DNA of 64,000 nucleotides from an uncultured Nitrospiraceae bacterium. GTDB lineage: Bacteria > Nitrospirota > Thermodesulfovibrionia > Thermodesulfovibrionales > Dissulfurispiraceae. Both the position numbers and the translations under genes were made by a program. Where the stretch lies: the NCBI GenBank assembly GCA_963727805.1, contig CAVSHF010000003.1:1024001-1088000 (forward strand), read 5' to 3'. How positions within the stretch are numbered: the first letter of the stretch is position 1; every line of letters starts with the position of its first letter. The notes beneath the pieces are model-generated. The model did not search any database, had not been told where the DNA came from, and saw only the letters and a list, made by a program, of their open reading frames with translations. Shown here piece after piece: positions 1 through 64,000 of this stretch.

Positions 1-292
1 TGCCCCCTCCCAAGCCAGCACCTGAGGGGATCTCCTTTGTCAAATATATCCGCGCCCCCTGGGTTGTTCCAGCAACCTCTCTAAGGGCGAGGGCAGCTTT
101 GAAGATGAGGTTCTGCTCAGCTGGGATTTTCATATCCGAATAAAGCTCGATAGCTGAAGACGGCTCAAGGGTGATAGTGTCATGAAGATCGATGCACTGC
201 ATAAGTGAAATGATGTTATGATATCCGTCGTCTCTCTTGTCAAGGACATATAACGACCAATTTATCTTGGCGGGCGGGGTCAGAGTGATCAT
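1..292 (-). CDS. ispE: 4-diphosphocytidyl-2-C-methyl-D-erythritol kinase (5' part, runs off window)
   Basis: Manual translation MITLTPPAKINWSLYVLDKRDDGYHNIISLMQCI...KEIPSGAGLGGG shows PAKIN, RxDGYH and the GHMP kinase GAGLGGG motif; not in the ORF track. Confidence 0.92.
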   Translation of the reverse strand, partial: MITLTPPAKINWSLYVLDKRDDGYHNIISLMQCIDLHDTITLEPSSAIELYSDMKIPAEQNLIFKAALALREVAGTTQGARIYLTKEIPSGAGLGGG

Positions 293-328
293 AACGACAT
301 TTCGCAGATCATTCAGGTAAAGAATGCG

Positions 329-2062
329 TCATTTAATATTGTGTTTTGCTTTGAGCTTTAAAATCTTCTCTTCAACCCTCTCCTTGACTCCCTCTTCCTT
401 CTCATGGAACTTTAAGGCATTGTTCCATGCATCGAGCGCTTCGTTGGGATTTCCCATCGCCTCATAAACATCGCCAAGATGCTCATAGAGAACAGGATCG
501 TCATTGACCGATCCGAGGGCTTTCCTGAGATACTTGAGTGCTTCCTTTTGTTTGCCGAGCTTGAAATAAACCCAACCGAGGCTGTCGATAATATAGCCGC
601 TGTCAGGTTTGAGATCGAGCGCTTTCTGAATAAGGGACAGTGCCTCCTGCAAATGAATCCCCTTGTCCGCGTAACTGAATCCAAGATAATTCAGGGCATC
701 TGCATGCTTCGGGTTGATCTCAATCACCTTTTTCAGAGAGGCAACCATATCATCAAAATGGCCAGTCTTCTCGTCCAGGACTGCCGCAGTGAAATAGAGC
801 TCATCATTGTCTTTGAAGAGATCGAGTCCCCTTTTTAAAACCTCTTCGGCCTTCTTGTAATCCTTCGCCTGAATATAAATGTTACCAAGCTGGCTGAAAA
901 TCTCAGGTTTCGTCTGATCGAAGGTAAGTAGTTCCTCGTAGACCTTCGCAGCATCAGAAAGATGGTTCAGCTTCGTGTAGATAAACGCCAGCGTCAGGAA
1001 GGCATTTAAGTTCTTTGGATCCAGGACAAGTATCTTCTTAAGTTCAACGATTGCCTCATCATAGCGTTTCAGTTCATCAAGGGCAAGGGACAGATAATAG
1101 TGAGCAGCAATATCATCAGGCTTGGCAGTCGTGACAAGCCTAAACTCAGAAACAGCCCTGTCATACTCATGTTCCTGAAGATAGAGCATTCCAAGCTTGG
1201 CATGAATGTCTACATTGGGGATATTTCTGGCGATCTCTTCAAGTTCCTTGACCGCCTTGTCGTATGACTTCCCTGAAATATACAACTGGGCGAGTCGCTC
1301 CCTAATAAAGACATCCTGGGGATTCAACTCCAAAGCCTTCCGATAATACTCCTCCGCTACCTTTAGATTGCCCTTTATCTCATTCACCAGCCCGAGGTTT
1401 AGATATGCCGCCTCAAAAGATGGGTTGATCTCGATAATTTTTTTAAACTGCTCCTCGGCAGCCTCATATTTCTTTTTTTCTACATAGATCGTACCAAGAT
1501 AATAGATAGCCATGAGATTATCAGGAGCCTTATCAAGGACTTGCTGGAAGAATTTCTGGCCCTTCTCGAAATCATGCTTCGAAGCATAGAGAACCCCGAG
1601 GAAGAGAAGTGTCTCGGTCTTTTCCGGTTCAATCTTCAAGGCCCTTTCATACATGGCGATGGCATCATCAACTCTCTTCTGCGAATTGTAGAGTTCTCCA
1701 AGGTACATCATTGCGGGAACATAATCAGGACTTTCTTTAAGAACTTCCTCCAGCCTTACAATCGCTTCCGTTATTCTGTCCAATTTCACCAGCATGCGTC
1801 CGGTCTGGGTCTTGAGGTAAGCCGATGACGGGTCGAATTTGAGCGCATTCGCGTAATTGTTCAGCGCTTCTTCCCACTTACCGTTGATCTCATTTTCGTA
1901 TCCAAGCAGGTATTCAATATCTGCCTTCTGCTGGACAGGGATTGGAAGATTTTCAGTCGTGCCACCCGAGGTTTGTATTTTTTCGGCTGCACTGCATGAA
2001 ACGGAGACAAAAACAGTCACAAAAAAAAGTAGAAATAAAGAAAGAGCTAATTTTACCGCCAT
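329..2062 (-). CDS. Tetratricopeptide-repeat envelope protein with signal peptide
   Basis: 577 aa, hydrophobic N-terminus, many TPRs, C-terminal ALNYLGFSYAD...IIDSLGWVYF typical of TPR proteins upstream of ispE. Confidence 0.88.
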   Translation of the reverse strand: MAVKLALSLFLLFFVTVFVSVSCSAAEKIQTSGGTTENLPIPVQQKADIEYLLGYENEINGKWEEALNNYANALKFDPSSAYLKTQTGRMLVKLDRITEAIVRLEEVLKESPDYVPAMMYLGELYNSQKRVDDAIAMYERALKIEPEKTETLLFLGVLYASKHDFEKGQKFFQQVLDKAPDNLMAIYYLGTIYVEKKKYEAAEEQFKKIIEINPSFEAAYLNLGLVNEIKGNLKVAEEYYRKALELNPQDVFIRERLAQLYISGKSYDKAVKELEEIARNIPNVDIHAKLGMLYLQEHEYDRAVSEFRLVTTAKPDDIAAHYYLSLALDELKRYDEAIVELKKILVLDPKNLNAFLTLAFIYTKLNHLSDAAKVYEELLTFDQTKPEIFSQLGNIYIQAKDYKKAEEVLKRGLDLFKDNDELYFTAAVLDEKTGHFDDMVASLKKVIEINPKHADALNYLGFSYADKGIHLQEALSLIQKALDLKPDSGYIIDSLGWVYFKLGKQKEALKYLRKALGSVNDDPVLYEHLGDVYEAMGNPNEALDAWNNALKFHEKEEGVKERVEEKILKLKAKHNIK

Positions 2063-2097
2063 AATAATATCACCCCGGGGTCTGATTCAGAATCCTA

Positions 2098-2126
2098 AAA
2101 TAAATGGGGTCCCATCGGACCCCATG
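2098..2126 (-). terminator. Rho-independent terminator after the small peptide gene
   Basis: Stem ATGGGGTC/GACCCCAT followed by TTATTTT on the minus strand. Confidence 0.7.
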
Positions 2127-2153
2127 TGACTTGACTGCGATAGTCTTAAATGC

Positions 2154-2216
2154 TCAGCAAGAACCTTTACACTTGCAGGTCAGTGACACTTTTTTAGAAA
2201 CTTTTTTGATGATCAT
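2154..2216 (-). CDS. Putative RiPP precursor peptide, 20 aa (MIIKKVSKKVSLTCKCKGSC)
   Basis: ATG with GAAGGGGG RBS 7 nt upstream; Lys-rich leader plus CxCxxxC tail; 45 nt downstream of the radical SAM gene on the same strand; followed by a terminator. Confidence 0.75.
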   Translation of the reverse strand: MIIKKVSKKVSLTCKCKGSC

Positions 2217-2261
2217 CGGGTTTCCCCCTTCTTAGGGTATTGACAGGCTTCATGCCCGTTT

Positions 2262-3440
2262 TTATTTAATTATACCATAATGAAAGCATTTGTAAAGGTC
2301 ACGCTCTATGCCTGCAACCATGTCAATTCCCTCCTTATCTTTACCCGAAATCATGGAGGCGCGATAACGACATCCCCCTCTGCAATCATCAATCACCCCG
2401 CACAATAATCGGGCGCACTCAAGGTCCTGCAGGTTCACCGGCGTAATTCGCTTCCAGGCATCACTTAGCCCTTTGCCGATGGTTCCAGCAGGTCTGTGGG
2501 AATAAAATGCACATTTACAGATTTCCCCCGCAGCGAGCACCGCTGCAAGGTGAAGACCGCACCCAAAACCCTCGCCGCCGCCATGCAATCCCCCGCCGAA
2601 TCCATAATCGAGAAACTTGCCGCCGATCGCGGGAGTCACCTGAAGCATGTCATTATCTTTAAATCTCCCTTCCGGGCAGGGCACATCTACAGTCCAATCA
2701 CGGATGCCAAGCCCTTGAAAAAGATGTTCCATCTCATCGAACTCGGTCTGATTCTCACGGTGTACCATGGTCGCAACCGAAACCGGCATTCCAAAACCAA
2801 GAGCCATCTCAACAGTCTTGATTACCTTCCGAAAAGTTCCTTTTCCCCTGAGTGTATCGTGACCGTGCTCCATTCCGTCGATACTTAACTGTATCTCGTC
2901 AACATGCAGTTTACTTAAAAGGTTTTGATCAAGCAGAAGACCGTTGGTAAACAATATTTTTCTGTACGCATATTCAGGCAAGAGAGCATTGACCTCCTCA
3001 AAATGGCTGTGCATCAGCGGTTCGCCGCCAGTAATCAATAGGCGGAGTCCTTGCATGTTTTCGAACTCATCAAGCACGGATTTCAATTGCGGAATTGTCA
3101 GTTCCCTATTTCGTGGAACTCCAATGTAACAATGCCGGCACCTCAGATTGCACTTGTCGGTAATTTGAAGTTCGAGATAACGCAATGAGGGCGCTGGAGA
3201 CAAGTTAACAGGTGGCCGTTTTATAGCAACAGGATTTGTGGTTAATATCCCTTCAGAGAGGCAATACTCGATAAATTCAGTCTCAGCTTCATTTGGATCG
3301 CCCCCTTCCAGAGTCGTGCACTCCCTCAGATAGCAGAAAGCCCCGTCATCAAGCTCATACAGTTCGTCTTTCTTTATGTCATAGAGAGACGGGATTTCGA
3401 GCCATTTCAGGACGAACCCTTCGGAAAGACGATATCTCAC
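2262..3440 (-). CDS. Radical SAM/SPASM protein with N-terminal RRE/PqqD-like region; putative peptide maturase
   Basis: CNLRCRHC motif, ITGGEPL, C-terminal Cys-rich SPASM (CGLHL..GEICKC..C..C..DCRGGCRYRA..YKC), about 80-aa N-terminal extension. Confidence 0.88.
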   Translation of the reverse strand: MRYRLSEGFVLKWLEIPSLYDIKKDELYELDDGAFCYLRECTTLEGGDPNEAETEFIEYCLSEGILTTNPVAIKRPPVNLSPAPSLRYLELQITDKCNLRCRHCYIGVPRNRELTIPQLKSVLDEFENMQGLRLLITGGEPLMHSHFEEVNALLPEYAYRKILFTNGLLLDQNLLSKLHVDEIQLSIDGMEHGHDTLRGKGTFRKVIKTVEMALGFGMPVSVATMVHRENQTEFDEMEHLFQGLGIRDWTVDVPCPEGRFKDNDMLQVTPAIGGKFLDYGFGGGLHGGGEGFGCGLHLAAVLAAGEICKCAFYSHRPAGTIGKGLSDAWKRITPVNLQDLECARLLCGVIDDCRGGCRYRASMISGKDKEGIDMVAGIERDLYKCFHYGIIK

Positions 3441-3443
3441 AAA

Positions 3444-5879
3444 TTAAGGAGGCGTGATCTGGGAAATGTGCCAGATATTATCAGCGTATTCATTGATCGC
3501 CCGGTCGCTTGAGAATTTCCCCGAACGCGCCATATTAAGAATAGCCATTTTCGTCCAACGCTCTTTGTCCCCGTAAGCTAGCGCCACATCATCCTGGCAA
3601 TGAATATAGGATTCAAAATCAGCGAGGACAAAAAACCGGTCTCCGTCGAGGAGCGTCCTGACTATTGGATGGAAAAGGGCCGTATCATCGGGAGAAAAAT
3701 ATCCTTCCAGAAGCTGGTTGATTATTCGATGCAACACTGGATTTTTCTCATAGTAATGATGGGGATTATATCCATGCCTCATCTCCATGATTTCTCCGGC
3801 GGTCAGCCCAAAAAGGAAAAAATTATCCTCTCCCACCTCTTCGCGTATTTCCACATTCGCTCCGTCAAGAGTCCCGATCGTCAGGGCACCGTTCAATGCG
3901 AACTTCATGTTCCCTGTGCCGGAGGCCTCAAAGCCAGCCGTCGAGATTTGTTCCGAAAGCTCGGCGGCCGGCATGATTCTCTGGGCAAGAGTCACGCCGT
4001 AATTCGGGACAAAAACCACTTTAAGCAGCGAACGTGTCCTGGGATCTCTTTCGATTGCCTCGCTTACATTGTGAATCAGCTTTATGATCAGTTTGCACAA
4101 ATAATAGCCCGGCGCTGATTTTCCCGCAAAGAGGACTGTCCGCGGAGTGAACAGCCCATCGTCTTTTCCATCCCGGAGACGATTATACAGAGTAATGATG
4201 TGGAAGATATTGAGGAGCTGACGCTTGTATTCGTGAAACCTCTTGACCTGACAGTCCAGCAGAAAGTCTGGCGGGATCGAGAGTCCCGATGTCTTTTCGA
4301 GATGTCCCGAGAGCGAGGTTTTGTTCGCCTCTTTTACCTTGCGAAAACGGCTCCGGAATTCTGAATCGTCGGCGAAAGGTTCGATTCGTTTCAGTTCATC
4401 GAGGTCTTTCATCCACTTTTCGCCGATAACTTCGGTTATCAGGCATGAAAGCCGCCTATTGCCTTCTATGAGCCACCGACGGGGCGTGATGCCGTTAGTC
4501 ACGTTCCTGAACTTGCCGGGGTACATGGTATGAAAGTCGGGGAAAACGTTTTCTTTCAATATCTCTGTGTGGAGCCACGACACTCCGTTTACCGCATGGC
4601 TTCCTACAATAGCAAGGCGCGCCATATTGACCCATCGTTCGCCGTCTCCGGTTATAACAGACATTTTCATCCTTCGGTCAGGCTCATCCTTAAAATTCTC
4701 ACCAACCTGAATGAGAAATCTTCTGTCAATCTCACGTATTATCTGCATATGCCGGGGGAGCAGGTGCCCCATCAGTCCTTCTGACCAGGTCTCGAGCGCC
4801 TCGGGTAGGATCGTATGGTTCGTATAGGCAAAGCTCTTCGTAGTTATGTTCCATGCATCATCCCATTCGAGATCGTCTTCATCGACCAGAATACGCATTA
4901 GTTCAGGAATAGCGATGGAAGGATGTGTGTCATTAAGCTGGATTGCCACCTTGTCAGGGAACTCATCATATTTTTGATGAAATTTCCTATAACGCCGTAT
5001 GATGTCCCTGAGCGTGGCACTCACAAAGAAAAATTGCTGTTTCAGCCTCAATTCCTTACCGGCGACCGACTGGTCATCGGGGTACAACACCTTTGAAATG
5101 TTCTCGCTTACCGTCTTATCCTCAACTGCCTTCACGTAATCTCCGCTGTTGAAGTATTCGAGATTGAACTCCCTCGATGATTTCGCCGCCCATAGCCTGA
5201 GAGTATTCACAGTATCGTTCTTAAAGCCGGGCACCGGATAGTCATATGCCATGGCCATGACATCCTCGGTGTCAACCCATTGCATGCGCAACCTTGCGTC
5301 ACTGCCGATGAGAGTCTTGACATTACCATAAAACTTTACAGGAGAGAGCACTTCGGGGCGCGGGATTTCCCATGGATTGCCATACCTGAGCCAGCTATCT
5401 GGTGCTTCGATCTGGTAACCGTTCTTTATGCGCTGAGAAAATATCCCGTATTCGTAGCGGATGCCATAACCATATCCAGGGTAACCAAGAGTTGCCATCG
5501 AATCAAGGAAGCAGGCGGCAAGCCTTCCCAGTCCGCCGTTGCCGAGACCAGCATCCTCTTCAAGATCGGCAAGTTCATCATAAGTCATCCCGAGGACATT
5601 CGCCGCATAACGGTAATCATCGACAAGACCGAGGTTAGTGATGTTGCTTTCAAGCAGCTTGCCCATCATGAATTCAAGGGACAAATAATAAACCCTCTTG
5701 GCATTACAGTTATAATAATGTTGCTGGGTGTTGATCCAGCGCTCGATGAGAAGATCCCTGACAGAAAGAGAAAAACTGATGAATTTGTCCCTCTCAGTGG
5801 CCGAATAACGGTCCTTGGCGATCGAATAGATTAGATGATCGACGATAGCTTTATGAAAAAACTGGAACGAATCACTCAT
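3444..5879 (-). CDS. glgP: Glycogen/starch phosphorylase
   Basis: GLGNGGLGRLAACFLDS, QLNDTHP, KRFHEYKRQ, EASGTGNMKF (PLP lysine). Confidence 0.98.
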   Translation of the reverse strand: MSDSFQFFHKAIVDHLIYSIAKDRYSATERDKFISFSLSVRDLLIERWINTQQHYYNCNAKRVYYLSLEFMMGKLLESNITNLGLVDDYRYAANVLGMTYDELADLEEDAGLGNGGLGRLAACFLDSMATLGYPGYGYGIRYEYGIFSQRIKNGYQIEAPDSWLRYGNPWEIPRPEVLSPVKFYGNVKTLIGSDARLRMQWVDTEDVMAMAYDYPVPGFKNDTVNTLRLWAAKSSREFNLEYFNSGDYVKAVEDKTVSENISKVLYPDDQSVAGKELRLKQQFFFVSATLRDIIRRYRKFHQKYDEFPDKVAIQLNDTHPSIAIPELMRILVDEDDLEWDDAWNITTKSFAYTNHTILPEALETWSEGLMGHLLPRHMQIIREIDRRFLIQVGENFKDEPDRRMKMSVITGDGERWVNMARLAIVGSHAVNGVSWLHTEILKENVFPDFHTMYPGKFRNVTNGITPRRWLIEGNRRLSCLITEVIGEKWMKDLDELKRIEPFADDSEFRSRFRKVKEANKTSLSGHLEKTSGLSIPPDFLLDCQVKRFHEYKRQLLNIFHIITLYNRLRDGKDDGLFTPRTVLFAGKSAPGYYLCKLIIKLIHNVSEAIERDPRTRSLLKVVFVPNYGVTLAQRIMPAAELSEQISTAGFEASGTGNMKFALNGALTIGTLDGANVEIREEVGEDNFFLFGLTAGEIMEMRHGYNPHHYYEKNPVLHRIINQLLEGYFSPDDTALFHPIVRTLLDGDRFFVLADFESYIHCQDDVALAYGDKERWTKMAILNMARSGKFSSDRAINEYADNIWHISQITPP

Positions 5880-5951
5880 GTTCCCCCCATTTAGGTTTAA
5901 TATACCACAGTTTATTGTCTGAAAGACAAAGAATCTGATAAACTTTTCGTC

Positions 5952-7448
5952 ATGACCGAACTACATATGCCGGCTTTCCCTGACGATCATGAGAAAGAAG
6001 TCTATCAGGTGATCATCAGCAGGCTTGAAGGTGCGCAGATCTCCGATGCCAAATACCGGCAGAGGCAATTTGAACTGATTGAAAAGGGAATAGGCGGGTT
6101 CATTCTCTTTGGCGGCGTCAGGGAGGAAATAAAAAAATTTCTAGCCGAGTTGCAGTCTCTCTCTCGCATCCCGCTTTTCATCGCTGCAGACATTGAACGC
6201 GGTGTAGGGCAGCAGGTTCAGGGAATGACTTCCTTCCCTTCCCACATGGCCTTTGCCGCGGCTATCGACCGGATAAAACAACAAGATCTCACTCTGCTTC
6301 ATCAGACAATCGAAGCAACAGCTGCCGAGGCAAGAGACATCGGTATCAATATGCCGCTCATCCCGGTCCTTGACGTAAACAGGAATCCTGATAATCCGAT
6401 CATATGCACGCGCGCCTTCTCGGATGATCCTGAACTAACAGCATGGTTCGGTTTCAACTATATCAGAATACTCGAAGGTAAAGGTCTTATTAGCTGCGCT
6501 AAACACTTTCCCGGGCATGGCGATACATCAACCGACTCCCATATTGCGCTGCCAGTGATTCGCAATAATAGAGACGATCTCATCAGTGTGGATTTATTCC
6601 CCTTTCGCATGGCCATTAAAGAAAAAGTAAGCAGTATTATGATCGGACACTTAAGTGTGCCTGCTCTCGATTCAAGACCTTCTAGCCTTTCACATAAAAT
6701 CATAACAGGCCTGTTAAAAGATGAGCTGGGTTTTACAGGTCTGGTGCTTACCGATGCCCTGAATATGCATGCCCTCAGGGAGTTCGGCGATGTTGGCCTG
6801 GAGTGCCTAAAGGCCGGTGCCGATATCCTCCTGCATCCTGACAATCCTAATGCGATGGCTGTAGAGTTGCTGTTAGCGCTCAAAGAAAAAAAGCTTGATC
6901 CCGGAATTCTTGACGCTATCGTCAAAAAGATCATCGATGCGAAGGCGGTCCTTAATCATGGCGCCGCTCCAGCGATCGATTTTGAGCGGCATGCGGTCCT
7001 GTCGAAAATGATCTCCCAAAAAGCAATCACATTGATCAAAAGTGCTCAAGGGCTTTTGCCTTTGTACGATTCCAGCGGAGTTCGTATTGTTTTTTCGGGA
7101 GAGAGTAAACATTTCGAGATCACTCCGCTAAAGGACTTCTTCTCTCCTTCTGGCGATTCGAATATCTTGCTGATTGCAATCTTTACGAGTGTTGCTGCCT
7201 GGAAGGGATCATCGGGGATCAGCAATGAGGAGAGGCTGAAATTAACTGGCCTTCTCAGAAGGGCGCGGAGGTCCATCGTCGTCTCCTTCGGAAGCCCTTA
7301 TGTGTTACGATATTTTAAGGATGCCGATGTCCTGATTGCAGCTTACGACCCGACAATACAAGCACAGCATGCAGTTCTGAATTGTTTGCGCGGAGCAAGT
7401 ACTTTTACTGGAAAGCTTCCCATCCATATACCCGAGGTGTCGACATAA
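5952..7448 (+). CDS. nagZ: GH3 beta-N-acetylglucosaminidase
   Basis: KHFPGHGDTSTDSH motif diagnostic of NagZ; GLVLTDAL. Confidence 0.9.
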   Translation: MTELHMPAFPDDHEKEVYQVIISRLEGAQISDAKYRQRQFELIEKGIGGFILFGGVREEIKKFLAELQSLSRIPLFIAADIERGVGQQVQGMTSFPSHMAFAAAIDRIKQQDLTLLHQTIEATAAEARDIGINMPLIPVLDVNRNPDNPIICTRAFSDDPELTAWFGFNYIRILEGKGLISCAKHFPGHGDTSTDSHIALPVIRNNRDDLISVDLFPFRMAIKEKVSSIMIGHLSVPALDSRPSSLSHKIITGLLKDELGFTGLVLTDALNMHALREFGDVGLECLKAGADILLHPDNPNAMAVELLLALKEKKLDPGILDAIVKKIIDAKAVLNHGAAPAIDFERHAVLSKMISQKAITLIKSAQGLLPLYDSSGVRIVFSGESKHFEITPLKDFFSPSGDSNILLIAIFTSVAAWKGSSGISNEERLKLTGLLRRARRSIVVSFGSPYVLRYFKDADVLIAAYDPTIQAQHAVLNCLRGASTFTGKLPIHIPEVST

Positions 7449-8695
7449 AGCTTGATCTTTCCCCATATGTCCAGGTCTTCAAGAACCGACGCATAGCCGT
7501 TGTCACCCTTCTCGGCTTCTCCTCAGGTCTCCCTTTTCAGTTGACTGGAGGCTCGCTGCAGGCGTGGATGGCGGTAGACGGCATAGACCTCCGCACTATC
7601 GGCATTTTTTCTCTCGTGGGCCTGCCCTATATCATAAAGTTTCTCTGGTCGCCGCTAATGGACAGGTTCGTTCCACCTTTCCTCGGCAGAAGACGAGGGT
7701 GGATGATCTTAACCCAGCTCTCCCTGGTCCTGGGCATATGCGCCATGGCCTTCAGCGCTCCATCCCAAGCCCCCGTCCTTTTAGCAGTGCTTGCCCTGGT
7801 GGTCGCCTTTTCTTCGGCCTCTCAGGACATTGTCATTGACGCATACCGCACCGACGTTCTTCATGAAAAAGAAAGGGGGGTCGGTGCAGCAGTCTCCGTC
7901 ATGGGTTACAGAATAGCCCTAATCGTATCGGGGGCATTTGCCCTAGTGCTTTCCGACCAGATCGGATGGCGAAACACATATCTCTTCATGGCCGGAGTAA
8001 TGGGCATAGGACTTATAGCGGCTGTGATTGCAGAGGAACCCGCCCTTTCCGTTGTCCCGCCGCGAAGCTTGAAAGAAGCGGTTTGGGGACCTCTCAAAGA
8101 CTACTTTACCAGATCGTCGGCAGTCTCGCTGCTTGTCCTGATCATGCTATACAAATTAGCCGATGCCTATTCCACTTCCTTGATAACAGCATTCCTCATA
8201 AAGGGGATAGGCTTTACAGCCACCGAGGTCGGCACCATCAATAAGGGGCTCGGAATGGCTTCGCTTATTTTCGGGGCCATTTTTGGCGGAACCCTGATGG
8301 TAAAGCTCGGCCTCTTCCGCTCGCTGCTCTACTTCGGCATCTTACAGACGGTTTCGAATCTTTCGTTCTCGGGTCTTGCACTGATAGGGAAAAGTTACGA
8401 GATGCTTATCTTTGCCGTAGCTTTCGAAAGCCTGACCAGCGGCATGGGCACAGCGGCCTTTGTGGCGCTTATAATGACGATCTGCAACCAGCGATTCAGC
8501 GCAACTCAGTATGCAATGCTTTCATCCCTTGCGGCATTAGGTCGAATACTCATTGCTCCGACTTCGGGGTATCTCGTCATGTCGGTCGGTTGGCCGGCCT
8601 TTTTCTTCATCGCAACCCTTTCAGGGATTCCCGGGCTGATCATACTCTGGAGACTCAAGGATACAATCCTGGCATTGAAGCACGAGGGGGATTAA
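7382..8695 (+). CDS. ampG: Muropeptide MFS permease (start uncertain)
   Basis: LGFSSGLP, KFLWSPLMD, SASQDIVIDAYR, ATQYAMLSSL. Confidence 0.93.
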   Translation: MFARSKYFYWKASHPYTRGVDIKLDLSPYVQVFKNRRIAVVTLLGFSSGLPFQLTGGSLQAWMAVDGIDLRTIGIFSLVGLPYIIKFLWSPLMDRFVPPFLGRRRGWMILTQLSLVLGICAMAFSAPSQAPVLLAVLALVVAFSSASQDIVIDAYRTDVLHEKERGVGAAVSVMGYRIALIVSGAFALVLSDQIGWRNTYLFMAGVMGIGLIAAVIAEEPALSVVPPRSLKEAVWGPLKDYFTRSSAVSLLVLIMLYKLADAYSTSLITAFLIKGIGFTATEVGTINKGLGMASLIFGAIFGGTLMVKLGLFRSLLYFGILQTVSNLSFSGLALIGKSYEMLIFAVAFESLTSGMGTAAFVALIMTICNQRFSATQYAMLSSLAALGRILIAPTSGYLVMSVGWPAFFFIATLSGIPGLIILWRLKDTILALKHEGD

Positions 8696-8703
8696 CTGGA
8701 CGG

Positions 8704-9465
8704 TCAGTCTGCCCGGGACGTGCCCTTCCCTGACACTTGCGCTCTCAATATAATGATCCCTGGCTTGTTTCTCACATATTCCATAAAAGCCTCATCGACA
8801 ACCTGTTTGATTTCTTTTGATGAAGAGGCATGTCTCAGAAAGGATGATCTTCCCACTCTGATGAAAATCCCGACGTGAGAAACGTCAAGCCCGTCGCGTT
8901 CGGAATATATGCCGATATAATCACCTGTCTTCAGCCCTCCGACCACCTGACTATCCAGTGAGGATGAAGGGATATACTTGATGTCTCTATGCACCGGCTC
9001 TATCCCCGCCAGAAAACAGGTGCCCTCTTCCTTCAGATTGAGTATTTTAGGTACAGTTCTTGTATTGCGAAGTCCGATAGCGTCGGTGATATCTTCGATA
9101 TGATCACGATTAAAGTTGACCCAATCGGTGAAGAAGTGGTTCCGGTTTTCAAAAGAGACAACTCCGCCTCGATACCTTATTTTTTTCAGGCTTTCCCTGA
9201 ATTCTGAAAACGATGACGAAAGTCTCATCGCCTCTACATAGTCGATAAAAGTAAAACAATCGAGAGCTTCAAGGTTTATGACCAGTATCTCTTTTCTTTT
9301 CTGGTCGCCTATCAGAGTAGATTCCTGATAAAGCATTCCTAAAAACCTGCGGGAGAGAAATTCGATGCGATCACCCGGGTCATCGATTGATCCAGCTTCC
9401 TTCATGAGGGTCTCCAGAGTTTCAGCCGACCACTGTCCCATAGTGATCAATTCTTTTTCAGTCAT
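8704..9465 (-). CDS. DUF1460 family N-acetylmuramoyl-L-alanine amidase-like protein
   Basis: LDCFTFIDYVEA, RNHFFTDW, GLDVSHVGI, HASS motifs; located in the PG-recycling cluster. Confidence 0.85.
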   Translation of the reverse strand: MTEKELITMGQWSAETLETLMKEAGSIDDPGDRIEFLSRRFLGMLYQESTLIGDQKRKEILVINLEALDCFTFIDYVEAMRLSSSFSEFRESLKKIRYRGGVVSFENRNHFFTDWVNFNRDHIEDITDAIGLRNTRTVPKILNLKEEGTCFLAGIEPVHRDIKYIPSSSLDSQVVGGLKTGDYIGIYSERDGLDVSHVGIFIRVGRSSFLRHASSSKEIKQVVDEAFMEYVRNKPGIIILRAQVSGKGTSRAD

Positions 9466-9540
9466 AGCTTCATCCTGAGTGCATGATATCGGAAAGCCTA
9501 TCGTGTTTTCAATCCCACGACTCTATGCTATGATATTTTT

Positions 9541-10491
9541 ATGAAAATCATCGACGTCCATACTCACGGTATCGGCGGTTACGATACGAGGACAACCGAT
9601 ATCGAACATATCCTGAAGATCGCGGAAATCCACGGTTCATATGGCGTTACCGAAATTGTTCCTACGGTCTATCCCGCGACTACCAGGGTAATGCGAGACA
9701 ATCTGGCATTGATAAAAAAAGCTATGGAAGCGCAGGCTTCTGAGCCCGTCCTCAAGCCGGAATTCTACAATCTAAAATATGGTGCTGCCGAAAACCGTAA
9801 CCCGGCACGGATTATCGGTGTGCATCTCGAAGGGCCATTTTTAAACCCATTGAAATGCGGCAGCCTCAATGCAATAACCTTTATTGATCCGACAGATTAC
9901 AATCTTGGGCAGTTGATCGAAGGATTTGAGGACATGATCAGGATCATCACGATCTCACCCGAACTCGACGGCTCACTAAATCTCATAAAGAGGATTTCAG
10001 CCAGGGGAATCATTGCGAGCATGGGCCATTCCAATGCGACATATTCCGAGGCCCAAGCCGCTCATAAAGCAGGGGCAAAAGGTATAACACATTTGTTTAA
10101 TGCTATGCGTCCATACCACCACAGGGAACCGGGCATCGCCGGATACGGTCTTTTAGACCCGGATGTCTATATCGAGGTAATCGCAGACCCATTCCATCTG
10201 CATCCAGGGACTCTCGAACTGATCTTCAGGGTCAAGAACCCGTCTCGGATTATCATCGTCTCAGACTCTATCAAGGCAGCGAAAGTCCCGGCAACATCGG
10301 TTTCTACCCGGGAAGGATTAGCGGATATGCATGGTAGGCTGCTCGGCGGTTCTATGGTCATCACCGAAGCAGCAGATGCCCTGGCAGAAACCCTGCGTCA
10401 TGCGATGCCTGATGCATATTACAAATCCGTCATGCTCGCTTGTATCAGCTCAAACCCCGAGAAGTATCTTTCAACATCCTCCCCAGCATAA
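9541..10491 (+). CDS. nagA: N-acetylglucosamine-6-phosphate deacetylase
   Basis: DVHTHG, GVHLEGPF, GHSNAT, THLFNAM motifs. Confidence 0.9.
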   Translation: MKIIDVHTHGIGGYDTRTTDIEHILKIAEIHGSYGVTEIVPTVYPATTRVMRDNLALIKKAMEAQASEPVLKPEFYNLKYGAAENRNPARIIGVHLEGPFLNPLKCGSLNAITFIDPTDYNLGQLIEGFEDMIRIITISPELDGSLNLIKRISARGIIASMGHSNATYSEAQAAHKAGAKGITHLFNAMRPYHHREPGIAGYGLLDPDVYIEVIADPFHLHPGTLELIFRVKNPSRIIIVSDSIKAAKVPATSVSTREGLADMHGRLLGGSMVITEAADALAETLRHAMPDAYYKSVMLACISSNPEKYLSTSSPA

Positions 10492-10599
10492 ATGCAAGGA
10501 TTGATCACTCAAGCCGCGAGTCGAGCCCTTAGTTTCTGCTATTCCCAGTCCAGACTTGGAGTGTTACGGAGACTCCCCTTCCCAATAGTGATAGACCCG

Positions 10600-10854
10600 T
10601 TACTGCAGGCCGAGGTCTTTTGCCGCTGCACGCAAAAGAGGCTCGTTCACCTGTATATTTGACATTAGCGGGCTCTTCGCGTGTTTTGCTGCGCGTATCA
10701 GCTCGTTGGTGGATGAAAATTTACCCCTGAGATCGGGGGCGTTGCGACCATTATGGCATGGAATGCAGGCCTCATATGTACTGGCATCGACAGTCGAAAA
10801 ACATCCCGCAGCTATTATCAAACCCGCTGCCAGCAATATAGTAGAACCCCTCAT
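10600..10854 (-). CDS. Small periplasmic monoheme c-type cytochrome
   Basis: Signal peptide, CIPCH (CxxCH), distal Met in SPLM, AGGAG RBS. Confidence 0.7.
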   Translation of the reverse strand: MRGSTILLAAGLIIAAGCFSTVDASTYEACIPCHNGRNAPDLRGKFSSTNELIRAAKHAKSPLMSNIQVNEPLLRAAAKDLGLQ

Positions 10855-10972
10855 AGTTGTATCTCCTTTTATTTAATCAGCTATTGTTTTATTATAGTAC
10901 ATAATCATTATTCCACAAAGAGAGGCCTTCAGGTGAAAGTTTCCATACAGAGATCGAAATCAAGGAAATGAT

Positions 10973-12292
10973 ATGCTAATGCTCCTGCAACTCTTTTCCG
11001 ATTTCGCAAAGGGGAACGGCATTCCCATTGATGCGTTTCTAGTCGGCGGTGCGGTCAGGGACATACTTTTGGGCCGTGAGATAAAAGATGTTGATGTCGC
11101 CGTTAGCGGCAATGCGATAGATATCGGCAGGTCCTTTGCTGCTGTTGCCGGTGGCTCCTTCGTTCTCCTCGACAAAGATTTCGGCATCGTCCGGATCGTT
11201 AAAGACCATGCATACATCGATCTCTGCGCGATGCGCGGAGCATCGATCGAAGATGACCTCTCCGATCGGGACCTCACCGTAAACGCAATGGCGATCCCGC
11301 TGTCGGAAATATCGGAAATAAAAGAAATGGGCATATCCCGATCTACCCTTACAGACATTGTCATTGATCCCTTCGACGGATGGCGCGACCTGAAATACAG
11401 CATCATCAGGATGGTTTCTGAGGAAAACCTTATCAACGACCCCTTGAGACTCCTCAGGGTACATCGTTTTTCGGCAACCCTCAACTTCACGATAGAGGTC
11501 CATACCTCTACGGCTGTGAAAACCCATGCAGCCCTGATCACGAATGCGGCTGTAGAGCGCATAGCCGAGGAGTTGAGATGTATTCTTATGGTTGATGACT
11601 CTTATTCTGCAATCAAGGAGATGGAAAAAAACGGTCTCCTCTATCATCTATTCTCCGAATTGACGGAATTCTCGCCGGAGTCGTGGCATCACGTCCGCCA
11701 GTCATACGGTTATATGGAACATATCCTGAGGAACCTGCCACTCTATTTCCCCGGCAAGAACTCGCCGATCTGGGACTATTTCGCTGAAGGACACAGGACA
11801 TTCTGCCTCAAGTTGGCGGTGCTTCTTCAGGATGGAGAAAGAGCAGAGCAAGTTACCCAAAGACTCAAACTGTCATGGACGGAAATTAAATTCGTCCGCA
11901 TGATATTATCCAATAGCAAGGTTGTCACCGCGTTAAACACCGACAACAAATCCGTTATCATCGGACTGCTGCGTGAATTCGGAGACAATCTCTATGCGTT
12001 GCTTATCTACAACCTCGCCTCTGACCGTGTATGCCAGCTGTCCGGGAGCCCGCTTGTATCCCTCGTCAGACAGATTATCTCAATATACCAAGATGAATTC
12101 ATTCCTAGAAATAAAAAGCTTCCGTTCATTGATGGAAACGACTTAATTGAACAATTCAGGCTTTCGCCTTCTCCCTTCTTCAAGGATCTACTTGCCGCCA
12201 TTGAGTTGCTCGCACTCGAAGGACACGTGAACTCCCGAGAAGAGGCGCTGAGGGCAGCTGGGAAGATAATCAAGGAAAAATTCCTGAACTGA
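10973..12292 (+). CDS. CCA-adding/poly(A) polymerase family nucleotidyltransferase
   Basis: LVGGAVRD, DVD, DLSDRDLTVNAMA, DPLRLLR, ERIAEE. Confidence 0.88.
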   Translation: MLMLLQLFSDFAKGNGIPIDAFLVGGAVRDILLGREIKDVDVAVSGNAIDIGRSFAAVAGGSFVLLDKDFGIVRIVKDHAYIDLCAMRGASIEDDLSDRDLTVNAMAIPLSEISEIKEMGISRSTLTDIVIDPFDGWRDLKYSIIRMVSEENLINDPLRLLRVHRFSATLNFTIEVHTSTAVKTHAALITNAAVERIAEELRCILMVDDSYSAIKEMEKNGLLYHLFSELTEFSPESWHHVRQSYGYMEHILRNLPLYFPGKNSPIWDYFAEGHRTFCLKLAVLLQDGERAEQVTQRLKLSWTEIKFVRMILSNSKVVTALNTDNKSVIIGLLREFGDNLYALLIYNLASDRVCQLSGSPLVSLVRQIISIYQDEFIPRNKKLPFIDGNDLIEQFRLSPSPFFKDLLAAIELLALEGHVNSREEALRAAGKIIKEKFLN

Positions 12293-12513
12293 TCGACGTG
12301 TGTGCATCAATCGAATGTTTTTGCAATCATAGGCAGTGCGGTCCCGATTTTGTGGTCTTTTCAAGACCCAACGCTCTTTTCCTTAGCGGTTTTGGAGGCC
12401 GGTGCTACCTCACGATTTATTTTCCCTGAAGTGGCTGACCGGACAAGTCAGATTCCTCCCCAATATCGCATCGCCTGAATGTCAGCGGAGCTGGTTGTTA
12501 TCGAGTCTCTTTC

Positions 12514-13014
12514 TCAGCTGTTCGACGATCGACCGCAGCATTTCTTGTATTTTTTCCCGCTGCCGCATACGCATGGGTCATTGCGCCCGATTTTGGGAGT
12601 AGAGCGGATGACCTGTTTGGGTGACACGGGTTCCCCGCTCACAAAGTACCATGATTCAGCCTCTTTTTTAAAGGTAGCCATTTCGTGGTGTTCTTTTTTG
12701 ATGCCGTTCTCGGTATACGACGCGATAAATTCGACCTGTTCTTCTCTTTCTTCAGGTCCGCCACCCGCTGTTTCCAGAATCTCGAGCTTATGCCAGTCAG
12801 CACTAGCCGCCCAGGTACGCGTACTTTTTTCGTCATAGTCCGACCGGTAATCAGGATGAAGGGATGTGAAGATATACTCGATTTCCTTCTTCACATAGGC
12901 ACTATACCGCGCCCTCATGACTTGCTCAGCAGTCGTAGCCGCTCTCTCTCCCTTTATCAAAGGCAAACAGCACTCATCATAGGCGACATCTGATCCACAC
13001 GGACATGTATTCAT
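12514..13014 (-). CDS. YchJ family SEC-C motif protein
   Basis: N-terminal [16 protein letters not shown]-terminal [18 protein letters not shown]. Confidence 0.92.
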
Positions 13015-13039
13015 TCATTATCTCCTTGTCATGGGACAG

Positions 13040-13207
13040 TTACATTCCCTCTTGCATCGCTGATATTTCGCCTTCTTCAAACATAGCCATATTGATACAT
13101 TCTTTGATCGCCTCTTCGATACTATTGATGTTTTCAAATTTTTTCATGTCAACAATTCTCTGCAAATAAAGCATCTGATTCTCGGAAAGATCAATGGATA
13201 CTTGCAT
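13040..13207 (-). CDS. Small hypothetical protein, 55 aa, possibly ribbon-helix-helix-like
   Basis: Manual translation MQVSIDLSENQMLYLQRIVDMKKFENINSIEEAIKECINMAMFEEGEISAMQEGM; GAGGGG RBS; fills the gap between co-oriented genes. Confidence 0.65.
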   Translation of the reverse strand: MQVSIDLSENQMLYLQRIVDMKKFENINSIEEAIKECINMAMFEEGEISAMQEGM

Positions 13208-13260
13208 ATTTCACCCCTCGGGAAAGATTTTCAGATTACGGTACTCCATCCCATCACCCT

Positions 13261-13953
13261 TCATGCAGAAGCCCTGCTTTCCCATGCTAAGGCCCTTTCG
13301 TATTCCCCAAAAAGCAGTTCTCTTCTCTTGAATTCACGCGAATGGAGTCTCCGCCTTTCTCCTTGCCGAGATATGCCGATAGCAGCATGGAGCATTTCAT
13401 GATAGACAACAAAAGCAATAAAATACCGCGGAACGCTTTTCTTATCGAGCACAGGGTTTATCCTGATGAGATCAGACCTTCCGCTGTAGCTGCCCAGAGT
13501 CCTCTTTCGAACAGAGTAGCGCGAACTTTTTGCCCCCCATGTAATCATGGCTTTAATCATGCCACCGAAGTATTGCTCGTTAATCTCATCGAACAACTCA
13601 CGGAGGTCGTAGAATCTGCCCCGGGTCTTCACAGAGACCTTTTTTGGCGGCCTTTTGTTCAGCAGCTCTCGATTGTTACGAACAAAACAGCGAAAATGGG
13701 TCATATCACCCTTTCTGTTTTTCAGGAAAACTATGATTTCACCAATAACATGATTATCCGCGTTGAGAAACATCCGGTGAAGGCGAACATGCATAATGCC
13801 GTCCCTCACCCTCGCCGATAGCATGCTTGTCGAATTTTCGGTGAGCACAAGCGAAACGGCACTGCCGAGGCTTTTTTCAATATAGCATCTGAGAGAATTC
13901 CCGGTATGGATAAAGGCAAGCGGCAGTTGATCGTCAATAAATTCCTTCCTCAT
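13261..13953 (-). CDS. SprT-like zinc metalloprotease
   Basis: YHEMLH (HExxH), TLGSY, IRINPVLD, HSREF. Confidence 0.82.
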   Translation of the reverse strand: MRKEFIDDQLPLAFIHTGNSLRCYIEKSLGSAVSLVLTENSTSMLSARVRDGIMHVRLHRMFLNADNHVIGEIIVFLKNRKGDMTHFRCFVRNNRELLNKRPPKKVSVKTRGRFYDLRELFDEINEQYFGGMIKAMITWGAKSSRYSVRKRTLGSYSGRSDLIRINPVLDKKSVPRYFIAFVVYHEMLHAAIGISRQGERRRLHSREFKRRELLFGEYERALAWESRASA

Positions 13954-14009
13954 ACTATCAATAACTATACCACAGCTTCACTCTCTCGGTGATGTGATAA
14001 TATAAACAT

Positions 14010-14702
14010 ATGGAGAGTGGAAAGATCCTCATCATAGAGGACGAACAGAAGATAGCCGATATCGTCAAATCATATCTTCAGCGCGAGGGCTACAACGTGA
14101 CAGCAGTTGCAACCGGTGAAGCCGCCCTCAAGGAGATCGGGAGCGCATTTGACCTCGTCATCCTGGACCTCAGATTACCGGATATCGACGGAGAGACTGT
14201 CTGCAAGGCCATCCGGGAGGTGTCCGACATTCCAGTCATCATGCTTACCGCAAAAAGCGCCGAGGACGACAGGGTAAAGGGCCTGAGTATGGGGGCCGAC
14301 GATTATGTAGTAAAACCGTTCAGCGTCAGGGAACTCGTGGCGCGGGTAAAGGCCCACCTCAGACGCTCAAAAAAAGACGAAAAAAGAGAGCTTTCCTTTA
14401 ATAGAGGGGTTCTGGTTATCGATACGCTTTCGCGGGAGGTCAAAAAAAAGGATCACGTGGTTGCCCTGACGAGCACGGAGTTCAGAATACTTCTCAGCCT
14501 TGCCGAAAGGCCGAATATTGTATTCGCCCGTCTTCATTTAATCAACATCGTACAGGGCTATGATTTCGAAGGGTTCGACCGTGTTGTGGATGCACATATC
14601 AAGAACATCAGGCACAAGATCGAGGACGATCCCCAAAAGCCCACTTTCATAAAAACTGTCTACGGCATGGGATACAAGTTTATAGGTGAGCCGGACAAAT
14701 GA
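14010..14702 (+). CDS. OmpR-family response regulator
   Basis: REC domain plus winged helix (IKTVYGMGYKF). Confidence 0.95.
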   Translation: MESGKILIIEDEQKIADIVKSYLQREGYNVTAVATGEAALKEIGSAFDLVILDLRLPDIDGETVCKAIREVSDIPVIMLTAKSAEDDRVKGLSMGADDYVVKPFSVRELVARVKAHLRRSKKDEKRELSFNRGVLVIDTLSREVKKKDHVVALTSTEFRILLSLAERPNIVFARLHLINIVQGYDFEGFDRVVDAHIKNIRHKIEDDPQKPTFIKTVYGMGYKFIGEPDK

Positions 14703-16054
14703 GAACGAAGTTATTTCTCGCTTTTATAGTAATAATACTCGCCGCCCTGTTATCGACGATTGTCTTTGAAGTTAAGATTCTCAAAGACTTCGATAATTAT
14801 GTCAGCGGCATACGAGATGATCAAATTCACTGGATAATGGTTTCGATAGAGGGCGCCTATGATGACGGCTCCTGGGACAGTCAGGTACTGTCTGAATCCA
14901 TACATTGGGCTATGATGCTCGGTCTAGACATCAAGATTCTGGATGTGCAAGGAAAGGAAGTTGTCCCTTCACATCATTACATCGAGTCCCTCTCTCCCAG
15001 CATGAAACATCGCATGGAAGAACTTTTTCATATTCACACCGCTACTAATCACAATTATGCAGAGTTCCCGATCTATGCTAAAAGCGAAAATATCGGCACG
15101 CTTATGGCACGATCTTTTCAGAAAAAGGATCTCGCGGAAAAGGAAGCGATATTCAAAGACCGGGTCAGGCATTTTCTGTATATTTACTTACTCATAGCCG
15201 GTGCAGGAACTATTCTGATCGGACTTTTGCTCATCCAATACCTTTCCAAACCGGTGATGTCACTGAAAAAAGCTTCTGAGAAAATAGCCGGTGGCGACTT
15301 TTCAGTAAGGATCTATTCTGAATCATCAGATGAAGTCGGTGATCTTGCAAGAACCTTCAATAAAATGGCGGAATCGCTTCAGAAGGAAGAGGAATTGAGA
15401 AAACATCTTATGTCGAATGTCGCTCATGAACTGAGAACACCCCTGGCCATAATGAAGACCCATGTTGAGGCAATGGAAGATGGAATAGTGATAGATACAC
15501 GGAAGGGCCTCGAGAATATCGAAGTCGAGATCGAAAGGCTTATAGCCCTCGTTAAGGGCATTGAGGATATCACCGCGGCCGAGGCGAGCTTCTTCGTAAA
15601 AGGAGAAGCTGCGCAGATCGACCTAAAGGAGTTCATCTCCGGACTGGTCGAGGATCTGGCTCCCTCATTTCAAAATCGGGGACTTTATGTCAAAATTGTA
15701 AATGCTACCAATCTTATCGTCACCATAGATGTAGAGAAGCTCGAAAGGGTCCTCATTAATATCCTTTCAAACGCCTTGAAGTTCACAGACAATGGCGGAG
15801 TTTCGATCGACTATGGCATTACAGGGAGCAGGTTTTTTATCGAAGTAAGAGACACTGGCAGGGGGATCCCGGAAAGTGACTTACCGCTCATTTTGAATCG
15901 CTTTTACCGCTCTGAACAATCCGGCGTCGAAGGACTGGGACTCGGCCTCGCCATCGCAAAAGAGCTCGTTGATGTCATGGGCGGGGAGATCACTGTTAAA
16001 AGCATAGTCGGAGCTGGATCACGTTTCAGGGTATCAATGCCGTTTGCGGTATAA
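14699..16054 (+). CDS. HAMP sensor histidine kinase (BaeS-like)
   Basis: Two TM segments, HAMP, AHELRTPL, N/G boxes; ATGA overlap with the regulator. Confidence 0.95.
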   Translation: MRTKLFLAFIVIILAALLSTIVFEVKILKDFDNYVSGIRDDQIHWIMVSIEGAYDDGSWDSQVLSESIHWAMMLGLDIKILDVQGKEVVPSHHYIESLSPSMKHRMEELFHIHTATNHNYAEFPIYAKSENIGTLMARSFQKKDLAEKEAIFKDRVRHFLYIYLLIAGAGTILIGLLLIQYLSKPVMSLKKASEKIAGGDFSVRIYSESSDEVGDLARTFNKMAESLQKEEELRKHLMSNVAHELRTPLAIMKTHVEAMEDGIVIDTRKGLENIEVEIERLIALVKGIEDITAAEASFFVKGEAAQIDLKEFISGLVEDLAPSFQNRGLYVKIVNATNLIVTIDVEKLERVLINILSNALKFTDNGGVSIDYGITGSRFFIEVRDTGRGIPESDLPLILNRFYRSEQSGVEGLGLGLAIAKELVDVMGGEITVKSIVGAGSRFRVSMPFAV

Positions 16055-16089
16055 TATTGAGAAATCTTTTTTGGAAGGAGTGAACTACG

Positions 16090-16626
16090 ATTAATACGCT
16101 CGACATCATCATCCTTGTAATCATGGGCCTGGCAACCGCATTCGGCATATGGAGAGGTATGGTCAGCCAGATATTCAGTATTGTCGGCATCGTCGGCGGA
16201 TATTTCGCCGCAGTTCACTATTATGCCCCCCTCGCTACTCACCTCACCTTTATAGATGCTGGCGTTGCAAAAATTCTGAGCTTCATTCTTATTATCATCA
16301 TCTGTATCATTGCCGCAATGGTGATCGCCTGGCTCGTAGGCAAGGTCTTTAAATTGCCCGGTCTCGGTATCCTCAATAGCCTTGGTGGAGGCGTTGTCGG
16401 TTTTATAAAGGGTTTTCTGATAGTTGCGTTATTGGTCATCTTACTGCTCGCTATACTCTCGCATGACAGCCTTCTGCTTGAGAAATCAATTACTCTTCCC
16501 TACGTACTGAAGGGTATCAAGATCGTCGACAGCATGGTCCCGCAGGACCTCAAAAACCAGTATCATAAAAAGATCGAAAACCTTAAAAACCGGGTACTCA
16601 AGGAAGAGCTGGAGCGGAAAAAGTGA
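16090..16626 (+). CDS. cvpA: CvpA family membrane protein (probable ATT start at 16090; first ATG at 16123)
   Basis: (I)NTLDIIIL..GIWRGMVSQIFS..LNSLGGGVVGFIKG pattern. Confidence 0.85.
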   Translation: MNTLDIIILVIMGLATAFGIWRGMVSQIFSIVGIVGGYFAAVHYYAPLATHLTFIDAGVAKILSFILIIIICIIAAMVIAWLVGKVFKLPGLGILNSLGGGVVGFIKGFLIVALLVILLLAILSHDSLLLEKSITLPYVLKGIKIVDSMVPQDLKNQYHKKIENLKNRVLKEELERKK

Positions 16627-17408
16627 AAGCCGCCCTCATCCAGCTGAACATTGTATGGGAAGACAGGCAGCGGAATTACGAAAAAGCCGAGTCCTTTGCG
16701 AAAATGGCTGCCGGAGACAGTTGTGATCTTATTGTGTTACCCGAGATGTTCAATACAGGCTTCTCGATGGATCTTGCCACTACCCCTGATGAGGGCATCG
16801 GCGCGACCACATCAGCACTTTCTGAAATAGCGCGAAAAAACAACATCAACCTGATAGCGGGATTCCCGATCAAGGCGCCGGGTGAAGATAAGGGGCGCAA
16901 TATGGCGGTCGCATATGACAGGAAAGGCATGCTCATGGCAACCTATACCAAGATGCATCCCTTTTGCCTCGCTGATGAACAGAAGTATTATATCGCTGGA
17001 GACAATGTGACCACATTCGATATCGACGGCGTCCCGTCGAGTATCTTCATCTGTTATGATCTTAGGTTCCCGGAGGTCTTCAGGAAGGTTGCCAAACGAG
17101 TCCAGGCGATCTTCGTAATAGCAAATTGGCCTTCTGAGCGAGTTGAACACTGGAATGCCCTTTTGAAGGCGCGCGCCATCGAGAACCAGTGCTTTTTGAT
17201 AGGTGTCAACAGGACCGGCATAGACGGCAATGGCATCTGCTATTCTGGATCATCCTGCATTATCGATCCGATGGGTAGTTTCATCTGTTCAGGCGGTGAG
17301 AGCGATGAGTACATTGTCTGCGTTTTCGATCCCGGTCGAGTCAATGAAGTAAGGTCAAAATTCCCTTTTTTGAAAGACATGAGACTTGATGATGATAAAG
17401 AAGACTGA
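16623..17408 (+). CDS. Carbon-nitrogen hydrolase (nitrilase/omega-amidase family)
   Basis: LPEMF, YTKMHPF, ICYDLRFPE (E-K-C triad). Confidence 0.92.
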   Translation: MKAALIQLNIVWEDRQRNYEKAESFAKMAAGDSCDLIVLPEMFNTGFSMDLATTPDEGIGATTSALSEIARKNNINLIAGFPIKAPGEDKGRNMAVAYDRKGMLMATYTKMHPFCLADEQKYYIAGDNVTTFDIDGVPSSIFICYDLRFPEVFRKVAKRVQAIFVIANWPSERVEHWNALLKARAIENQCFLIGVNRTGIDGNGICYSGSSCIIDPMGSFICSGGESDEYIVCVFDPGRVNEVRSKFPFLKDMRLDDDKED

Positions 17409-17754
17409 ATACGACGCGATACAGCCTTATATAACCAAGGATGGCTCGATTATTCGCGAACTGATGCATCCCTTCGTACATCTTAACCGCAATCAAAGCC
17501 TTGCCGAGGCCGTTGTTCCACCCGGCGCAATGACGCACCTGCATAAGCATCTGCAGAGCGAAGAAATTTATCATGTTCTTTCCGGAATTGGACTCATGAC
17601 ACTCGGGAATGAGCAATTCGAGATTAAAGCTGGTGATACGGTCTGCATAGCACCAGGCACTGTGCACAAGGTAAAAAATACCGGCGTCACCTTGTTGAAA
17701 ATTCTCTGCGCCAGTGCCCCGTCCTATTCTCACAGCGACACGGAATTGCTCTAA
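17386..17754 (+). CDS. Cupin domain protein
   Basis: TKDGSIIRELMHP, HKH..SEEIY, PGTVH. Confidence 0.88.
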   Translation: MMMIKKTEYDAIQPYITKDGSIIRELMHPFVHLNRNQSLAEAVVPPGAMTHLHKHLQSEEIYHVLSGIGLMTLGNEQFEIKAGDTVCIAPGTVHKVKNTGVTLLKILCASAPSYSHSDTELL

Positions 17755-17927
17755 ATGAATTCGGAACAATTATCTTGTACCCCGGCAGTACGATGACGAT
17801 GCTACAGCCTCTTTGCAATCCACTTTTTGTTGATATGATTAAAATTAAAATGTCCGGGGGGAAATAGTTATATCACTTTCGCGTTCTCGAATGCATCGTG
17901 ATCATTTTATTTCAACGAGGAGGGATT

Positions 17928-18401
17928 GTGAAACGTATAGCTTCTTTCATGATCATATTTATCTTACTGACTGTAGGCGCCTTTGCCGGGGAAAGGAAGC
18001 CCGTCAAGCCAGCAACAAGAGACAGATGCCCTGTCTGCGGGATGTTCGTTGCCAAGTACCCCGATTCCATGGCCCAGATATTATATAAAGACGGATCTGA
18101 TGCGTTCTTCGATGGACCCAAGGACATGTTGAAGTATTACTTCAATTTCGAAAAATATGCGCAGGGTAAGGAAGCGACAGACATCGATTCCCTATATGTG
18201 ACGGACTATTACAGCCTAGCGCCTATCGACGGATTCAATGCGGTTTATGTACTCGGAAGCGATGTCTTCGGACCGATGGGCAGGGAGCTCATTCCCTTTG
18301 AGAAACTTTCGGATGCCGAGGAATTTAAAAAGGACCACAAGGGCACCTCAATCCTTAAATTTAGGGATATTACAATCACTATTGTTAAAGGGCTCGATTG
18401 A
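17928..18401 (+). CDS. NosL-family metal-binding protein
   Basis: CPVCGM, FFDGPKDM, GSDVFGPMG; signal peptide; GTG start after GAGGAGG. Confidence 0.88.
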   Translation: MKRIASFMIIFILLTVGAFAGERKPVKPATRDRCPVCGMFVAKYPDSMAQILYKDGSDAFFDGPKDMLKYYFNFEKYAQGKEATDIDSLYVTDYYSLAPIDGFNAVYVLGSDVFGPMGRELIPFEKLSDAEEFKKDHKGTSILKFRDITITIVKGLD

Positions 18402-18700
18402 TGTTCACAAGAAAATCTGATTTCTTCTTCCTCTTCATAGCAGTCAATTTGTGTGCGCTCCTTCTCTTTTTTCTGCATGCCATTTTTATGCATGGAAATT
18501 TGCAGACTTCTCTCAGGGAGAAAGGCGACATGATAGAGAGACTTGGGCTCACCGATCTCTGCCTATTTACCGATGCCAGGTACACAAGGCATCCATCCAT
18601 GGCTGATCTGAATACCCCATTTCAGGACCACCCAACAGCTCTTGAGCACTTTCCTTCAGGGACGCTTGTAGGACCGCCGCTGCATCTCAGGACTAAATGA
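18398..18700 (+). CDS. Conserved hypothetical membrane-anchored protein
   Basis: Overlaps both neighbours; one TM segment; LTDLCLFTDARYTRHPS. Confidence 0.75.
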   Translation: MMFTRKSDFFFLFIAVNLCALLLFFLHAIFMHGNLQTSLREKGDMIERLGLTDLCLFTDARYTRHPSMADLNTPFQDHPTALEHFPSGTLVGPPLHLRTK

Positions 18701-19830
18701 GCCGTCTCAATAGACAGCGGAACATTATCGATTTTACGCTTTCTTCACTTTTGAGAAGAAAGAGGAAAAACACTGCACTAGCCCTGGTATACACGCTCGT
18801 CGTCTTCGGTCTTGCTTCAGTCCTTTTTTCTACCCAGGCGCTCAAACGTGAGGCTTGCAGCGTTTTGCAAAAAAGCCCTGAGGTCATCATCCAGCGACTT
18901 GTCGCAGGAAGACAAGATCTGATACCCGCATCATATGTCGAGAAGGTAGCTAGCATCAGAGGTGTGCAGTCAGCGCAGGGACGTTTTTGGGGCTATTACT
19001 ACGACCCTACCATAGGGGCCAATTACACCCTGATGGTCCATGACAGGCCCGCTCATCAAGAGGGAACGATTGTCGTCGGGAAGGGAGTCGCACGGACTCT
19101 GCATGCGGAAAAAGGTGATCTCTTACCCTTCAGGACGTACGACGGGTCCTTTATAAGCCTCGAAGTGAGTGATATTCTTTCCGCGCAGTCCGAACTCGTA
19201 TCTTCCGATCTCGTAATGCTTACGGAAAACGACTTCCGTCAGATAACCGGCGTACCCAAGGGTTCTTTCACCGACGTAGCCGTTACGGCGCGAAATGCCA
19301 AGGAGTTGGCAACAATAGCCGAAAAGATAAAGCGCCTACTTCCCGATACGAGGCCTATCATAAAGGATGATATCCTGCGGACCTATGAAACCATCTTCGA
19401 TTGGCGGGGGGGTATATTGCTTGTAATCCTCACTGGGTCGATGCTAGCCTTTGTCATCCTTGCCTGGGACAAGGCAAGCGGCCTCAGTTCCGAAGAGAGA
19501 AAAGAGATCGGTATCCTGAAGGGAATCGGATGGGAGACTTCGGATGTTATACTGATGAAATTCTGGGAGGGAGTGGTGATCTCGCTTTCGTCATTTTTAC
19601 TGGGGTGCGTCTTGGCTTATGTACACATTTTCTTTGCCTCTTCGGCGCTCTTCGAGCCGGTCCTCAAGGGGTGGTCCATCCTCTACCCACAATTCAGGCT
19701 CACGCCCTATGTAGATCCTCTGCAAATAGCGACTCTCTTCTTCCTTACCGTCATTCCCTATACGGTAGCGACGATCATTCCCTCCTGGAGGGTCGCCACA
19801 ATGGACCCTGACTCGGTCATGAGGCTCTAA
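18697..19830 (+). CDS. FtsX/LolE-like ABC permease
   Basis: EERKEIGILKGIGW motif, four TM segments. Confidence 0.88.
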   Translation: MSRLNRQRNIIDFTLSSLLRRKRKNTALALVYTLVVFGLASVLFSTQALKREACSVLQKSPEVIIQRLVAGRQDLIPASYVEKVASIRGVQSAQGRFWGYYYDPTIGANYTLMVHDRPAHQEGTIVVGKGVARTLHAEKGDLLPFRTYDGSFISLEVSDILSAQSELVSSDLVMLTENDFRQITGVPKGSFTDVAVTARNAKELATIAEKIKRLLPDTRPIIKDDILRTYETIFDWRGGILLVILTGSMLAFVILAWDKASGLSSEERKEIGILKGIGWETSDVILMKFWEGVVISLSSFLLGCVLAYVHIFFASSALFEPVLKGWSILYPQFRLTPYVDPLQIATLFFLTVIPYTVATIIPSWRVATMDPDSVMRL

Positions 19831-19841
19831 GCGGAGGCGAT

Positions 19842-20528
19842 ATGATCGAAGTGATGGAAATAAGAAAGGTTTTCAATGCGGGCAAGCCCAATGAGTTCGT
19901 TGCTATAGATGGAGTCAGCCTGTCCATAGAACATCATAAGGTAACGGTATTGAAAGGACCCAGCGGATCGGGCAAGACCACGCTACTGGGCATTCTGGGC
20001 TGCATGGCCCGCCCCACTTCGGGACGAATCATTCTTTCCAAAGGAGAAATAACAAGCCTCCCGGAGAGGTTTCTCACGGAGATTCGCCGCACAACCTTCG
20101 GTTTTGTTTTTCAGCAGTTCAACCTCATCAAGGGCATAACGACCATAGAAAACGTCATACTTCCGGCATATCCCGTTGGGGACAGCCCGGTCGTCCTGAA
20201 GAAGAGGGCCATGGAGCTCCTCTCTCTCTTCAACCTTTCACAAAAGGCCTACTCGAAAGTGGAGTGGCTTTCGGGAGGAGAGGCTCAAAGGGTAAGCATA
20301 GCTAGGGCGTTGATGAACAACCCTGAGGTAATCATCGCCGACGAACCTACGGCAAACCTCGACACCAAACTTTCGAGAGAATTCATGGAAATCGTCGGTA
20401 ATCTTAACGGGCAGGGCAAGACAGTAATCATAGCGAGCCATGACCCGATAGTTTATGATTCACCCATCGTCGACAGGGTCGTCGAAATGAGAGACGGGAA
20501 GATTATTGCCGGGGCAACTGAGAAATGA
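19842..20528 (+). CDS. LolD-like ABC ATP-binding protein
   Basis: GPSGSGKTT, LSGGEAQR, ADEPTANLD. Confidence 0.95.
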   Translation: MIEVMEIRKVFNAGKPNEFVAIDGVSLSIEHHKVTVLKGPSGSGKTTLLGILGCMARPTSGRIILSKGEITSLPERFLTEIRRTTFGFVFQQFNLIKGITTIENVILPAYPVGDSPVVLKKRAMELLSLFNLSQKAYSKVEWLSGGEAQRVSIARALMNNPEVIIADEPTANLDTKLSREFMEIVGNLNGQGKTVIIASHDPIVYDSPIVDRVVEMRDGKIIAGATEK

Positions 20529-21529
20529 TTTTCCGGCCAGCCATTATCGCGCTACTCTGCGGTTCGGCCATTATAAGTTTCATGCTGATATATGCGGCAT
20601 ACTATGGGTTGCGAATCGTAAGACAATGGAATATCACGAGCGGCAGCGAACTGCAGTTAAGCCTCGAACGAAAGACCTACCTTCTATCAACTATCATGAG
20701 CTATGTATTGGCATTTCAGCTCGCCTCCTTCTTCCTCTTCATATTTACGGTGGATGACATACACCCCCTCTTTGTCGGAGCAATGTGCGCGGCGGGGACC
20801 CTCAACGTAAACCAGTACGGCTATCCTACGGTCATCATGAAAATGATCAATTTCCTGCTTGCCGGCGTGTGGCTAATTGTCAATTATGTGGACAACAGGG
20901 CTTTTGACTATCCGCTCATAAAAAAGAAATATTTGTTGCTGCTAGTGGTAGCCCCTCTCGTAGTCGCGGAAATGGTGTTACAGGGCTCCTATTTCCTCAA
21001 CATGAAGGCACATGTTATCACCTCCTGCTGCGGCAGCCTCTTCAGCACAGAGACGGAGGGGGTCACTTCCAGCATCGCAGCACTACCGCGCTTGCCCATG
21101 GAGACCACCTTTTATGCAAGTATGGTACTGACCCTGGGATCGGGGATCAATTTCTATCGTAGGAACAACAGTTTGGGCTACTTATATTCAGCGTTAAGCA
21201 TCGCAACCTTTGCCGTATCAGTGGCGGCCCTGATATCGTTCATATCTCTTTATTTTTATGAGCTTCCCACACACCATTGTCCTTTTTGCATCCTGCAGAA
21301 AGAGTATGGCCACATTGGCTATCTTCTTTATCTCACGCTTCTAGGCGGGGCCGTGTCCGGCATGGGAGTCGGAGCACTTATGCCCTTTAAGAACATTCCG
21401 AGTTTATCAACCGTAGTCCCTGCAGTCCAAAAAAAGCTCGTTATAGCAGGACTCACCCTTTATCTCATTTTTGCAGCAATCGCAACCTACGAGATACTAT
21501 TTTCAGGGCTGAAACTCGAAGGATACTGA
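20525..21529 (+). CDS. Polytopic membrane protein with Cys/His motifs
   Basis: GAMCAAG, ITSCCG and HHCPFC motifs between TM helices. Confidence 0.8.
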   Translation: MIFRPAIIALLCGSAIISFMLIYAAYYGLRIVRQWNITSGSELQLSLERKTYLLSTIMSYVLAFQLASFFLFIFTVDDIHPLFVGAMCAAGTLNVNQYGYPTVIMKMINFLLAGVWLIVNYVDNRAFDYPLIKKKYLLLLVVAPLVVAEMVLQGSYFLNMKAHVITSCCGSLFSTETEGVTSSIAALPRLPMETTFYASMVLTLGSGINFYRRNNSLGYLYSALSIATFAVSVAALISFISLYFYELPTHHCPFCILQKEYGHIGYLLYLTLLGGAVSGMGVGALMPFKNIPSLSTVVPAVQKKLVIAGLTLYLIFAAIATYEILFSGLKLEGY

Positions 21530-21700
21530 AACAATAAAGACTGCCTTCTTTCTTTCCATCTTCATAATTTCTTCAAAATTGCATGCTATTCTTATTCATA
21601 AGCTATGGATAAGGGATTGACAAGCATCTTCGGTGCTGATAACCATTAATAGAAAGCCGCTTTCAAAATCAAAAAATGAAGCGCAAATGCGGAGGGAATA

Positions 21701-22093
21701 ATGAAAAAGATGTTCATGTTGACAATGGTGCTGCTTTTAATTGGGACAGGCGCAGCCTTTGCGTCAGGCCTGGAGCTCAAACAGAAAGCAGGTGAATATA
21801 ATGTTGAAGTAAGGCTCGACAAGAACCCGGCGGTTGTCGGCAATAACAGCATTGAAATTCAAGTGAAGGATGCTTCGGGGCAATACGTGACCGATGCAAA
21901 GGTAAAGGTCGACTATACGATGCCAGCCATGCCGGGCATGCCGGCCATGAATTACAAGTCCGACGCGGCGTTATCCGGCAAGAAATATGCGGCAAAGATG
22001 AACCTTTCCATGTCGGGTTCATGGAATGTCGCGGTCAAGATATCAAAGGGCGGCAAGACTTCCACCGTTAAGTTCAATGTGGATGCCCAGTAA
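21701..22093 (+). CDS. YtkA/FixH-like periplasmic protein
   Basis: Signal peptide, MPAMPGMPAM, LSMSGSW. Confidence 0.85.
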   Translation: MKKMFMLTMVLLLIGTGAAFASGLELKQKAGEYNVEVRLDKNPAVVGNNSIEIQVKDASGQYVTDAKVKVDYTMPAMPGMPAMNYKSDAALSGKKYAAKMNLSMSGSWNVAVKISKGGKTSTVKFNVDAQ

Positions 22094-22136
22094 GAGCAAC
22101 AATTACGAGGGTAAACGGAGGACAGTAGGCGACACC

Positions 22137-23417
22137 ATGCTGCTTATTGCCTTCTGTTTGTTGTTATCCTCTTACTGCTTACTTTTCCCTCCTTCGGGTT
22201 TCGCAGAAGACCTTAATCTGCAGCAACTCATTGACGAGGCGCTCAGCAACAGTCCCGATCTGCATGCCTCCAGAGCGCGGGCAACGGGGGCAGAATACAG
22301 AATACCCCAGGTGCAGACACTTCCCGATCCTATGGTCTCGGTGGGCTACCAGAACGAAGGGTTCAAGAAATACACCTACGGCACATCGGATGATGCACAG
22401 TGGATGTTCTCCGCCTCTCAGACCATTCCTTTTCCGGGGAAGCTGGCCCTCAAAGGCGAGGCGGCGGCAAAGGAATCGGAGAGCACTTATGCGAATTATG
22501 AATCCCTCCTTCTGAAAACAATAGCCAGAGTGAAGGAACTCTATTTCGATCTATATATTGCGTATAAAAATATCGATCTGCTTCACGAAAGGACAACTCT
22601 GTTCAGCCGGGTTGAGGATGCCGCCCTTGCCCGTTATTCCACCGGAAAAGGCTCACAGCAGGAAGTACTCATGGCCCAGACAGAGAAATATGTGCTCCTC
22701 GAAAAGGATGAAATGCTCCGGCAGAAAATACAATCCCTGGAGGGCTTGCTCAATATCGCGGTTGGCAGACCCGCTGATGCCCCGCTTGGAAGGCCGTCTG
22801 ATACATCGCTTTCTATGTTTCCTTATGCGATGAATGATCTTATCAAGATCGCAAATGAGCGGTCTCCTGAAATTGCGGCTAAAGATAAAATGATAGGGGC
22901 TGCAGAAGCAAAGGTAGCCTTCGCAAAAAAGGACTATATTCCGGACTTCACAGTGGCCGGCAGCTATTTTGCGCGTGGAAATGGCTTCGAGAACATGTGG
23001 AGTCTCACTACAAGCGTCAACGTGCCGATATTTTATAGAACAAAACAACGGCATGCCGTAAACGAAGCCGATGCGTCTCTCAACGCGGCCCGGAGTGAAA
23101 AAGAATTGATGAGACTTACGATCGCCTCGGCTATTAAGGACAATTACTCGACGCTCACGGCATCGGATAGACTCATGTCGCTTTATAAAGAAGGCCTCAT
23201 ACCGAAGAGCCGCCAGGACGTGGAACTTGCGCTTTCGGGATATAAAACAGGAACTGTCGACGCCCTGACGGTCATCACAAAACTCAAATCGGTCATCGAT
23301 TTTGAAATTTCCTACTGGGGTCAATTTGCTGAGCATGAGAAGGCCATCGCCCGACTTGAGGCGATCGCGGGGCTGTCGCACATTACTACTACAGAGTTAA
23401 CGGGGAACTTAAAATGA
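22137..23417 (+). CDS. TolC/CusC-family outer membrane efflux protein
   Basis: OEP family pattern (LPDP, QTIPFPGK); first gene of the CBA operon. Confidence 0.88.
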   Translation: MLLIAFCLLLSSYCLLFPPSGFAEDLNLQQLIDEALSNSPDLHASRARATGAEYRIPQVQTLPDPMVSVGYQNEGFKKYTYGTSDDAQWMFSASQTIPFPGKLALKGEAAAKESESTYANYESLLLKTIARVKELYFDLYIAYKNIDLLHERTTLFSRVEDAALARYSTGKGSQQEVLMAQTEKYVLLEKDEMLRQKIQSLEGLLNIAVGRPADAPLGRPSDTSLSMFPYAMNDLIKIANERSPEIAAKDKMIGAAEAKVAFAKKDYIPDFTVAGSYFARGNGFENMWSLTTSVNVPIFYRTKQRHAVNEADASLNAARSEKELMRLTIASAIKDNYSTLTASDRLMSLYKEGLIPKSRQDVELALSGYKTGTVDALTVITKLKSVIDFEISYWGQFAEHEKAIARLEAIAGLSHITTTELTGNLK

Positions 23418-24643
23418 AAAAAAAAGTTCTTTTTATCTTTATCGGCATTGCGATTGTCGCTCTGGCAGCACTGGTCTATCTTCGAACAAATGCTTCGTCG
23501 CCGGCAAAGACAAAAGTGAGCACGGCACAGGTTCAGCCGATGCCGGGTATGGATATGGGGCAGCAGCAACAGGCGCAGGCTCAAACAACCCAGCCTCAGA
23601 ATGAGGCAGCATCGACACAGCCTGATCAAGAAGAAGCGCTGACGGTCGAAATTCCGCCGGACAAACAGCAACTCATCGGAGTAAAGACCGTTGTTGCCGA
23701 GATCAGGCCCATGCAGAAGATTATCAGAACAGTCGGGCTCGTCGAATACGACGAACGCAGGCTCGCCACGGTGAATACGAAATTCGAGGGATGGATAGAA
23801 AAACTCCATGTCGATTATTCCGGAAGATATGTCCGCAAAGGCGAACCGCTTGTCGATATATATAGCCCCGAACTCCTTGCCACGCAACAGGAGTTCATTA
23901 ATCTTTCGAAATGGGAGAAAGACAGCAAATCGGTCAAGAATGAAACAGTGGGCTCGATGCTTTCAAACGACTCAAAAGCCATCATCGAAGGGGCGCGGCA
24001 GAGATTGCGCCTGTGGGACATCAGCAATGCCCAGATCGACAAGATTGAACAGACCGGAAAACCTATGCGAACTCTTACCATCTACAGTCCCGTCAGCGGA
24101 TATGTTGTACAGAAGGCCGCGCTTAAGGGCATGCGCGTCATGCCGGGTGAAAAGCTCTTTGATATCGCTGATCTTTCCACTGTGTGGATAGTGTCTGATA
24201 TCTTCGAATATGAGCTTCCGCTCATTCAGTTGGGTGAAAAGGCCACCATCAGCTTGAGCTATTTCCCCGGCAAGGAATTTACTTCGATCATCGACTATGT
24301 CTATCCGACTATCGCCGGCGATACCCGTTCTGCAAAGGTGCGCTTCACCATCGCCAATCCCGGCAACAAGCTGAAGCCTCAGATGTATACCAATGTCGAG
24401 GTAAAGATCAACCTCGGAAAGAAGCTCATCATTCCCAATGACGCGGTTCTTGACTCAGGAAAGCGTCAGGTCGTCTATGTCGATAAGGGAGAGGGCAATT
24501 TTGAACCGCGGGAGGTGAGTATCGGAATCAGGGCCGACGGAATGGTCGAAGTCACCAAGGGTCTGAAGGCGGGCGAACGCGTCGCGTCATCCGCGAACTT
24601 CTTGATCGATTCCGAGGCGAAATTGAAGGGTGTTGTTAAGTAA
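23414..24643 (+). CDS. cusB: CusB-like heavy-metal RND periplasmic adaptor
   Basis: GWIEKL, YSPELLATQQE, SANFLIDSEA. Confidence 0.9.
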   Translation: MKKKVLFIFIGIAIVALAALVYLRTNASSPAKTKVSTAQVQPMPGMDMGQQQQAQAQTTQPQNEAASTQPDQEEALTVEIPPDKQQLIGVKTVVAEIRPMQKIIRTVGLVEYDERRLATVNTKFEGWIEKLHVDYSGRYVRKGEPLVDIYSPELLATQQEFINLSKWEKDSKSVKNETVGSMLSNDSKAIIEGARQRLRLWDISNAQIDKIEQTGKPMRTLTIYSPVSGYVVQKAALKGMRVMPGEKLFDIADLSTVWIVSDIFEYELPLIQLGEKATISLSYFPGKEFTSIIDYVYPTIAGDTRSAKVRFTIANPGNKLKPQMYTNVEVKINLGKKLIIPNDAVLDSGKRQVVYVDKGEGNFEPREVSIGIRADGMVEVTKGLKAGERVASSANFLIDSEAKLKGVVK

Positions 24644-27600
24644 TGATCGCTAAAATAATCGATTTTAGCGCGCGGAATAAGTTTGTCGTATTTCTTTTCG
24701 TTGCTTTCCTTATCGTCTGGGGATTCTGGGCACTCCAGAAAACGCCGCTTGATGCGATCCCCGATCTAAGCGACACCCAAGTCATCATATTTACCGAATG
24801 GTCCGGCAGAAGTCCGGATCTCATCGAGGACCAGATCACCTATCCTATTTCGTCGACGCTCCTTGCCGCTCCCGAAGTTCGGTCTGTGAGGGGATTTTCA
24901 TTTTTGGGGAGTTCCTTTATCTATGTCATCTTTAAGGAAGGCACCGACATCTACTGGGCGCGAAGCCGTGTCCTCGAATATCTCCAGGCCGTCAAGAACA
25001 AGATCCCCGCTGATGTCAATCCTGTTCTCGGTCCCGACGCAACAAGCGTCGGGTGGGGCTTCTCCTACGCCGTCGTCGATGAGACCGGCGGCCATAACTT
25101 GGCGGAATTACGTTCAATTCAGGACTACAATGTAAAGCTTGCCCTTGAAAGTGTCCAGGGCGTATCGCAGGTCGCCAGCATCGGCGGCTTTGTAAAGCAA
25201 TACCAGATAACCATCGACCCTAATAAGCTTCTGGCCTATAACATTCCCTTACCCAAGGTGCTCGATGCGGTCAAGAAGAGTAACCAGGATGTAGAGGGAA
25301 GAGTGCTCGAATTCGCCGGCACCGAATACATGGTTAGAGGCAGAGGCTATATCAAAAGCCTGAGCGACATAGATAACATCGCTGTGGGTGCCAGCAGATC
25401 GGGAACACCTGTCTATTTGAGGGACATCGCCCGCGTGCAGCTCGGACCCGAGATACGACGCGGCCTTGCAGAGCTTAATGGGAAAGGTGAAGTGGCAGGA
25501 GGCATCGTTGTAGTCAGATTCGGACAGAACGTCCTGGACGTCATTGACAGGGTAAAACAAAAGCTAACATCCGATGTCGAGCCGAGCCTTCCAAAAGGGG
25601 TGAAGATCGTCGTTACCTATGACAGGACGGACCTCATCCATCGTTCTATCGATACACTAAAAGAAGAGCTTATAAAGCTATCAATTGCCGTAAGCCTGGT
25701 CTGCATCATATTCCTTTTTCATCTCCCGAGCGCGCTCGTGGTGATCCTGACGCTGCCCGTGGCCATCATTATTTCGTTCATCTGCATGTACTATCTCGGC
25801 GTCACTTCGAATATCATGAGTCTGAGCGGCATCGCGATAGCTATCGGCGCAATGGTAGATGCATCGATCATCATGGTCGAAAATGCCCACAAAAAGATGG
25901 AGCAGTGGGAGTGTAATCATGAGTTGTATTGCGGAAGGCTCGATGTAATAATCGATGCAGCGAAAGAAGTGGGGCCTTCACTCTTTTTCTCGCTTCTGGT
26001 GATCACGGTCGGGTTCCTTCCAGTTTTCACGCTTCAGGAGCAGGCTGGCAGGCTCTTCAAACCTCTTGCTTACACCAAGACCTTTGCAATGCTGTTTTCT
26101 TCCTTCCTTGCGATTACGCTCACTCCCGTGCTGATGTCCCTTTTCGTTAGACAGAGTGCTCTTGGCAAGATCCCGATTATTAAATACCTCTTCACTATTT
26201 ATCCTGAAGAGAAGCACCCAGTAAGCCGCATTCTGCGAAAGCTCTACGAACCTATCGCGCGAGGGTCGCTTCGATATAAAAAGACCGTTATCGTTCTCGC
26301 AATCCTCGTTTTGGCTTTGACTGCATATCCCTTTATGAAGCTCGGCTCCGAATTCATGCCCCCGCTCTATGAAGGTTCTCTATTCTATATGCCCGTGACG
26401 GTTCCGGGAGCTTCAATATCGGAAGTGTCAAAACTCCTCCAACTCCAGGACAGGATACTCATGCAGATACCTGAAGTATCGCAGGTATTCGGCAAAGCCG
26501 GGCGCGCTGATACCGCTACCGATCCTGCACCACTTGAAATGTTTGAGACCATCGTCAATCTGAAACCCGAATCTCAGTGGAGACTGGGGATGACCATGGA
26601 GAAGCTCAAATTCGAGATGAACAATGCCCTTACCATCCCGGGCGTTGCCAACTCCTTTACCATGCCGATAAAGGCCCGCACAGACATGTTATCAACGGGG
26701 ATAAGAACCCCGGTCGGCATCAAGATCCTTGGTTCCGATATTGACGAGATCGAGCGCATTGGTCTTGAGATAGAAAAACTCGTGCAAGAAGTTCCCGGCA
26801 CTCGCACCGCCTATGCCGAACGTGTCACCACAGGATATTTCTTCGATATCAATGTAAAGCGCGAGGCAGCCGCTCGTTACGGACTAAACGTGAAGGATGT
26901 GCAGGAGATCATCCAGTCCGCCGTAGGGGGCATGAACGTTACCACTACCGTAGAGGGAAGAGAACGGTATCCCGTAAACGTGCGCTATTTCAGGGATATG
27001 CGAAGCGACATCGAAGACATCCAGCGGGTTCTTGTTCCTGTCATGGAAGGCCCGGCGGCTGCAATTATCCCAGGGATCCCTCTTCAACAGCCGAGAATCA
27101 CCCAGGTCCCGCTCGCCGAACTCGCCGACGTTAAAATAGTAAAGGGACCGACTGCCATCAAGAGCGAAGAAGGGTTACTTACCTCTTACGTCTACATCGA
27201 CTTCGCGGGCAGGGATGTGGGAGGCTATGTCGACGAGGCGAAAAAGAAAGTTGCATCACTGAAAATGCCTGCGGGATATCGGCTCCAATGGAGTGGTGAG
27301 TATGAGTACCTCATGCAAACTCACGAACGCCTGAAGATTGTTATACCTTTAACTTTATTCGTCATCTTCGTCCTCATCTATTTCAACACCAAGTCCTTTA
27401 CTAAAACAGCCATCGTATTCCTAGCCGTGCCATTCTCGCTCGTGGGATCGTTCTGGCTGCTCTATCTGCTTGGTTACAACATGAGCATCGCCGTATGGGT
27501 CGGAATTATCGCGTTGGCAGGTCTCGATGCCGAGACCGGTGTCGTAATGCTCTTATACCTTGAGCTGGCATACGAAAAATGGAAAAAGGAAGGAAAGTTG

Positions 27601-27882
27601 ACGAATCTGGACGCATTGAAAGAGTCGGTCATGTATGGCGCGGTGAAGAGGATCAGGCCCAAGATCATGACGGTTGCCGTCATCCTTGCGGGACTTGTAC
27701 CGATAATGTTCAGTCACGGCACCGGATCCGATATAATGAAGAGGATCGCGGCGCCAATGGTCGGCGGCGTTGTAACCTCGACTATTCTCGAACTCATCAT
27801 ATACCCAGCTATATACATGCTCTGGAAGGGACGGGAGGTCAGGAAGGTCGAGGCCACTCGCTCTTATGGAATAGAGAGCTAA
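24643..27882 (+). CDS. cusA: CusA-like Cu/Ag RND transporter
   Basis: DAIPDLSD, AMVDASIIMVEN, EFMPPL, DPAPLEM, DMLSTGIRTP, KRIRPKIMT. Confidence 0.95.
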   Translation: MIAKIIDFSARNKFVVFLFVAFLIVWGFWALQKTPLDAIPDLSDTQVIIFTEWSGRSPDLIEDQITYPISSTLLAAPEVRSVRGFSFLGSSFIYVIFKEGTDIYWARSRVLEYLQAVKNKIPADVNPVLGPDATSVGWGFSYAVVDETGGHNLAELRSIQDYNVKLALESVQGVSQVASIGGFVKQYQITIDPNKLLAYNIPLPKVLDAVKKSNQDVEGRVLEFAGTEYMVRGRGYIKSLSDIDNIAVGASRSGTPVYLRDIARVQLGPEIRRGLAELNGKGEVAGGIVVVRFGQNVLDVIDRVKQKLTSDVEPSLPKGVKIVVTYDRTDLIHRSIDTLKEELIKLSIAVSLVCIIFLFHLPSALVVILTLPVAIIISFICMYYLGVTSNIMSLSGIAIAIGAMVDASIIMVENAHKKMEQWECNHELYCGRLDVIIDAAKEVGPSLFFSLLVITVGFLPVFTLQEQAGRLFKPLAYTKTFAMLFSSFLAITLTPVLMSLFVRQSALGKIPIIKYLFTIYPEEKHPVSRILRKLYEPIARGSLRYKKTVIVLAILVLALTAYPFMKLGSEFMPPLYEGSLFYMPVTVPGASISEVSKLLQLQDRILMQIPEVSQVFGKAGRADTATDPAPLEMFETIVNLKPESQWRLGMTMEKLKFEMNNALTIPGVANSFTMPIKARTDMLSTGIRTPVGIKILGSDIDEIERIGLEIEKLVQEVPGTRTAYAERVTTGYFFDINVKREAAARYGLNVKDVQEIIQSAVGGMNVTTTVEGRERYPVNVRYFRDMRSDIEDIQRVLVPVMEGPAAAIIPGIPLQQPRITQVPLAELADVKIVKGPTAIKSEEGLLTSYVYIDFAGRDVGGYVDEAKKKVASLKMPAGYRLQWSGEYEYLMQTHERLKIVIPLTLFVIFVLIYFNTKSFTKTAIVFLAVPFSLVGSFWLLYLLGYNMSIAVWVGIIALAGLDAETGVVMLLYLELAYEKWKKEGKLTNLDALKESVMYGAVKRIRPKIMTVAVILAGLVPIMFSHGTGSDIMKRIAAPMVGGVVTSTILELIIYPAIYMLWKGREVRKVEATRSYGIES

Positions 27883-27894
27883 TCGACGTTGTCA

Positions 27895-28368
27895 TTAATT
27901 CTGCTTCCTGTATCGGATAAACAGGCCATTTAAGAAGTTCCTGAGAAACTGATCGCCGCACTCTTTATAGTTTTTGTGCCCCTGCTTTCTGAATAATGCC
28001 GTCAGTTCAGATTTTGAGACGGCGATATCAGCCAGTTTCAAAACTCTTAGCATATCATCCTCTTTCAACTCCAGGGCAATCCTCAGTTTTTTTAAAATGG
28101 CATTATTCGTTAATGGAGAGGCCGCTTTCTTAGCCTGACCCGGTTCAGTTTCTTTCTTGCCTCTTTTATGTAAAATTAACCCATCCAAAAAATATCCTAA
28201 AATCCTGTCACTGCACGCCACGTAGCCTTTATCTTCTTCTCTTTTAAGAATAGCAGTTAAGGTGGCTTGATTCATTTCATACTCCGCCAGTTTGAATATC
28301 TCAATCATCGTCGAATCGTTAATATTCAAAGCGTACCTAATCCGCCTAAGTACGTCATTGTTAGTCAT
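27895..28368 (-). CDS. DUF1456/YehS family protein
   Basis: MTNNDVLRRIRYAL, NNAILKKLRIAL, CGDQFLRNFL. Confidence 0.9.
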   Translation of the reverse strand: MTNNDVLRRIRYALNINDSTMIEIFKLAEYEMNQATLTAILKREEDKGYVACSDRILGYFLDGLILHKRGKKETEPGQAKKAASPLTNNAILKKLRIALELKEDDMLRVLKLADIAVSKSELTALFRKQGHKNYKECGDQFLRNFLNGLFIRYRKQN

Positions 28369-28395
28369 TGCAACCTCCTCGCTGATACAACGAAT

Positions 28396-29196
28396 TCAGT
28401 GTTTATGGAACAGATAGTGTGAATGCAGATGGCTATGGGCCTTGCCATCGTGATAATGGATATGCTCATGGATCAGATTTACTTTTAGCAGAAGCTCTTC
28501 ATCGTAGAGAATCTCGTCTGCAGAGCCTACTTTTTCGAGCCGGTGTTCTTCCGAAAGTACAGCAACCCTTGAATGAAGTTCACCGACCAGCGAGAGGTCG
28601 TGCGTAGCGATGACGATAGTCTTTCCCGCTTCATTCAGGGCGAGGATCAATTCCATAAGAAAAACCTGTGTCCTGGGATCAAGGCCATTCGTGGGTTCAT
28701 CGAGCAAAAGCACATCCGGGTTCATAGTGAGAACCGAACCGAGGGCTACCCGCTTCTTTTCACCTCCCGAAAGCATATAAGTGGGCCTGTTGCTGAGGTT
28801 TTCGATCTTGAGCATCTTAAGAATTTCGATTGCCCTGTCCATGGCCTCCTCACGCTCCAATCCGATTTGAAGGGGACCAAAGAGCAGCTCGTCGATGACC
28901 GTGGGACAAAAGAGCTGGATATCTGAATCCTGAAAGACATAGCCAATCTTCTGGCGGAAAAAGCGGAGAAAGTTCTTTTCCTTAAGTGAGCTTTCCGTCA
29001 CCGATTGATCATGAAAGAGATAATCACCTTCCGATGGGAATAGCAGCCCCGCGAGGATCTGAAGGAGCGTGGATTTGCCACTTCCGTTCGACCCAATGAC
29101 TGACAATTTCTCTCCGCACTTTATTCCCAAGCTGACGTCGATCAGGGCTGAGAACTTTTGATAATAGGAGTATTGTATATTCTGAACGTTGATCAT
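28396..29196 (-). CDS. ECF Ni/Co transporter ATPase (NikO/CbiO) with His-rich tail
   Basis: GSNGSGKST, LSGGEKKR, C-terminal HEHIHYH...HSHLHSH. Confidence 0.9.
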   Translation of the reverse strand: MINVQNIQYSYYQKFSALIDVSLGIKCGEKLSVIGSNGSGKSTLLQILAGLLFPSEGDYLFHDQSVTESSLKEKNFLRFFRQKIGYVFQDSDIQLFCPTVIDELLFGPLQIGLEREEAMDRAIEILKMLKIENLSNRPTYMLSGGEKKRVALGSVLTMNPDVLLLDEPTNGLDPRTQVFLMELILALNEAGKTIVIATHDLSLVGELHSRVAVLSEEHRLEKVGSADEILYDEELLLKVNLIHEHIHYHDGKAHSHLHSHYLFHKH

Positions 29197-29224
29197 CGAT
29201 TAATCTCCCATTCTACAGTGATAA

Positions 29225-30154
29225 CTATTTCATTAGCAGACATACCATTGCTGCCGCAATCAAACACAACCCAGTTGACCAATCCTTGCCCGTCATTTTC
29301 CGATAATGATAAAGCCTTATCTCCCCAGAAAAACCTCGCGACAGCATGGCTTTGAAGACCTCATCACACTCCATCTGGGTCTTCTTAAAAACAAAGGCTA
29401 TCCTGCCGGCGATCCATTCGCGGGCCTCTGTCCTACCAGTGACGCTGGCAAGCCTGGCCTTTTTTGCAAGATACATGTCCGATACAATATGGGCGAATGT
29501 AAACATGTACTTGTACGTCATAGAGATAATGATAAGGAATGTGTCGGGGACCTTGATGATCTTCAGGGCCTTCACGATATCAGCAAAGGGAGTGGTATAA
29601 AGAATCAGAAAAGAGATCGAAAGCGAATTTAGCACCCTCAGCGTCAGAAGGGATATTATCGAAATCCCCCCTTCGGTAATCCCAATGATCTGCGGCACAT
29701 GATATATCCAGAAGTCGTACGAGCGAGACAATGTGAGCAGAAGGATGATGACTTTTCCCGGAACGATCACGTTCAGTGCCGATGGAGCGGACACGAGAAA
29801 GCCGAAGACAAAACCGAGCACAAGCACTTTTTTATAAAAGGCGATCATGTTGAGACGGCAGAGTGCGGTAAGGATGAAGACAAAAAGAGAGATCGTGGCC
29901 TCGGGAAGCACCGTCCTTTTCAGGCTTATCACGATGATTAGAACTATCCAGAAAACGATCTTTATTCTGGCGTCGAGGTCATGCAAAAAACTCCTCTTGG
30001 ACGATAAATCCCATTGGGTATATCCTTCGGTAAAAAGTTCAGCAAATCCCCGGATCCCCTTCTCAAGATAGGACATGTCAACACGTCCACCGCCCCGCAT
30101 CTGAGAAGATGCAGAAGAAGATTTCAGCAGAAAGGCCGGTATGTCATTTTTCAT
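29225..30154 (-). CDS. ECF transmembrane component (NikQ/CbiQ)
   Basis: LDARIK, AMLSRGF. Confidence 0.88.
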   Translation of the reverse strand: MKNDIPAFLLKSSSASSQMRGGGRVDMSYLEKGIRGFAELFTEGYTQWDLSSKRSFLHDLDARIKIVFWIVLIIVISLKRTVLPEATISLFVFILTALCRLNMIAFYKKVLVLGFVFGFLVSAPSALNVIVPGKVIILLLTLSRSYDFWIYHVPQIIGITEGGISIISLLTLRVLNSLSISFLILYTTPFADIVKALKIIKVPDTFLIIISMTYKYMFTFAHIVSDMYLAKKARLASVTGRTEAREWIAGRIAFVFKKTQMECDEVFKAMLSRGFSGEIRLYHYRKMTGKDWSTGLCLIAAAMVCLLMK

Positions 30155-30479
30155 GCTTGACCAGAATCTTTGAGATGATATAGAGAACTAAAGCTACAGC
30201 GGCTATACCAACAATGGCGGATCCTATGTATGAGACCGCTTGCGTACCAAAAGAGGCCCCTTCTCCACCGAAATTATAATCAGCGATTGGAGCCTTCCAG
30301 ATATCAGCAATTTTTTTCATCCCTTCAGGCACATACCCTAATATTTTTCCGAGTGCCTCGGTCCCCCATTCTCCCCATGCTTCACTAGCGCCTAATCTTT
30401 GGGGCAGATAGATGCCCAGAGGTGTGAGAAGCGCCATTATGCCTAATCCAACCCAAAGTTTCTTCTGGAATATCGTCAT
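30144..30479 (-). CDS. NikN-like (PDGLE-type) component
   Basis: LLTPLG, AWGEW, APIADY. Confidence 0.8.
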   Translation of the reverse strand: MTIFQKKLWVGLGIMALLTPLGIYLPQRLGASEAWGEWGTEALGKILGYVPEGMKKIADIWKAPIADYNFGGEGASFGTQAVSYIGSAIVGIAAVALVLYIISKILVKHEK

Positions 30480-30480
30480 A

Positions 30481-31161
30481 TCAAGTCTCCTTTTCCGCAT
30501 AAAGTAGTCCTGATTCGTTTTTCATGAAGTATTTGAGAATCCAGGCCGTCATCATGCCCTCGACGATACCGAAAACTGCAAGGTGCTCTATCGCCATGGC
30601 GGGAATTGCGATCGACAGCGGATAGGGAGCATACAGAGGAACGCCATCCGGTCCTGCAGCGATAAGCGGCTGAATGCCGAATTCAATACCAGTAAGGATC
30701 GCGGCGAAAGAAAGACCTATATGCCCTGCAAAGAATGCGGCCAGATAGAATCTGGATCCGACTTTTGCTCTGCCCTTAATAAGCTTGAAGGTCCAGTAAG
30801 AGATGAAAGGCATCACCACGGCCATATTGAAGCAGTTGGCTCCGATCGCTGTAATCCCGCCATCGCCGAAGATGATTGCCTGGATTATCAGGACAACGGA
30901 GACGGTAAGGACAGCCGCCCACGGTCCCAAAATGATCGCTACTGTCCCGGCACCGACAGCATGCCCCGAAGTGCCTCCAGGAATCGGGATATTGAACATC
31001 ATGATGAGAAAGGAAAAGGCGGCAGCCATGGCTAGATAGGGAATGTGTTTATGCGACAGTTCGTTCCTTATCTTCTTCAGGGCTATAGCCCAAAATGCTA
31101 TTGAGACTCCATACAGCGGAATATATGTTTGGGGGCTCAAATATCCATCGGGTATATGCAT
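30481..31161 (-). CDS. ECF Ni/Co substrate component (NikM/CbiM)
   Basis: N-terminal MHIPDGYL; PGGTSGH; GDGGITAIGAN; RBS GAGGAGGAG. Confidence 0.92.
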   Translation of the reverse strand: MHIPDGYLSPQTYIPLYGVSIAFWAIALKKIRNELSHKHIPYLAMAAAFSFLIMMFNIPIPGGTSGHAVGAGTVAIILGPWAAVLTVSVVLIIQAIIFGDGGITAIGANCFNMAVVMPFISYWTFKLIKGRAKVGSRFYLAAFFAGHIGLSFAAILTGIEFGIQPLIAAGPDGVPLYAPYPLSIAIPAMAIEHLAVFGIVEGMMTAWILKYFMKNESGLLYAEKET

Positions 31162-31171
31162 CTTCTCCTCC

Positions 31172-31460
31172 TCAGAATTTCCAGGTGATCCCGGCAACAT
31201 AGGTAATATCCTCTTCTGCTCTATTGAGGCTGCCCTTGATGCCGACGTCAAGGTCCAGATGTTCGGAAAGCGAACAAATGAGACCTCCCAAGATGAAAGC
31301 AATATGCACAGTATCATCCACGTCAGGATTCCTGTTGATGCCGATATTTGCCACCGCCCTCAGATCTTTCCCGACCTCTACCTCAGTAGCAAGGGAGGCA
31401 TGCCTAAGATTTTTTCTATCATGAGCAATGTTTTCGTTCCTCATATATCCAAGGTTCACA
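31172..31460 (-). pseudogene. C-terminal fragment of an outer-membrane beta-barrel
   Basis: Amphipathic strands ending LDLDVGIKG..YVAGITWKF (terminal Phe); no signal peptide or N-terminal part. Confidence 0.5.
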
Positions 31461-31479
31461 TAATGCACACTCGAGTGAA

Positions 31480-31540
31480 AATAAAAAAGCCACGAAGACT
31501 TTTTTAGACCTGCAGGTCTTGTAGCAGCCTTCGTGGCTCT
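31480..31540 (-). promoter_or_regulatory. Terminator-like leader hairpin upstream of the Ni/Co ECF operon
   Basis: GCCACGAAGGC/GTCTTCGTGGC stem, inner palindrome AGACCTGCAGGTCT, then TTTTTTATTTT. Confidence 0.55.
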
Positions 31541-31650
31541 GCGATCTCTACAATAGCAGAGAAGGACCTCTTTGTCAAGACAGTCATGACTAAGAAAGTC
31601 GCAGTTTTCGATGATATCCCCGGCCTGCGAAAAGTGATACAATATCTCTT

Positions 31651-32577
31651 ATGCTCAGTAATTTCTCAGATCCATATTCCATTTCCGGACTGACCGCTCA
31701 GGTAAGCTTCGATTCGCTTAAAGGGTTTGTTTATGATATCGCGGGTCTCCGCCACGGCGGGGCGAATTATGACGCCCTTGAAGAAAGAGCCTTCTCTATC
31801 GAACAGTTTTTCCGCTCTCTGGAGTTGAGCGTTAAAAGCCAGCAGGTATCTTTTCATGGTAAAGCTTTTCGAAATATTATTGCGGACACAGGTGAACCCC
31901 GTGATGAAAAGGGAATGGTCCTTATCGGCGCCCACTATGATGCTGCACAAGGAAGCCCGGGTGCCGACGATAATGCAAGCGGGATTGCGGCTCTGCTCGA
32001 AACAGCAAGGATAGTGAGCAGGATTCATCTAAAAAAACATGTCAGGTTTGTCGCCTTTACTCTTGAAGAACCACAGCCTCCGAGCGTTCATTTCCTGATA
32101 GGAAGCAGGTATTTCGCCGAGCAGGCAAAGAAGGTGGGCGATAAGTACCAAGGAGTATTGATACTCGAATCGGTCGGGTATTCAAGCAACGAAAAGGGAA
32201 GCCAGATTATACCTTCCTTTATCCGGATCAATGCGCCTGATATAGGTAACTTTCTTGGCGTCGTGGCTAACCGAGCGTCGGAATCTATTATGAAAGCTTT
32301 TCAGAGTGCGGCAACTGAAAATGTGCCGGAACTCCTGGTAGCCACGTACAAAGCCCCTTTCTCCGGCTACCTTATGCCGGAAACGAGGTTCAGCGATCAT
32401 TCACCGTTCTGGGACTGCGGCTACCCAGCCATCATGCTCACAGATACGGCGATGTTTAGGAATCCCTATTATCACACGGAGTATGACAGTGTGGATAAAC
32501 TGGATTTTAATTTCATGTTAAATGTCACAAAGGCGGTTATCAGTTTCATCGTAAAATTTGCTGGTGGTCTTCAGTAG
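31651..32577 (+). CDS. M28 family metallopeptidase
   Basis: GAHYD, PGADDNASG, FTLEE, SDHSPFW, YHT. Confidence 0.9.
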   Translation: MLSNFSDPYSISGLTAQVSFDSLKGFVYDIAGLRHGGANYDALEERAFSIEQFFRSLELSVKSQQVSFHGKAFRNIIADTGEPRDEKGMVLIGAHYDAAQGSPGADDNASGIAALLETARIVSRIHLKKHVRFVAFTLEEPQPPSVHFLIGSRYFAEQAKKVGDKYQGVLILESVGYSSNEKGSQIIPSFIRINAPDIGNFLGVVANRASESIMKAFQSAATENVPELLVATYKAPFSGYLMPETRFSDHSPFWDCGYPAIMLTDTAMFRNPYYHTEYDSVDKLDFNFMLNVTKAVISFIVKFAGGLQ

Positions 32578-32707
32578 TGCTAAGGAGAAAGTCTCCCCCG
32601 AACTGAGAAGCTCTTTCCCTCGGGTTTTATTGATAAATCAAGCTGTTTACTTTTCTTTTTGTGTGCTGATAAAATTCAGCAACATTTATATCAAAGGAGT
32701 CATAAAC

Positions 32708-33496
32708 ATGAACAAGGTTGCCTCTGCAAAGAAAACTTCTCTGAAAAAAGCTGCTTCCAAAAAAATTGTTATTAAAAAGACTTCCTCAAAAAAACCTGCT
32801 CTAAAGAAGTCTCTGGTAAAAAAGGCTGTTGCAAAAAAAGCTGTTGCAAAAAAAACGCCCGTAAGCAAAGCTGCTCAGAATAAACTTGCATCAAAAAAAG
32901 CAACTCAGAAAAAGCGTGCCTCGAAGGCGAGAACTGCTAAAAAAACCGTCGCCCCGAAAAAAGCGGTAACCAGAAGCGTTCAAAAAAAGGCGGCATCCCC
33001 TAAAAAAGCTGCACCTCAGAGAGTGATCAAAAAGACCGTTCCGAAGGTGAAACCCCAAAAAACATTCGCGACAACTCCAATACCAACACTCAAGCCAAGA
33101 CGTAAAAAGTTAACTAAAACTTCGGAAGTAAAGAATGTCTCTCTGAAAAAAACAGCCTTAAAGCCCCCTGTTATCAAGCCCGCTAATATTGCTGCAAAGA
33201 AATCTCTATCCCGTAAGGAGTCACCCAAAAAGCGGGCTGCGGAAGTTATCCACGCCCAGACAGGAATGATGAGGGCAGTAATTCCTTCAACTGAGAAGAT
33301 GGTCCCTGAAAAGCATGTTTCATCGATAAAGACAGCAAAAGTGCACTCCCTCCGGGCAGTCCTTGCCAGGCTTTCCCAAGTACAAAAGCCCGTCATTAAA
33401 AGGACTGCTGATAATATTGCCGTATTAGCGCGTACTCCATTACCAAACGTTGGCGGCACCAAATTACCTTTTATGAAAAAGATCCGGCATACCTGA
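32708..33496 (+). CDS. Lys/Ala-rich histone H1-like basic protein
   Basis: Repeated KKA/AKK/SKK units; AAGGAG RBS before ATG 32708. Confidence 0.7.
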   Translation: MNKVASAKKTSLKKAASKKIVIKKTSSKKPALKKSLVKKAVAKKAVAKKTPVSKAAQNKLASKKATQKKRASKARTAKKTVAPKKAVTRSVQKKAASPKKAAPQRVIKKTVPKVKPQKTFATTPIPTLKPRRKKLTKTSEVKNVSLKKTALKPPVIKPANIAAKKSLSRKESPKKRAAEVIHAQTGMMRAVIPSTEKMVPEKHVSSIKTAKVHSLRAVLARLSQVQKPVIKRTADNIAVLARTPLPNVGGTKLPFMKKIRHT

Positions 33497-33499
33497 TTC

Positions 33500-34402
33500 A
33501 TGTTCTTCCAGCAGCTCATCAACGGTCTCACGCTCGGAAGCGTTTATGCGATCATTGCCCTCGGCTACACGATGGTCTATGGAATACTGGAGCTTATCAA
33601 TTTTGCCCACGGTGAAATCTATATGCTCGGAGCTTACCTTGGCATCATCCTCATGGGCTTTTTCACTGCATCGGGCTTGACCGGGCAGAGCCTCATCTTG
33701 TCTGTCGCATTGACCGTCATTCTCTCCATATTATTCTGTGCCATGTATGGCTTTACGATGGAAAAGATCGCTTACAAGCCTTTGAGGAACGCGCCCCGTC
33801 TGAGCCCTCTGATCAGTGCGATCGGCATATCAATATTTCTCCAGAATTATGTGATGCTCACCCAGGGAGCTACCGACAAGGTCTTTCCTTACCATCTTGG
33901 AGATACCGTCATCCATTTTCAGGAGGTGCAGATGACGATAACGCAAGTGCTGATTATCGCAATTTCTGCCCTGATGATGCTCCTCCTGCACCTTTTCATC
34001 TCTCGGACGAGAATCGGCAAGGCGATGAGGGCGACCTCGCAGGACATGACTATGGCCGCGCTCGTCGGCATCAATGTTGACAACATCATTTCTATTACTT
34101 TTGTTCTCGGCGCTATGCTTGCAGCCGTTGCAGGGGTTATGGTCGCCGTCTATTACGGTCTCGTTAATTATTCCATCGGATATATTGCGGGCATAAAGGC
34201 TTTCACGGCTGCCGTGCTCGGAGGTATTGGAAGCATCAGAGGCGCGATGCTCGGCGGGATCCTCCTGGGCCTGATGGAGAGCATGGGAGCAGCTTATGTC
34301 TCAACCGAATATAAGGACGCTGTCGCTTTCGTAATTCTGATTATCCTTCTGCTCATCAAGCCCTCGGGCATCTTTGGCCAGGATTTGCCGGAAAAGGTAT
34401 AG
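33500..34402 (+). CDS. livH: Branched-chain amino acid ABC permease
   Basis: QQLINGLTLGSVYA, INFAHGE, AAVLGGIG. Confidence 0.95.
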   Translation: MFFQQLINGLTLGSVYAIIALGYTMVYGILELINFAHGEIYMLGAYLGIILMGFFTASGLTGQSLILSVALTVILSILFCAMYGFTMEKIAYKPLRNAPRLSPLISAIGISIFLQNYVMLTQGATDKVFPYHLGDTVIHFQEVQMTITQVLIIAISALMMLLLHLFISRTRIGKAMRATSQDMTMAALVGINVDNIISITFVLGAMLAAVAGVMVAVYYGLVNYSIGYIAGIKAFTAAVLGGIGSIRGAMLGGILLGLMESMGAAYVSTEYKDAVAFVILIILLLIKPSGIFGQDLPEKV

Positions 34403-34413
34403 GCCTGACTGAC

Positions 34414-35523
34414 ATGAAAATACCTGCGTCACTGACTGGCCCCTTCCCGAGCATAATTATAGCCGCCCTCTGGGGATCAGTCATGTTTCTCCCCTTCAAA
34501 GGCCCGGGGCCTGCTCTCATGCTTTTCGCAGCGCTTGCTGCAGGCATGACCGGACTTTACTTCGTCAGCAGACTGGAGATATCCTTTCGTGCCCTTGCCG
34601 TAATACCGGAATTCCTGAGCCAATATCGTATCCCGGCAACTGCTACCCTGATACTGCTTTTTACTGTATTCCCTCTTATTCTTAACAACTATTACCTCGA
34701 TGTACTCATCATGGCGGGCATTTACTCCATACTCGCGATAGGCCTCAATGTCATCGTTGGATTCACAGGACTCCTTAATCTCGGGTTCGCCGCCTTTTAT
34801 GCCTGCGGAGCGTACACCTACGCCCTCCTCAACACGAAGCTAGGACTCGGCTTTTGGGTCTGTCTTCCACTTTCGGCGGGATTCACTTCGTTGATAGGCC
34901 TGCTTCTCGCCGTGCCTGCCCTGCGGCTCAGAGGAGACTACCTTGCCATTGTGACGCTCGGGTTTGGTGAGATCATGCGACTTATCCTCAACAACTGGGA
35001 CAGCCTTACACACGGGCCAAACGGCATAACGGGCATCGAACCTCCTGTGATTGCAAACGTCTCCTTCAGCAACATGAAATACTATTATTATCTCGTATTT
35101 ATCATTCTTCTACTGTCGCTGGCAATCATAAAAAGGGTTGAAATCTCACGCTTCGGTAGAGCCTGGAAAGCGATTAAGGAAAATGAGATTGCCGCTTCCA
35201 CAATCGGGATCAACACCACCAAATATAAGCTTTTTGCCTTTGCCTTTGGTACGTTCTGGGGCGGAACGGCCGGAATACTTTTTGCAGCCAAGATGCAGTT
35301 CGTCTCTCCGGAGAGCTTCACCTTTATCGAATCCGTGCTCATCCTGAGCATGGTCATCCTCGGAGGTCTCGGCAATACTTACGGAGCCGTGCTTGGGGCC
35401 TTCCTGCTCGTGCTACTGCCGGAAGCGCTTCGCGAAGTACAGTTATACCGGATGCTGCTTTTGGGGATCGGCCTAGTCCTTCTCATGAGGTTCAGGCCTC
35501 AGGGCCTGATGGGGGTTAAATAG
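34414..35523 (+). CDS. livM: Branched-chain amino acid ABC permease
   Basis: LRLRGDYLAIVTLGFGEI, RPQGL. Confidence 0.95.
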   Translation: MKIPASLTGPFPSIIIAALWGSVMFLPFKGPGPALMLFAALAAGMTGLYFVSRLEISFRALAVIPEFLSQYRIPATATLILLFTVFPLILNNYYLDVLIMAGIYSILAIGLNVIVGFTGLLNLGFAAFYACGAYTYALLNTKLGLGFWVCLPLSAGFTSLIGLLLAVPALRLRGDYLAIVTLGFGEIMRLILNNWDSLTHGPNGITGIEPPVIANVSFSNMKYYYYLVFIILLLSLAIIKRVEISRFGRAWKAIKENEIAASTIGINTTKYKLFAFAFGTFWGGTAGILFAAKMQFVSPESFTFIESVLILSMVILGGLGNTYGAVLGAFLLVLLPEALREVQLYRMLLLGIGLVLLMRFRPQGLMGVK

Positions 35524-35524
35524 C

Positions 35525-36292
35525 TTGTACATTCTTGCCACAAAAGAGGTGAGCAAGCATTTCGGCGGTATCAAGGCTGTCGAAGGAGTAAGTTTCAAGA
35601 TAAAGAGCAATTCCATTGCAAGCATTATCGGCCCCAATGGCGCCGGCAAGACGACGCTATTCAACTGCCTTACGGGAATTACCAAACCATCGAAAGGTCA
35701 GATACATTTCATGGACAGGAACATCTCAGGCCTGCCGCCCCATGAGGTAGCTAAACTGGGCATCGCGCGGACGTTCCAGAATATCAGGATTTTCCCTGAC
35801 ATGACCGTCATCGAAAATGTAATGGTAGCCCAGCATGGTCGCATACGCTATGGCCTGCTGAGCGCCATCCTCCGTAGCAGTAAATTCAGATTGCGTGAAT
35901 CCTCTATAAAAGAAAAAGCTTATGAATTTCTCGAACTCACCGGACTTCAAGACTTTGCCGGAACGCACGCAGGCAAGTTGCCTTACGGCAGCCGGAGAAG
36001 GCTCGAAATAGCACGTGCTCTCGCAACCGAGCCGCAGATCATTCTTCTGGATGAGCCGACCGCCGGAATGAATCCGTCCGAGACGCAGGATGTAATGAAC
36101 CTGATCAAAACGATCCGGGAACTCGGAAAGACAGTCATTATCATTGAGCACGACATGCGTCTGGTCATGGGCATTTCGGACTGGATAGTCGTCCTTGACC
36201 ATGGTGTCAAGATCGCCGAAGGGCCTCCCGAAAAAGTCAAGCATGATCCTCTCGTTATAGAAGCCTATCTTGGAAAGGAAATGTCGCACTGA
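35525..36292 (+). CDS. livG: Branched-chain amino acid ABC ATPase
   Basis: GPNGAGKTT, LPYG, IEHDM, VIEAYLG. Confidence 0.95.
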   Translation: MYILATKEVSKHFGGIKAVEGVSFKIKSNSIASIIGPNGAGKTTLFNCLTGITKPSKGQIHFMDRNISGLPPHEVAKLGIARTFQNIRIFPDMTVIENVMVAQHGRIRYGLLSAILRSSKFRLRESSIKEKAYEFLELTGLQDFAGTHAGKLPYGSRRRLEIARALATEPQIILLDEPTAGMNPSETQDVMNLIKTIRELGKTVIIIEHDMRLVMGISDWIVVLDHGVKIAEGPPEKVKHDPLVIEAYLGKEMSH

Positions 36293-36293
36293 T

Positions 36294-36992
36294 ATGCTCA
36301 TTTTGCGTTCGATACATACATCTTACGGCCCGATTAAAGCGCTGAAAGGAATAGATATGGAGGTCCGCAAAGGTGAAATCGTTTGTCTGCTGGGAAGCAA
36401 TGGTGCCGGCAAAACAACGACCCTCATGACGATTTCCGGTATCTTGCGACCCGATGCCGGTGATATCACCTTCGAAGGCGAAACATTAGTTACACTGTCA
36501 GCGGACAAGATTGTGCGCAAAGGGATATGTCAGGTCCCCGAAGGCAGGAGGATATTCCAGAAGCTCACGATCCGGGGGAACCTCGAAATGGGGGCTTTCA
36601 GCGATCCCGGTAGCTTCGCTAGAAACCTCGAGACGGTCTATTCACTTTTTCCGATCCTCAGGGAACGCGCGAGTCAAATGGGTGGGACCCTGAGCGGTGG
36701 CGAGCAACAGATGCTCGCCATCGGCCGGGCCCTCATGGCCAACCCCAAACTCCTGCTGCTGGATGAGCCATCCCTCGGCCTTGCTCCCATTATGGTAAAT
36801 AAGATTTTCAGGACCATCCAGGAAATCAGCAAAGGGGGCATAACAGTGCTACTCGTAGAACAGAATGCCAGGGCCGCCTTAAGGCTATCCCATCGGGGAT
36901 ACGTGCTCGAAAACGGGACTATAAAATTGAGCGGGACGGGAGAACAACTTCTCGGAAATGAAGAGGTCAGAAAGGCTTATTTGGGCGTGTAA
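36294..36992 (+). CDS. livF: Branched-chain amino acid ABC ATPase
   Basis: QVPEGRRIF, LSGGEQQMLA, VRKAYLG. Confidence 0.95.
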   Translation: MLILRSIHTSYGPIKALKGIDMEVRKGEIVCLLGSNGAGKTTTLMTISGILRPDAGDITFEGETLVTLSADKIVRKGICQVPEGRRIFQKLTIRGNLEMGAFSDPGSFARNLETVYSLFPILRERASQMGGTLSGGEQQMLAIGRALMANPKLLLLDEPSLGLAPIMVNKIFRTIQEISKGGITVLLVEQNARAALRLSHRGYVLENGTIKLSGTGEQLLGNEEVRKAYLGV

Positions 36993-37102
36993 CGTTGATG
37001 GTGTAGTCTCGTTCCTCTGTCTCGTCTAACCTCATTTTTCCCTTTCCACAAGCTTGTATGCTGATTTGACTTTTCCACCCATCATCTTAAAAAATATATT
37101 TT

Positions 37103-38071
37103 ATGATCAATGAGTTTGAATCAAAAATCCTCTCAGGCCAATCGTTGACGATGATGGATGCCACTGTTCTGGCGGCAACACTTCCCGAATCCTTGCCCGA
37201 TCTCTTCTCTGCGGCTGAGAGGATCAGGAAAAGATTCTTCGGGGATACTGTAGACCTCTGCACTATCGTCAATGCCAAGTCCGGCGCCTGCCCAGAGGAT
37301 TGTTACTACTGTGCCCAATCATCGAATAACAAATCGGCAATTGATATATTTCCCTTAATCGGCAGAAACGCGATATTAAGAAAGGCTGCTGAGGCTAAGA
37401 AAAGTGGCGTGCGAAGATTCAGTATTGTCACAAGCGGCAGAAAACCAGGCAAAAAGGAGCTAAGAGAGATAGCCGGGACCTTTGGGGAAATAAGAAAAAT
37501 GGGCCTCCGTACCTGTGCTTCCTTAGGCCTGCTTGACAGGGATGAACTCAGCTATCTGAGAGACCATGGACTCGAACGTTATCATAACAATATCGAGACA
37601 TCGGAGAGATTTTTCCCTTTTATCTGTACAACCCACCGTTTCGCAGAAAAGCTCGAGACTATCGAGGCAGCTCGGTCCATTGGGCTTTCACTCTGTTCGG
37701 GCGGCATCTTCGGAATGGGAGAGACTTGGCAGGATAGGATCGACCTCGCTTTGACCGTACAGGCGCTCGACGTCGATTCTGTTCCAATCAATTTTCTCAA
37801 TCCTATCAAAGGCACTCGCTTAGACCATCTTCCTCCCCTAGCACTCGATGAGGCGTTGAAGGTGATAAGCATTGTCAGGTTTATTCTCCCGCAAAAGGAG
37901 ATAAGAGTCTGCGGTGGCAGAATGCAGACCCTTGGGAATCTTCATGCACTGATCTTCAAAGCGGGGGCCGACTCTGTCATGACAGGAAATTACTTGGTAA
38001 CCACAGGCAGAACGTTCGACGATGACCTGGAGATGCTCAAAGAGGAAGGACTGCAGCTCCGAACCGACTGA
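37103..38071 (+). CDS. bioB: Biotin synthase
   Basis: AKSGACPEDCYYCAQS, YHNNIETS, CSGGIFGMGE, SVPINFL. Confidence 0.96.
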   Translation: MINEFESKILSGQSLTMMDATVLAATLPESLPDLFSAAERIRKRFFGDTVDLCTIVNAKSGACPEDCYYCAQSSNNKSAIDIFPLIGRNAILRKAAEAKKSGVRRFSIVTSGRKPGKKELREIAGTFGEIRKMGLRTCASLGLLDRDELSYLRDHGLERYHNNIETSERFFPFICTTHRFAEKLETIEAARSIGLSLCSGGIFGMGETWQDRIDLALTVQALDVDSVPINFLNPIKGTRLDHLPPLALDEALKVISIVRFILPQKEIRVCGGRMQTLGNLHALIFKAGADSVMTGNYLVTTGRTFDDDLEMLKEEGLQLRTD

Positions 38072-38142
38072 TTTCTTTCAGAACTCCGCATATCGAAACA
38101 CGACTGGATCGGCGATTTGAAACTAGTCGAATCTCCTGATAC

Positions 38143-38158
38143 GGTGATCTGAGTCACA
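38143..38158 (+). promoter_or_regulatory. Crp/Fnr-family operator candidate
   Basis: GGTGA-N6-TCACA, 9/10 match to TGTGA-N6-TCACA, upstream of ORF 38219. Confidence 0.5.
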
Positions 38159-38218
38159 TGAAAAACCCCATGAAACACTTACAATTATATCAGGTAGACT
38201 AGAAAAAGGAGGCACGTC

Positions 38219-38491
38219 ATGTTGAAGATACTCAAGATAGTCATCGCTGCATGGATCATCTTCGCATTTATCGCCGTCGCCAATAATGGCGGGTACAAGA
38301 TCAGGGCAATGGAAGGGGATACGCACAAAGTTGTAAGCAAGACGATCAACATCGTAGCCGATAAGGCTGACAGCCTCAAGGATCAGGCCGATACTGCAAA
38401 GGATAATGTCAAGCGCCTTACGGGAGCGAAAAAAGAGGTAGCACAGACTGACGAAACGCTGTTGCCGGTAAAGAAGTCAAAAATCAGATAG
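38219..38491 (+). CDS. Small membrane-anchored hypothetical protein
   Basis: AGGAGG RBS; N-terminal TM segment. Confidence 0.7.
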   Translation: MLKILKIVIAAWIIFAFIAVANNGGYKIRAMEGDTHKVVSKTINIVADKADSLKDQADTAKDNVKRLTGAKKEVAQTDETLLPVKKSKIR

Positions 38492-38513
38492 AAATTTTTC
38501 AGCGCACCTTTTC

Positions 38514-38551
38514 CCCGTAGAGATCGCACAATACGATATTTTCTGCGGGGG
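38514..38551. terminator. Hairpin between convergent genes
   Basis: CCCCGTAGA...TCTGCGGGG inverted repeat. Confidence 0.4.
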
Positions 38552-38553
38552 CT

Positions 38554-39240
38554 TTATAACCCCTTATTGAGAAATCCCTTAACCAGCTCGTCAGTAAATC
38601 GCTGCTCAAGATCTATTTGGGGACCGAAAAATTTTCTTTTTTCCCTTAGCAGTTCATTTATCCCCTTGACATCGTATCCCTCGTCGGGAACATTTGCCTC
38701 GAGATTCGGAGTGATGATGAAGAGTCGCTCCCTTCCGATTACCACCCTCCAGCAATGTCCCTCCTTGTCCTCTAACTCGAGGATAACCTGAGCATGATAA
38801 AGATTCTGGACCAAATTGGCATGAGCAACGAGAAACGCGTTCCGGTCAAGATGACGGGATTCAAAGATACGGTGCCAACGGGGGTGATAAAATCTAAGCG
38901 TTCCCGAGGTTCCCGGGCCTGTACCTTCCGACGGAACGATCTCAAAGTCGAACTGTACTAAATCCAGGTAAGCCTTGTTGCCTCGGCCAGCAGGATAGTG
39001 TTCGAGCCATACGATTTTATTTTCAGAGACCCCGGACAGGTAATCGGCGTAAATTTGCGACGCGATCCGATCACAGACATTCGTAATGGACAGAGCATTG
39101 TTATCGCTCCGTTCGGTAAGCACCACGCACCGCACTTCATTGTCATATTCGACGATATCGAGGTCACAGAAAAAGGTAGCTTCTTTTGATGCAAAATGGC
39201 CCATTTTGTAGTGGAATGGTCCGCTATAGATAACCCGCAT
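38554..39240 (-). CDS. Hypothetical protein
   Basis: 228-aa ORF with GGAGGA RBS; no family recognised. Confidence 0.65.
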   Translation of the reverse strand: MRVIYSGPFHYKMGHFASKEATFFCDLDIVEYDNEVRCVVLTERSDNNALSITNVCDRIASQIYADYLSGVSENKIVWLEHYPAGRGNKAYLDLVQFDFEIVPSEGTGPGTSGTLRFYHPRWHRIFESRHLDRNAFLVAHANLVQNLYHAQVILELEDKEGHCWRVVIGRERLFIITPNLEANVPDEGYDVKGINELLREKRKFFGPQIDLEQRFTDELVKGFLNKGL

Positions 39241-39529
39241 ATGCCATCCTCCGATCCGACCGGCCTAATATGACTGAAAAGCTAATACCTTAAGTGTATT
39301 ATTTTACCATACTTTGTATAATATCATTTGTCAAATGCTTCGATTTAAATTACAGCACAACACCTACCCATCCACCACTCTGATGGTTTTTTGAAGCACA
39401 GATGACTCTAAGTAAATAAGCGAGCCTTATCTTGGTGAAACTCCTCTTGCTTTTGTCTGCTTGATTTTGTGTTATTATTTAACTAAAGATTAATGAAGCA
39501 GTGGTATTCCTTTTAATTGGGGGTGATTA

Positions 39530-40240
39530 ATGGCAACTACAATAAAAAGTAAAAACGCAAAGATCCTTAACCTCCTCAGATACATACCTTTTTTCGAGGG
39601 GCTTTCCGAAAAGGAATTTTTCGATTTGAAGCATATATTCGTAGAAAGAAATTATGCGAGGAATAAAACCATCCTCCTCGAAGAAGATACCCTTAATTAC
39701 ATGTACATAATCCTTTCAGGGAAGGTGAAGGTAGTGCATTCCGGCCTGGACGGCAAGGAACACATCGTCGCCATTCACAAAAAAGGAGATTTCTTCGGCG
39801 AAATGGCCCTCCTTGACGGTAAGACATCTCCCGCCACTGTGGTGGCCCTCGAAGACACATTAATTGCGATTATCTCAAAAAAGGACTTTGAAAAGTACTT
39901 ACTGAAAAACGACAAAGTATTGAGGCAGACCGTCTCGATCCTCTGCTCCCGGTTGCGAGAGGCATGGATGATGATCAAGGTCTTAAGCCTGCCCAATGCA
40001 GAGGACAGGGTCAGAGCTGTGATTAAGATCCTCAGCAATTATTATGGGTTCAAGGATGCACGAGGAACTATCCTCAGTTCCAACCTCACGCACCAGAATA
40101 TCGCCGATTATTCGCTTGTCTCACGTGAGACCGTCACCAGACTGATGAACCGCTTGGCAAAAGAGGGCGAGATCGAAATTCTTGAAAACAGGGACATCGT
40201 TTTGAAACCTTCTTTTACACAAAAGATGCTTGAACTGTAA
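39530..40240 (+). CDS. Crp/Fnr family transcriptional regulator
   Basis: FFGEMALL cNMP-binding fold; HTH SRETVTR. Confidence 0.93.
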   Translation: MATTIKSKNAKILNLLRYIPFFEGLSEKEFFDLKHIFVERNYARNKTILLEEDTLNYMYIILSGKVKVVHSGLDGKEHIVAIHKKGDFFGEMALLDGKTSPATVVALEDTLIAIISKKDFEKYLLKNDKVLRQTVSILCSRLREAWMMIKVLSLPNAEDRVRAVIKILSNYYGFKDARGTILSSNLTHQNIADYSLVSRETVTRLMNRLAKEGEIEILENRDIVLKPSFTQKMLEL

Positions 40241-40488
40241 CCGTTGTCACCATTCATCGGGCTGTTCTACCATATGCTTTAATTAGAAATCCTGACGGAG
40301 CACTATTATGGTTGAGGTCCTCTGAATTCTCATGATACATGTCCCTCAGCTCACCAGTGCCTATGCTTTGCCGTCCGGTGCCTAAGACACCCTAATCACC
40401 TTATGCATCAATGCAGCTATCTTAAAAGCATCAAGCTACAACCTTCCCGTGATGCACGAATCTTCATTTATTTGTATTATAATCACCT

Positions 40489-41265
40489 ATGTGGAACATA
40501 CGCATGAGAGCCTCAAAACAGGCGAAAAGTGGGAAATCAGGTGCGGAAATTCCGACTGAAATTCACATTTCAGGCGCAGAGGGAATTTATGAAGAGCCTG
40601 ATATATCAAAAATATGCTCGGAACTCATACGCCGCGCGTTGTTCCACCAGCGGGGAAGACCTGACAGGATTGTCCTCACCGTTGAAGAGATAAAAGAAAG
40701 TCCACTAAAAATCTCTCTCCTACCGATCAGAACACTCGAATGTATTTCTCCTGAGATAGCGTGGGAGGTGATCGTTCAGCACATGATGGAACATGGTGTT
40801 TCGGTTCAGGCGTTGAAGACCGCTTTCAACGTCCTGAAATCCGAAAAGACCATGAGGGGTGCTGCGCTTATAACAGTAAAAACGGGCAGGCGCCGGGAAA
40901 CAGACAGGGAAAGAGGGATCAGAGTATCCCGCCTAGGCATGGATAAGACATCTGAAAAAAAACTGGCGCGCAAACTCTCAGCCCTGCACATAAATAATCC
41001 TACCGTCAAAGAAGCCTTTATCCTCGCTTCCAAGGTTGCTTCATGCAAGGATGTCGTTGCCGAAGTCTGCATCTCCGATGATCCCAATTACACAACCGGA
41101 TACATAGCTTCCCGCACAACTGGGTATCTGAGAATACCCAACATCAAGAAGCCCGGTGAGTTGCACGGCGGAAGGGTCTTCTTTGTCAGAGAAAATTTCG
41201 GCAAGCAAAAAGTCATAGACTACCTTGAACGAAGATCGGTGCTCCTGGTATGCACCCATGAGTAA
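40489..41265 (+). CDS. bioW: 6-carboxyhexanoate-CoA ligase
   Basis: IRMRAS, HISGAE, MRGA, RGIRVS, SDDPNYTTGY, GGRVFF. Confidence 0.92.
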   Translation: MWNIRMRASKQAKSGKSGAEIPTEIHISGAEGIYEEPDISKICSELIRRALFHQRGRPDRIVLTVEEIKESPLKISLLPIRTLECISPEIAWEVIVQHMMEHGVSVQALKTAFNVLKSEKTMRGAALITVKTGRRRETDRERGIRVSRLGMDKTSEKKLARKLSALHINNPTVKEAFILASKVASCKDVVAEVCISDDPNYTTGYIASRTTGYLRIPNIKKPGELHGGRVFFVRENFGKQKVIDYLERRSVLLVCTHE

Positions 41266-42250
41266 AAGAATCGTAATTATCGGTAATCCCGTGGCTGGCG
41301 GCGGTGCAAGAGAAAAGATATCCAAAGCTTTTTCCATTCTCAAGGCTGCGGGACACAATGCTGAAGTGAAGTTGACCTCCCAAAAAGGCGATGCTGAATC
41401 ATTTGCCCGTGAAGAATCCGCACGATCCGACACCCTGGTTATCGCCGCGGGAGGCGACGGCACATACAATGAAGTGGCCAACGGACTTCTCCATTCAGAC
41501 ACCCCCCTTGCCATCCTCCCGTTGGGCACGACATCAGTTCTCGCAAGGGAATTAGGCATTCCACTGAATACTGAGAAAGCCCTTGAAGTAGCCCTGAACG
41601 GCCGGATCGAGAAGGTCCATCTGGGGAGGATTTCATGGAATCCGTACTCACTTCCCTTTGCCAAAGAGGCGACGAAGAGTATTGAACCTGCTCGTCACTT
41701 TTTGTTGATGGCCGGTATCGGATATGATGGGAGCGCAGTATATGGCGTCAATGAAATGCTTAAAAAATATTCCGGCAAGCTAGCTTATATATTAAGCGGC
41801 CTCTGCTCCATCGTTAATTATCATCCGGATCCGCTTATATTACGTGCTGAGATCGGACATCGGGACAATATCGAAGGAGGAATGTTCCGTATTCAGAGGA
41901 AATACTGCTCAGTGACCGATGATTCACTACACTCTAGTGGATATACCGTTATTGTGAGCAAGGCTGCCTGTTATGGTGGAGACATGAAAATAACGCCGGA
42001 CGCGAGCTTAGCATCGCCTTTTCTCTATGTCTTTGTTGGGCACAAAAAGGGAAGGCTCAATCTTATTCGGCATTTGGCCGCCATAATTGCCGGAAGAACA
42101 CTTACCCTGAAGGATATCAGCTATTTCAGGACGGACGAAATCACGATCGAAGGCAATAGCCACATCCAGCTCGATGGTGACTACGCCGGGACAACACCCG
42201 TGAAAATCGACGTTGTACGCAATGCCCTAAATCTTATAGTGCCTAAATAA
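41258..42250 (+). CDS. Diacylglycerol/lipid kinase family protein
   Basis: NPVAG, GGDGT, LPLGT, QLDGD. Confidence 0.92.
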   Translation: MSKRIVIIGNPVAGGGAREKISKAFSILKAAGHNAEVKLTSQKGDAESFAREESARSDTLVIAAGGDGTYNEVANGLLHSDTPLAILPLGTTSVLARELGIPLNTEKALEVALNGRIEKVHLGRISWNPYSLPFAKEATKSIEPARHFLLMAGIGYDGSAVYGVNEMLKKYSGKLAYILSGLCSIVNYHPDPLILRAEIGHRDNIEGGMFRIQRKYCSVTDDSLHSSGYTVIVSKAACYGGDMKITPDASLASPFLYVFVGHKKGRLNLIRHLAAIIAGRTLTLKDISYFRTDEITIEGNSHIQLDGDYAGTTPVKIDVVRNALNLIVPK

Positions 42251-42254
42251 ATAG

Positions 42255-42944
42255 TTATTGGGGGTTAACAATCGACCTCAGCGCTCCAAGGTTCCTAATA
42301 ACAATCTTGCCGCTCACATCCTTAATGAGTCCCGATTTTCTAAATCTGCTCAGGACCCTGATCGATGTCTCGACGGTAGTCCCTACCATCTCCGCAATAT
42401 CCTGCTTAGTAAGTCGCATTGCAATCGCAATCTCTCCCGCAGTGGACTTTTCGCCAGTCTTTTCTGCGAGTTTCAAAAGGAGGGCTGCAATCCGCGATTC
42501 TACCCGTTCGAGGGCGACATTTTTTAGCGTATCGTGAAGTTCTCGGACACGTTCGCCTAAATTGGCGGTAATATCATACATGATGTTCGGAAACCTTTCG
42601 ATGATACGCATCAGGTTATGGCGGGATATCCGGTTTGTTTCACAATCCCGCATCGCAATGGCGTTTGCCGGATATGGAAAGCCCTTTAAAACTGCAAAAC
42701 CTCCAAAAAATTCACCTGGAGATAGTAGCTCAATGATGATTTCCTTGCCATCATGGGATAACTTTGTGATCTTCACCTCCCCGTCAAAAAGAACGTAGAA
42801 CCAGTTCGAGGGGTCTCCTTCGGAAAAAATCGTCTCTTTCTTGCGAAAAGATTTTCGCTCGATGTAGGAACCAATCTCACCAATTTCTTCTTCGCTGAGT
42901 CCGGAGAATAAGGGTATCTGCCTAAGATATTTATTGTCAGTCAT
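42255..42944 (-). CDS. Crp/Fnr family transcriptional regulator
   Basis: YPANA; HTH LTKQDIAEMVGTTVETSIR. Confidence 0.93.
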   Translation of the reverse strand: MTDNKYLRQIPLFSGLSEEEIGEIGSYIERKSFRKKETIFSEGDPSNWFYVLFDGEVKITKLSHDGKEIIIELLSPGEFFGGFAVLKGFPYPANAIAMRDCETNRISRHNLMRIIERFPNIMYDITANLGERVRELHDTLKNVALERVESRIAALLLKLAEKTGEKSTAGEIAIAMRLTKQDIAEMVGTTVETSIRVLSRFRKSGLIKDVSGKIVIRNLGALRSIVNPQ

Positions 42945-43357
42945 TTTAGTAATGCATAATCCTGAATGGATAGTTTCTGAGCAGTTATCCCGATGCCTCA
43001 ATTAATATAAATCAATGAGTTATAATAGTCAATATCATTGAAATCATTTGTCAAGCCAATTTAGAAATGTCTTCTTTTTCACAAAAATAGAAACCTCGAC
43101 AGTAAAACGCCAATTGTTTTCGCCGCTGTCATTGCAAATCTTTTCTCTTATACGATTCTTGCTTTCATGGATGATTAGCGCTAGATCGATAATAATCGTC
43201 TTTACTTCCAGACACTCAAGGCGGTTATCTCAGACGTGAGGCCTTATTCCTGAAGTCATCTTCAGAATGACATTTTAAGGAATTATCCAGCTTTAAAATG
43301 AGAAAACTATCAGGGAATAATTATTCAAATTAGGGTAAGGTAAGATTAGTATGACAA

Positions 43358-43909
43358 CTACTGACCACCATCTCTGCCACTGCCGCTGCTCATCAATTTC
43401 TTTTCCACATCATCATAAAGTTTTATATGTACTTCAACATTACTCTTGTCCTGTAGAAAATAATTGATATACATTACATCCTGTCTTCCGAATGTGATCT
43501 GTCTGTAAAAAGGTCTCACTTCGTATCCGATAATTTCGGAATTGTAGGTAAGTATCTTGCTTATCCAGGACTCCATAAAATCAGGATGCCAGCTGACGAA
43601 TCTCTCCGCCGTTTCTAAGGCCTCCTTGGCCGGCAGGTCTTTTATGACCCGATAGTCGAATGCAGGCGCAAAAATATCAAAAGTATATCCGCTGTCCTTC
43701 CGAACGAGGAATGCCACAGTAGCAATATCATCATAATGGTTTGCACCGTACAATATCACCGTAAAGTTGCCTGTTATCCCAGTCTTATCCGCGAGCTGCG
43801 TCTTAAGATAGTTCTGATTAAGAGAGCACGCTCCGCATAAGAGAGCGAATAAAACAACGGAGGCGGCAATGAGCATTGTACCAACTCGTCGCATATAAAT
43901 ATGATACAA
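43358..43909 (-). CDS. Putative lipoprotein
   Basis: Hydrophobic leader ending in a lipobox-like LCGAC. Confidence 0.65.
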   Translation of the reverse strand: MYHIYMRRVGTMLIAASVVLFALLCGACSLNQNYLKTQLADKTGITGNFTVILYGANHYDDIATVAFLVRKDSGYTFDIFAPAFDYRVIKDLPAKEALETAERFVSWHPDFMESWISKILTYNSEIIGYEVRPFYRQITFGRQDVMYINYFLQDKSNVEVHIKLYDDVEKKLMSSGSGRDGGQ

Positions 43910-43977
43910 ATTTATATTCCAACAAGCAAATCCCGCATCATTTCATCCTGAATAAACAAAGAAAAGCTGTCAGCCTT

Positions 43978-44139
43978 TCATTCATCCATATTTTCTGAAG
44001 AGATATGAGAGTGCTCGTTTGCTTCTGGGTTTGACACTAGTCCGTCCAACTCCTTGCGAAACTGAACAGCTTCATCGGGAGTGAGATATAGCTGAGGTCC
44101 TCGGACTGAATTCTGTTTATGAATATCAAGCATTCTCAT
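43978..44139 (-). CDS. Small hypothetical protein or remnant, 53 aa
   Basis: Manual translation MRMLDIHKQNSVRGPQLYLTPDEAVQFRKELDGLVSNPEANEHSHISSENMDE; weak RBS. Confidence 0.35.
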   Translation of the reverse strand: MRMLDIHKQNSVRGPQLYLTPDEAVQFRKELDGLVSNPEANEHSHISSENMDE

Positions 44140-44242
44140 GATAGGCTACTAAAATAATTGCACATAGCCAGATAGTAGTGGATCTGGTTGCGCTGTCTGA
44201 CCCGACGCATTGCAATTATTAAATATCGAGTTTCGCCCGGCT

Positions 44243-45583
44243 CTATCCGATCTGCCCGCTTTTGGTGCTGCTCTGCACAGCATGGTACAAGCGTTCCACC
44301 AAGGCCTGATTGTATCCATGTGAGGTCATGTTGGCGATAATGCGTCCTCTGATGGGCAAGCCGAGGAGATAGAGGTCTCCGATCAGGTCCAATATCTTGT
44401 GGCGCACGAATTCGTCAGGATAACGAAGCTCCGTATTGATGACCTTGCCGTCGTAAAGAATGATGTGGGAATGAAGATATCCGCCGCCGACCTTTCCAAG
44501 CTTCTGGGCCATCTCGATATTCTCAAAGGTGTTGAAGGAGCGGGCAGGGGCTATCTCCTTTACAAAAGATTCGCTTTCAGGATTGAATGTAAGAATCTGT
44601 TCGCCTATAGGTAGCGGATAGTCAACCCTCATCGATATTTCGAACCCCTCAAAGGGCTCCGCATAGAGATGCTTTTCGCGCGGCTCCTCGTGTCCCACTC
44701 CTATCTTGCGGCGAATGACCGCAACCTTGGTGAAGGCAGGCTGTTCATCTATCCCTGCCTCTTCTATGAGGTCGCAGAAATCCTTGGCGGACCCATCTAT
44801 GTTCGGTATCTCCGCTTCAACCTTTATGAGCACGTTGGTTATGCCGTACATGGAAAGAACTGCCATCAGATGTTCAACGGTGCGCACCCGCTGCCTACCG
44901 TTGTTCAGGGTGGTAGAATTGGCAAAGAAGGTCTTCGATGCGGCAGTCTGGGTAAAATCCTCAAGGGAAGTGATATGTCCACGGATGTTATGGCCGTCAA
45001 GAGTTTGAAAGATGATCCCTTCGTTGATCCCGAGAGGACTCAGAATGACACCGGTGTTCCGGCCGCTCAGGAGCCCTATCCCGTTCAGGAGCACATTTCC
45101 TCTGAGTGTGCGCTGAGGCATAGGGGAATCCACTACTTCCACCATCCCCGCCTGCACCGAGAGGTCGGCACTGACGATCTCAAGCTCGGTATCCGAGGGC
45201 AAGGTCGCGCCGCTTCTGGAAGACCGGTGCTTAAGGGCGGACGCCACCTTATCGAGTAAAACTTCCAGATGTAGGGGTTTTTCCAGAAAATCGTAGGCTC
45301 CGGCCTTTATGGCGGCAACTGCCGCCTCGATACCGGCATGTCCGCTCATCATGATGACGGGGAGCTCGGGGCAGCGTTCATGCAGTCGTTTCAGGATTTG
45401 CATGCCGTCCATACTCGGGAGCCAGATATCCAACAGGACGAGAGAGGGCTCCATGGTGTCGAGCCTCTGCCACAAGCTGTCAGCATCCGTAAATACGACG
45501 GTCTGATACCCCTCGTCCTTCAGGATGTCCGCTATGGTGGAACAGATGGAAGATTCGTCGTCTACTATATAAATAGGGTTCAT
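44243..45583 (-). CDS. lpxC: Response-regulator receiver fused to UDP-3-O-acyl-GlcNAc deacetylase
   Basis: REC (VDDE, LLDIWLP, MSG, EKP) followed by LpxC motifs QRTL, TVEHL, EIPNIDGS, APARSF, RHKILDLIGDL, SH. Confidence 0.9.
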   Translation of the reverse strand: MNPIYIVDDESSICSTIADILKDEGYQTVVFTDADSLWQRLDTMEPSLVLLDIWLPSMDGMQILKRLHERCPELPVIMMSGHAGIEAAVAAIKAGAYDFLEKPLHLEVLLDKVASALKHRSSRSGATLPSDTELEIVSADLSVQAGMVEVVDSPMPQRTLRGNVLLNGIGLLSGRNTGVILSPLGINEGIIFQTLDGHNIRGHITSLEDFTQTAASKTFFANSTTLNNGRQRVRTVEHLMAVLSMYGITNVLIKVEAEIPNIDGSAKDFCDLIEEAGIDEQPAFTKVAVIRRKIGVGHEEPREKHLYAEPFEGFEISMRVDYPLPIGEQILTFNPESESFVKEIAPARSFNTFENIEMAQKLGKVGGGYLHSHIILYDGKVINTELRYPDEFVRHKILDLIGDLYLLGLPIRGRIIANMTSHGYNQALVERLYHAVQSSTKSGQIG

Positions 45584-45803
45584 ATAAGACACCTGATGTT
45601 CCTCTCGGTCTGAATTGAGGATAGAGTAAAACAATAAAGGACGATTGTCAAGGACATGCTGTTTGCGCCTGTACCAGGATAATCAAGATACCACATATCG
45701 TTTCTGAAGACGCCCATAATGATTTTGCCAGATCCGTTAGCAGTATCAGGTCCATTTATTTAATACGATAACCCCAAGTTTTGTAATGACCGGTGCGGTT
45801 AGG

Positions 45804-46997
45804 TCAATACATAGATCCTTTATCAACCTTTCGATTTTCCCCTAGAGGGAAATAGAGTAAAAAAGCGGAGCCTCTTTCAGGGGCGCTGTTGACGGAGATT
45901 AAACCTCCGTGGTCCTCCATAATCTTCTTCGCGAGCGACAGTCCAAGACCAACACTCCTCTTCGATATCTTTGTGGTGAAAAAAGGTTCGAATATCTTAT
46001 CGATGACTTCCGGTGGAATTCCTGCGCTGGTGTCCCTGATTTCAACTACTGCATATTGTTGCGATTCCACCGATCTCATGGAAGTGGATACGAACAGTTC
46101 GCCCCCCTGTGGCATAGCTTCGACGGCATTGGTAATCAGATTGCCGATTGCCTGCTTGGTCTGCTCCTTGTCGAGCATAATATCAGGGCTATCAGAGAAC
46201 GTGGTTTTAATAGTTATGTCGTGTTCCTTACACACTTCCTTATAGCTGTTGAGTACTTCATCAATAACGGCATGAAGATTATGTCTTTCGAGATGAGGCA
46301 CAGCCATTCTTGAATAATCCAGGACATCCTTCAGTGTCTGTTCGAGGCCCAGCACCTCTGCGACGATAGCGCCTGCATATTCTTTTTCCATTGTTCCATC
46401 TTTCAGTACAGAGAGCAAACGCCTTGCAAATCCCCCGACTGAGGTCAGGGGATTTCTTAGCTCATGAGCAACATTCGCCGATATCCGACCGAGGGCCGCC
46501 AGCTTTTCACTTTGCGCGAGTTGTTCCTGGATATCGACGTACTCGGTTATGTCCCTGACGGCTGCAGTAACGAGCAAGCCTTCATAAGTCTGAAGAGGAC
46601 TCAGACTAATATCGGCCCTGAATTCAGATCCATCCTTTCTTAACCCGAAGATTTTGGTACCAGACCCCATTGTGCGGACGCGAGGACTCGAAAAAAAATC
46701 CATGACATTTTTTTTATGACGATGCCTGAAACGTTCCGGGATGAGGATATCTAATGTCTTGCCAGTCAATTCGTCCGAGGCATAGCCGAAAAGCCTTTCG
46801 GTCTGGGCATTGATCATAACAATTGCGTTATCGCTGCTGATGAAAATCATCGCATCTGGCGCAGCTGCAAGAAGCTCTTTGTAGCGCCTCTGAATTCGTT
46901 GGAATTCAACCTCGCAGGTCTCCAGCTCATTGAGCTTGTGACGCATATCATCAAGTTCCTGCACCAGCTGGTCTTTTGATTTACAGATATCGTTCAT
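45804..46997 (-). CDS. Cytoplasmic PAS sensor histidine kinase
   Basis: PAS (LIPERFR, RKDGSEF), AHELRNPL, FEPFFTTK, GLGL. Confidence 0.93.
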   Translation of the reverse strand: MNDICKSKDQLVQELDDMRHKLNELETCEVEFQRIQRRYKELLAAAPDAMIFISSDNAIVMINAQTERLFGYASDELTGKTLDILIPERFRHRHKKNVMDFFSSPRVRTMGSGTKIFGLRKDGSEFRADISLSPLQTYEGLLVTAAVRDITEYVDIQEQLAQSEKLAALGRISANVAHELRNPLTSVGGFARRLLSVLKDGTMEKEYAGAIVAEVLGLEQTLKDVLDYSRMAVPHLERHNLHAVIDEVLNSYKEVCKEHDITIKTTFSDSPDIMLDKEQTKQAIGNLITNAVEAMPQGGELFVSTSMRSVESQQYAVVEIRDTSAGIPPEVIDKIFEPFFTTKISKRSVGLGLSLAKKIMEDHGGLISVNSAPERGSAFLLYFPLGENRKVDKGSMY

Positions 46998-47143
46998 CGT
47001 TCATGCGGTCTCCTTAGTGAGATGATTACTGGGTTCCCTGCTGGCAGTATCGGCAGCGGACAGCCGCCATTTGCGATTATGAGACATCTCGTTTACTTCA
47101 GATTCCTAATAAGATGCTAGGAATTTGCTTTTCAGGAGCGTAT

Positions 47144-47488
47144 TCATTTGCATTGCTTGACACATTGACTTGCATCTCCTTCAGCACTGCAAGACTGTCC
47201 GACTGCATAACAATAGTTTTTCTCGTCCTTGGAGCAGCCACAAATAACCGTGTCGGCAGCAACGGTCTTATCTTCGCTGCTTTCATGAGTCCGTGTCGAA
47301 CATGTCGTGTTTTGTATATCCCACGATCCATCATTACACTTATACCCATAACCGGACTGGCAGGTGAATGATCCCGAAGAGTAGAGAACTCCGTTATATT
47401 TGCAATTCTCCATGGCCCATCCTGTGCCGGTAATCAGACTCACAACAGCAATCAATATTACTCCCCTGATAAGTTTGTTGCAGTTCAT
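47144..47488 (-). CDS. Small secreted Cys-rich protein
   Basis: Signal peptide; 10 Cys in the mature part; GGAGGA RBS. Confidence 0.7.
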   Translation of the reverse strand: MNCNKLIRGVILIAVVSLITGTGWAMENCKYNGVLYSSGSFTCQSGYGYKCNDGSWDIQNTTCSTRTHESSEDKTVAADTVICGCSKDEKNYCYAVGQSCSAEGDASQCVKQCK

Positions 47489-47563
47489 AATTCATTCCTC
47501 CCTGTTCGCTCTCTTACCGCAGATATTTCTCAAGCCGTCCATGAGCACCTTGAAACCCTGCCT

Positions 47564-47579
47564 TGTTACAAATGTGACA
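47564..47579. promoter_or_regulatory. Crp/Fnr/CooA-like palindrome
   Basis: TGTTA-N6-TGACA upstream of ORF 47488. Confidence 0.4.
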
Positions 47580-47715
47580 ACCCGCGGCCATATTAAAATG
47601 ATAACGAAGGATTTGCGCAAAAGATAGCATCTTCCCAACTGCGATGGCCGGATGAGATATTCTGTATACAGATTAGAATGCGTATTCCAAATTTTTTGGA
47701 CACTGCTTCAGAACA

Positions 47716-47852
47716 TGAACCCTCTCAGCCGGGCTAAGCCCGGAGGTTCAGGCCTCTGGCATAGCCTGCTATGCCCTTTGCCGTTGTTGGTCCTTGATAT
47801 ATCTCCAAATGACTTCTTCGTCTACCTTGCCTACTGTTTCAGCAAAATAGCG
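47716..47852 (-). mobile_element. IS200/IS605 remnant (tnpA 3' end plus terminal hairpin)
   Basis: Minus frame YFAETVGKVDEEVIWRYIKDQ (Y1 transposase C-terminus) followed by the hairpin CCGGGC-TTA-GCCCGG. Confidence 0.75.
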
Positions 47853-48387
47853 GCCATGCATACTACGGGGCGAAAGCTGTGGGACTGGAAACTACGTCTT
47901 TCAACAACAATCCTTCCTAAAGTTAACGCCTGCTAAAGACGGTCACTCCGCACTGCTGGAGCGTTGACATGAGTGCTGCTTTTCAAGGGAAAAATTCGAG
48001 ATCGCGATCAGGTCTAAAGGTAGGTTTTACAAAAACTGTAGCCTCAGCGCTCGATGTCGACCCAATCCATCACAGTGTAGTTTCTGGCTGAGATTTAGTG
48101 GGCACACAAGACAAAGGAAAGCGGTTATACTTAAAATAGGCATGTTGTATAAGGAGAGAGATAGCTATTATGTGCTGAAAAAGGGATAGTTTAGTTTACT
48201 TGCTTTTTTCATCGTTTGCGAAGAATATATCCACATGTAGCCCCAAGAAACTCTAAAGCTATATCCAGTGATAGATACTGCAAAGTAAAAGTAATAGATA
48301 TTATACCTCACACTCCGAGCACAGCAATGAACCAATGAAAAAAGCACAAGTTTTCGGTATCAGTCTTGATTTATGGAGGGAGCTGAC

Positions 48388-49032
48388 ATGAGTATATCAA
48401 ATGGTTGAGAGGGATTTCTCAGCAAAAGGCGTATCGAAACGCTCACTGATGGTATCTTTGCGATCTCGATGACTTTGCTGGTGCTGGATATGAGGGTACC
48501 GCACATACTAGCGCAGGCAGCACTGGAACTCAGAGTGTATGACCTTTGGCCCAAGTTCCTCATATATGTGCTAAGCTTCGTGATATGCGCTGTTTTCTGG
48601 GTCAGTCATAGTATCCAGTTTCATTACATCAGATGTGCTGACCGCATTTTCTTTTGGATTAATATTCTGTTCATGATGTGTGTCGCCTTCATTCCTTTTT
48701 CAACCCATCTCCTTAGCGAGCACATAGAACAGCGGTTTGCAGTAATATTTTATGGCTGTCATCTTATGGCAATCTGGATTTGTCTGTATATCCACTGGTA
48801 CTATGCGACCAGCGGTCTCAGACTGGTTGATAAAAATATTGATGCGCGTATTATAGGGGCAGTATCCATGCGAATACTCGTTGCTCCTATTATCTATCTG
48901 CTTGCCATTGGTTTTTCTTTCCTAAGCACGGGATTAAGCATAGCACTGTATGCGTTTATCGTCATTCTGCACATTTTGCCTGGTCGTATCAACCGTTATT
49001 TGGTTTCATCAAAAAACATAGAATCTGAGTAA
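48388..49032 (+). pseudogene. TMEM175-family K+ channel interrupted by in-frame TGA at 48406-48408
   Basis: RBS GGAGGGAG, then MSISNG*EGFLSKRRIETLTDGIFAISMTLLVL..FWVSH..FIPFST. Confidence 0.7.
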
Positions 49033-49393
49033 TATTATTAACATACCCTATAAAAAAATATTGTCGATAAGGAAACAGGGAGATCCGGAACGTGGGACCG
49101 AGTTTAGCCTTTCAAACTGCTAATATTATATATATAAGAACTGGATTTAAGTATGCTCAGAGAATGTCAGGATAGGGCAAAAAAGTAATAATATATCTGG
49201 AGTGTTTTTCTTGATAACCATTTCAGCATAATTCTATAATGCATCGAGTCCAACTTATAAAAAACCGCAGGTAAAGCCTCCAGAACGAAAACCCGCTGCT
49301 CCTGCAGGCAGTCCAGATCCTAAAGAAGAAAAGAAACCTGCTAGGCCTGCTGAGAAAGAGAAGCCTGAAGAACCTTAAGGATAATCAAATCAT

Positions 49394-49425
49394 GCCATAA
49401 GGGAAATGAGACATTCCCTTATGAC
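49394..49425. terminator. Hairpin downstream of cooS
   Basis: CATAAGGGAA...TTCCCTTATG inverted repeat. Confidence 0.45.
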
Positions 49426-49654
49426 ATCTAATAAATGTCAATAAAGAGTCCTGGATTGTAAGAAGATGATATTGACAATGGGATATTTTGCACTTGTATC
49501 TCGGCATACAGATCGTTTCCCGGGGATCAGGAATATCGCGGCAATTTTTTCTGCCGAAATACACTTGTCTGATTGATAAATCACAGGGGGCACTTTCTGA
49601 TGGGATCCCCCTGTGAGTCTAAAACTTTTTCCGCAATGAAAGATATCAAATCAG

Positions 49655-51529
49655 TTAGGTGATCAGACCTAACCCCTTTCTCTTTTCTGTAATATGATTT
49701 ATTATGAGTTCGGCCGCTCTTGCGGGGTCTGGCTCCACTGCAAAACAAGCGCCGAATACATCGTTCAACCCGGAGGTAGCAAGTTCGGTGATTTTTTTGC
49801 TTCCTGCAATAGGGGGCATAACACCGAGTACGGTAAATATCCCACTGGCCATGGCATAAAAGGCGATTGTCGCTGCCTTTTCGGAATACCATTCGGGGGC
49901 TGCCCCTGCTAGAGGTAATTTGTCTATGTCAACACCTATGGCATTGGCCAGTGCGCATGCAATGACGATTATTCTGGAATTGTCGACGCACGAGCCGACA
50001 TGTAGTGACGGCGGAATATTGAGAAGCCCACATATCTCTTTGAGTCCCGGCCCTGCCAACTCTTTCGCTTCCGGCACCTGAAGCCCGGCCTTGCCAGCTG
50101 CGACATTTACGCATCCTGTCGTGAGTACCAAGATGTCATTTGCTATAAGAAGTTTGATCAGTTCGACATGACCATAATCCTGTTTTATCTTCGGGTTGTT
50201 GCAACCCACAACGCCAACCGCACCCTTTATCTTGCCGGCCTTAATGGCATCAATCAATGGCGTCAAGCTACCGCCAAGCGCACCCACGATGGATTCCACT
50301 GAAAATCCAGTCATATTCTTTACCGGCGATGTAGGAATATATACTTTGTCCTTATTCCGCCGTGCAAAATTCTCTACTGACTCCTTTACTATCCTGAATG
50401 CCTGTTCTTTGGCATTCTCCGGAGTGAATTCAACATGCTCCATAAATGGGAACTTGGCCTTATCGGATGTCGAATAGAGCTTGGTATGATAGCACTGGGC
50501 AACCTGTCCCAAAGATGGCATGATGCATTGGTAGTCGACGATAATGGATTCTACAGCTCCGGTAACCATGGTTAATTCTGTCATCAGGTGGTTTCCAGCC
50601 ATGGGTATCTTTTTCCGCATCATCAACTCATTACCGGTGCAGCAGAGGCCCGCGAGATTGATGCCTTTTGCGCCCTTCAATTTGGCAAGCTTAAGCATCT
50701 CTTTGTCTTCAACAGCCAATCCAACCATTTCGGACACCACAGGGCTATGCCCGTGAACTAAAATGTTGACCTGGTCCTCTTTGAGGACACCCAGGTTGAC
50801 TTCAGAAAAGCCCGGTTGGGGTGTGCCGAAGATGATATCGGACAGGTCCGTACCTATCATAGATCCACCGTAACCGTCCGCAAGACTGTTTCTGACAGCA
50901 TGCAACAGGATTGAGACATAATCGTTATCAACGCCCATATGAGTACGGTGCATTGTCTCTGATGTCTCTCTGTCTATGCCTCGTGGAATTACTTTCAGCT
51001 TTTTCCACAATTCAAGCCGCTGTTGCGGTGCCCTATTAATCAGAGTGATCCTTTCCTTTTTCATCCCATAATCTTCCATCATGGCTTCCGCAAGACGTTT
51101 AGCAATAACCTCGTTGCCAAGGCCGTTGATATCAATGCTGTATTCAGCAGCCAACTGCTTGAGCTTACCGGCATCCCTGATCGAGTATCCGGGCGCCTTC
51201 CCCTGGCCTATCTTATACAGAACTTCAACCAGATCGCGTCCATGATCCGAGTGTGATGCGGCCCCAGCAGCGATCATTCGCGCCAGATTCCTAGCAACCA
51301 TAATCTCTGCATCTGCCCCGCAAACCCCGTATCTTGGGCCTTCCCCGAATGGATCAATGCGGCATGGTCCCATAACGCATATTCGGCATGACACGCCCAG
51401 TTCGCAATATCCACACTGAGGCTCCTGTTTCTTGAATCTGTCCCAGACGGTTTCCACTCCGTCTTCACGCGCTTTTCTGATTGTCAGCTGGGCGTCTTTG
51501 CATATCGAAAGATTCGCGTATTCACTCAT
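49655..51529 (-). CDS. cooS: Anaerobic Ni,Fe carbon monoxide dehydrogenase catalytic subunit
   Basis: CGYC..SCRICVMGPC, HSDHGR, HGH, CCTGNE, DYQC, GCNN, TGC, GSCVDN, EKA. Confidence 0.97.
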   Translation of the reverse strand: MSEYANLSICKDAQLTIRKAREDGVETVWDRFKKQEPQCGYCELGVSCRICVMGPCRIDPFGEGPRYGVCGADAEIMVARNLARMIAAGAASHSDHGRDLVEVLYKIGQGKAPGYSIRDAGKLKQLAAEYSIDINGLGNEVIAKRLAEAMMEDYGMKKERITLINRAPQQRLELWKKLKVIPRGIDRETSETMHRTHMGVDNDYVSILLHAVRNSLADGYGGSMIGTDLSDIIFGTPQPGFSEVNLGVLKEDQVNILVHGHSPVVSEMVGLAVEDKEMLKLAKLKGAKGINLAGLCCTGNELMMRKKIPMAGNHLMTELTMVTGAVESIIVDYQCIMPSLGQVAQCYHTKLYSTSDKAKFPFMEHVEFTPENAKEQAFRIVKESVENFARRNKDKVYIPTSPVKNMTGFSVESIVGALGGSLTPLIDAIKAGKIKGAVGVVGCNNPKIKQDYGHVELIKLLIANDILVLTTGCVNVAAGKAGLQVPEAKELAGPGLKEICGLLNIPPSLHVGSCVDNSRIIVIACALANAIGVDIDKLPLAGAAPEWYSEKAATIAFYAMASGIFTVLGVMPPIAGSKKITELATSGLNDVFGACFAVEPDPARAAELIINHITEKRKGLGLIT

Positions 51530-52125
51530 GACTGCATCCTCCTTAATTCTTCCAATCTGTGTTTGTATCCCTTTAAAGACTGGTATGCGCCTTTCTCTTG
51601 CTCACCTGTTCTTATGCCCCGGTAGACCAGTGTCGACAGTTCGTCTGTATCCCTGTCCATTACCTTGTTGTAGTCTTCGAATAGGAGGGCGCCGACCTTG
51701 CAGACATCTACGCAGGCTGGGACTCTGCCTTCTTTCTGACGTGTGATGCACTGATCGCATTTATGGGCTGCCGTTTTATTGTTGGGATAGAGATGATACC
51801 TTACGACGCCGAAGGGACAGGCCATGGCGCACATGCCACAGTTGATGCAACGATCGGGGTTGATTAAAACTGTACCGGTCGAAGGCTCTCTAAATATGGC
51901 CTTTGTGAGACATGCCATCTCACAGGGCGCGGGGTCGCAATGCCTGCACTTATTCGGAAAAGGATCTTTGTTTCTAGATAACCCAATATGAATGCGGGGC
52001 CTGGACAGGACCGATTCATAAGGTGCTGAATAAGGCGAACCGCTTTTCGAGTGAGCAACGGCGCATGCGAAACGGCATTGAAGGCATCCCACGCAGCGCT
52101 CGGGTTTTACGACAACCACTTTCAT
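51526..52125 (-). CDS. cooF: CooF-like 4x[4Fe-4S] protein
   Basis: Four Cys clusters: CVGCLQC, CRHCDPAPC, CINCGMC, CDQC..PAC. Confidence 0.9.
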   Translation of the reverse strand: MKVVVVKPERCVGCLQCRFACAVAHSKSGSPYSAPYESVLSRPRIHIGLSRNKDPFPNKCRHCDPAPCEMACLTKAIFREPSTGTVLINPDRCINCGMCAMACPFGVVRYHLYPNNKTAAHKCDQCITRQKEGRVPACVDVCKVGALLFEDYNKVMDRDTDELSTLVYRGIRTGEQEKGAYQSLKGYKHRLEELRRMQS

Positions 52126-52136
52126 AAAAGCCTCCT

Positions 52137-53354
52137 TCATAAAGGGTAAAGTATGTCGGATATGCTGACCTCATTATCAACAATCTTCTGAGGATCGGCA
52201 TTAAGCGGCATGCCCTTTTTGATCAGATTTATATAGGTCCCTGCATCATCCGGACAATTGAAAAAGGCCATGCCGACAAGGATATTGTCTTTAACCGCCA
52301 GTTTCCGAAATTGTTTTAAATGCGGGAAATTCCTCTCAAATATGGTTGCCCCGGAGCCTTCCGTCATTACGCCTCCGGAGATGAGATGGAATGAATGGGT
52401 CTTGAGACTGTTCATCCCGATGCTTCCCTGATAAGGGACATCTCCACCCAACATATTCAAGGCTGCAAAATAACCCTGCTCAACTGCTACGGGCCAGAGC
52501 GCATTAATCCACGGCAACCGTCGGGCAACATCCATGGTCTCGCAGCAATCCCCCGCCGCATAAACACCCTCTGCCGATGTCTCCAGAAATTCATTGGTCA
52601 TGATTCCAAGGTCAACCTTTATTCCCGCTTTGCGAGCAATCTCGACCCTCGGCTTAACTCCTTTCCCGACGACTACGACATCGCTGACCAGTTCTGCACC
52701 TGATTTAAGTGCAACCACAACCCTATCTTCTTTCATATTAATGTCCGCGATATTGTCTTGCGTACGCACGCCAATGCCGGATTCACGGATCTCTTTTTCG
52801 ATAGATCGCGCAGATTTTTCATCCAATACCAGTGAAAGGGGATAAGGGGATGAAACAATCATCTCGACTTTGACGTTGCGCTCTATCAATCCATAAGCGG
52901 TCTTTATCCCCACAAACCCGCCGCCTAGCACTGTCGCCCTGTCTTTGACATATCGTTCGAGTTTCTTCGCATCACTCATGTAGCGCAGAGTGAAAATCTT
53001 CTTCTCCTCGTCACAATAATTCGGTTTTATAGCGTTGGCGCCTGTAGCGACAAGAACTTTGTCGTAGCTTATTTCCCTGCCGCCCGACATCGTAAGAACC
53101 TTCCTGCTTGCATCTATGGCTTCCACTTTTTCGCCAAAGATGAATTTTACATTGTCAGGATATTTCGCAACGTCCGATATATACATCTGATCTTCACGGA
53201 CAATCCTACCGAGATAATGCGTAAGTGCGCATCTGCAGTATGGAGAGTATTTTTCTTCTGATATAGCGGTTACAATCACCTGAGGGGAGAATTTCAGGAG
53301 GGTATCGAGGCAGGAAAGCCCTGCAGCACTCAGGCCTATGATGACAGCATGCAT
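52137..53354 (-). CDS. FAD/NAD(P)-dependent oxidoreductase (CODH-associated FNOR)
   Basis: IIGLSAAG, VATGA, LGGGFVG, YAAGDC. Confidence 0.9.
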   Translation of the reverse strand: MHAVIIGLSAAGLSCLDTLLKFSPQVIVTAISEEKYSPYCRCALTHYLGRIVREDQMYISDVAKYPDNVKFIFGEKVEAIDASRKVLTMSGGREISYDKVLVATGANAIKPNYCDEEKKIFTLRYMSDAKKLERYVKDRATVLGGGFVGIKTAYGLIERNVKVEMIVSSPYPLSLVLDEKSARSIEKEIRESGIGVRTQDNIADINMKEDRVVVALKSGAELVSDVVVVGKGVKPRVEIARKAGIKVDLGIMTNEFLETSAEGVYAAGDCCETMDVARRLPWINALWPVAVEQGYFAALNMLGGDVPYQGSIGMNSLKTHSFHLISGGVMTEGSGATIFERNFPHLKQFRKLAVKDNILVGMAFFNCPDDAGTYINLIKKGMPLNADPQKIVDNEVSISDILYPL

Positions 53355-53685
53355 ACTACAATCTCCTTTCAATACAAAAGCGTTATGACTTACATACGAA
53401 GGGAATTGATTGCAGAAGCTTTCTCGCGAATCAGAAAGACCGTCGTTATAGTCTTCTTTGTTCTATTTACGGTCATCATTTAGCCCCCCACAATTAAAGT
53501 ATACCGCAGTACAAAGTAAAATTAAAGGCCAGAACACCAGGCACTGATTTGCTGCTATATTTGTGAGGAGTTGATCTGTAAATAAGCACTTTCCTGGTAT
53601 ACCCAGATGTGGTTACTTGAACTGCACAACCAGACTGTTTATTATAGGGCAACCCATGCGATGTGACCGCTCATGTAGGTAAACC

Positions 53686-53722
53686 AAAAAAAGAGGCAAG
53701 AATAAACCAGCCTTGCCTCTTT
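53686..53722 (-). terminator. Terminator-like hairpin upstream of the CODH operon
   Basis: AAAGAGGCAAG/CTTGCCTCTTT with a T-run on the minus strand. Confidence 0.45.
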
Positions 53723-54202
53723 GATCATGCTCATACCGCGTTGTTTCTATTTTTTGCTATGGGCCCGTCGTCAGCCATACCGAAAGATATAACTGTATCG
53801 ACATCTGGATTCCACATGGCGTTGTGATCGGTGTCAATATACCATGTCCCATTCTGAAATACTCCACCCGATACGGCAGTAACATTGAAAATAATGGTGA
53901 CCGTTTCTGCTTATCCTTCACAATTTTAAAGGTGTTTGTTCCGGAAAGCTATGGAGTCAGGCTAACTGATTCATCCCATGTGCAGGTAATGACATGGGAT
54001 ATACAACACACAGCGTTCGACCTGAAACAATAAGCGGCGCAATGGGGCCACGTGTTTGTTTGGCGGGAATAAACAAACAGACAGAGGCATAGATCTGGCG
54101 CCTCCGCCTCTTTGACTTTGTCGTGATTTCAATTATAATAAAAAATACATTACAGCCGCCGCTCTATATAGCGCGGTAGAACATCAATCGGAGGCAAAAG
54201 AC

Positions 54203-54673
54203 ATGTTACCCAGTAAAATATACCTTCTTTCAGTACCTGCCTTCCTGTTAGCCGTGATGCTAGCTTGCGGAATAACAACAAGCGAAGGCGCAGAAAAAGG
54301 TAAGACCAAATGCCAAATGAAATTTCATCTTCACGGCTGGTCAGCTCTATACGAAACGGCCGAAGGAAGCGGGGCCATTACCTGTAGCAATGGGCAATCC
54401 GGCAATATCGTGTTAAAAGTCACGGGCGGCGGTCTTACAGCGGGCAGATACAAACTGCAGGGAAGAGGAGAATTTACTAATGTTTCTAATATTAGCGAGC
54501 TCTACGGTACATATGCCGCAGCTGAAGCCCACGCAGGCGCCGTGCAATCGGCAGACGCACAGGTTGTCTCCAAAGGTGACGTATCTCTGGCTATTACCGC
54601 AAAAGGCAGTGGGTTCAATCTGGGAGTAGGCTTCAGCGCATTCAAGATCGAGGCGGCGACTAAAGGCCATTAA
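54203..54673 (+). CDS. Secreted beta-rich hypothetical protein (EipA/DUF992-like)
   Basis: Signal peptide; GSGAITC, GGGLT, GTY, GFNLGVG. Confidence 0.7.
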   Translation: MLPSKIYLLSVPAFLLAVMLACGITTSEGAEKGKTKCQMKFHLHGWSALYETAEGSGAITCSNGQSGNIVLKVTGGGLTAGRYKLQGRGEFTNVSNISELYGTYAAAEAHAGAVQSADAQVVSKGDVSLAITAKGSGFNLGVGFSAFKIEAATKGH

Positions 54674-55011
54674 AATTAATCTAGAAAAGCTGAATTGTTG
54701 ATACGATTGCGAGATAAACCGCCATCAAATCCGGGAAATGGAAGCCTGGTAAGAAGTCAGTAAGCTTTGGGATGGAAGAAATAAAATAACGGCGAGACAG
54801 ATCGTGAAAAGTGTTATTAGCCGATTCGCTCATTCCACTGCAGTACTAATACGATCGCTACAGGAATTAAACGGTTTAATTCATGAAGGAGTGCTGCGAA
54901 AAGACTCTTCTCCAGACCATGAAGCTTTCGCCCATAATATGCATGGCCGTTTTGCCGAGATTTAGTTGGGTGTCGAATGCAGTTTTTAAAAAAGCGAAAG
55001 GAGGCAACAAA

Positions 55012-55434
55012 ATGAAAACATTATTTTTTGGAACGATGCTTTTAGTGTTGATGTTTCTAGTTCCTATGCCAACAATGGCAGGGGTAGCAATAGGTGTTGG
55101 GGTTGCCCTTCCACCACCCATCGTAGTTGAGACACCTCCAGCAGTAGTAGCTCTACCTGCTGCCCCTGGTGTTTACGTTGCTCCTGATGTCGATGTAGAC
55201 CTCTATTTCTGGAATGGATGGTGGTGGCGCCCTTGGGGAGGTCATTGGTATCGTTCACGGTATTACGACCACGGATGGGGTTACTTTAGAAACGTTCCAA
55301 GATTTTATAGCCGTGTAAATCCGGGGTGGAGAGGATATTACAGAAGTCATAATTGGAACGGTCGCCCGTGGAACTATCAGCGGATTCCTCATCATGAATT
55401 TGTACATGGGCATTACGGGCATTACAGGCGTTAA
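55012..55434 (+). CDS. Secreted Pro/Trp/Gly-rich protein (YXWGXW-like)
   Basis: AGGAGG RBS, signal peptide, WNGWWWRPWGGHWY. Confidence 0.75.
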   Translation: MKTLFFGTMLLVLMFLVPMPTMAGVAIGVGVALPPPIVVETPPAVVALPAAPGVYVAPDVDVDLYFWNGWWWRPWGGHWYRSRYYDHGWGYFRNVPRFYSRVNPGWRGYYRSHNWNGRPWNYQRIPHHEFVHGHYGHYRR

Positions 55435-56024
55435 TTAAGTTTAAGATATCCCGCAGTTTCTGCCGGGGGGTATCTTGTAGCATCGGGGTGCAGGGGAGTC
55501 GGAGCAAAGCGAAGACACCTGCCGTCTGAAGTGCCATGCTTTTGTCGGAGTTACTTGTTGAACACCTCATTCCTCAGCGATGCGGACTAAGGTGTGTTAC
55601 AAGGAAACACTCTCCAAAGCAACCATGAAAGTTATTTAGTGAATCCCCGAAATCCTAGTACTGGTAAAATCGATAGTCAGTAGGAATTAACCTTCCGTAT
55701 ATGCACCGATTCTAAAATAGGGTTCCTGCCGATTCTGGCGTCTTTCTTCCATACACAAAAGGTTCCAAAAGTCTGTTATTTTACCGATTCTCCCGATAAA
55801 ATGGCCTCTTTGAGCGTGTCAAAGAGACCTTCCGCCTTCTCCTGAACCTGATTATTGGGAAGCCCTGAATTTTCGCGCAAGAGATTTACGATATCAGACT
55901 TGGGCATAGAGAGTTCTAAACTCAGTTGGCTGCTTTTGTCGAGGGGACTGTGATCACTGTCATGAAGCAGCCGTAATATCCCTTCACAGCCTGTAGTTCT
56001 TGTGTTGATATAATGTAATCAATA

Positions 56025-57305
56025 TTGATTTCAAGGGGCTATGTGGTCAAAATGAGAACCTTTAATGCGTTAACAGGTTATATTCACAGATATAGGCAAC
56101 AAGTTCCAATGTCTCTTTTGTCACCGCAATATTTATTATTTCGCAAAACAAAGAAATGTATTTCTCTTGTATGTACTTCTTTAATATCGTTTTTTATTCT
56201 ATCCACAATAAGTGCAAGTCAAGCTTCAGTTTCCGATGTCGTTTTAAATCAGAAAAAAGCCGTTGTCAGTATTTATGTCGGCGGTCAAGACAAAGTGACA
56301 AGCATCGCTGGCAGTGGATTTATCATCGACAGCGATGGGATAGTGGTAACGAATTACCATGTTATTTCTTCGTCAATCAAGAATAATGGAAGTTCTATTT
56401 TAGTTAGGACATACACAAAAGCATATTATGTAATTGAAGACATATTAGCTTTTGATGAGGAGAGTGATCTGGCTATTCTTAAACTTGCAGCTTCCGAGCT
56501 TCCTGCGACCAGGCTTGCAGTCAAATATCAACCGAAGCAAGGAGAACAGATTGTTGTTATCGGGAGTTCCCTTGGATTAGAAACGACTGTGACGAATGGT
56601 ATCATTAGCCGTATCCGAGGCAAGAGCCAGTTGCTTCAAATCACTGCTGCCATTTCACCCGGAAGTAGCGGAAGCCCTGTTTTTAATACCAAGGGAGAAG
56701 TTATAGGAGTGGCAACATTTTTATTAAAGGGTGGTCAAAGCCTTAACTTTGCTGTTCCAGTCTCGTTAGTTCAAGACTTGGTCAAATATCCCCCAAAAAG
56801 AAGAAAATCCGGAGGCAGCGCTCAGACTCATCCATCAACTACAATTGATGACTACAAACCCAAATCCGACCCCACTCAACCTCAAAAAAACACTGCTCAG
56901 CCTCAAACATCCATCCCGTCAGCTTGGTCATTTTTTTCAATGAGTGCTGATAAAGATGCAGCCTTGTTTTATAATCCTAAGTCAGTTCACACATCTGGGA
57001 ATAAAGTAGAACTTATGGTAAAGTGGATTCATCTTCAGAAACAGGGGCCCACGTATTCCAATTCCCAGAAGATTCTTAAACAGGCACTAGGGGAATATAA
57101 TTATACGCTTTCTTATGGTATTGGCTCGTTCACATTCGATTGTGTTAGCCGCATAGGAACCGAAACAAAAGAGATTTACTATAATTCTGAAGGCTCTATA
57201 ATTTTTACATATGTGCCAGCACAACCAGTTTCTAGGTATTTTGCGTCTGACACGATCTACGGCAATTTGATGACGATAGTTTGCACAAAGCTGACCTCCC
57301 CCTGA
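56025..57305 (+). CDS. Trypsin-like (S1C) serine protease with C-terminal accessory domain (start uncertain)
   Basis: GSGF, TNYHV, DLAIL, ISPGSSGSP triad motifs. Confidence 0.88.
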   Translation: MISRGYVVKMRTFNALTGYIHRYRQQVPMSLLSPQYLLFRKTKKCISLVCTSLISFFILSTISASQASVSDVVLNQKKAVVSIYVGGQDKVTSIAGSGFIIDSDGIVVTNYHVISSSIKNNGSSILVRTYTKAYYVIEDILAFDEESDLAILKLAASELPATRLAVKYQPKQGEQIVVIGSSLGLETTVTNGIISRIRGKSQLLQITAAISPGSSGSPVFNTKGEVIGVATFLLKGGQSLNFAVPVSLVQDLVKYPPKRRKSGGSAQTHPSTTIDDYKPKSDPTQPQKNTAQPQTSIPSAWSFFSMSADKDAALFYNPKSVHTSGNKVELMVKWIHLQKQGPTYSNSQKILKQALGEYNYTLSYGIGSFTFDCVSRIGTETKEIYYNSEGSIIFTYVPAQPVSRYFASDTIYGNLMTIVCTKLTSP

Positions 57306-57790
57306 CTGGCAACAACTTCTTCCTCTGCATCATAAAACGCTAATCAGAGTTTCCTTGCAGAAGAGCAAGACTTAAGATAGCTTGATAATCTCCCACATAA
57401 CCAAACCCACGGCAAAGAACCTCTCAATGTGCTCCGTATCGGAGAGTTCAATGCTGTAAATCTTCTGAGCGATGCGATCAACATACTAGCCTACTATGGT
57501 CTGATTTGATGTTTCGATGTCGCTGGCGATTGAACTGATTTTAGTCATTGCTCCTCCTCTTTCTCCTTGAAAAAGCAGGATTCATAATGACCTTCAGTAG
57601 CCTTAAGAATCAATGAATCTTGTTACGTATAGCACCAAGCAGTCCTCATTTAGGCAACAATAGAGGGAATGAGGCTTTTGCAAAATAATCAGCTATTTCT
57701 CGGATGTGTCAGTCGAAATATCCTGCCTGTTCGGAAGGCGATATTCCGGACAGAGAACCGAGTATCAGCCAAAGCGACTCTCCTATAATG

Positions 57791-59230
57791 TTAGACGGCA
57801 ATCCAAGTTAAATAGGGATACCCTATAACAAGGAATGCGATCAGAAAGATCCCACCAAAGATCAGTCCAAGACGCCAGAAATCTTTACTAGGTATATATC
57901 CGCTTCCATAGTAAATAGGCGACGGACCAGTCGCAAATGGTGTAATTATCCCCATAATGCCGAGAGAATAGCAAAACATCAAAGCGAGCAATCTAATCGG
58001 CATCCCCGGGATAGCCATTGCGGCCGCCAAGAATACAGGCAATAGAGCAGCGACATGTGCCGTTATACTAGCGAACATGTAATGAACGATGAAGAAGATC
58101 GCGACAAAGAGGAGCATAGCCGCAAGAACGGGAATACCTTTCATGGCTCCGGCGGTAAGGACGGCAAACCAGTCTAGGAATTTCACCAATTTGAGGCCAT
58201 CGGCCAAGGTTACGAGTGTGGCAAACCAGGCAAGCACGTTCCAGGCCTGCTTATTGCCTATGACGTCATCCCACGAAATAATGCCTGTCAGAATCATAGC
58301 GCACAGCACAATAAGAGCTGCCATGGTAGCATCGAGATTGAACCAGTCGCCACCGAAAATCCAGAGCGTAAGAGCAGCAATGGCCAAGAGCGCCATAATC
58401 ACCTCTTTGCTGCTTATTTTGCCTAATTTCGATAATTCCTCAGCTGCCCATACAGGCACATCATTGCTGACTTTTACACCCGGTGGATAAATCTTATAGA
58501 TCAGATATGGGGTCACCGCAAAAAGAAACAAGCCGACTGGCAGGAATCCCTTAACCCATTCCGTCCATGAGATGCTTACGGATGCAGTTTTTTTGACAAG
58601 TTCTATAGCTAGAAGATTGGGCGCCAAGGCAGTTAGAAACATGGAGCTTGTTATGCAAGTAGTCGCAAGCGCCGTCCACATAAGATAGGAGCCTATTTTC
58701 CCGGCTGTCTCGCCAGGTTGGGAATCATAAAGTGGGGGTATGTTCTTGATAATCGGGAAGATCGTCCCTCCGCTGCGGGCTGTGTTAGATGGAGTAAATG
58801 GCGCAAGTATCAAGTCGGCCATGGCTATAGCATAACCGAGCCCAAGTGTTTTCTTTCCTAGAGCCCTGACAAGCAGCAGCGCGAGCCGACGTCCCAAGCC
58901 CGTTTTCTCATATCCCTTAGCAAACATAAATGCTATAAAAATAAGCCATACCGTACTATTGCTGAAACCGGAAAGCGCCCATTTCAAGGAGTCGGCAGGC
59001 TTGGGAGTCACGAGAAGCAAAGCACCAGCTACGGTGACGCCGAAAAGTCCCACCGCGGCCGCCGGTATTGGTTCCAAGATCAGGGCTGCGATTGCGGTAC
59101 TGAACACTGCAAAATAGTACCATGCATTCGGCTGCAAGCCCTGGGGTACTGGAATTAGGCAAATGACCACCCCAATCAACAACGGTACGATGAATTTCAA
59201 ATACTGCCTTTTTTCCATTTTCCCCTCCAA
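57791..59230 (-). CDS. DASS family dicarboxylate/citrate exchanger (CitT/TtdT-like)
   Basis: TPSNTARSGG, HYMFASITAH, TPFATGPSPIYYGSGY. Confidence 0.93.
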   Translation of the reverse strand: MEGKMEKRQYLKFIVPLLIGVVICLIPVPQGLQPNAWYYFAVFSTAIAALILEPIPAAAVGLFGVTVAGALLLVTPKPADSLKWALSGFSNSTVWLIFIAFMFAKGYEKTGLGRRLALLLVRALGKKTLGLGYAIAMADLILAPFTPSNTARSGGTIFPIIKNIPPLYDSQPGETAGKIGSYLMWTALATTCITSSMFLTALAPNLLAIELVKKTASVSISWTEWVKGFLPVGLFLFAVTPYLIYKIYPPGVKVSNDVPVWAAEELSKLGKISSKEVIMALLAIAALTLWIFGGDWFNLDATMAALIVLCAMILTGIISWDDVIGNKQAWNVLAWFATLVTLADGLKLVKFLDWFAVLTAGAMKGIPVLAAMLLFVAIFFIVHYMFASITAHVAALLPVFLAAAMAIPGMPIRLLALMFCYSLGIMGIITPFATGPSPIYYGSGYIPSKDFWRLGLIFGGIFLIAFLVIGYPYLTWIAV

Positions 59231-59560
59231 TAGTATTTTGAAATCATACCCTCAAAGACAACTTTTAAAGAAATCCCCAATAGCCAAGCAAATTTAGAAC
59301 CAAATCGAAGGATTCCTATGAATAAGCTTAGCAGCATATCCGGGCAGAGTCTACAAATATTTTAGAAGCATGCATAATTCCGAGATACGTATAGAAGAAT
59401 TTGCCGAGAGTATTATGAATACACTGTAGCGAGCAGAAATAAGCAGGGTTCTTTGCAGGTTAGCACCAAGACCCTATGATTAAAAAGCAGAAGACAAGCC
59501 CCCCGATCGGGTATGTTGTATCGGGAAAGATTCAACAAACCGACAGAAGGAGGACTATTC

Positions 59561-59983
59561 ATGAATAAGAATCGCAAACTTAATTTTGAGGGTCACAGAT
59601 TTACGTTGGGATGGATGTTCATAGGAATATCTGGAGCATTAGTATTCTTACTGATGCGTTTGAACACAAGACCTTTACGCAGCCTCCTGAGGTAGGCACA
59701 TTGGTGAATTGTCTCAAGCGCATTTTTCTTGGCACAGCATACAAATCGGTTTATGAAGCCGGCTACTGTGGTTTCTGAATTAACGATCGTCTGCAAGAAC
59801 ATGGTATTCCGTGCCTTGTAATCCGGCCGATGTACCTACGAAGGACAACGAGCGAACAAAGAAAACCGACCGAGTGGACTGCCGCAAGCTGGCAAGAAGT
59901 TTCAGAAGCGGAGAGATTGAGGGCATATTTATCCCTTCCCGGCCGAAGGTGGAGGACCGCAGCTTTATCAGAACACGATCACT
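59561..59983 (+). pseudogene. Frameshifted, truncated IS110-family transposase
   Basis: Fragments across frames: IYVGMDVH, YEAGYCGF, NPADVPT, KKTDRVDCRKLA. Confidence 0.8.
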
Positions 59984-60107
59984 TGTGACACATTTTTTCG
60001 GAAATCAACACCTCTGGCAAAATGTCCTCAGTGTTTGATAATTATTGAGAGCGACCTCCGTTGGATGTGATAATTGTATGGCATTCAAAAACTGGAAGGA
60101 GGCCGCT

Positions 60108-61133
60108 ATGACATTTTACTGTGGAATCGATTTGCATACCAAGAAATCCCAACTCTGTATTATTGACAAGGACGGGAAAAAGGTAAAGGAGGGTAATCTC
60201 AACAATGATCTTTCGGTCATTTTTGAATTTCTAGAACCCTTCGGTAGGGATGTACATATTGCGATTGAATGCACCATAAATTGGTATTGGATTGTGGATG
60301 GACTTAAGGACAAGGGCTATGACGTAAGGCTTGCACATACATTGGGTCTGTACATGATAACAGGGGCGAAGGTAAAGACTGACAGAAGAGACGCATTTAA
60401 GTTGGCAAAACTTCTCAGGATGGGTGAACTCCCGGAGGCGTATATTTATCCCAAGGAGAAAAGACCATTGAGAGACCGCTTAAGGAGAAGGGCAGGCCTT
60501 GTTCATGAGCGTGCCGAATGCTATTCGAGCTTGAGGGTACAGTTCATAAAGTATAACCTGAACACCATGAGCGGTAGCGAGTTGAAGAAGCTCTTACCTG
60601 CAGATCTTCATATTATGCCGATCCCTCAGCAAGTGAAGGATTACTGCGTCATGATACTGGAGAGAATCGACCTGCTATCCAACCAGATTGACAAGCTCGA
60701 TACTGGGTTAAAAGACATCACGTTAGAAGATCCCAGATTCAAGCTTCTGTTAACGTTGCCCGGCGTAATGTACGTGCTTGGATTGACGATCTATTACGAG
60801 ATAGGAGACATCAGCAGATTCAGAGATGTCAGGCAGTTTGCATCCTATTGTCGTTTGGTGCCGGGTGTATCTCAGTCCTCCGACACAGTAAAGAGAGGGA
60901 AGGGAAAGAAGCAGGGGAATCATTATTTGAAGTTTGCATTTACCCAAGCCGCCAATATTGCGGTCAGGTATTATCCGAAGCTCAGAAAGTTCAGGGACCA
61001 ACATGCCAACAGAAGGAAGGGCAGTGCGGCTACGATGGTGGCCAACTGCATTCTGGCTCACAAAATAGCCAACGCTACGTTTCATATGTTGAAGGAAGGG
61101 GTCCCTTTTGACGAGGCAAAGCTTTTCGGCTGA
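60108..61133 (+). CDS. IS110 family transposase/recombinase
   Basis: DEDD residues (GIDLH, IEC, KTDRRDA); C-terminal ASYCRLVPGVSQSS; AGGAGG RBS. Confidence 0.93.
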   Translation: MTFYCGIDLHTKKSQLCIIDKDGKKVKEGNLNNDLSVIFEFLEPFGRDVHIAIECTINWYWIVDGLKDKGYDVRLAHTLGLYMITGAKVKTDRRDAFKLAKLLRMGELPEAYIYPKEKRPLRDRLRRRAGLVHERAECYSSLRVQFIKYNLNTMSGSELKKLLPADLHIMPIPQQVKDYCVMILERIDLLSNQIDKLDTGLKDITLEDPRFKLLLTLPGVMYVLGLTIYYEIGDISRFRDVRQFASYCRLVPGVSQSSDTVKRGKGKKQGNHYLKFAFTQAANIAVRYYPKLRKFRDQHANRRKGSAATMVANCILAHKIANATFHMLKEGVPFDEAKLFG

Positions 61134-61510
61134 TGGGTGGCGGTAATACCCGCCTGATAAGTGGGCTCATAAGCCCGAGTGTTTGATTGGTAGCCGCCAT
61201 CTGTCTTTAAAAAAATGGAGGTGTTTTGACATTGTCTGCCCTGGCCGGTAGCTCCACGATAACTGATGCTGCCCTGTGCAGACATCGACTGCATTTGCTG
61301 AATGAGGCTGGTCAGGAACCGATAACTTTCTGGTGCCGCAGAGCAAGCTTCATTGCCCTGCAAGGGAGTAATCCCACAGAGCCCGTATGGATGTTTGATG
61401 CAGATAATGGTTCTGCATCGTTTTCAGAAAGACGAGACAGATTATTCATGTCAAAGGACTTCTAATGATATACGGTCTTAGGAATAAAAGACTGTCGGCA
61501 TACTTTTTTC
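61134..61510 (+). ncRNA. Putative bridge/seek RNA of the IS
   Basis: Structured non-coding end containing matches to both target flanks; boundaries approximate. Confidence 0.65.
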
Positions 61511-61948
61511 TCTTGACACGGTCGCTCTCAATGGATGTTTTCAGGTGGCACCACCATTTCCCATCGACGAGCGCTGGTCTCGCCTTCGGGAAGAAAGCTT
61601 GTGTAATAAACCATATATCTGTGGCGATGACTGTAAATAGTACAGCTCAGTGTTCGCTGCTCATTGTCACCTGAAACCCCACGCGTTTGAGCAATTGAAT
61701 AGCGCGTGAATTTTGATTGTAACGTTTCGTTCCCGCAATTTACGAGGGGTCTTCCTTTCTCTGAACACCATAGGAAGGTCGTCCACATAAATGATGACAA
61801 ATTTTATCAGATCAGCTCACTGATTACCGCATCATGAACTAACTAATTGCTACGACACGAGTGCATGGAACGGTTTACAAGCTGTTCCCAAAAGTGTATA
61901 TTTCTAATAGCAGCCATCCAGAAACGCATCTCATCTCTAGGAGGTTTT

Positions 61949-62305
61949 ATGGATAAAATCCTGACACATTCAAATTTCGGAAGACTTGAAGACTTTATTA
62001 AGATGGCAAAAACAGGTGCGACAGTAAATGCGTCCATCGATCTTCAGAAACGATCCGTGATGCCGAAGATTCACCCTGATGATAATGAGATGAAAGGTGA
62101 ATCGGAAATGTATCTGCTTTCTGCCATTTTTACCTTCAAATACGGCAACGAGGAGAGAAAGGTATCCAAGGTATATCTGCTGGGGTCTGCCGGGGAATCA
62201 GGTGAAGATTCAAGAGTGTATAAGAATATAACCAATGCGCGGCTAAAGGAAGATTATAAAAGGCTAAAAAACGCTAATATATCGATCGAGGAAATATATT
62301 TTTAA
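61949..62305 (+). CDS. Hypothetical protein
   Basis: AGGAGG RBS, 118-aa ORF. Confidence 0.7.
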   Translation: MDKILTHSNFGRLEDFIKMAKTGATVNASIDLQKRSVMPKIHPDDNEMKGESEMYLLSAIFTFKYGNEERKVSKVYLLGSAGESGEDSRVYKNITNARLKEDYKRLKNANISIEEIYF

Positions 62306-62775
62306 AAACTGTTTCTAAGCAACGGATAATCCTTTAATTCGAGACTTGACCAAATGCAAAAATGATCCGGCGGGAACTTCCATTCACTTTGATCCCTATT
62401 CGTCGGTAAGAGTTTTGAACTTCAGGCATTCTATGAAGCAGTCGCTTTGAACGAAACGATAAATCTAACTGAGTATCAGCGATAAATCAAGCAAGCGTAT
62501 ACTGAATTCGCCCGGCGATACGGGCATATAATAGGACATTACTGCAGGTTCCTTTGCATCGGCGTCGAAACTGAGATCGTTACCATCATCGTTAAGACGC
62601 TTTATTTATCACGATAATCATGGGGGCGCATCTCACGTCCAGTGGAGTATAGAACTGGCGCGCCCGTTTAGGTAGAGGTTCGTATTCTCGGTTTCTCGCC
62701 GTTCCATTTGCGAGTCTCACAGTGGAATGTATTCACATGAGGATGTCACACCGCACATCTAAACAGACAGTATGC

Positions 62776-63324
62776 TCAATCTTCAAATATCATTGCAAAT
62801 TTCCTAGCTTCAACAAGTTTGGAGACGCACTGACTCGAGGGGTAAAAGACGATCACATTCTTTCTTCCGAATTTGATTGCCTCATCTTTGTTTAGTGTAA
62901 AGACATCGATCGTCCTCCCCTTGATCAATCTGCCTGTATCTTCTGCTATCCCCCAACCAAGACCGGAGACAAATACCAACGACCCTAAAGGTATTACCTC
63001 TGGATCCACCGCTACTGTCCTGAGGTGGGACGGAGTTGTCATCGTCTTGGTCTGCCCATATTGTGCCCATTTCCCGCAACTCTGCTTGCTGCTCTCATAA
63101 GCAGTTGCTACGAAAATTTCTTTGACCATGCAAGGCGGGATAAACGCTTCCATGTCCTTTTGGTCCTTCAGCAACAATTGCCGTTCAATTGTCAGCGAGT
63201 GAACATAATACCCTAGGACTGCGAATACTGTAATCGCAGCTATGGCTAACGATATGAGAACCCCTTTAAGCCGTTTAACTCTTCCCTTTTGTCTGATAAT
63301 TTGTCTGCAATAGTGACATTGCAT
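62776..63324 (-). CDS. 3D-domain (MltA/Stationary-phase survival-type) protein
   Basis: ATAY, VAVDPEVIPLGS, AEDTG, IDVF; N-terminal TM segment. Confidence 0.88.
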   Translation of the reverse strand: MQCHYCRQIIRQKGRVKRLKGVLISLAIAAITVFAVLGYYVHSLTIERQLLLKDQKDMEAFIPPCMVKEIFVATAYESSKQSCGKWAQYGQTKTMTTPSHLRTVAVDPEVIPLGSLVFVSGLGWGIAEDTGRLIKGRTIDVFTLNKDEAIKFGRKNVIVFYPSSQCVSKLVEARKFAMIFED

Positions 63325-64000
63325 GTGAGTCCCCCGTGTACGCCCTGATTATAAGATTTTTTGCGCTGGTCTGATTTTCGGCTCTAAAGAAGTCTTCCTA
63401 CTTCAAGCTTATACAACAGTAAAAACTTAATATGTCACCACAAATTGTATTGTGTAGGCATAAAATATTAGTTGCCTGATAGGTCAGGACAATACGTTTT
63501 GTACAGGAACTTAACACCAAGCGAACTATATTCCCGATAGTACTTCATACAATTATGATTAGGTCGACTACTGTGATGTACTGTGAAAAAGTTAGTCTGC
63601 GAATAGCACCTGATACACCACACTTTTGTTAAATTATAGACGATAATTATGTCAAAAAATCGTCTCGGATAACCGACAAGCTTTAAATCTTTAGATTTGG
63701 TGACGCCCGTCACAGCAATCCAGAGGGACTGACCTCCACGACAAAACAAAGAGGCGCATAGCCGCAGCGCAAATGGATTCAAGGAGCAGCGTGCGCTCAC
63801 AAAGGAAAAATCTGTTTCGCTCATTTGTATTTACAGATGTCAAAGATTTCTCCAGGAACTTCGCACTGGAGCAGCTAGATCCAAAAAGCACACGATGGAA
63901 GAACGAATGAACAAATTCGGGCAACTTGTAAAGTTACAGGATGACCTTCCCCGAGTATTTCTGTTTGTACATCTCCGCAGATTCAGGGTACCCGCTGGTG

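Follow-up and report, generated by a model that had tools for sequence, protein, structure and literature searches.

Organization of the locus

The window analyzed here is the whole stretch of 64,000 nucleotides, and positions below are counted from its first letter; the genome it belongs to has 3.89 Mb, is 100% complete and carries one enzyme copy and one peptide copy. On the minus strand, the genes follow the order glycogen phosphorylase (3444-5879), a single-copy radical SAM/SPASM enzyme of 392 amino acids with a GTG start (2262..3440), a 20-codon ORF (2154..2216), a terminator-like hairpin, a 577-amino-acid TPR protein (329-2062) and an ispE-like gene (2-292), the last two forming the block downstream of the peptide. 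The glycogen phosphorylase gene ends 3 nt before the GTG of the enzyme with no evident ribosome-binding site between them, but this proximity is incidental, since the two are adjacent in 4 of 123 loci. The 20-codon ORF starts 45 nt after the enzyme's stop, is preceded by the ribosome-binding site GAAGGGGG (2224..2231, minus strand, overlapping leader hairpin 2) and is followed by an intrinsic-terminator-like hairpin and a T run (2095..2125, minus strand; 9 pairs between 2125 and 2104). The coordinates and motifs listed in the original prediction are all present in the sequence; the third gene, the promoter-like site and the leader hairpins described below were not part of it.

A conserved peptide gene

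The peptide consists of a basic N-terminal stretch of 13 residues and, in the window copy, a C-K-C-K-G-S-C terminus; the pattern conserved among its homologs is M-x-I-K/R-K-V...C-K-C-K-x-S-C-stop. It adjoins the enzyme in 40 of 41 loci, a count that includes the locus of the window and in which at least one genome appears twice; the single miss is a truncated contig. The gene is located 3' of the enzyme in Nitrospirota and 5' of it in many Desulfobacterota (27 of 30 loci). The idea that homologous enzymes are accompanied by a conserved short peptide was thereby borne out, and the reversed DNA pattern, used as a control, occurred in 0 of 301 Nitrospirota genomes.

We then compared 87 distinct DNA copies. 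The start codon lies exactly 13 residues ahead of the first Cys (86 ATG and 1 GTG), a spacing that was not imposed by the search pattern; what the pattern required was C-K/R-C-x-x-S/T-C-stop and I/V at position 3. The conserved residues are encoded by alternative codons, and the stops are TAA in 43 copies, TGA in 25 and TAG in 19. Because three stop codons are in use, the TGA of the window is no selenocysteine codon, and read-through at this position was ruled out. The peptides have 19-20 residues (19 in family f5) and three Cys, contain no aromatic residue for C-C cyclophane chemistry, and showed no signal peptide. Three of four RNA runs with shares of 0.06-0.09 were compared with the locus; one 151-nt contig of one run spans 2125-2275, shows neither strand nor level and gives no evidence of expression. 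Carriage on mobile elements was rejected: no plasmid match was obtained at E 1e-40, and 0 of 65 viral pattern hits were peptide genes. From this pattern of conservation, we take the 20-codon ORF to be a real, unannotated gene, which annotation pipelines miss in more than 100 genomes.

As originally supposed, the peptide lies outside recognized precursor families: 27 peptides yielded 0 NCBIfam families, and the peptide is absent from the 3,421-precursor table of PMC10288494. The searchable supplement files of PMC7470986 and the supplements of PMC12710340 gave no match either. None of the papers searched contains CKCKGSC, CKCKSSC, CKCKASC or CKCKKSC as a terminal motif, and no description of the system was found among them (subscription papers and bioRxiv supplements were outside the search).

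Additional copies were seen in a few genomes. Tandem duplicate peptide genes are present at L062:824-883 and 990-1049, one with His for Lys17; both have a leader hairpin and a terminator of their own. Genomes G020 and G029 have second, unlinked copies.

Sequence and predicted structure of the enzyme

The CxxxCxxC radical SAM motif (Cys97, 101 and 104; 3129..3152, minus strand) and the Cys-rich SPASM region (Cys294, 310, 342, 347, 353, 357 and 385; 2286..2561, minus strand) are both present as originally described. The seven SPASM Cys have canonical spacing and are invariant in 97 of 97 sequences and in 41-42 of 42 distant representatives; the three radical SAM Cys are also invariant, and there is no conserved eighth SPASM ligand. 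Cys255 is kept in only 76 of 97 sequences and 18 of 42 distant representatives, His297 in 95 of 97 and 39 of 42, and His286 is nearly conserved too. The latter is located in the Gly-rich stretch at residues 279-295, which had been regarded as an unusual linker but is a low-confidence loop ahead of the SPASM domain and no special feature of the window copy.

Radical_SAM (PF04055) is the sole Pfam family over its cut-off (73.9 bits vs 29.5), and TIGR04085 (SPASM) reaches 24.2 bits, just below its cut-off of 27. In the comparison with TIGRFAM-type models, no curated family attains its cut-off: the 25 best NCBIfam models are all far under theirs, from 106.7 bits vs 650 for the best to 52.7 bits for the 25th, and four archaeal homologs likewise matched no NCBIfam model at cut-off. 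When the profile of the 97 sequences was searched against 1.84 billion representatives, the enzyme formed a discrete clade with near-full-length members at about 250-510 bits and other radical SAM proteins at about 227 bits or less. Promethearchaeota, Aenigmarchaeota, Archaeoglobi and Methanosarcinales are among the 20 clade representatives looked up.

The structural model of the enzyme has a pLDDT of 93. Its N-terminal extension of about 80 residues, where an RRE had been proposed, contains a predicted RRE-like domain (approximately residues 1-70; 3231..3440, minus strand) of three strands followed by helices, with pLDDT about 95. The best fold match is SkfB (Z 26.1, rmsd 5.3, 331 aligned, model residues 7-378), followed by SuiB over the whole length (Z 25.8, rmsd 4.0, 361 aligned, model residues 2-390), anSME (Z 24.4) and CteB (Z 24.2, rmsd 3.0, 283 aligned). 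SkfB, SuiB and CteB carry RRE domains. The modeled RRE-like N-terminus aligns with the N-termini of SkfB and SuiB, while the C-terminal region aligns structurally with SuiB, anSME and CteB. For residues 1-84, the nearest Atlas clusters are PqqD at 0.90, which is a lead. The hits share only 152-154 features, and Pfam gave no PqqD hit in the enzyme.

Co-inheritance of three genes

The relatives are titled Nitrospirota, mostly Dissulfurispiraceae. Among 301 Nitrospirota genomes, the enzyme is present in 130 (threshold E 1e-40) and the CKCKxSC-stop DNA pattern in 125; 124 genomes have both, 170 have neither and 7 have one only. In 101 of the 124 the two genes are adjacent, whereas in 23, including all 11 genomes of family f5, they are unlinked by their coordinates, and 20 of 20 unlinked pattern hits examined were intact peptide genes. 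The seven discordant genomes comprise one with the peptide only and six with the enzyme only, of which two have it at contig ends, two are 63-65% complete, and two (G191 and G200, 98-100% complete) possess neither the peptide pattern nor the third protein described below. In 301 Desulfobacterota genomes, the enzyme was found in 35, and a looser peptide pattern in 34 of these 35, against a background of 17 of 266 enzyme-less genomes and 25 of 301 in the reversed control (counted by eye). In metagenomes, 21 of 34 loci of the enzyme family contain the peptide; many of the other 13 are short and three are long. Loci of other radical SAM families carry it in 0 of 46 cases, with one spurious match on the opposite strand. 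Since the genomes are related by kinship, the co-occurrence counts are overstated, and they describe rather than test.

The system had been viewed as a minimal one of two genes, but a seven-cysteine protein is inherited along with them. It is present in 123 of the 301 Nitrospirota genomes, 120 of which have the enzyme; in other words, it accompanies the enzyme in 120 of 130 genomes, with 10 having the enzyme only and 3 the third protein only. Peptide, enzyme and seven-Cys protein are co-inherited even when unlinked, in more than 100 Nitrospirota and Desulfobacterota genomes. The housekeeping-like role that had been hinted at agrees with this inheritance pattern across the Nitrospirota.

In our view the peptide is very probably the substrate of this enzyme. 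Points against our reading of the locus are G191 and G200, which have the enzyme without the peptide, and the 13 metagenome loci that show none.

Proposed modification of the peptide

On balance, we lean towards RRE-guided thioether cross-linking within C-K-C-K-x-S-C, giving an intracellular thioether RiPP. The predicted RRE domain would likely grip the basic N-terminus of the peptide, and the enzyme would then likely cross-link at least one of the three C-terminal cysteines as thioethers; given that the peptide is the substrate, thioether chemistry is the probable outcome. By the definitions in an excerpt of PMC10114670, the sactipeptide/ranthipeptide class comprises enzyme-installed thioethers from Cys to C-alpha, C-beta or C-gamma. 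The first auxiliary Fe-S cluster may have an open site that binds a peptide cysteine, by analogy with CteB, whose open Aux I site is bound by a substrate Cys according to part of PMC6231123. We infer the open site from the seven cysteines and the lack of a conserved eighth, although His297 could fill the fourth ligand position of the cluster. The acceptor would lie inside C-K-C-K-x-S-C, at the near-invariant Lys15 or at Ser19. In thermocellin, the acceptor is the Thr just after the CKTSC motif. Our peptide stops where that Thr would be, so the same bond cannot form here. CKTSC is found in SCIFF precursors (1937 rows of the PMC10288494 supplement), and with an 18-residue leader the reactive core Cys14 of PMC6231123 corresponds to the first Cys of this motif in the rows shown. 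Similarity in fold does not determine the chemistry, for the top matches include enzymes forming C-S bonds (SkfB and CteB), C-C bonds (SuiB) and formylglycine (anSME). The product would probably stay in the cell and may have a housekeeping function in anaerobes, in the handling of metals or redox.

The peptide ends with its last Cys, which leaves no room for a hairpin of downstream acceptors and makes chemistry at the C-terminus a serious alternative. The enzyme might act on the invariant C-terminal Cys by oxidative decarboxylation and ring closure, as MftC does, to give a small cofactor-like product after trimming. The stop after the third Cys in every copy (required by the pattern; 125 genomes found) and the single-copy, housekeeping-like inheritance without an exporter are consistent with this, and there is a precedent in MftC, which, as a section of PMC10288494 describes, acts on the last residue of the mycofactocin precursor. 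However, the mycofactocin maturase model gives 76 bits vs a cut-off of 265, no dedicated peptidase or oxidoreductase set co-occurs locally, and two further invariant Cys would be left unexplained. We thus consider such C-terminal chemistry rather unlikely.

A third protein with seven cysteines

The enzymes of loci L010 and L011 have about 120 extra, Cys-rich N-terminal residues that match a free-standing gene elsewhere in the genome of the window, outside the window itself and directly after cutA (G000:C3:2304255-2304599, or L074:1492-1836, minus strand). In 5 of 20 unlinked loci examined, an M29 aminopeptidase gene lies upstream. This third protein has about 105 amino acids and seven Cys that are invariant in 24 sequences. 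Seven distinct loci, among them L010 (3611-5152), encode it as a fusion with the enzyme, which argues that it is a subunit, and in many others the two genes are adjacent. In one lineage, a form of 55 residues and three Cys overlaps the start of the enzyme; a profile built from 15 such forms aligns with each half of the long protein in 12 of 24 cases (hhalign 95%), so the latter likely arose by tandem duplication.

Neither Pfam nor NCBIfam contains a family for the third protein, Atlas gave hypothetical clusters only, and no match was found among PDB sequences. Its model (pLDDT 81) reached a best Z of 2.5 among 48,161 chains and had no Foldseek match, which is no proof of a new fold. We regard it as a putative metal- or Fe-S-binding accessory subunit, a binding role read from its cysteines alone.

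The surroundings of the third gene bear on another reading, in which Cys of the peptide is oxidized at C-beta to thiooxazole- or thioaldehyde-derived groups, as by enzymes of the SbtM/anSME type, and the sulfur is free for a metal such as copper. SbtM is itself a radical SAM/SPASM enzyme of an anaerobe and makes thio(seleno)oxazole (-4 Da) according to an extract of PMC9204691, anSME is among the top folds of our model (Z 24.4), and the third gene directly follows cutA in 12 of 20 unlinked loci examined. The cutA adjacency, however, is a single inherited arrangement in two families, the SbtM model scores 52.7 bits vs 350, and the Gly-Cys motif of SbtM substrates is absent from the peptide. A copper-export neighborhood was rejected as well, with a heavy-metal ATPase near only 1 of 20 unlinked peptide loci. 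Oxidation of this kind is unlikely in our judgment, and thioether cross-linking with the seven-Cys protein as a subunit is still the reading that we prefer.

Expression signals around the peptide gene

The peptide gene is more than a tail of the enzyme's operon, for it has a promoter-like site, a leader and a terminator of its own. A sigma-70-like promoter (TTTACA-16 nt-TG-n-TATAAT; 2269..2296, minus strand) is located within the last codons of the enzyme. It is followed on the same strand by hairpin 1 (ACGGGC-AUGAA-GCCUGU, 2243..2259), with a covarying stem in the alignment of leaders, and hairpin 2 (CCCU-AAGAA-GGGG, 2225..2237), which overlaps the ribosome-binding site. A scan of 38 loci gave 35 motif matches. 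In these, the Tyr codon under the promoter is always TAT and the next one GGT or GAT, and the following Ile codon is ATA in 31 of 35, compared with 26% ATA among Ile codons in the long frames of the genome. These fixed codons indicate that the constraint acts on DNA.

We searched 108 distinct upstream regions, with the motif defined after inspection and single-base shuffles as the control. An extended -10 box within 130 nt of the peptide start was present in 68 (mean of 15.6 and maximum of 26 in shuffles). Hairpins whose loop reads A(U/A)GA(A/G) occurred in 48 (mean 5.2, maximum 13), and at least two of them in 22 (mean 0.15, maximum 2). In an alignment of 31 leaders, pairing holds in 93.5% of cells, and both partners vary in 5 of the 6 base pairs of hairpin 1, though these leaders were chosen for showing hairpins and the selection leans towards structure. 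The leader covariance model gave 25 hits of at least 31 bits in 75 other genomes, 24 of which lie directly ahead of a peptide gene; 11 of these 24 are from genomes that did not contribute to the model. Hairpin 2 may partly reflect overlap with an extended Shine-Dalgarno sequence, but hairpin 1 cannot. Two leader-model hits of 22.6 bits (L228 and L229 in G624) illustrate this overlap of hairpin 2; they are presumably antisense to the 3' end of 16S rRNA.

Rfam 15 yielded 0 leader matches in window positions 1-7000 at E up to 1. A leader regulon was rejected: the own genome has one strong hit (44 bits, itself in the model) and the next reaches 16 bits. No genome-wide enrichment of the loop was seen in a scan that required two Watson-Crick closing pairs and missed the window's own hairpin 2, and none of 38 weaker hits in relatives has two such hairpins. 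CsrA as the reader was discarded too, for no CsrA was found in the genome of the window. At contig ends of G199 (L224 and L225), a leader-like sequence occurs twice without a following peptide, at 34 and 27 bits. A similar double hairpin of 23-24 bits (L271, G090:C5:57308-57361; L272, G603:C76:6290-6343) precedes a TonB-dependent receptor in a cbiM/cobN-like cobalt-corrinoid cluster; the two loci are related and count as one event at most, a weak hint of metal-linked control or of a captured leader.

Judged from these sequence signals, synthesis of the peptide would be abundant and translationally controlled. A promoter close to consensus, a strong ribosome-binding site and a terminator of its own imply that the peptide is made in excess. 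This would suit a peptide that is no end product but a consumed or recycled scaffold for the enzyme and the seven-Cys protein, either a sulfur donor or an Fe-S/metal carrier; the real target would then be the seven-Cys protein itself or some other molecule. CrpC, the subject of PMC13692751 and a member of another family (TIGR04463), shows that proteins rich in Cys can be cross-linked by radical SAM enzymes. Nevertheless, the seven loci with a fusion to the enzyme mark the third protein as a subunit and not a substrate, and the modeled RRE-like domain points to a leader-bearing peptide substrate. A scaffold is in our view quite improbable.

The hairpins over the ribosome-binding site, together with the Lys/Arg-rich N-terminus of the peptide, would also be compatible with autoregulation, the peptide being a small basic protein that binds RNA or associates with ribosomes and keeps its own leader hairpins repressed; modification by the enzyme, if any, would tune the repression. 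The lack of a CsrA in the genome would accord with this, as would family f5, where the peptide remains upstream of the TPR-ispE-prs housekeeping block while the enzyme sits elsewhere. But the peptide is absent from 176 of 301 Nitrospirota genomes, 124 of 125 pattern-positive genomes also hold the enzyme, and a basic leader is equally expected for RRE binding, which makes a repressor role very improbable beside that of an enzyme substrate.

Neighboring genes

Among the neighbor families that recur in at least 3 of 123 loci (flanks of 1.5-4 kb), there was no exporter or peptidase, which extends to the relatives the original remark that no protease or exporter is adjacent. An ATP-grasp gene of no NCBIfam family, possibly an extra tailoring enzyme, adjoins the enzyme-peptide unit in 9 of 123 loci (e.g. 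L053:2793-3782 and L063:356-1261), all from the lineage with the 55-residue third protein; it was not found in the genome of the window. A rubrerythrin-like gene is nearby in 9 of 123 loci (L035, L038, L040, L041, L098, L101, L107, L115 and L173) and a 2-oxoacid:ferredoxin oxidoreductase subunit in 9 others. The hints of metal handling, namely the cutA adjacency, the leader-like element at the cobalt-corrinoid locus and rubrerythrin, are weak and confounded by kinship.

Significance

Most known radical SAM RiPPs are patchy in distribution and exported. The present system is single-copy, most Thermodesulfovibrio-related genomes retain it even where its three genes have drifted apart, and this retention, together with the occurrence of the enzyme in several archaeal groups, is the pattern of cofactor pathways. 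It is possible, though less likely than not, that anaerobic bacteria and archaea share an ancient pathway of three proteins here. The enzyme and a new-fold seven-Cys subunit would convert the abundant peptide of 20 residues into a novel cofactor that works inside the cell, by binding metal or in redox reactions, and contains a cysteine linkage of a new kind; its supply would be set by a protein that reads the A(U/A)GAA leader. With a synthetic substrate of 20 residues, an enzyme of 392 and a partner of 105, the system offers a cheap and direct route to new radical chemistry, and possibly to a novel fold that binds Fe-S clusters or metals and to a novel element of translational control in anaerobes that have been little studied.

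Comparison with known systems

The sactipeptide maturases SkfB, AlbA and StsB resemble our enzyme in that SkfB is the best whole-protein fold, N-terminal domain included, and in their short Cys-rich substrates; StsA, in particular, has a CxCxC core according to an excerpt of PMC10288494. Unlike our enzyme, SkfB has a Twitch domain, the StsB model scores the enzyme at 62 bits vs 625, and there is here no downstream acceptor half, exporter or protease. Desac_0107 is listed as a putative sactipeptide enzyme in part of PMC4289311. Mycofactocin (MftA-MftB-MftC) and PQQ (PqqA-PqqD-PqqE) likewise have a short precursor with a strict C-terminus, a radical SAM/SPASM enzyme, a small accessory protein and an intracellular role. 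However, the predicted RRE is fused to the enzyme here, the accessory protein is Cys-rich, of no known fold and not an RRE, and the peptide ends in Ser-Cys without a Val-Tyr or Glu-Tyr motif (TIGR03962, 76.1 bits vs 265). SbtA/SbtM (TIGR04082) shares a Cys-modifying radical SAM/SPASM maturase and deltaproteobacterial anaerobes as hosts, but differs in score (52.7 bits vs 350), and our peptide has no Gly-Cys motif and no selenocysteine recoding.

The leader resembles CsrA/RsmA-type operators: short hairpins stand in tandem, their five-base loops are rich in purines, and the last hairpin covers the ribosome-binding site. Its loop is A(U/A)GAA, whereas theirs contains GGA, and there is one strong copy per genome.

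With SCIFF/thermocellin (CteA-CteB, TIGR03974), the system shares the RRE-radical SAM-SPASM architecture (CteB, Z 24.2), seven SPASM Cys, a basic start of the M-K-x-I-K type, C-K-(T/S/G/A)-S-C in the peptide, anaerobic hosts and no obvious exporter. In contrast, our peptide has 19-20 residues and three Cys and ends at the motif, while SCIFF has about 45 residues, six Cys and further residues after the motif; the enzyme family profile gives only 62 bits to CteB, and TIGR03974 is outside the best 25 NCBIfam models. We know of no SCIFF counterpart to the seven-Cys third protein and the hairpin leader. The system is thus SCIFF-like in its C-K-x-S-C motif, but is no SCIFF member. With a radical SAM domain, a seven-Cys SPASM region, a predicted RRE and a co-inherited short precursor, it has the broad features of its class, and by its sequence the locus appears to work like a radical SAM RiPP pathway that belongs to no described family.

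Follow-up and report, generated by a model that had tools for sequence, protein, structure and literature searches.

LpxC is the committing enzyme of lipid A synthesis and sets lipid A flux. In the genome of an uncultured Nitrospiraceae bacterium (assembly GCA_963727805.1), one open reading frame joins this enzyme to a two-component receiver (REC) domain, and a soluble PAS histidine kinase is encoded just upstream. The window analysed is a stretch of 64,000 nucleotides of contig CAVSHF010000003.1, and the coordinates of the locus refer to it. The question raised by the locus is whether LpxC itself is placed under two-component control here and, if so, which kinase exerts it. No description of a REC-LpxC fusion was found in the literature covered, in which subscription journals, including response-regulator censuses, were mostly lacking.

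Architecture of the fusion gene and protein

The fusion gene was located at 44243..45583 on the minus strand and encodes 446 aa from ATG 45583. This start is likely, and TTG 45634 is disfavoured, because the best 120 homologs are 439–462 aa long and the TTG lies inside a promoter-like site. The same 120 homologs (82–96% identity) all possess both domains (120/120). The NtrX-type receiver domain comprises residues 1–118 (45230..45583, minus strand), as judged from Pfam and NCBIfam matches, invariant columns and the REC tree. A linker, recognised from pLDDT and from dN by region, follows at about residues 119–153 (45125..45229, minus strand). The LpxC domain (residues 157–433; 44285..45115, minus strand) retained the Zn-binding and catalytic residues, carried eight clade-wide changes and had a short insertion near residues 206–221. 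In profile searches, the frame matched Response_reg PF00072 with 102.6 bits, LpxC PF03331 with 243.4 bits (cut-off 27) and TIGR00325 with 205.3 (cut-off 187.25).

The receiver contained D8, D9, D52, S80, F99, and K102; in 52 sequences D9 was near-invariant and the other five were invariant. E237, H238, H395, K396, D399, D403, and H422 were all present in the LpxC domain. H238, H395, and D399 correspond to the Zn ligands H79, H238, and D242 of reference LpxC, and E237 and H422 to the catalytic E78 and H265; the positions of the Zn ligands and of E78/H265 were invariant across all 78 aligned LpxC sequences. The earlier reading of a single frame with an intact receiver and an LpxC with its Zn/catalytic motifs was thus borne out, as was the motif GIGLLSG in place of GxGLHSG, with L172 where His is usual.

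According to dN/dS values of 0.05–0.23 for REC and 0.06–0.19 for LpxC (15 pairs), both domains are under purifying selection. The linker evolved faster than either domain, and its residues 120–139 were predicted to be disordered (pLDDT < 50). With this disordered linker and a pTM of 0.67, the AlphaFold model of the fusion gave no fixed contact between the domains. The modelled LpxC domain had the LpxC fold (Foldseek E 1e-27, rmsd 2.4 Å over 288 columns), with TM of 0.77–0.90 to the targets.

Origin of the receiver domain

The top NCBIfam match of the receiver part was NtrX. In a REC tree of 143 tips, 20 fusion receivers and 21 receivers of ntrY-adjacent NtrX proteins formed an exclusive clade of 41 (support 0.98). 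Against the full-length NtrX model NF051870, the fusion scored 121.3 bits (cut-off 600), and profile search detected neither an AAA+ sigma-54 domain nor an HTH in it. By its sequence, the receiver is derived from NtrX, and the fusion itself is no member of the NtrX family.

This genome encodes 107 REC domains. Scored with an NtrX partner-contact profile, which mirrors ancestry as well as partner choice, the fusion ranked second among them with 14.8, after NtrX itself (20.0) and before a third receiver with −0.4. With the matching kinase profile, NtrY ranked first (19.1) and the PAS kinase scored −17.0 (58 kinases parsed of 65). Fusion copies from Desulfobulbales-like hosts had drifted at a contact position and scored 0.3.

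Replacement of NtrX and lpxC by the fusion in one phylum

Related fusions were surveyed in the phylum of genome G075, with 88 genomes, of which 86 had LpxC: 43 with a long frame, 43 with the short type, and none with both. All 24 long-frame loci inspected (20 and a further 4) were REC-LpxC. A full NtrX followed ntrY in 14/14 short-type genomes with an ntrY hit (of 17 searched) and in 0/18 informative fusion genomes. Genome-wide, no NtrX-level match was present in 19/19 fusion genomes, where the top score was 363 bits or there was no match at all (orthologs scored at least 468 bits). On this gene-content evidence, the fusion in this phylum takes the place of lpxC as well as of NtrX, and NtrY is retained; the pattern may be a single evolutionary event, because related genomes are not independent.

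In two genomes (G079 and G081), ntrY directly preceded a related REC-LpxC, the only LpxC found there, and a Nitrospina locus encoded a 734-aa REC-AAA-LpxC form. Three genomes (G061, G063, and G071) had ntrY without adjoining ntrX, with NtrX located elsewhere. In a Leptospirales MAG (G068), the fusion was the only LpxC, yet NtrY was not found.

Host lpxC, NtrYX, and sigma-54 control

A search for a canonical lpxC elsewhere in this genome, as suggested at first reading, found one at C3:1463445–1464248. A DUF4390-ntrY-ntrX cluster was present at C5:1155340–1159366 (ntrY at C5:1155951–1157981), together with rpoN, one lpxA, lpxB, and lpxK in the genome. A local duplication of the resident lpxC as origin of the fusion was rejected, as the two share 34% identity and a split with full support separates them.

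Stand-alone lpxC genes of this order were preceded by a sigma-54 site (at least 9/10) in 24/31 cases vs 0.06 expected. The lpxC of this genome had an 8/10 match at the position common to its relatives, and 0/40 fusions had such a site. With the Dde_3003 activator site as printed in PMC4045070, this lpxC gave a 14/16 match, one of 3 such in 3.9 Mb. Matches of at least 11/16 preceded stand-alone lpxC in 26/31 relatives vs 5.8 expected, and 15 of these 26 were situated 113–120 nt upstream. Before the fusions, matches were scattered (8/24 with 3.9 expected, and 4/16 with 2.6 expected) and had no common position.

In Desulfovibrio, an NtrY-type kinase and a sigma-54 activator have lpxC as their single target (PMC3333781, PMC4045070), and in D. 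alaskensis lpxC goes up when the kinase is lost (PMC4045070). In alphaproteobacteria, NtrYX lowers lpxC (PMC12444477, PMC7240162); the effect in Rhodobacter is indirect and negative (PMC7240162). Judged by the site match and gene order rather than by sequence comparison, DVU2934 would be orthologous to the NtrX-like protein of this genome.

Proposed mechanism

The ancestry of the receiver, its conserved switch residues, the purifying selection, and the replacement of NtrX and lpxC in one phylum lend indirect support to two-component control that acts on LpxC as a protein. The initial proposal of direct two-component control is partly supported in this respect, and the pairing with the adjacent kinase is not. 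We give an even chance to the following reading: the protein is a second, likely transferred LpxC with an NtrX-type receiver, its phosphorylation is set by the distant NtrY-type membrane kinase and not by the PAS kinase, and its deacetylase output would probably rise on phosphorylation. If NtrY acts on the fused receiver, LpxC would stand under direct phosphorylation control.

An NtrY-type kinase would originally have controlled a sigma-54 activator targeting lpxC, as published for Desulfovibrio and suggested here by motifs. Trees and gene content suggest that the receiver of this activator was then joined to LpxC, with loss of the AAA+ and DNA-binding parts and of the sigma-54 promoter, which would have shifted control from transcription to protein. 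Sequence comparison shows that one subclade spread as a one-gene unit across Nitrospirota, Desulfobulbales-like bacteria, and Myxococcota. In the present host, one kinase would feed both a slow route, which reaches the stand-alone lpxC by way of NtrX, and a fast route onto the fused enzyme. Going by the sign of the ancestral circuit, the phosphorylated receiver would turn the enzyme up in the manner of CheB. The sign is uncertain in view of the D. alaskensis and alphaproteobacterial data given above. A bolder version, which we hold tentatively and at somewhat less than even odds, is a portable phosphorylation-gated LpxC: the activator receiver was grafted on, the substrate passage was remodelled for receiver dependence, and the unit plugs into the NtrY of unrelated bacteria, whereby the host would gain a second switch on lipid A synthesis, one that needs no transcription.

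The best-surviving alternative, though unlikely, also has NtrY as the partner; phosphorylation would alter stability or location of the protein, or the receiver would drain phosphate from NtrX, and catalysis would be ungated. The disordered linker and the lack of a fixed domain contact in the model agree with this, as do the proteolysis of LpxC in E. coli and its membrane recruitment in Neisseria (PMC12444477). A phosphate sink would also fit the kinase type that the fusion shares with an intact NtrX here; however, this role is ruled out in the 19 fusion genomes which have no NtrX. The S80/F99 switch pair, invariant in the 52 sequences, fits some output of the receiver and separates none of these options.

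Substrate passage of the LpxC domain

In E. coli numbering, the clade-wide changes were H19L, T191S, G193N, F194T, S211Y, A215H, K262M, and G264S, so that the whole canonical passage set (H19/T191/G193/F194/S211/A215/K262/G264) was altered in the fusion. All eight occurred in 18/18 subclade sequences, and the canonical residues were near-fixed in 30 stand-alone LpxC. The equivalents of K239, K143, and D160 were kept. The seven changes beyond His-to-Leu had escaped the first-pass annotation.

These changes, the substrate-pocket location of F194 and K262 (PMC10254716), and the canonical LpxC also encoded in the genome would suit a domain that uses another acyl chain or substrate in this host, or a weak enzyme for another job. 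We consider this improbable. The changes were common to 23–26 of 26 related fusions from genomes in which no other LpxC was found; among the fusion-only genomes checked, lpxA and lpxB were present in 5/5 and lpxK in 3/4. The different substrate initially proposed for a paralog has become less likely, given that 43 genomes of one phylum have no other LpxC type than this substituted enzyme; with a single lpxA in the present genome, a second substrate source is not evident. Its role as sole LpxC type in those 43 genomes and the other lpx genes of the genomes checked may point indirectly to deacetylation of UDP-3-O-acyl-GlcNAc by the fusion.

Probable transfer as a one-gene unit

Blastn to five loci (L118–L121 and L124) delimited a unit of about 1.4 kb common to close relatives (44233..45662, minus strand; 91–95% nucleotide identity). 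Its upstream edge was sharp at 45658–45662, and loose ends were seen at 45654–45662 in public runs. The copies in the five other genomes differed from the fusion by dS of only 0.1–0.25, and each was in a different neighbourhood; for lpxC and ntrY of kin, dS was 1.9 or saturated. The fusion was present in 8/390 genomes of the class. These sequence data make it likely that the fusion is a second LpxC acquired horizontally. Subclade hosts (Nitrospirota, Desulfobulbales-like, Myxococcota) mostly retain a native lpxC and NtrYX. FastTree and IQ-TREE placed this second-copy subclade among sequences of the G075 phylum with support of only 48–60. No convincing repeat was found at the unit edges; 35 direct and 36 inverted pairs corresponded to chance level.

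A sigma-70-like promoter candidate was located at 45623..45651 (minus strand; TTGACA at 45651–45646, a spacer of 17 nt and TAnnnT at 45628–45623) and was seen in 6/16 subclade loci. A consensus promoter scan before the fusion returned no site, the candidate being below its threshold. Its conservation suggests that the site travels with the fusion and is promoter-like. In two wetland RNA libraries, contigs covered related copies with 3–15% divergence; they were left out as expression evidence because they come from other organisms and are possibly DNA-derived.

A recent arrival with its own sigma-70-like site and no sigma-54 site might be a spare LpxC made constitutively and free of sigma-54 control, with a receiver that is not phosphorylated in this host. 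The patchy distribution and one broken copy, with a frameshift in REC in the close relative L124, agree with this reading. Its chances are slim, since purifying selection acts on REC in the second-copy subclade and NtrX-type contact residues are kept in this genome.

The adjacent PAS kinase

As first noted, a soluble PAS histidine kinase lies just upstream on the fusion's strand (45804..46997, minus strand; gap of 220 nt). It has 397 aa, with PAS at 38–150, HisKA at 169–231, His178, and HATPase at 276–386, and is probably unrelated to the fusion. A kinase-like gene directly preceded the fusion in 1/41 other loci (L214), counting clade loci with about 1 kb or more upstream in view. Around the closest relatives of the kinase, no receiver or lpxC was found within 1.5 kb (0/8 loci, 7 genomes). 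Another kinase of this genome shares 14/18 H-box-helix residues with it and is directly followed by a single-domain receiver. The genome encodes this receiver twice, in near-identical copies (C3:2219865 and C4:26355). This paralog and the 107 REC domains contradict the original description of a kinase that lacks any other partner. The PAS kinase and fusion genes are separated by a 24-codon remnant (45667..45738, minus strand) of a repeat that recurs in 14 or more large ORFs of the genome.

The same strand, the short gap, the failure to find a terminator-like site in it, and the kinase-fusion adjacency in related strains of public runs would favour this kinase as the cognate one. Pairing is unsupported because adjacency is unconserved, the helix residues are mismatched and of another subfamily, and the fusion has its own promoter-like site behind the gene remnant. 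We therefore regard it as very improbable, and the kinase is probably a bystander.

An assembly chimera has a negligible chance and is excluded by the 120/120 two-domain homologs listed, by full-length copies in genomes of several phyla, among them a cultured Desulfopila strain and, separately, a single-chromosome assembly, and by contigs of another study (two public runs) that bridge the kinase to the fusion start/promoter, one of them about 93% alike.

Comparison with known systems

CheB and PleD are response regulators with enzyme outputs, built of receiver, linker, and enzyme. In contrast to them, the output of the fusion is a core envelope biosynthesis enzyme, and its gating is proposed by analogy. 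The bifunctional LpxC-FabZ (NF009667) is likewise an LpxC of similar length fused to a second domain; its partner is a C-terminal dehydratase, whereas that of the fusion is a signalling domain, and the fusion scored 174.8 against this model, far under the cut-off of 465. With stand-alone LpxC (P. aeruginosa, E. coli, A. aeolicus) the fusion shares fold, Zn ligands, and catalytic residues but differs in the N-terminal receiver, the eight passage changes, and the short insertion. The lpxC two-component system of Desulfovibrio (DVU2931/DVU2934; Dde_3000/Dde_3003) also has a kinase and a receiver aimed at lpxC, and resembles the present genome in the activator and sigma-54 sites before the stand-alone lpxC; there the receiver acts through a sigma-54 activator, with control at transcription, whereas here it sits on the enzyme (PMC3333781, PMC4045070). 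NtrY/NtrX and PlrS/PlrR(/PlrP, DUF4390) share an NtrX-clade receiver and an envelope-related output (PMC7240162, PMC13001219); unlike NtrX and PlrR, the fusion lacks the AAA+ and DNA-binding domains.

A 2026 review names proteolysis, LapB inhibition, and MurA stimulation as LpxC controls, with no built-in receiver among them, and lists allosteric control of LpxC activity as an open question (PMC13333357). If the proposed reading is true, the receiver-bearing LpxC would represent a new control mode and a handle on allosteric sites, and would offer an enzyme activity as direct readout for NtrY, the signal of which is not settled. The locus also cautions that an adjoining kinase need not be the partner of a receiver protein. 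In half a phylum, a single fused protein has taken over from NtrX and lpxC, a clean shift of control from promoter to enzyme, and, if the unit is indeed a portable switch, NtrY would be a lipid A flux sensor across several phyla.

Fusion protein and its host

The receiver and the LpxC domain described in the first-pass annotation do lie in a single minus-strand frame of the window (44243–45583). The start is likely ATG 45583, giving a protein of 446 aa, which matches the homolog length. An assembly chimera was ruled out because both domains are present in 120/120 homologs among the matches listed. Close homologs carry the labels Nitrospirae or Nitrospirota, which points to that phylum for the host. 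In alignments, the receiver keeps D8, D9, D52, S80, F99, and K102, and the LpxC domain keeps E237, H238, H395, D399, and H422, the equivalents of E78, H79, H238, D242, and H265; the substrate-passage position changed from His to Leu is labeled H19. LpxC numbering was taken from alignment to the P. aeruginosa chain 29ak_A and agrees with the E. coli numbers in PMC10254716. The predicted structure showed an LpxC fold (mean pLDDT 79.8, pTM 0.67) with a disordered linker (120–139).

A canonical lpxC was found elsewhere in the genome as a stand-alone gene, 34% identical to the fused LpxC domain. The host also has one lpxA, lpxB, lpxK, and rpoN, as well as a DUF4390–ntrY–ntrX cluster on another contig than the fusion. 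The labels NtrY (membrane kinase) and NtrX (sigma-54 activator) were assigned by architecture, by the DUF4390 neighbor (PMC13001219), and by the best NCBIfam match, NtrX, which the host protein reaches below the cut-off (517.9 vs 600).

Two small ORFs without a Pfam match (43358–43909 and 47144–47488) flank the kinase/fusion pair; both look secreted or lipoprotein-like, and the latter is Cys-rich. Further away, three genes at 49655–53372 resemble, by sequence, anaerobic CO dehydrogenase, an iron-sulfur protein, and an FAD oxidoreductase. The region 39530–43001 holds a Crp/Fnr-type regulator (39530–40240), bioW, and a diacylglycerol-kinase-family gene; a second Crp-like minus-strand ORF was read from the sequence at 42255–43001.

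Receiver ancestry and regulation of lpxC

In a receiver tree of 143 tips, 20 fusion and 21 NtrX receivers formed one exclusive clade (support 0.98). The tree indicates that the fusion receiver derives from an NtrX-type activator, which would be the regulator of lpxC. A contact profile was built from ntrY-adjacent NtrX proteins of other genomes (27 rows, including one stray partial receiver) at nine positions that, from the literature, we take to be partner contacts. Over the 107 receivers of the host, NtrX ranked first (20.0) and the fusion second (14.8), the next scoring −0.4; this rank mirrors ancestry as well as partner choice. The Desulfobulbales-like copies L004, L008, L009, and L014 have a bulky residue at receiver position 12, a kinase contact, and Gln after the acidic pair; these fusions may now answer to a different kinase or to none.

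Against the sigma-54 consensus, sites of at least 9/10 precede stand-alone lpxC in 24/31 cases in the host's order (0.06 expected); the host gene has an 8/10 match in the same place. Sigma-54 sites were present in other stand-alone groups (4/7 and 2/12) and before 0/40 fusions. PMC3333781 gives lpxC as the single target of the D. vulgaris sigma-54 activator DVU2934, and PMC4045070 reports for D. alaskensis lpxC a sigma-54 site with an activator site at −101, and lpxC up in the kinase mutant. The printed D. alaskensis activator site was matched at 14/16 bases before the host stand-alone lpxC, one of three matches at that level in the host genome; the best match lay at 113–120 nt in 15/31 relatives' stand-alone lpxC. 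At seven loci, chosen by receiver similarity, lpxC immediately precedes genes for a kinase and an NtrX-like protein.

Replacement of lpxC and NtrX

In the phylum of genome G075, presumably SAR324, LpxC was found in 86/88 genomes, 43 with long frames only and 43 with short frames only. All 24 long-frame loci inspected encode REC-LpxC; the remaining 19 long-frame genomes were called fusion type from frame length. Short-type genomes yielded ntrY in 14/17, with a full NtrX next to it in 14/14. In fusion-type genomes, ntrY was found in 19/19 (one at a contig edge), NtrX followed it in 0/18 informative genomes, and no NtrX-level match occurred genome-wide in these 19, vs 5/5 positive controls. Because NtrX follows ntrY in short-type but never in fusion-type genomes, where an NtrX-level match is also absent, the fusion takes the place of both lpxC and NtrX in this phylum, with NtrY retained. 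The phylum-wide swap may be a single event. Gene content in separate lineages agrees: ntrY directly precedes a related fusion, the only LpxC found, in G079 and G081, and G076, G077, and G078 have ntrY and the fusion with no NtrX-level match. G068, in which NtrY was not found with the query used, does not fit.

Among sole-copy genomes, the fusion follows a gene with an LptA/LptD-like domain at L015:2157–5883 and L016:2732–7299 and precedes nusB in L015 and L017 (L017:6001–7763), a housekeeping-like setting. A Nitrospina MAG encodes a 734-aa REC-AAA-LpxC protein (L019:342–2543; AAA+ match weak), and 4/151 genomes in the order of G067 (G515, G539, G499, and G527) have, by frame length and LpxC match, an LpxC frame of 727–739 aa. 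REC-AAA-LpxC is likely an intermediate form.

Active site

Eight substrate-passage positions differ from stand-alone LpxC in 18/18 sequences of the window's subclade, and the same changes occur in 23–26 of 26 sole-copy relatives. Among sole-copy genomes, lpxA and lpxB were present in 5/5 checked and lpxK in 3/4, so the changed enzyme most likely still performs the LpxC step. The S211 and A215 equivalents are changed in all 48 aligned fusions, other clades included. This region, of low confidence in the predicted structure, might, speculatively, be the site of receiver action.

Mobile second copy

Trees separate all fused LpxC domains from the stand-alone ones, with full support for the window's subclade. 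It occurs in 8/390 genomes of the host's class; a frame of the fusion's length and score was present in 7/151 genomes of the order of G067. The subclade genomes checked also have stand-alone lpxC (14/16) and NtrX (11/13), the exceptions being G066 and G072 in both cases. The five closest copies, each in another gene neighborhood, share 91–95% identity over about 1.43 kb, stopping at 45658–45662. Their dS to the fusion is 0.1–0.25, vs 1.9 or saturation for lpxC and ntrY of kin, and the fusion GC3 is 64% vs 54 ± 6% across 1269 long frames. The unit's edges showed no mobile-element ends. Purifying selection acts on both domains; in one relative, L124, the receiver is frameshifted. Three relatives (L118:1360–1430, L120, and L124) and two sequencing runs (X7 and X16) also have in common an element of about 30 nt just outside the upstream edge, although their neighboring genes differ; it could reflect an insertion-site preference.

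Adjacent PAS kinase

A soluble PAS histidine kinase (45804–46997, same strand) lies 220 nt upstream of the fusion, as described earlier; its proposed role as partner was not borne out. We examined 43 other loci of the fusion clade (16 + 7 + 20), 41 of them with an upstream view (all except L011 and L123), and a kinase-like gene was directly upstream in one (L214). The adjacency itself recurs in related strains (X2 record 30 and X5 record 22, both from one study). Neither a receiver nor lpxC lies within 1.5 kb of the kinase's closest relatives (8 loci in 7/67 family genomes). In the helix that follows its phospho-His, the window's kinase shares 14/18 positions with two other host kinases, one of which is followed by a single-domain receiver gene. 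Between kinase and fusion are a 24-codon remnant (45667–45738) of a repeat from large host proteins and a sigma-70-like candidate site common to 6/16 subclade loci. The kinase is probably a bystander.

Several host kinases belong to this helix subfamily, mostly without a neighboring receiver (kinases and receivers at C5:110563–111747, C3:997739–998770, C3:2216995–2220224, and C4:26355–26714); with two near-identical single-domain receivers, they look like a many-to-few signaling hub. The repeat seen in the remnant spans about 59–61 aa around a conserved Trp-Tyr-Leu-Asp-Tyr core. At least 14 host ORFs of 419–1947 aa contain it, including those at C3:1459813–1461069, C3:50939–53311, and C3:1991320–2001932, one copy being 2.4 kb away from the stand-alone lpxC. 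The large ORFs are probably surface or secreted proteins.

Proposed mechanism and relation to known systems

The fusion, its ancestry, selection, transfer, and the swap pattern are established. NtrY would be the probable partner of the receiver, and LpxC activity of the fused enzyme is expected with slightly greater assurance; phosphorylation would somewhat more plausibly than not act directly on catalysis. The effect would be activation, because a sigma-54 activator must be phosphorylated to switch lpxC on. The sign could be opposite, since alphaproteobacterial NtrYX lowers lpxC (PMC12444477 and PMC7240162). During steady growth the kinase may function mainly as a phosphatase, a possibility raised by the D. 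alaskensis mutant and by work on Bordetella PlrS (PMC4045070 and PMC13001219).

Functionally, the fusion would fall among the enzyme-output response regulators, already known as a type. No description of an LpxC output was found in the openly accessible main texts searched, and the word "receiver" is absent from two recent reviews of LpxC control (PMC12444477 and PMC13333357). For Nitrospirota, the activator site may already be recorded in the supplementary tables of PMC3333781. The window adds a subclade of mobile second copies, the control provided by one phylum, the activator site, and the arguments against pairing the fusion with the kinase beside it.
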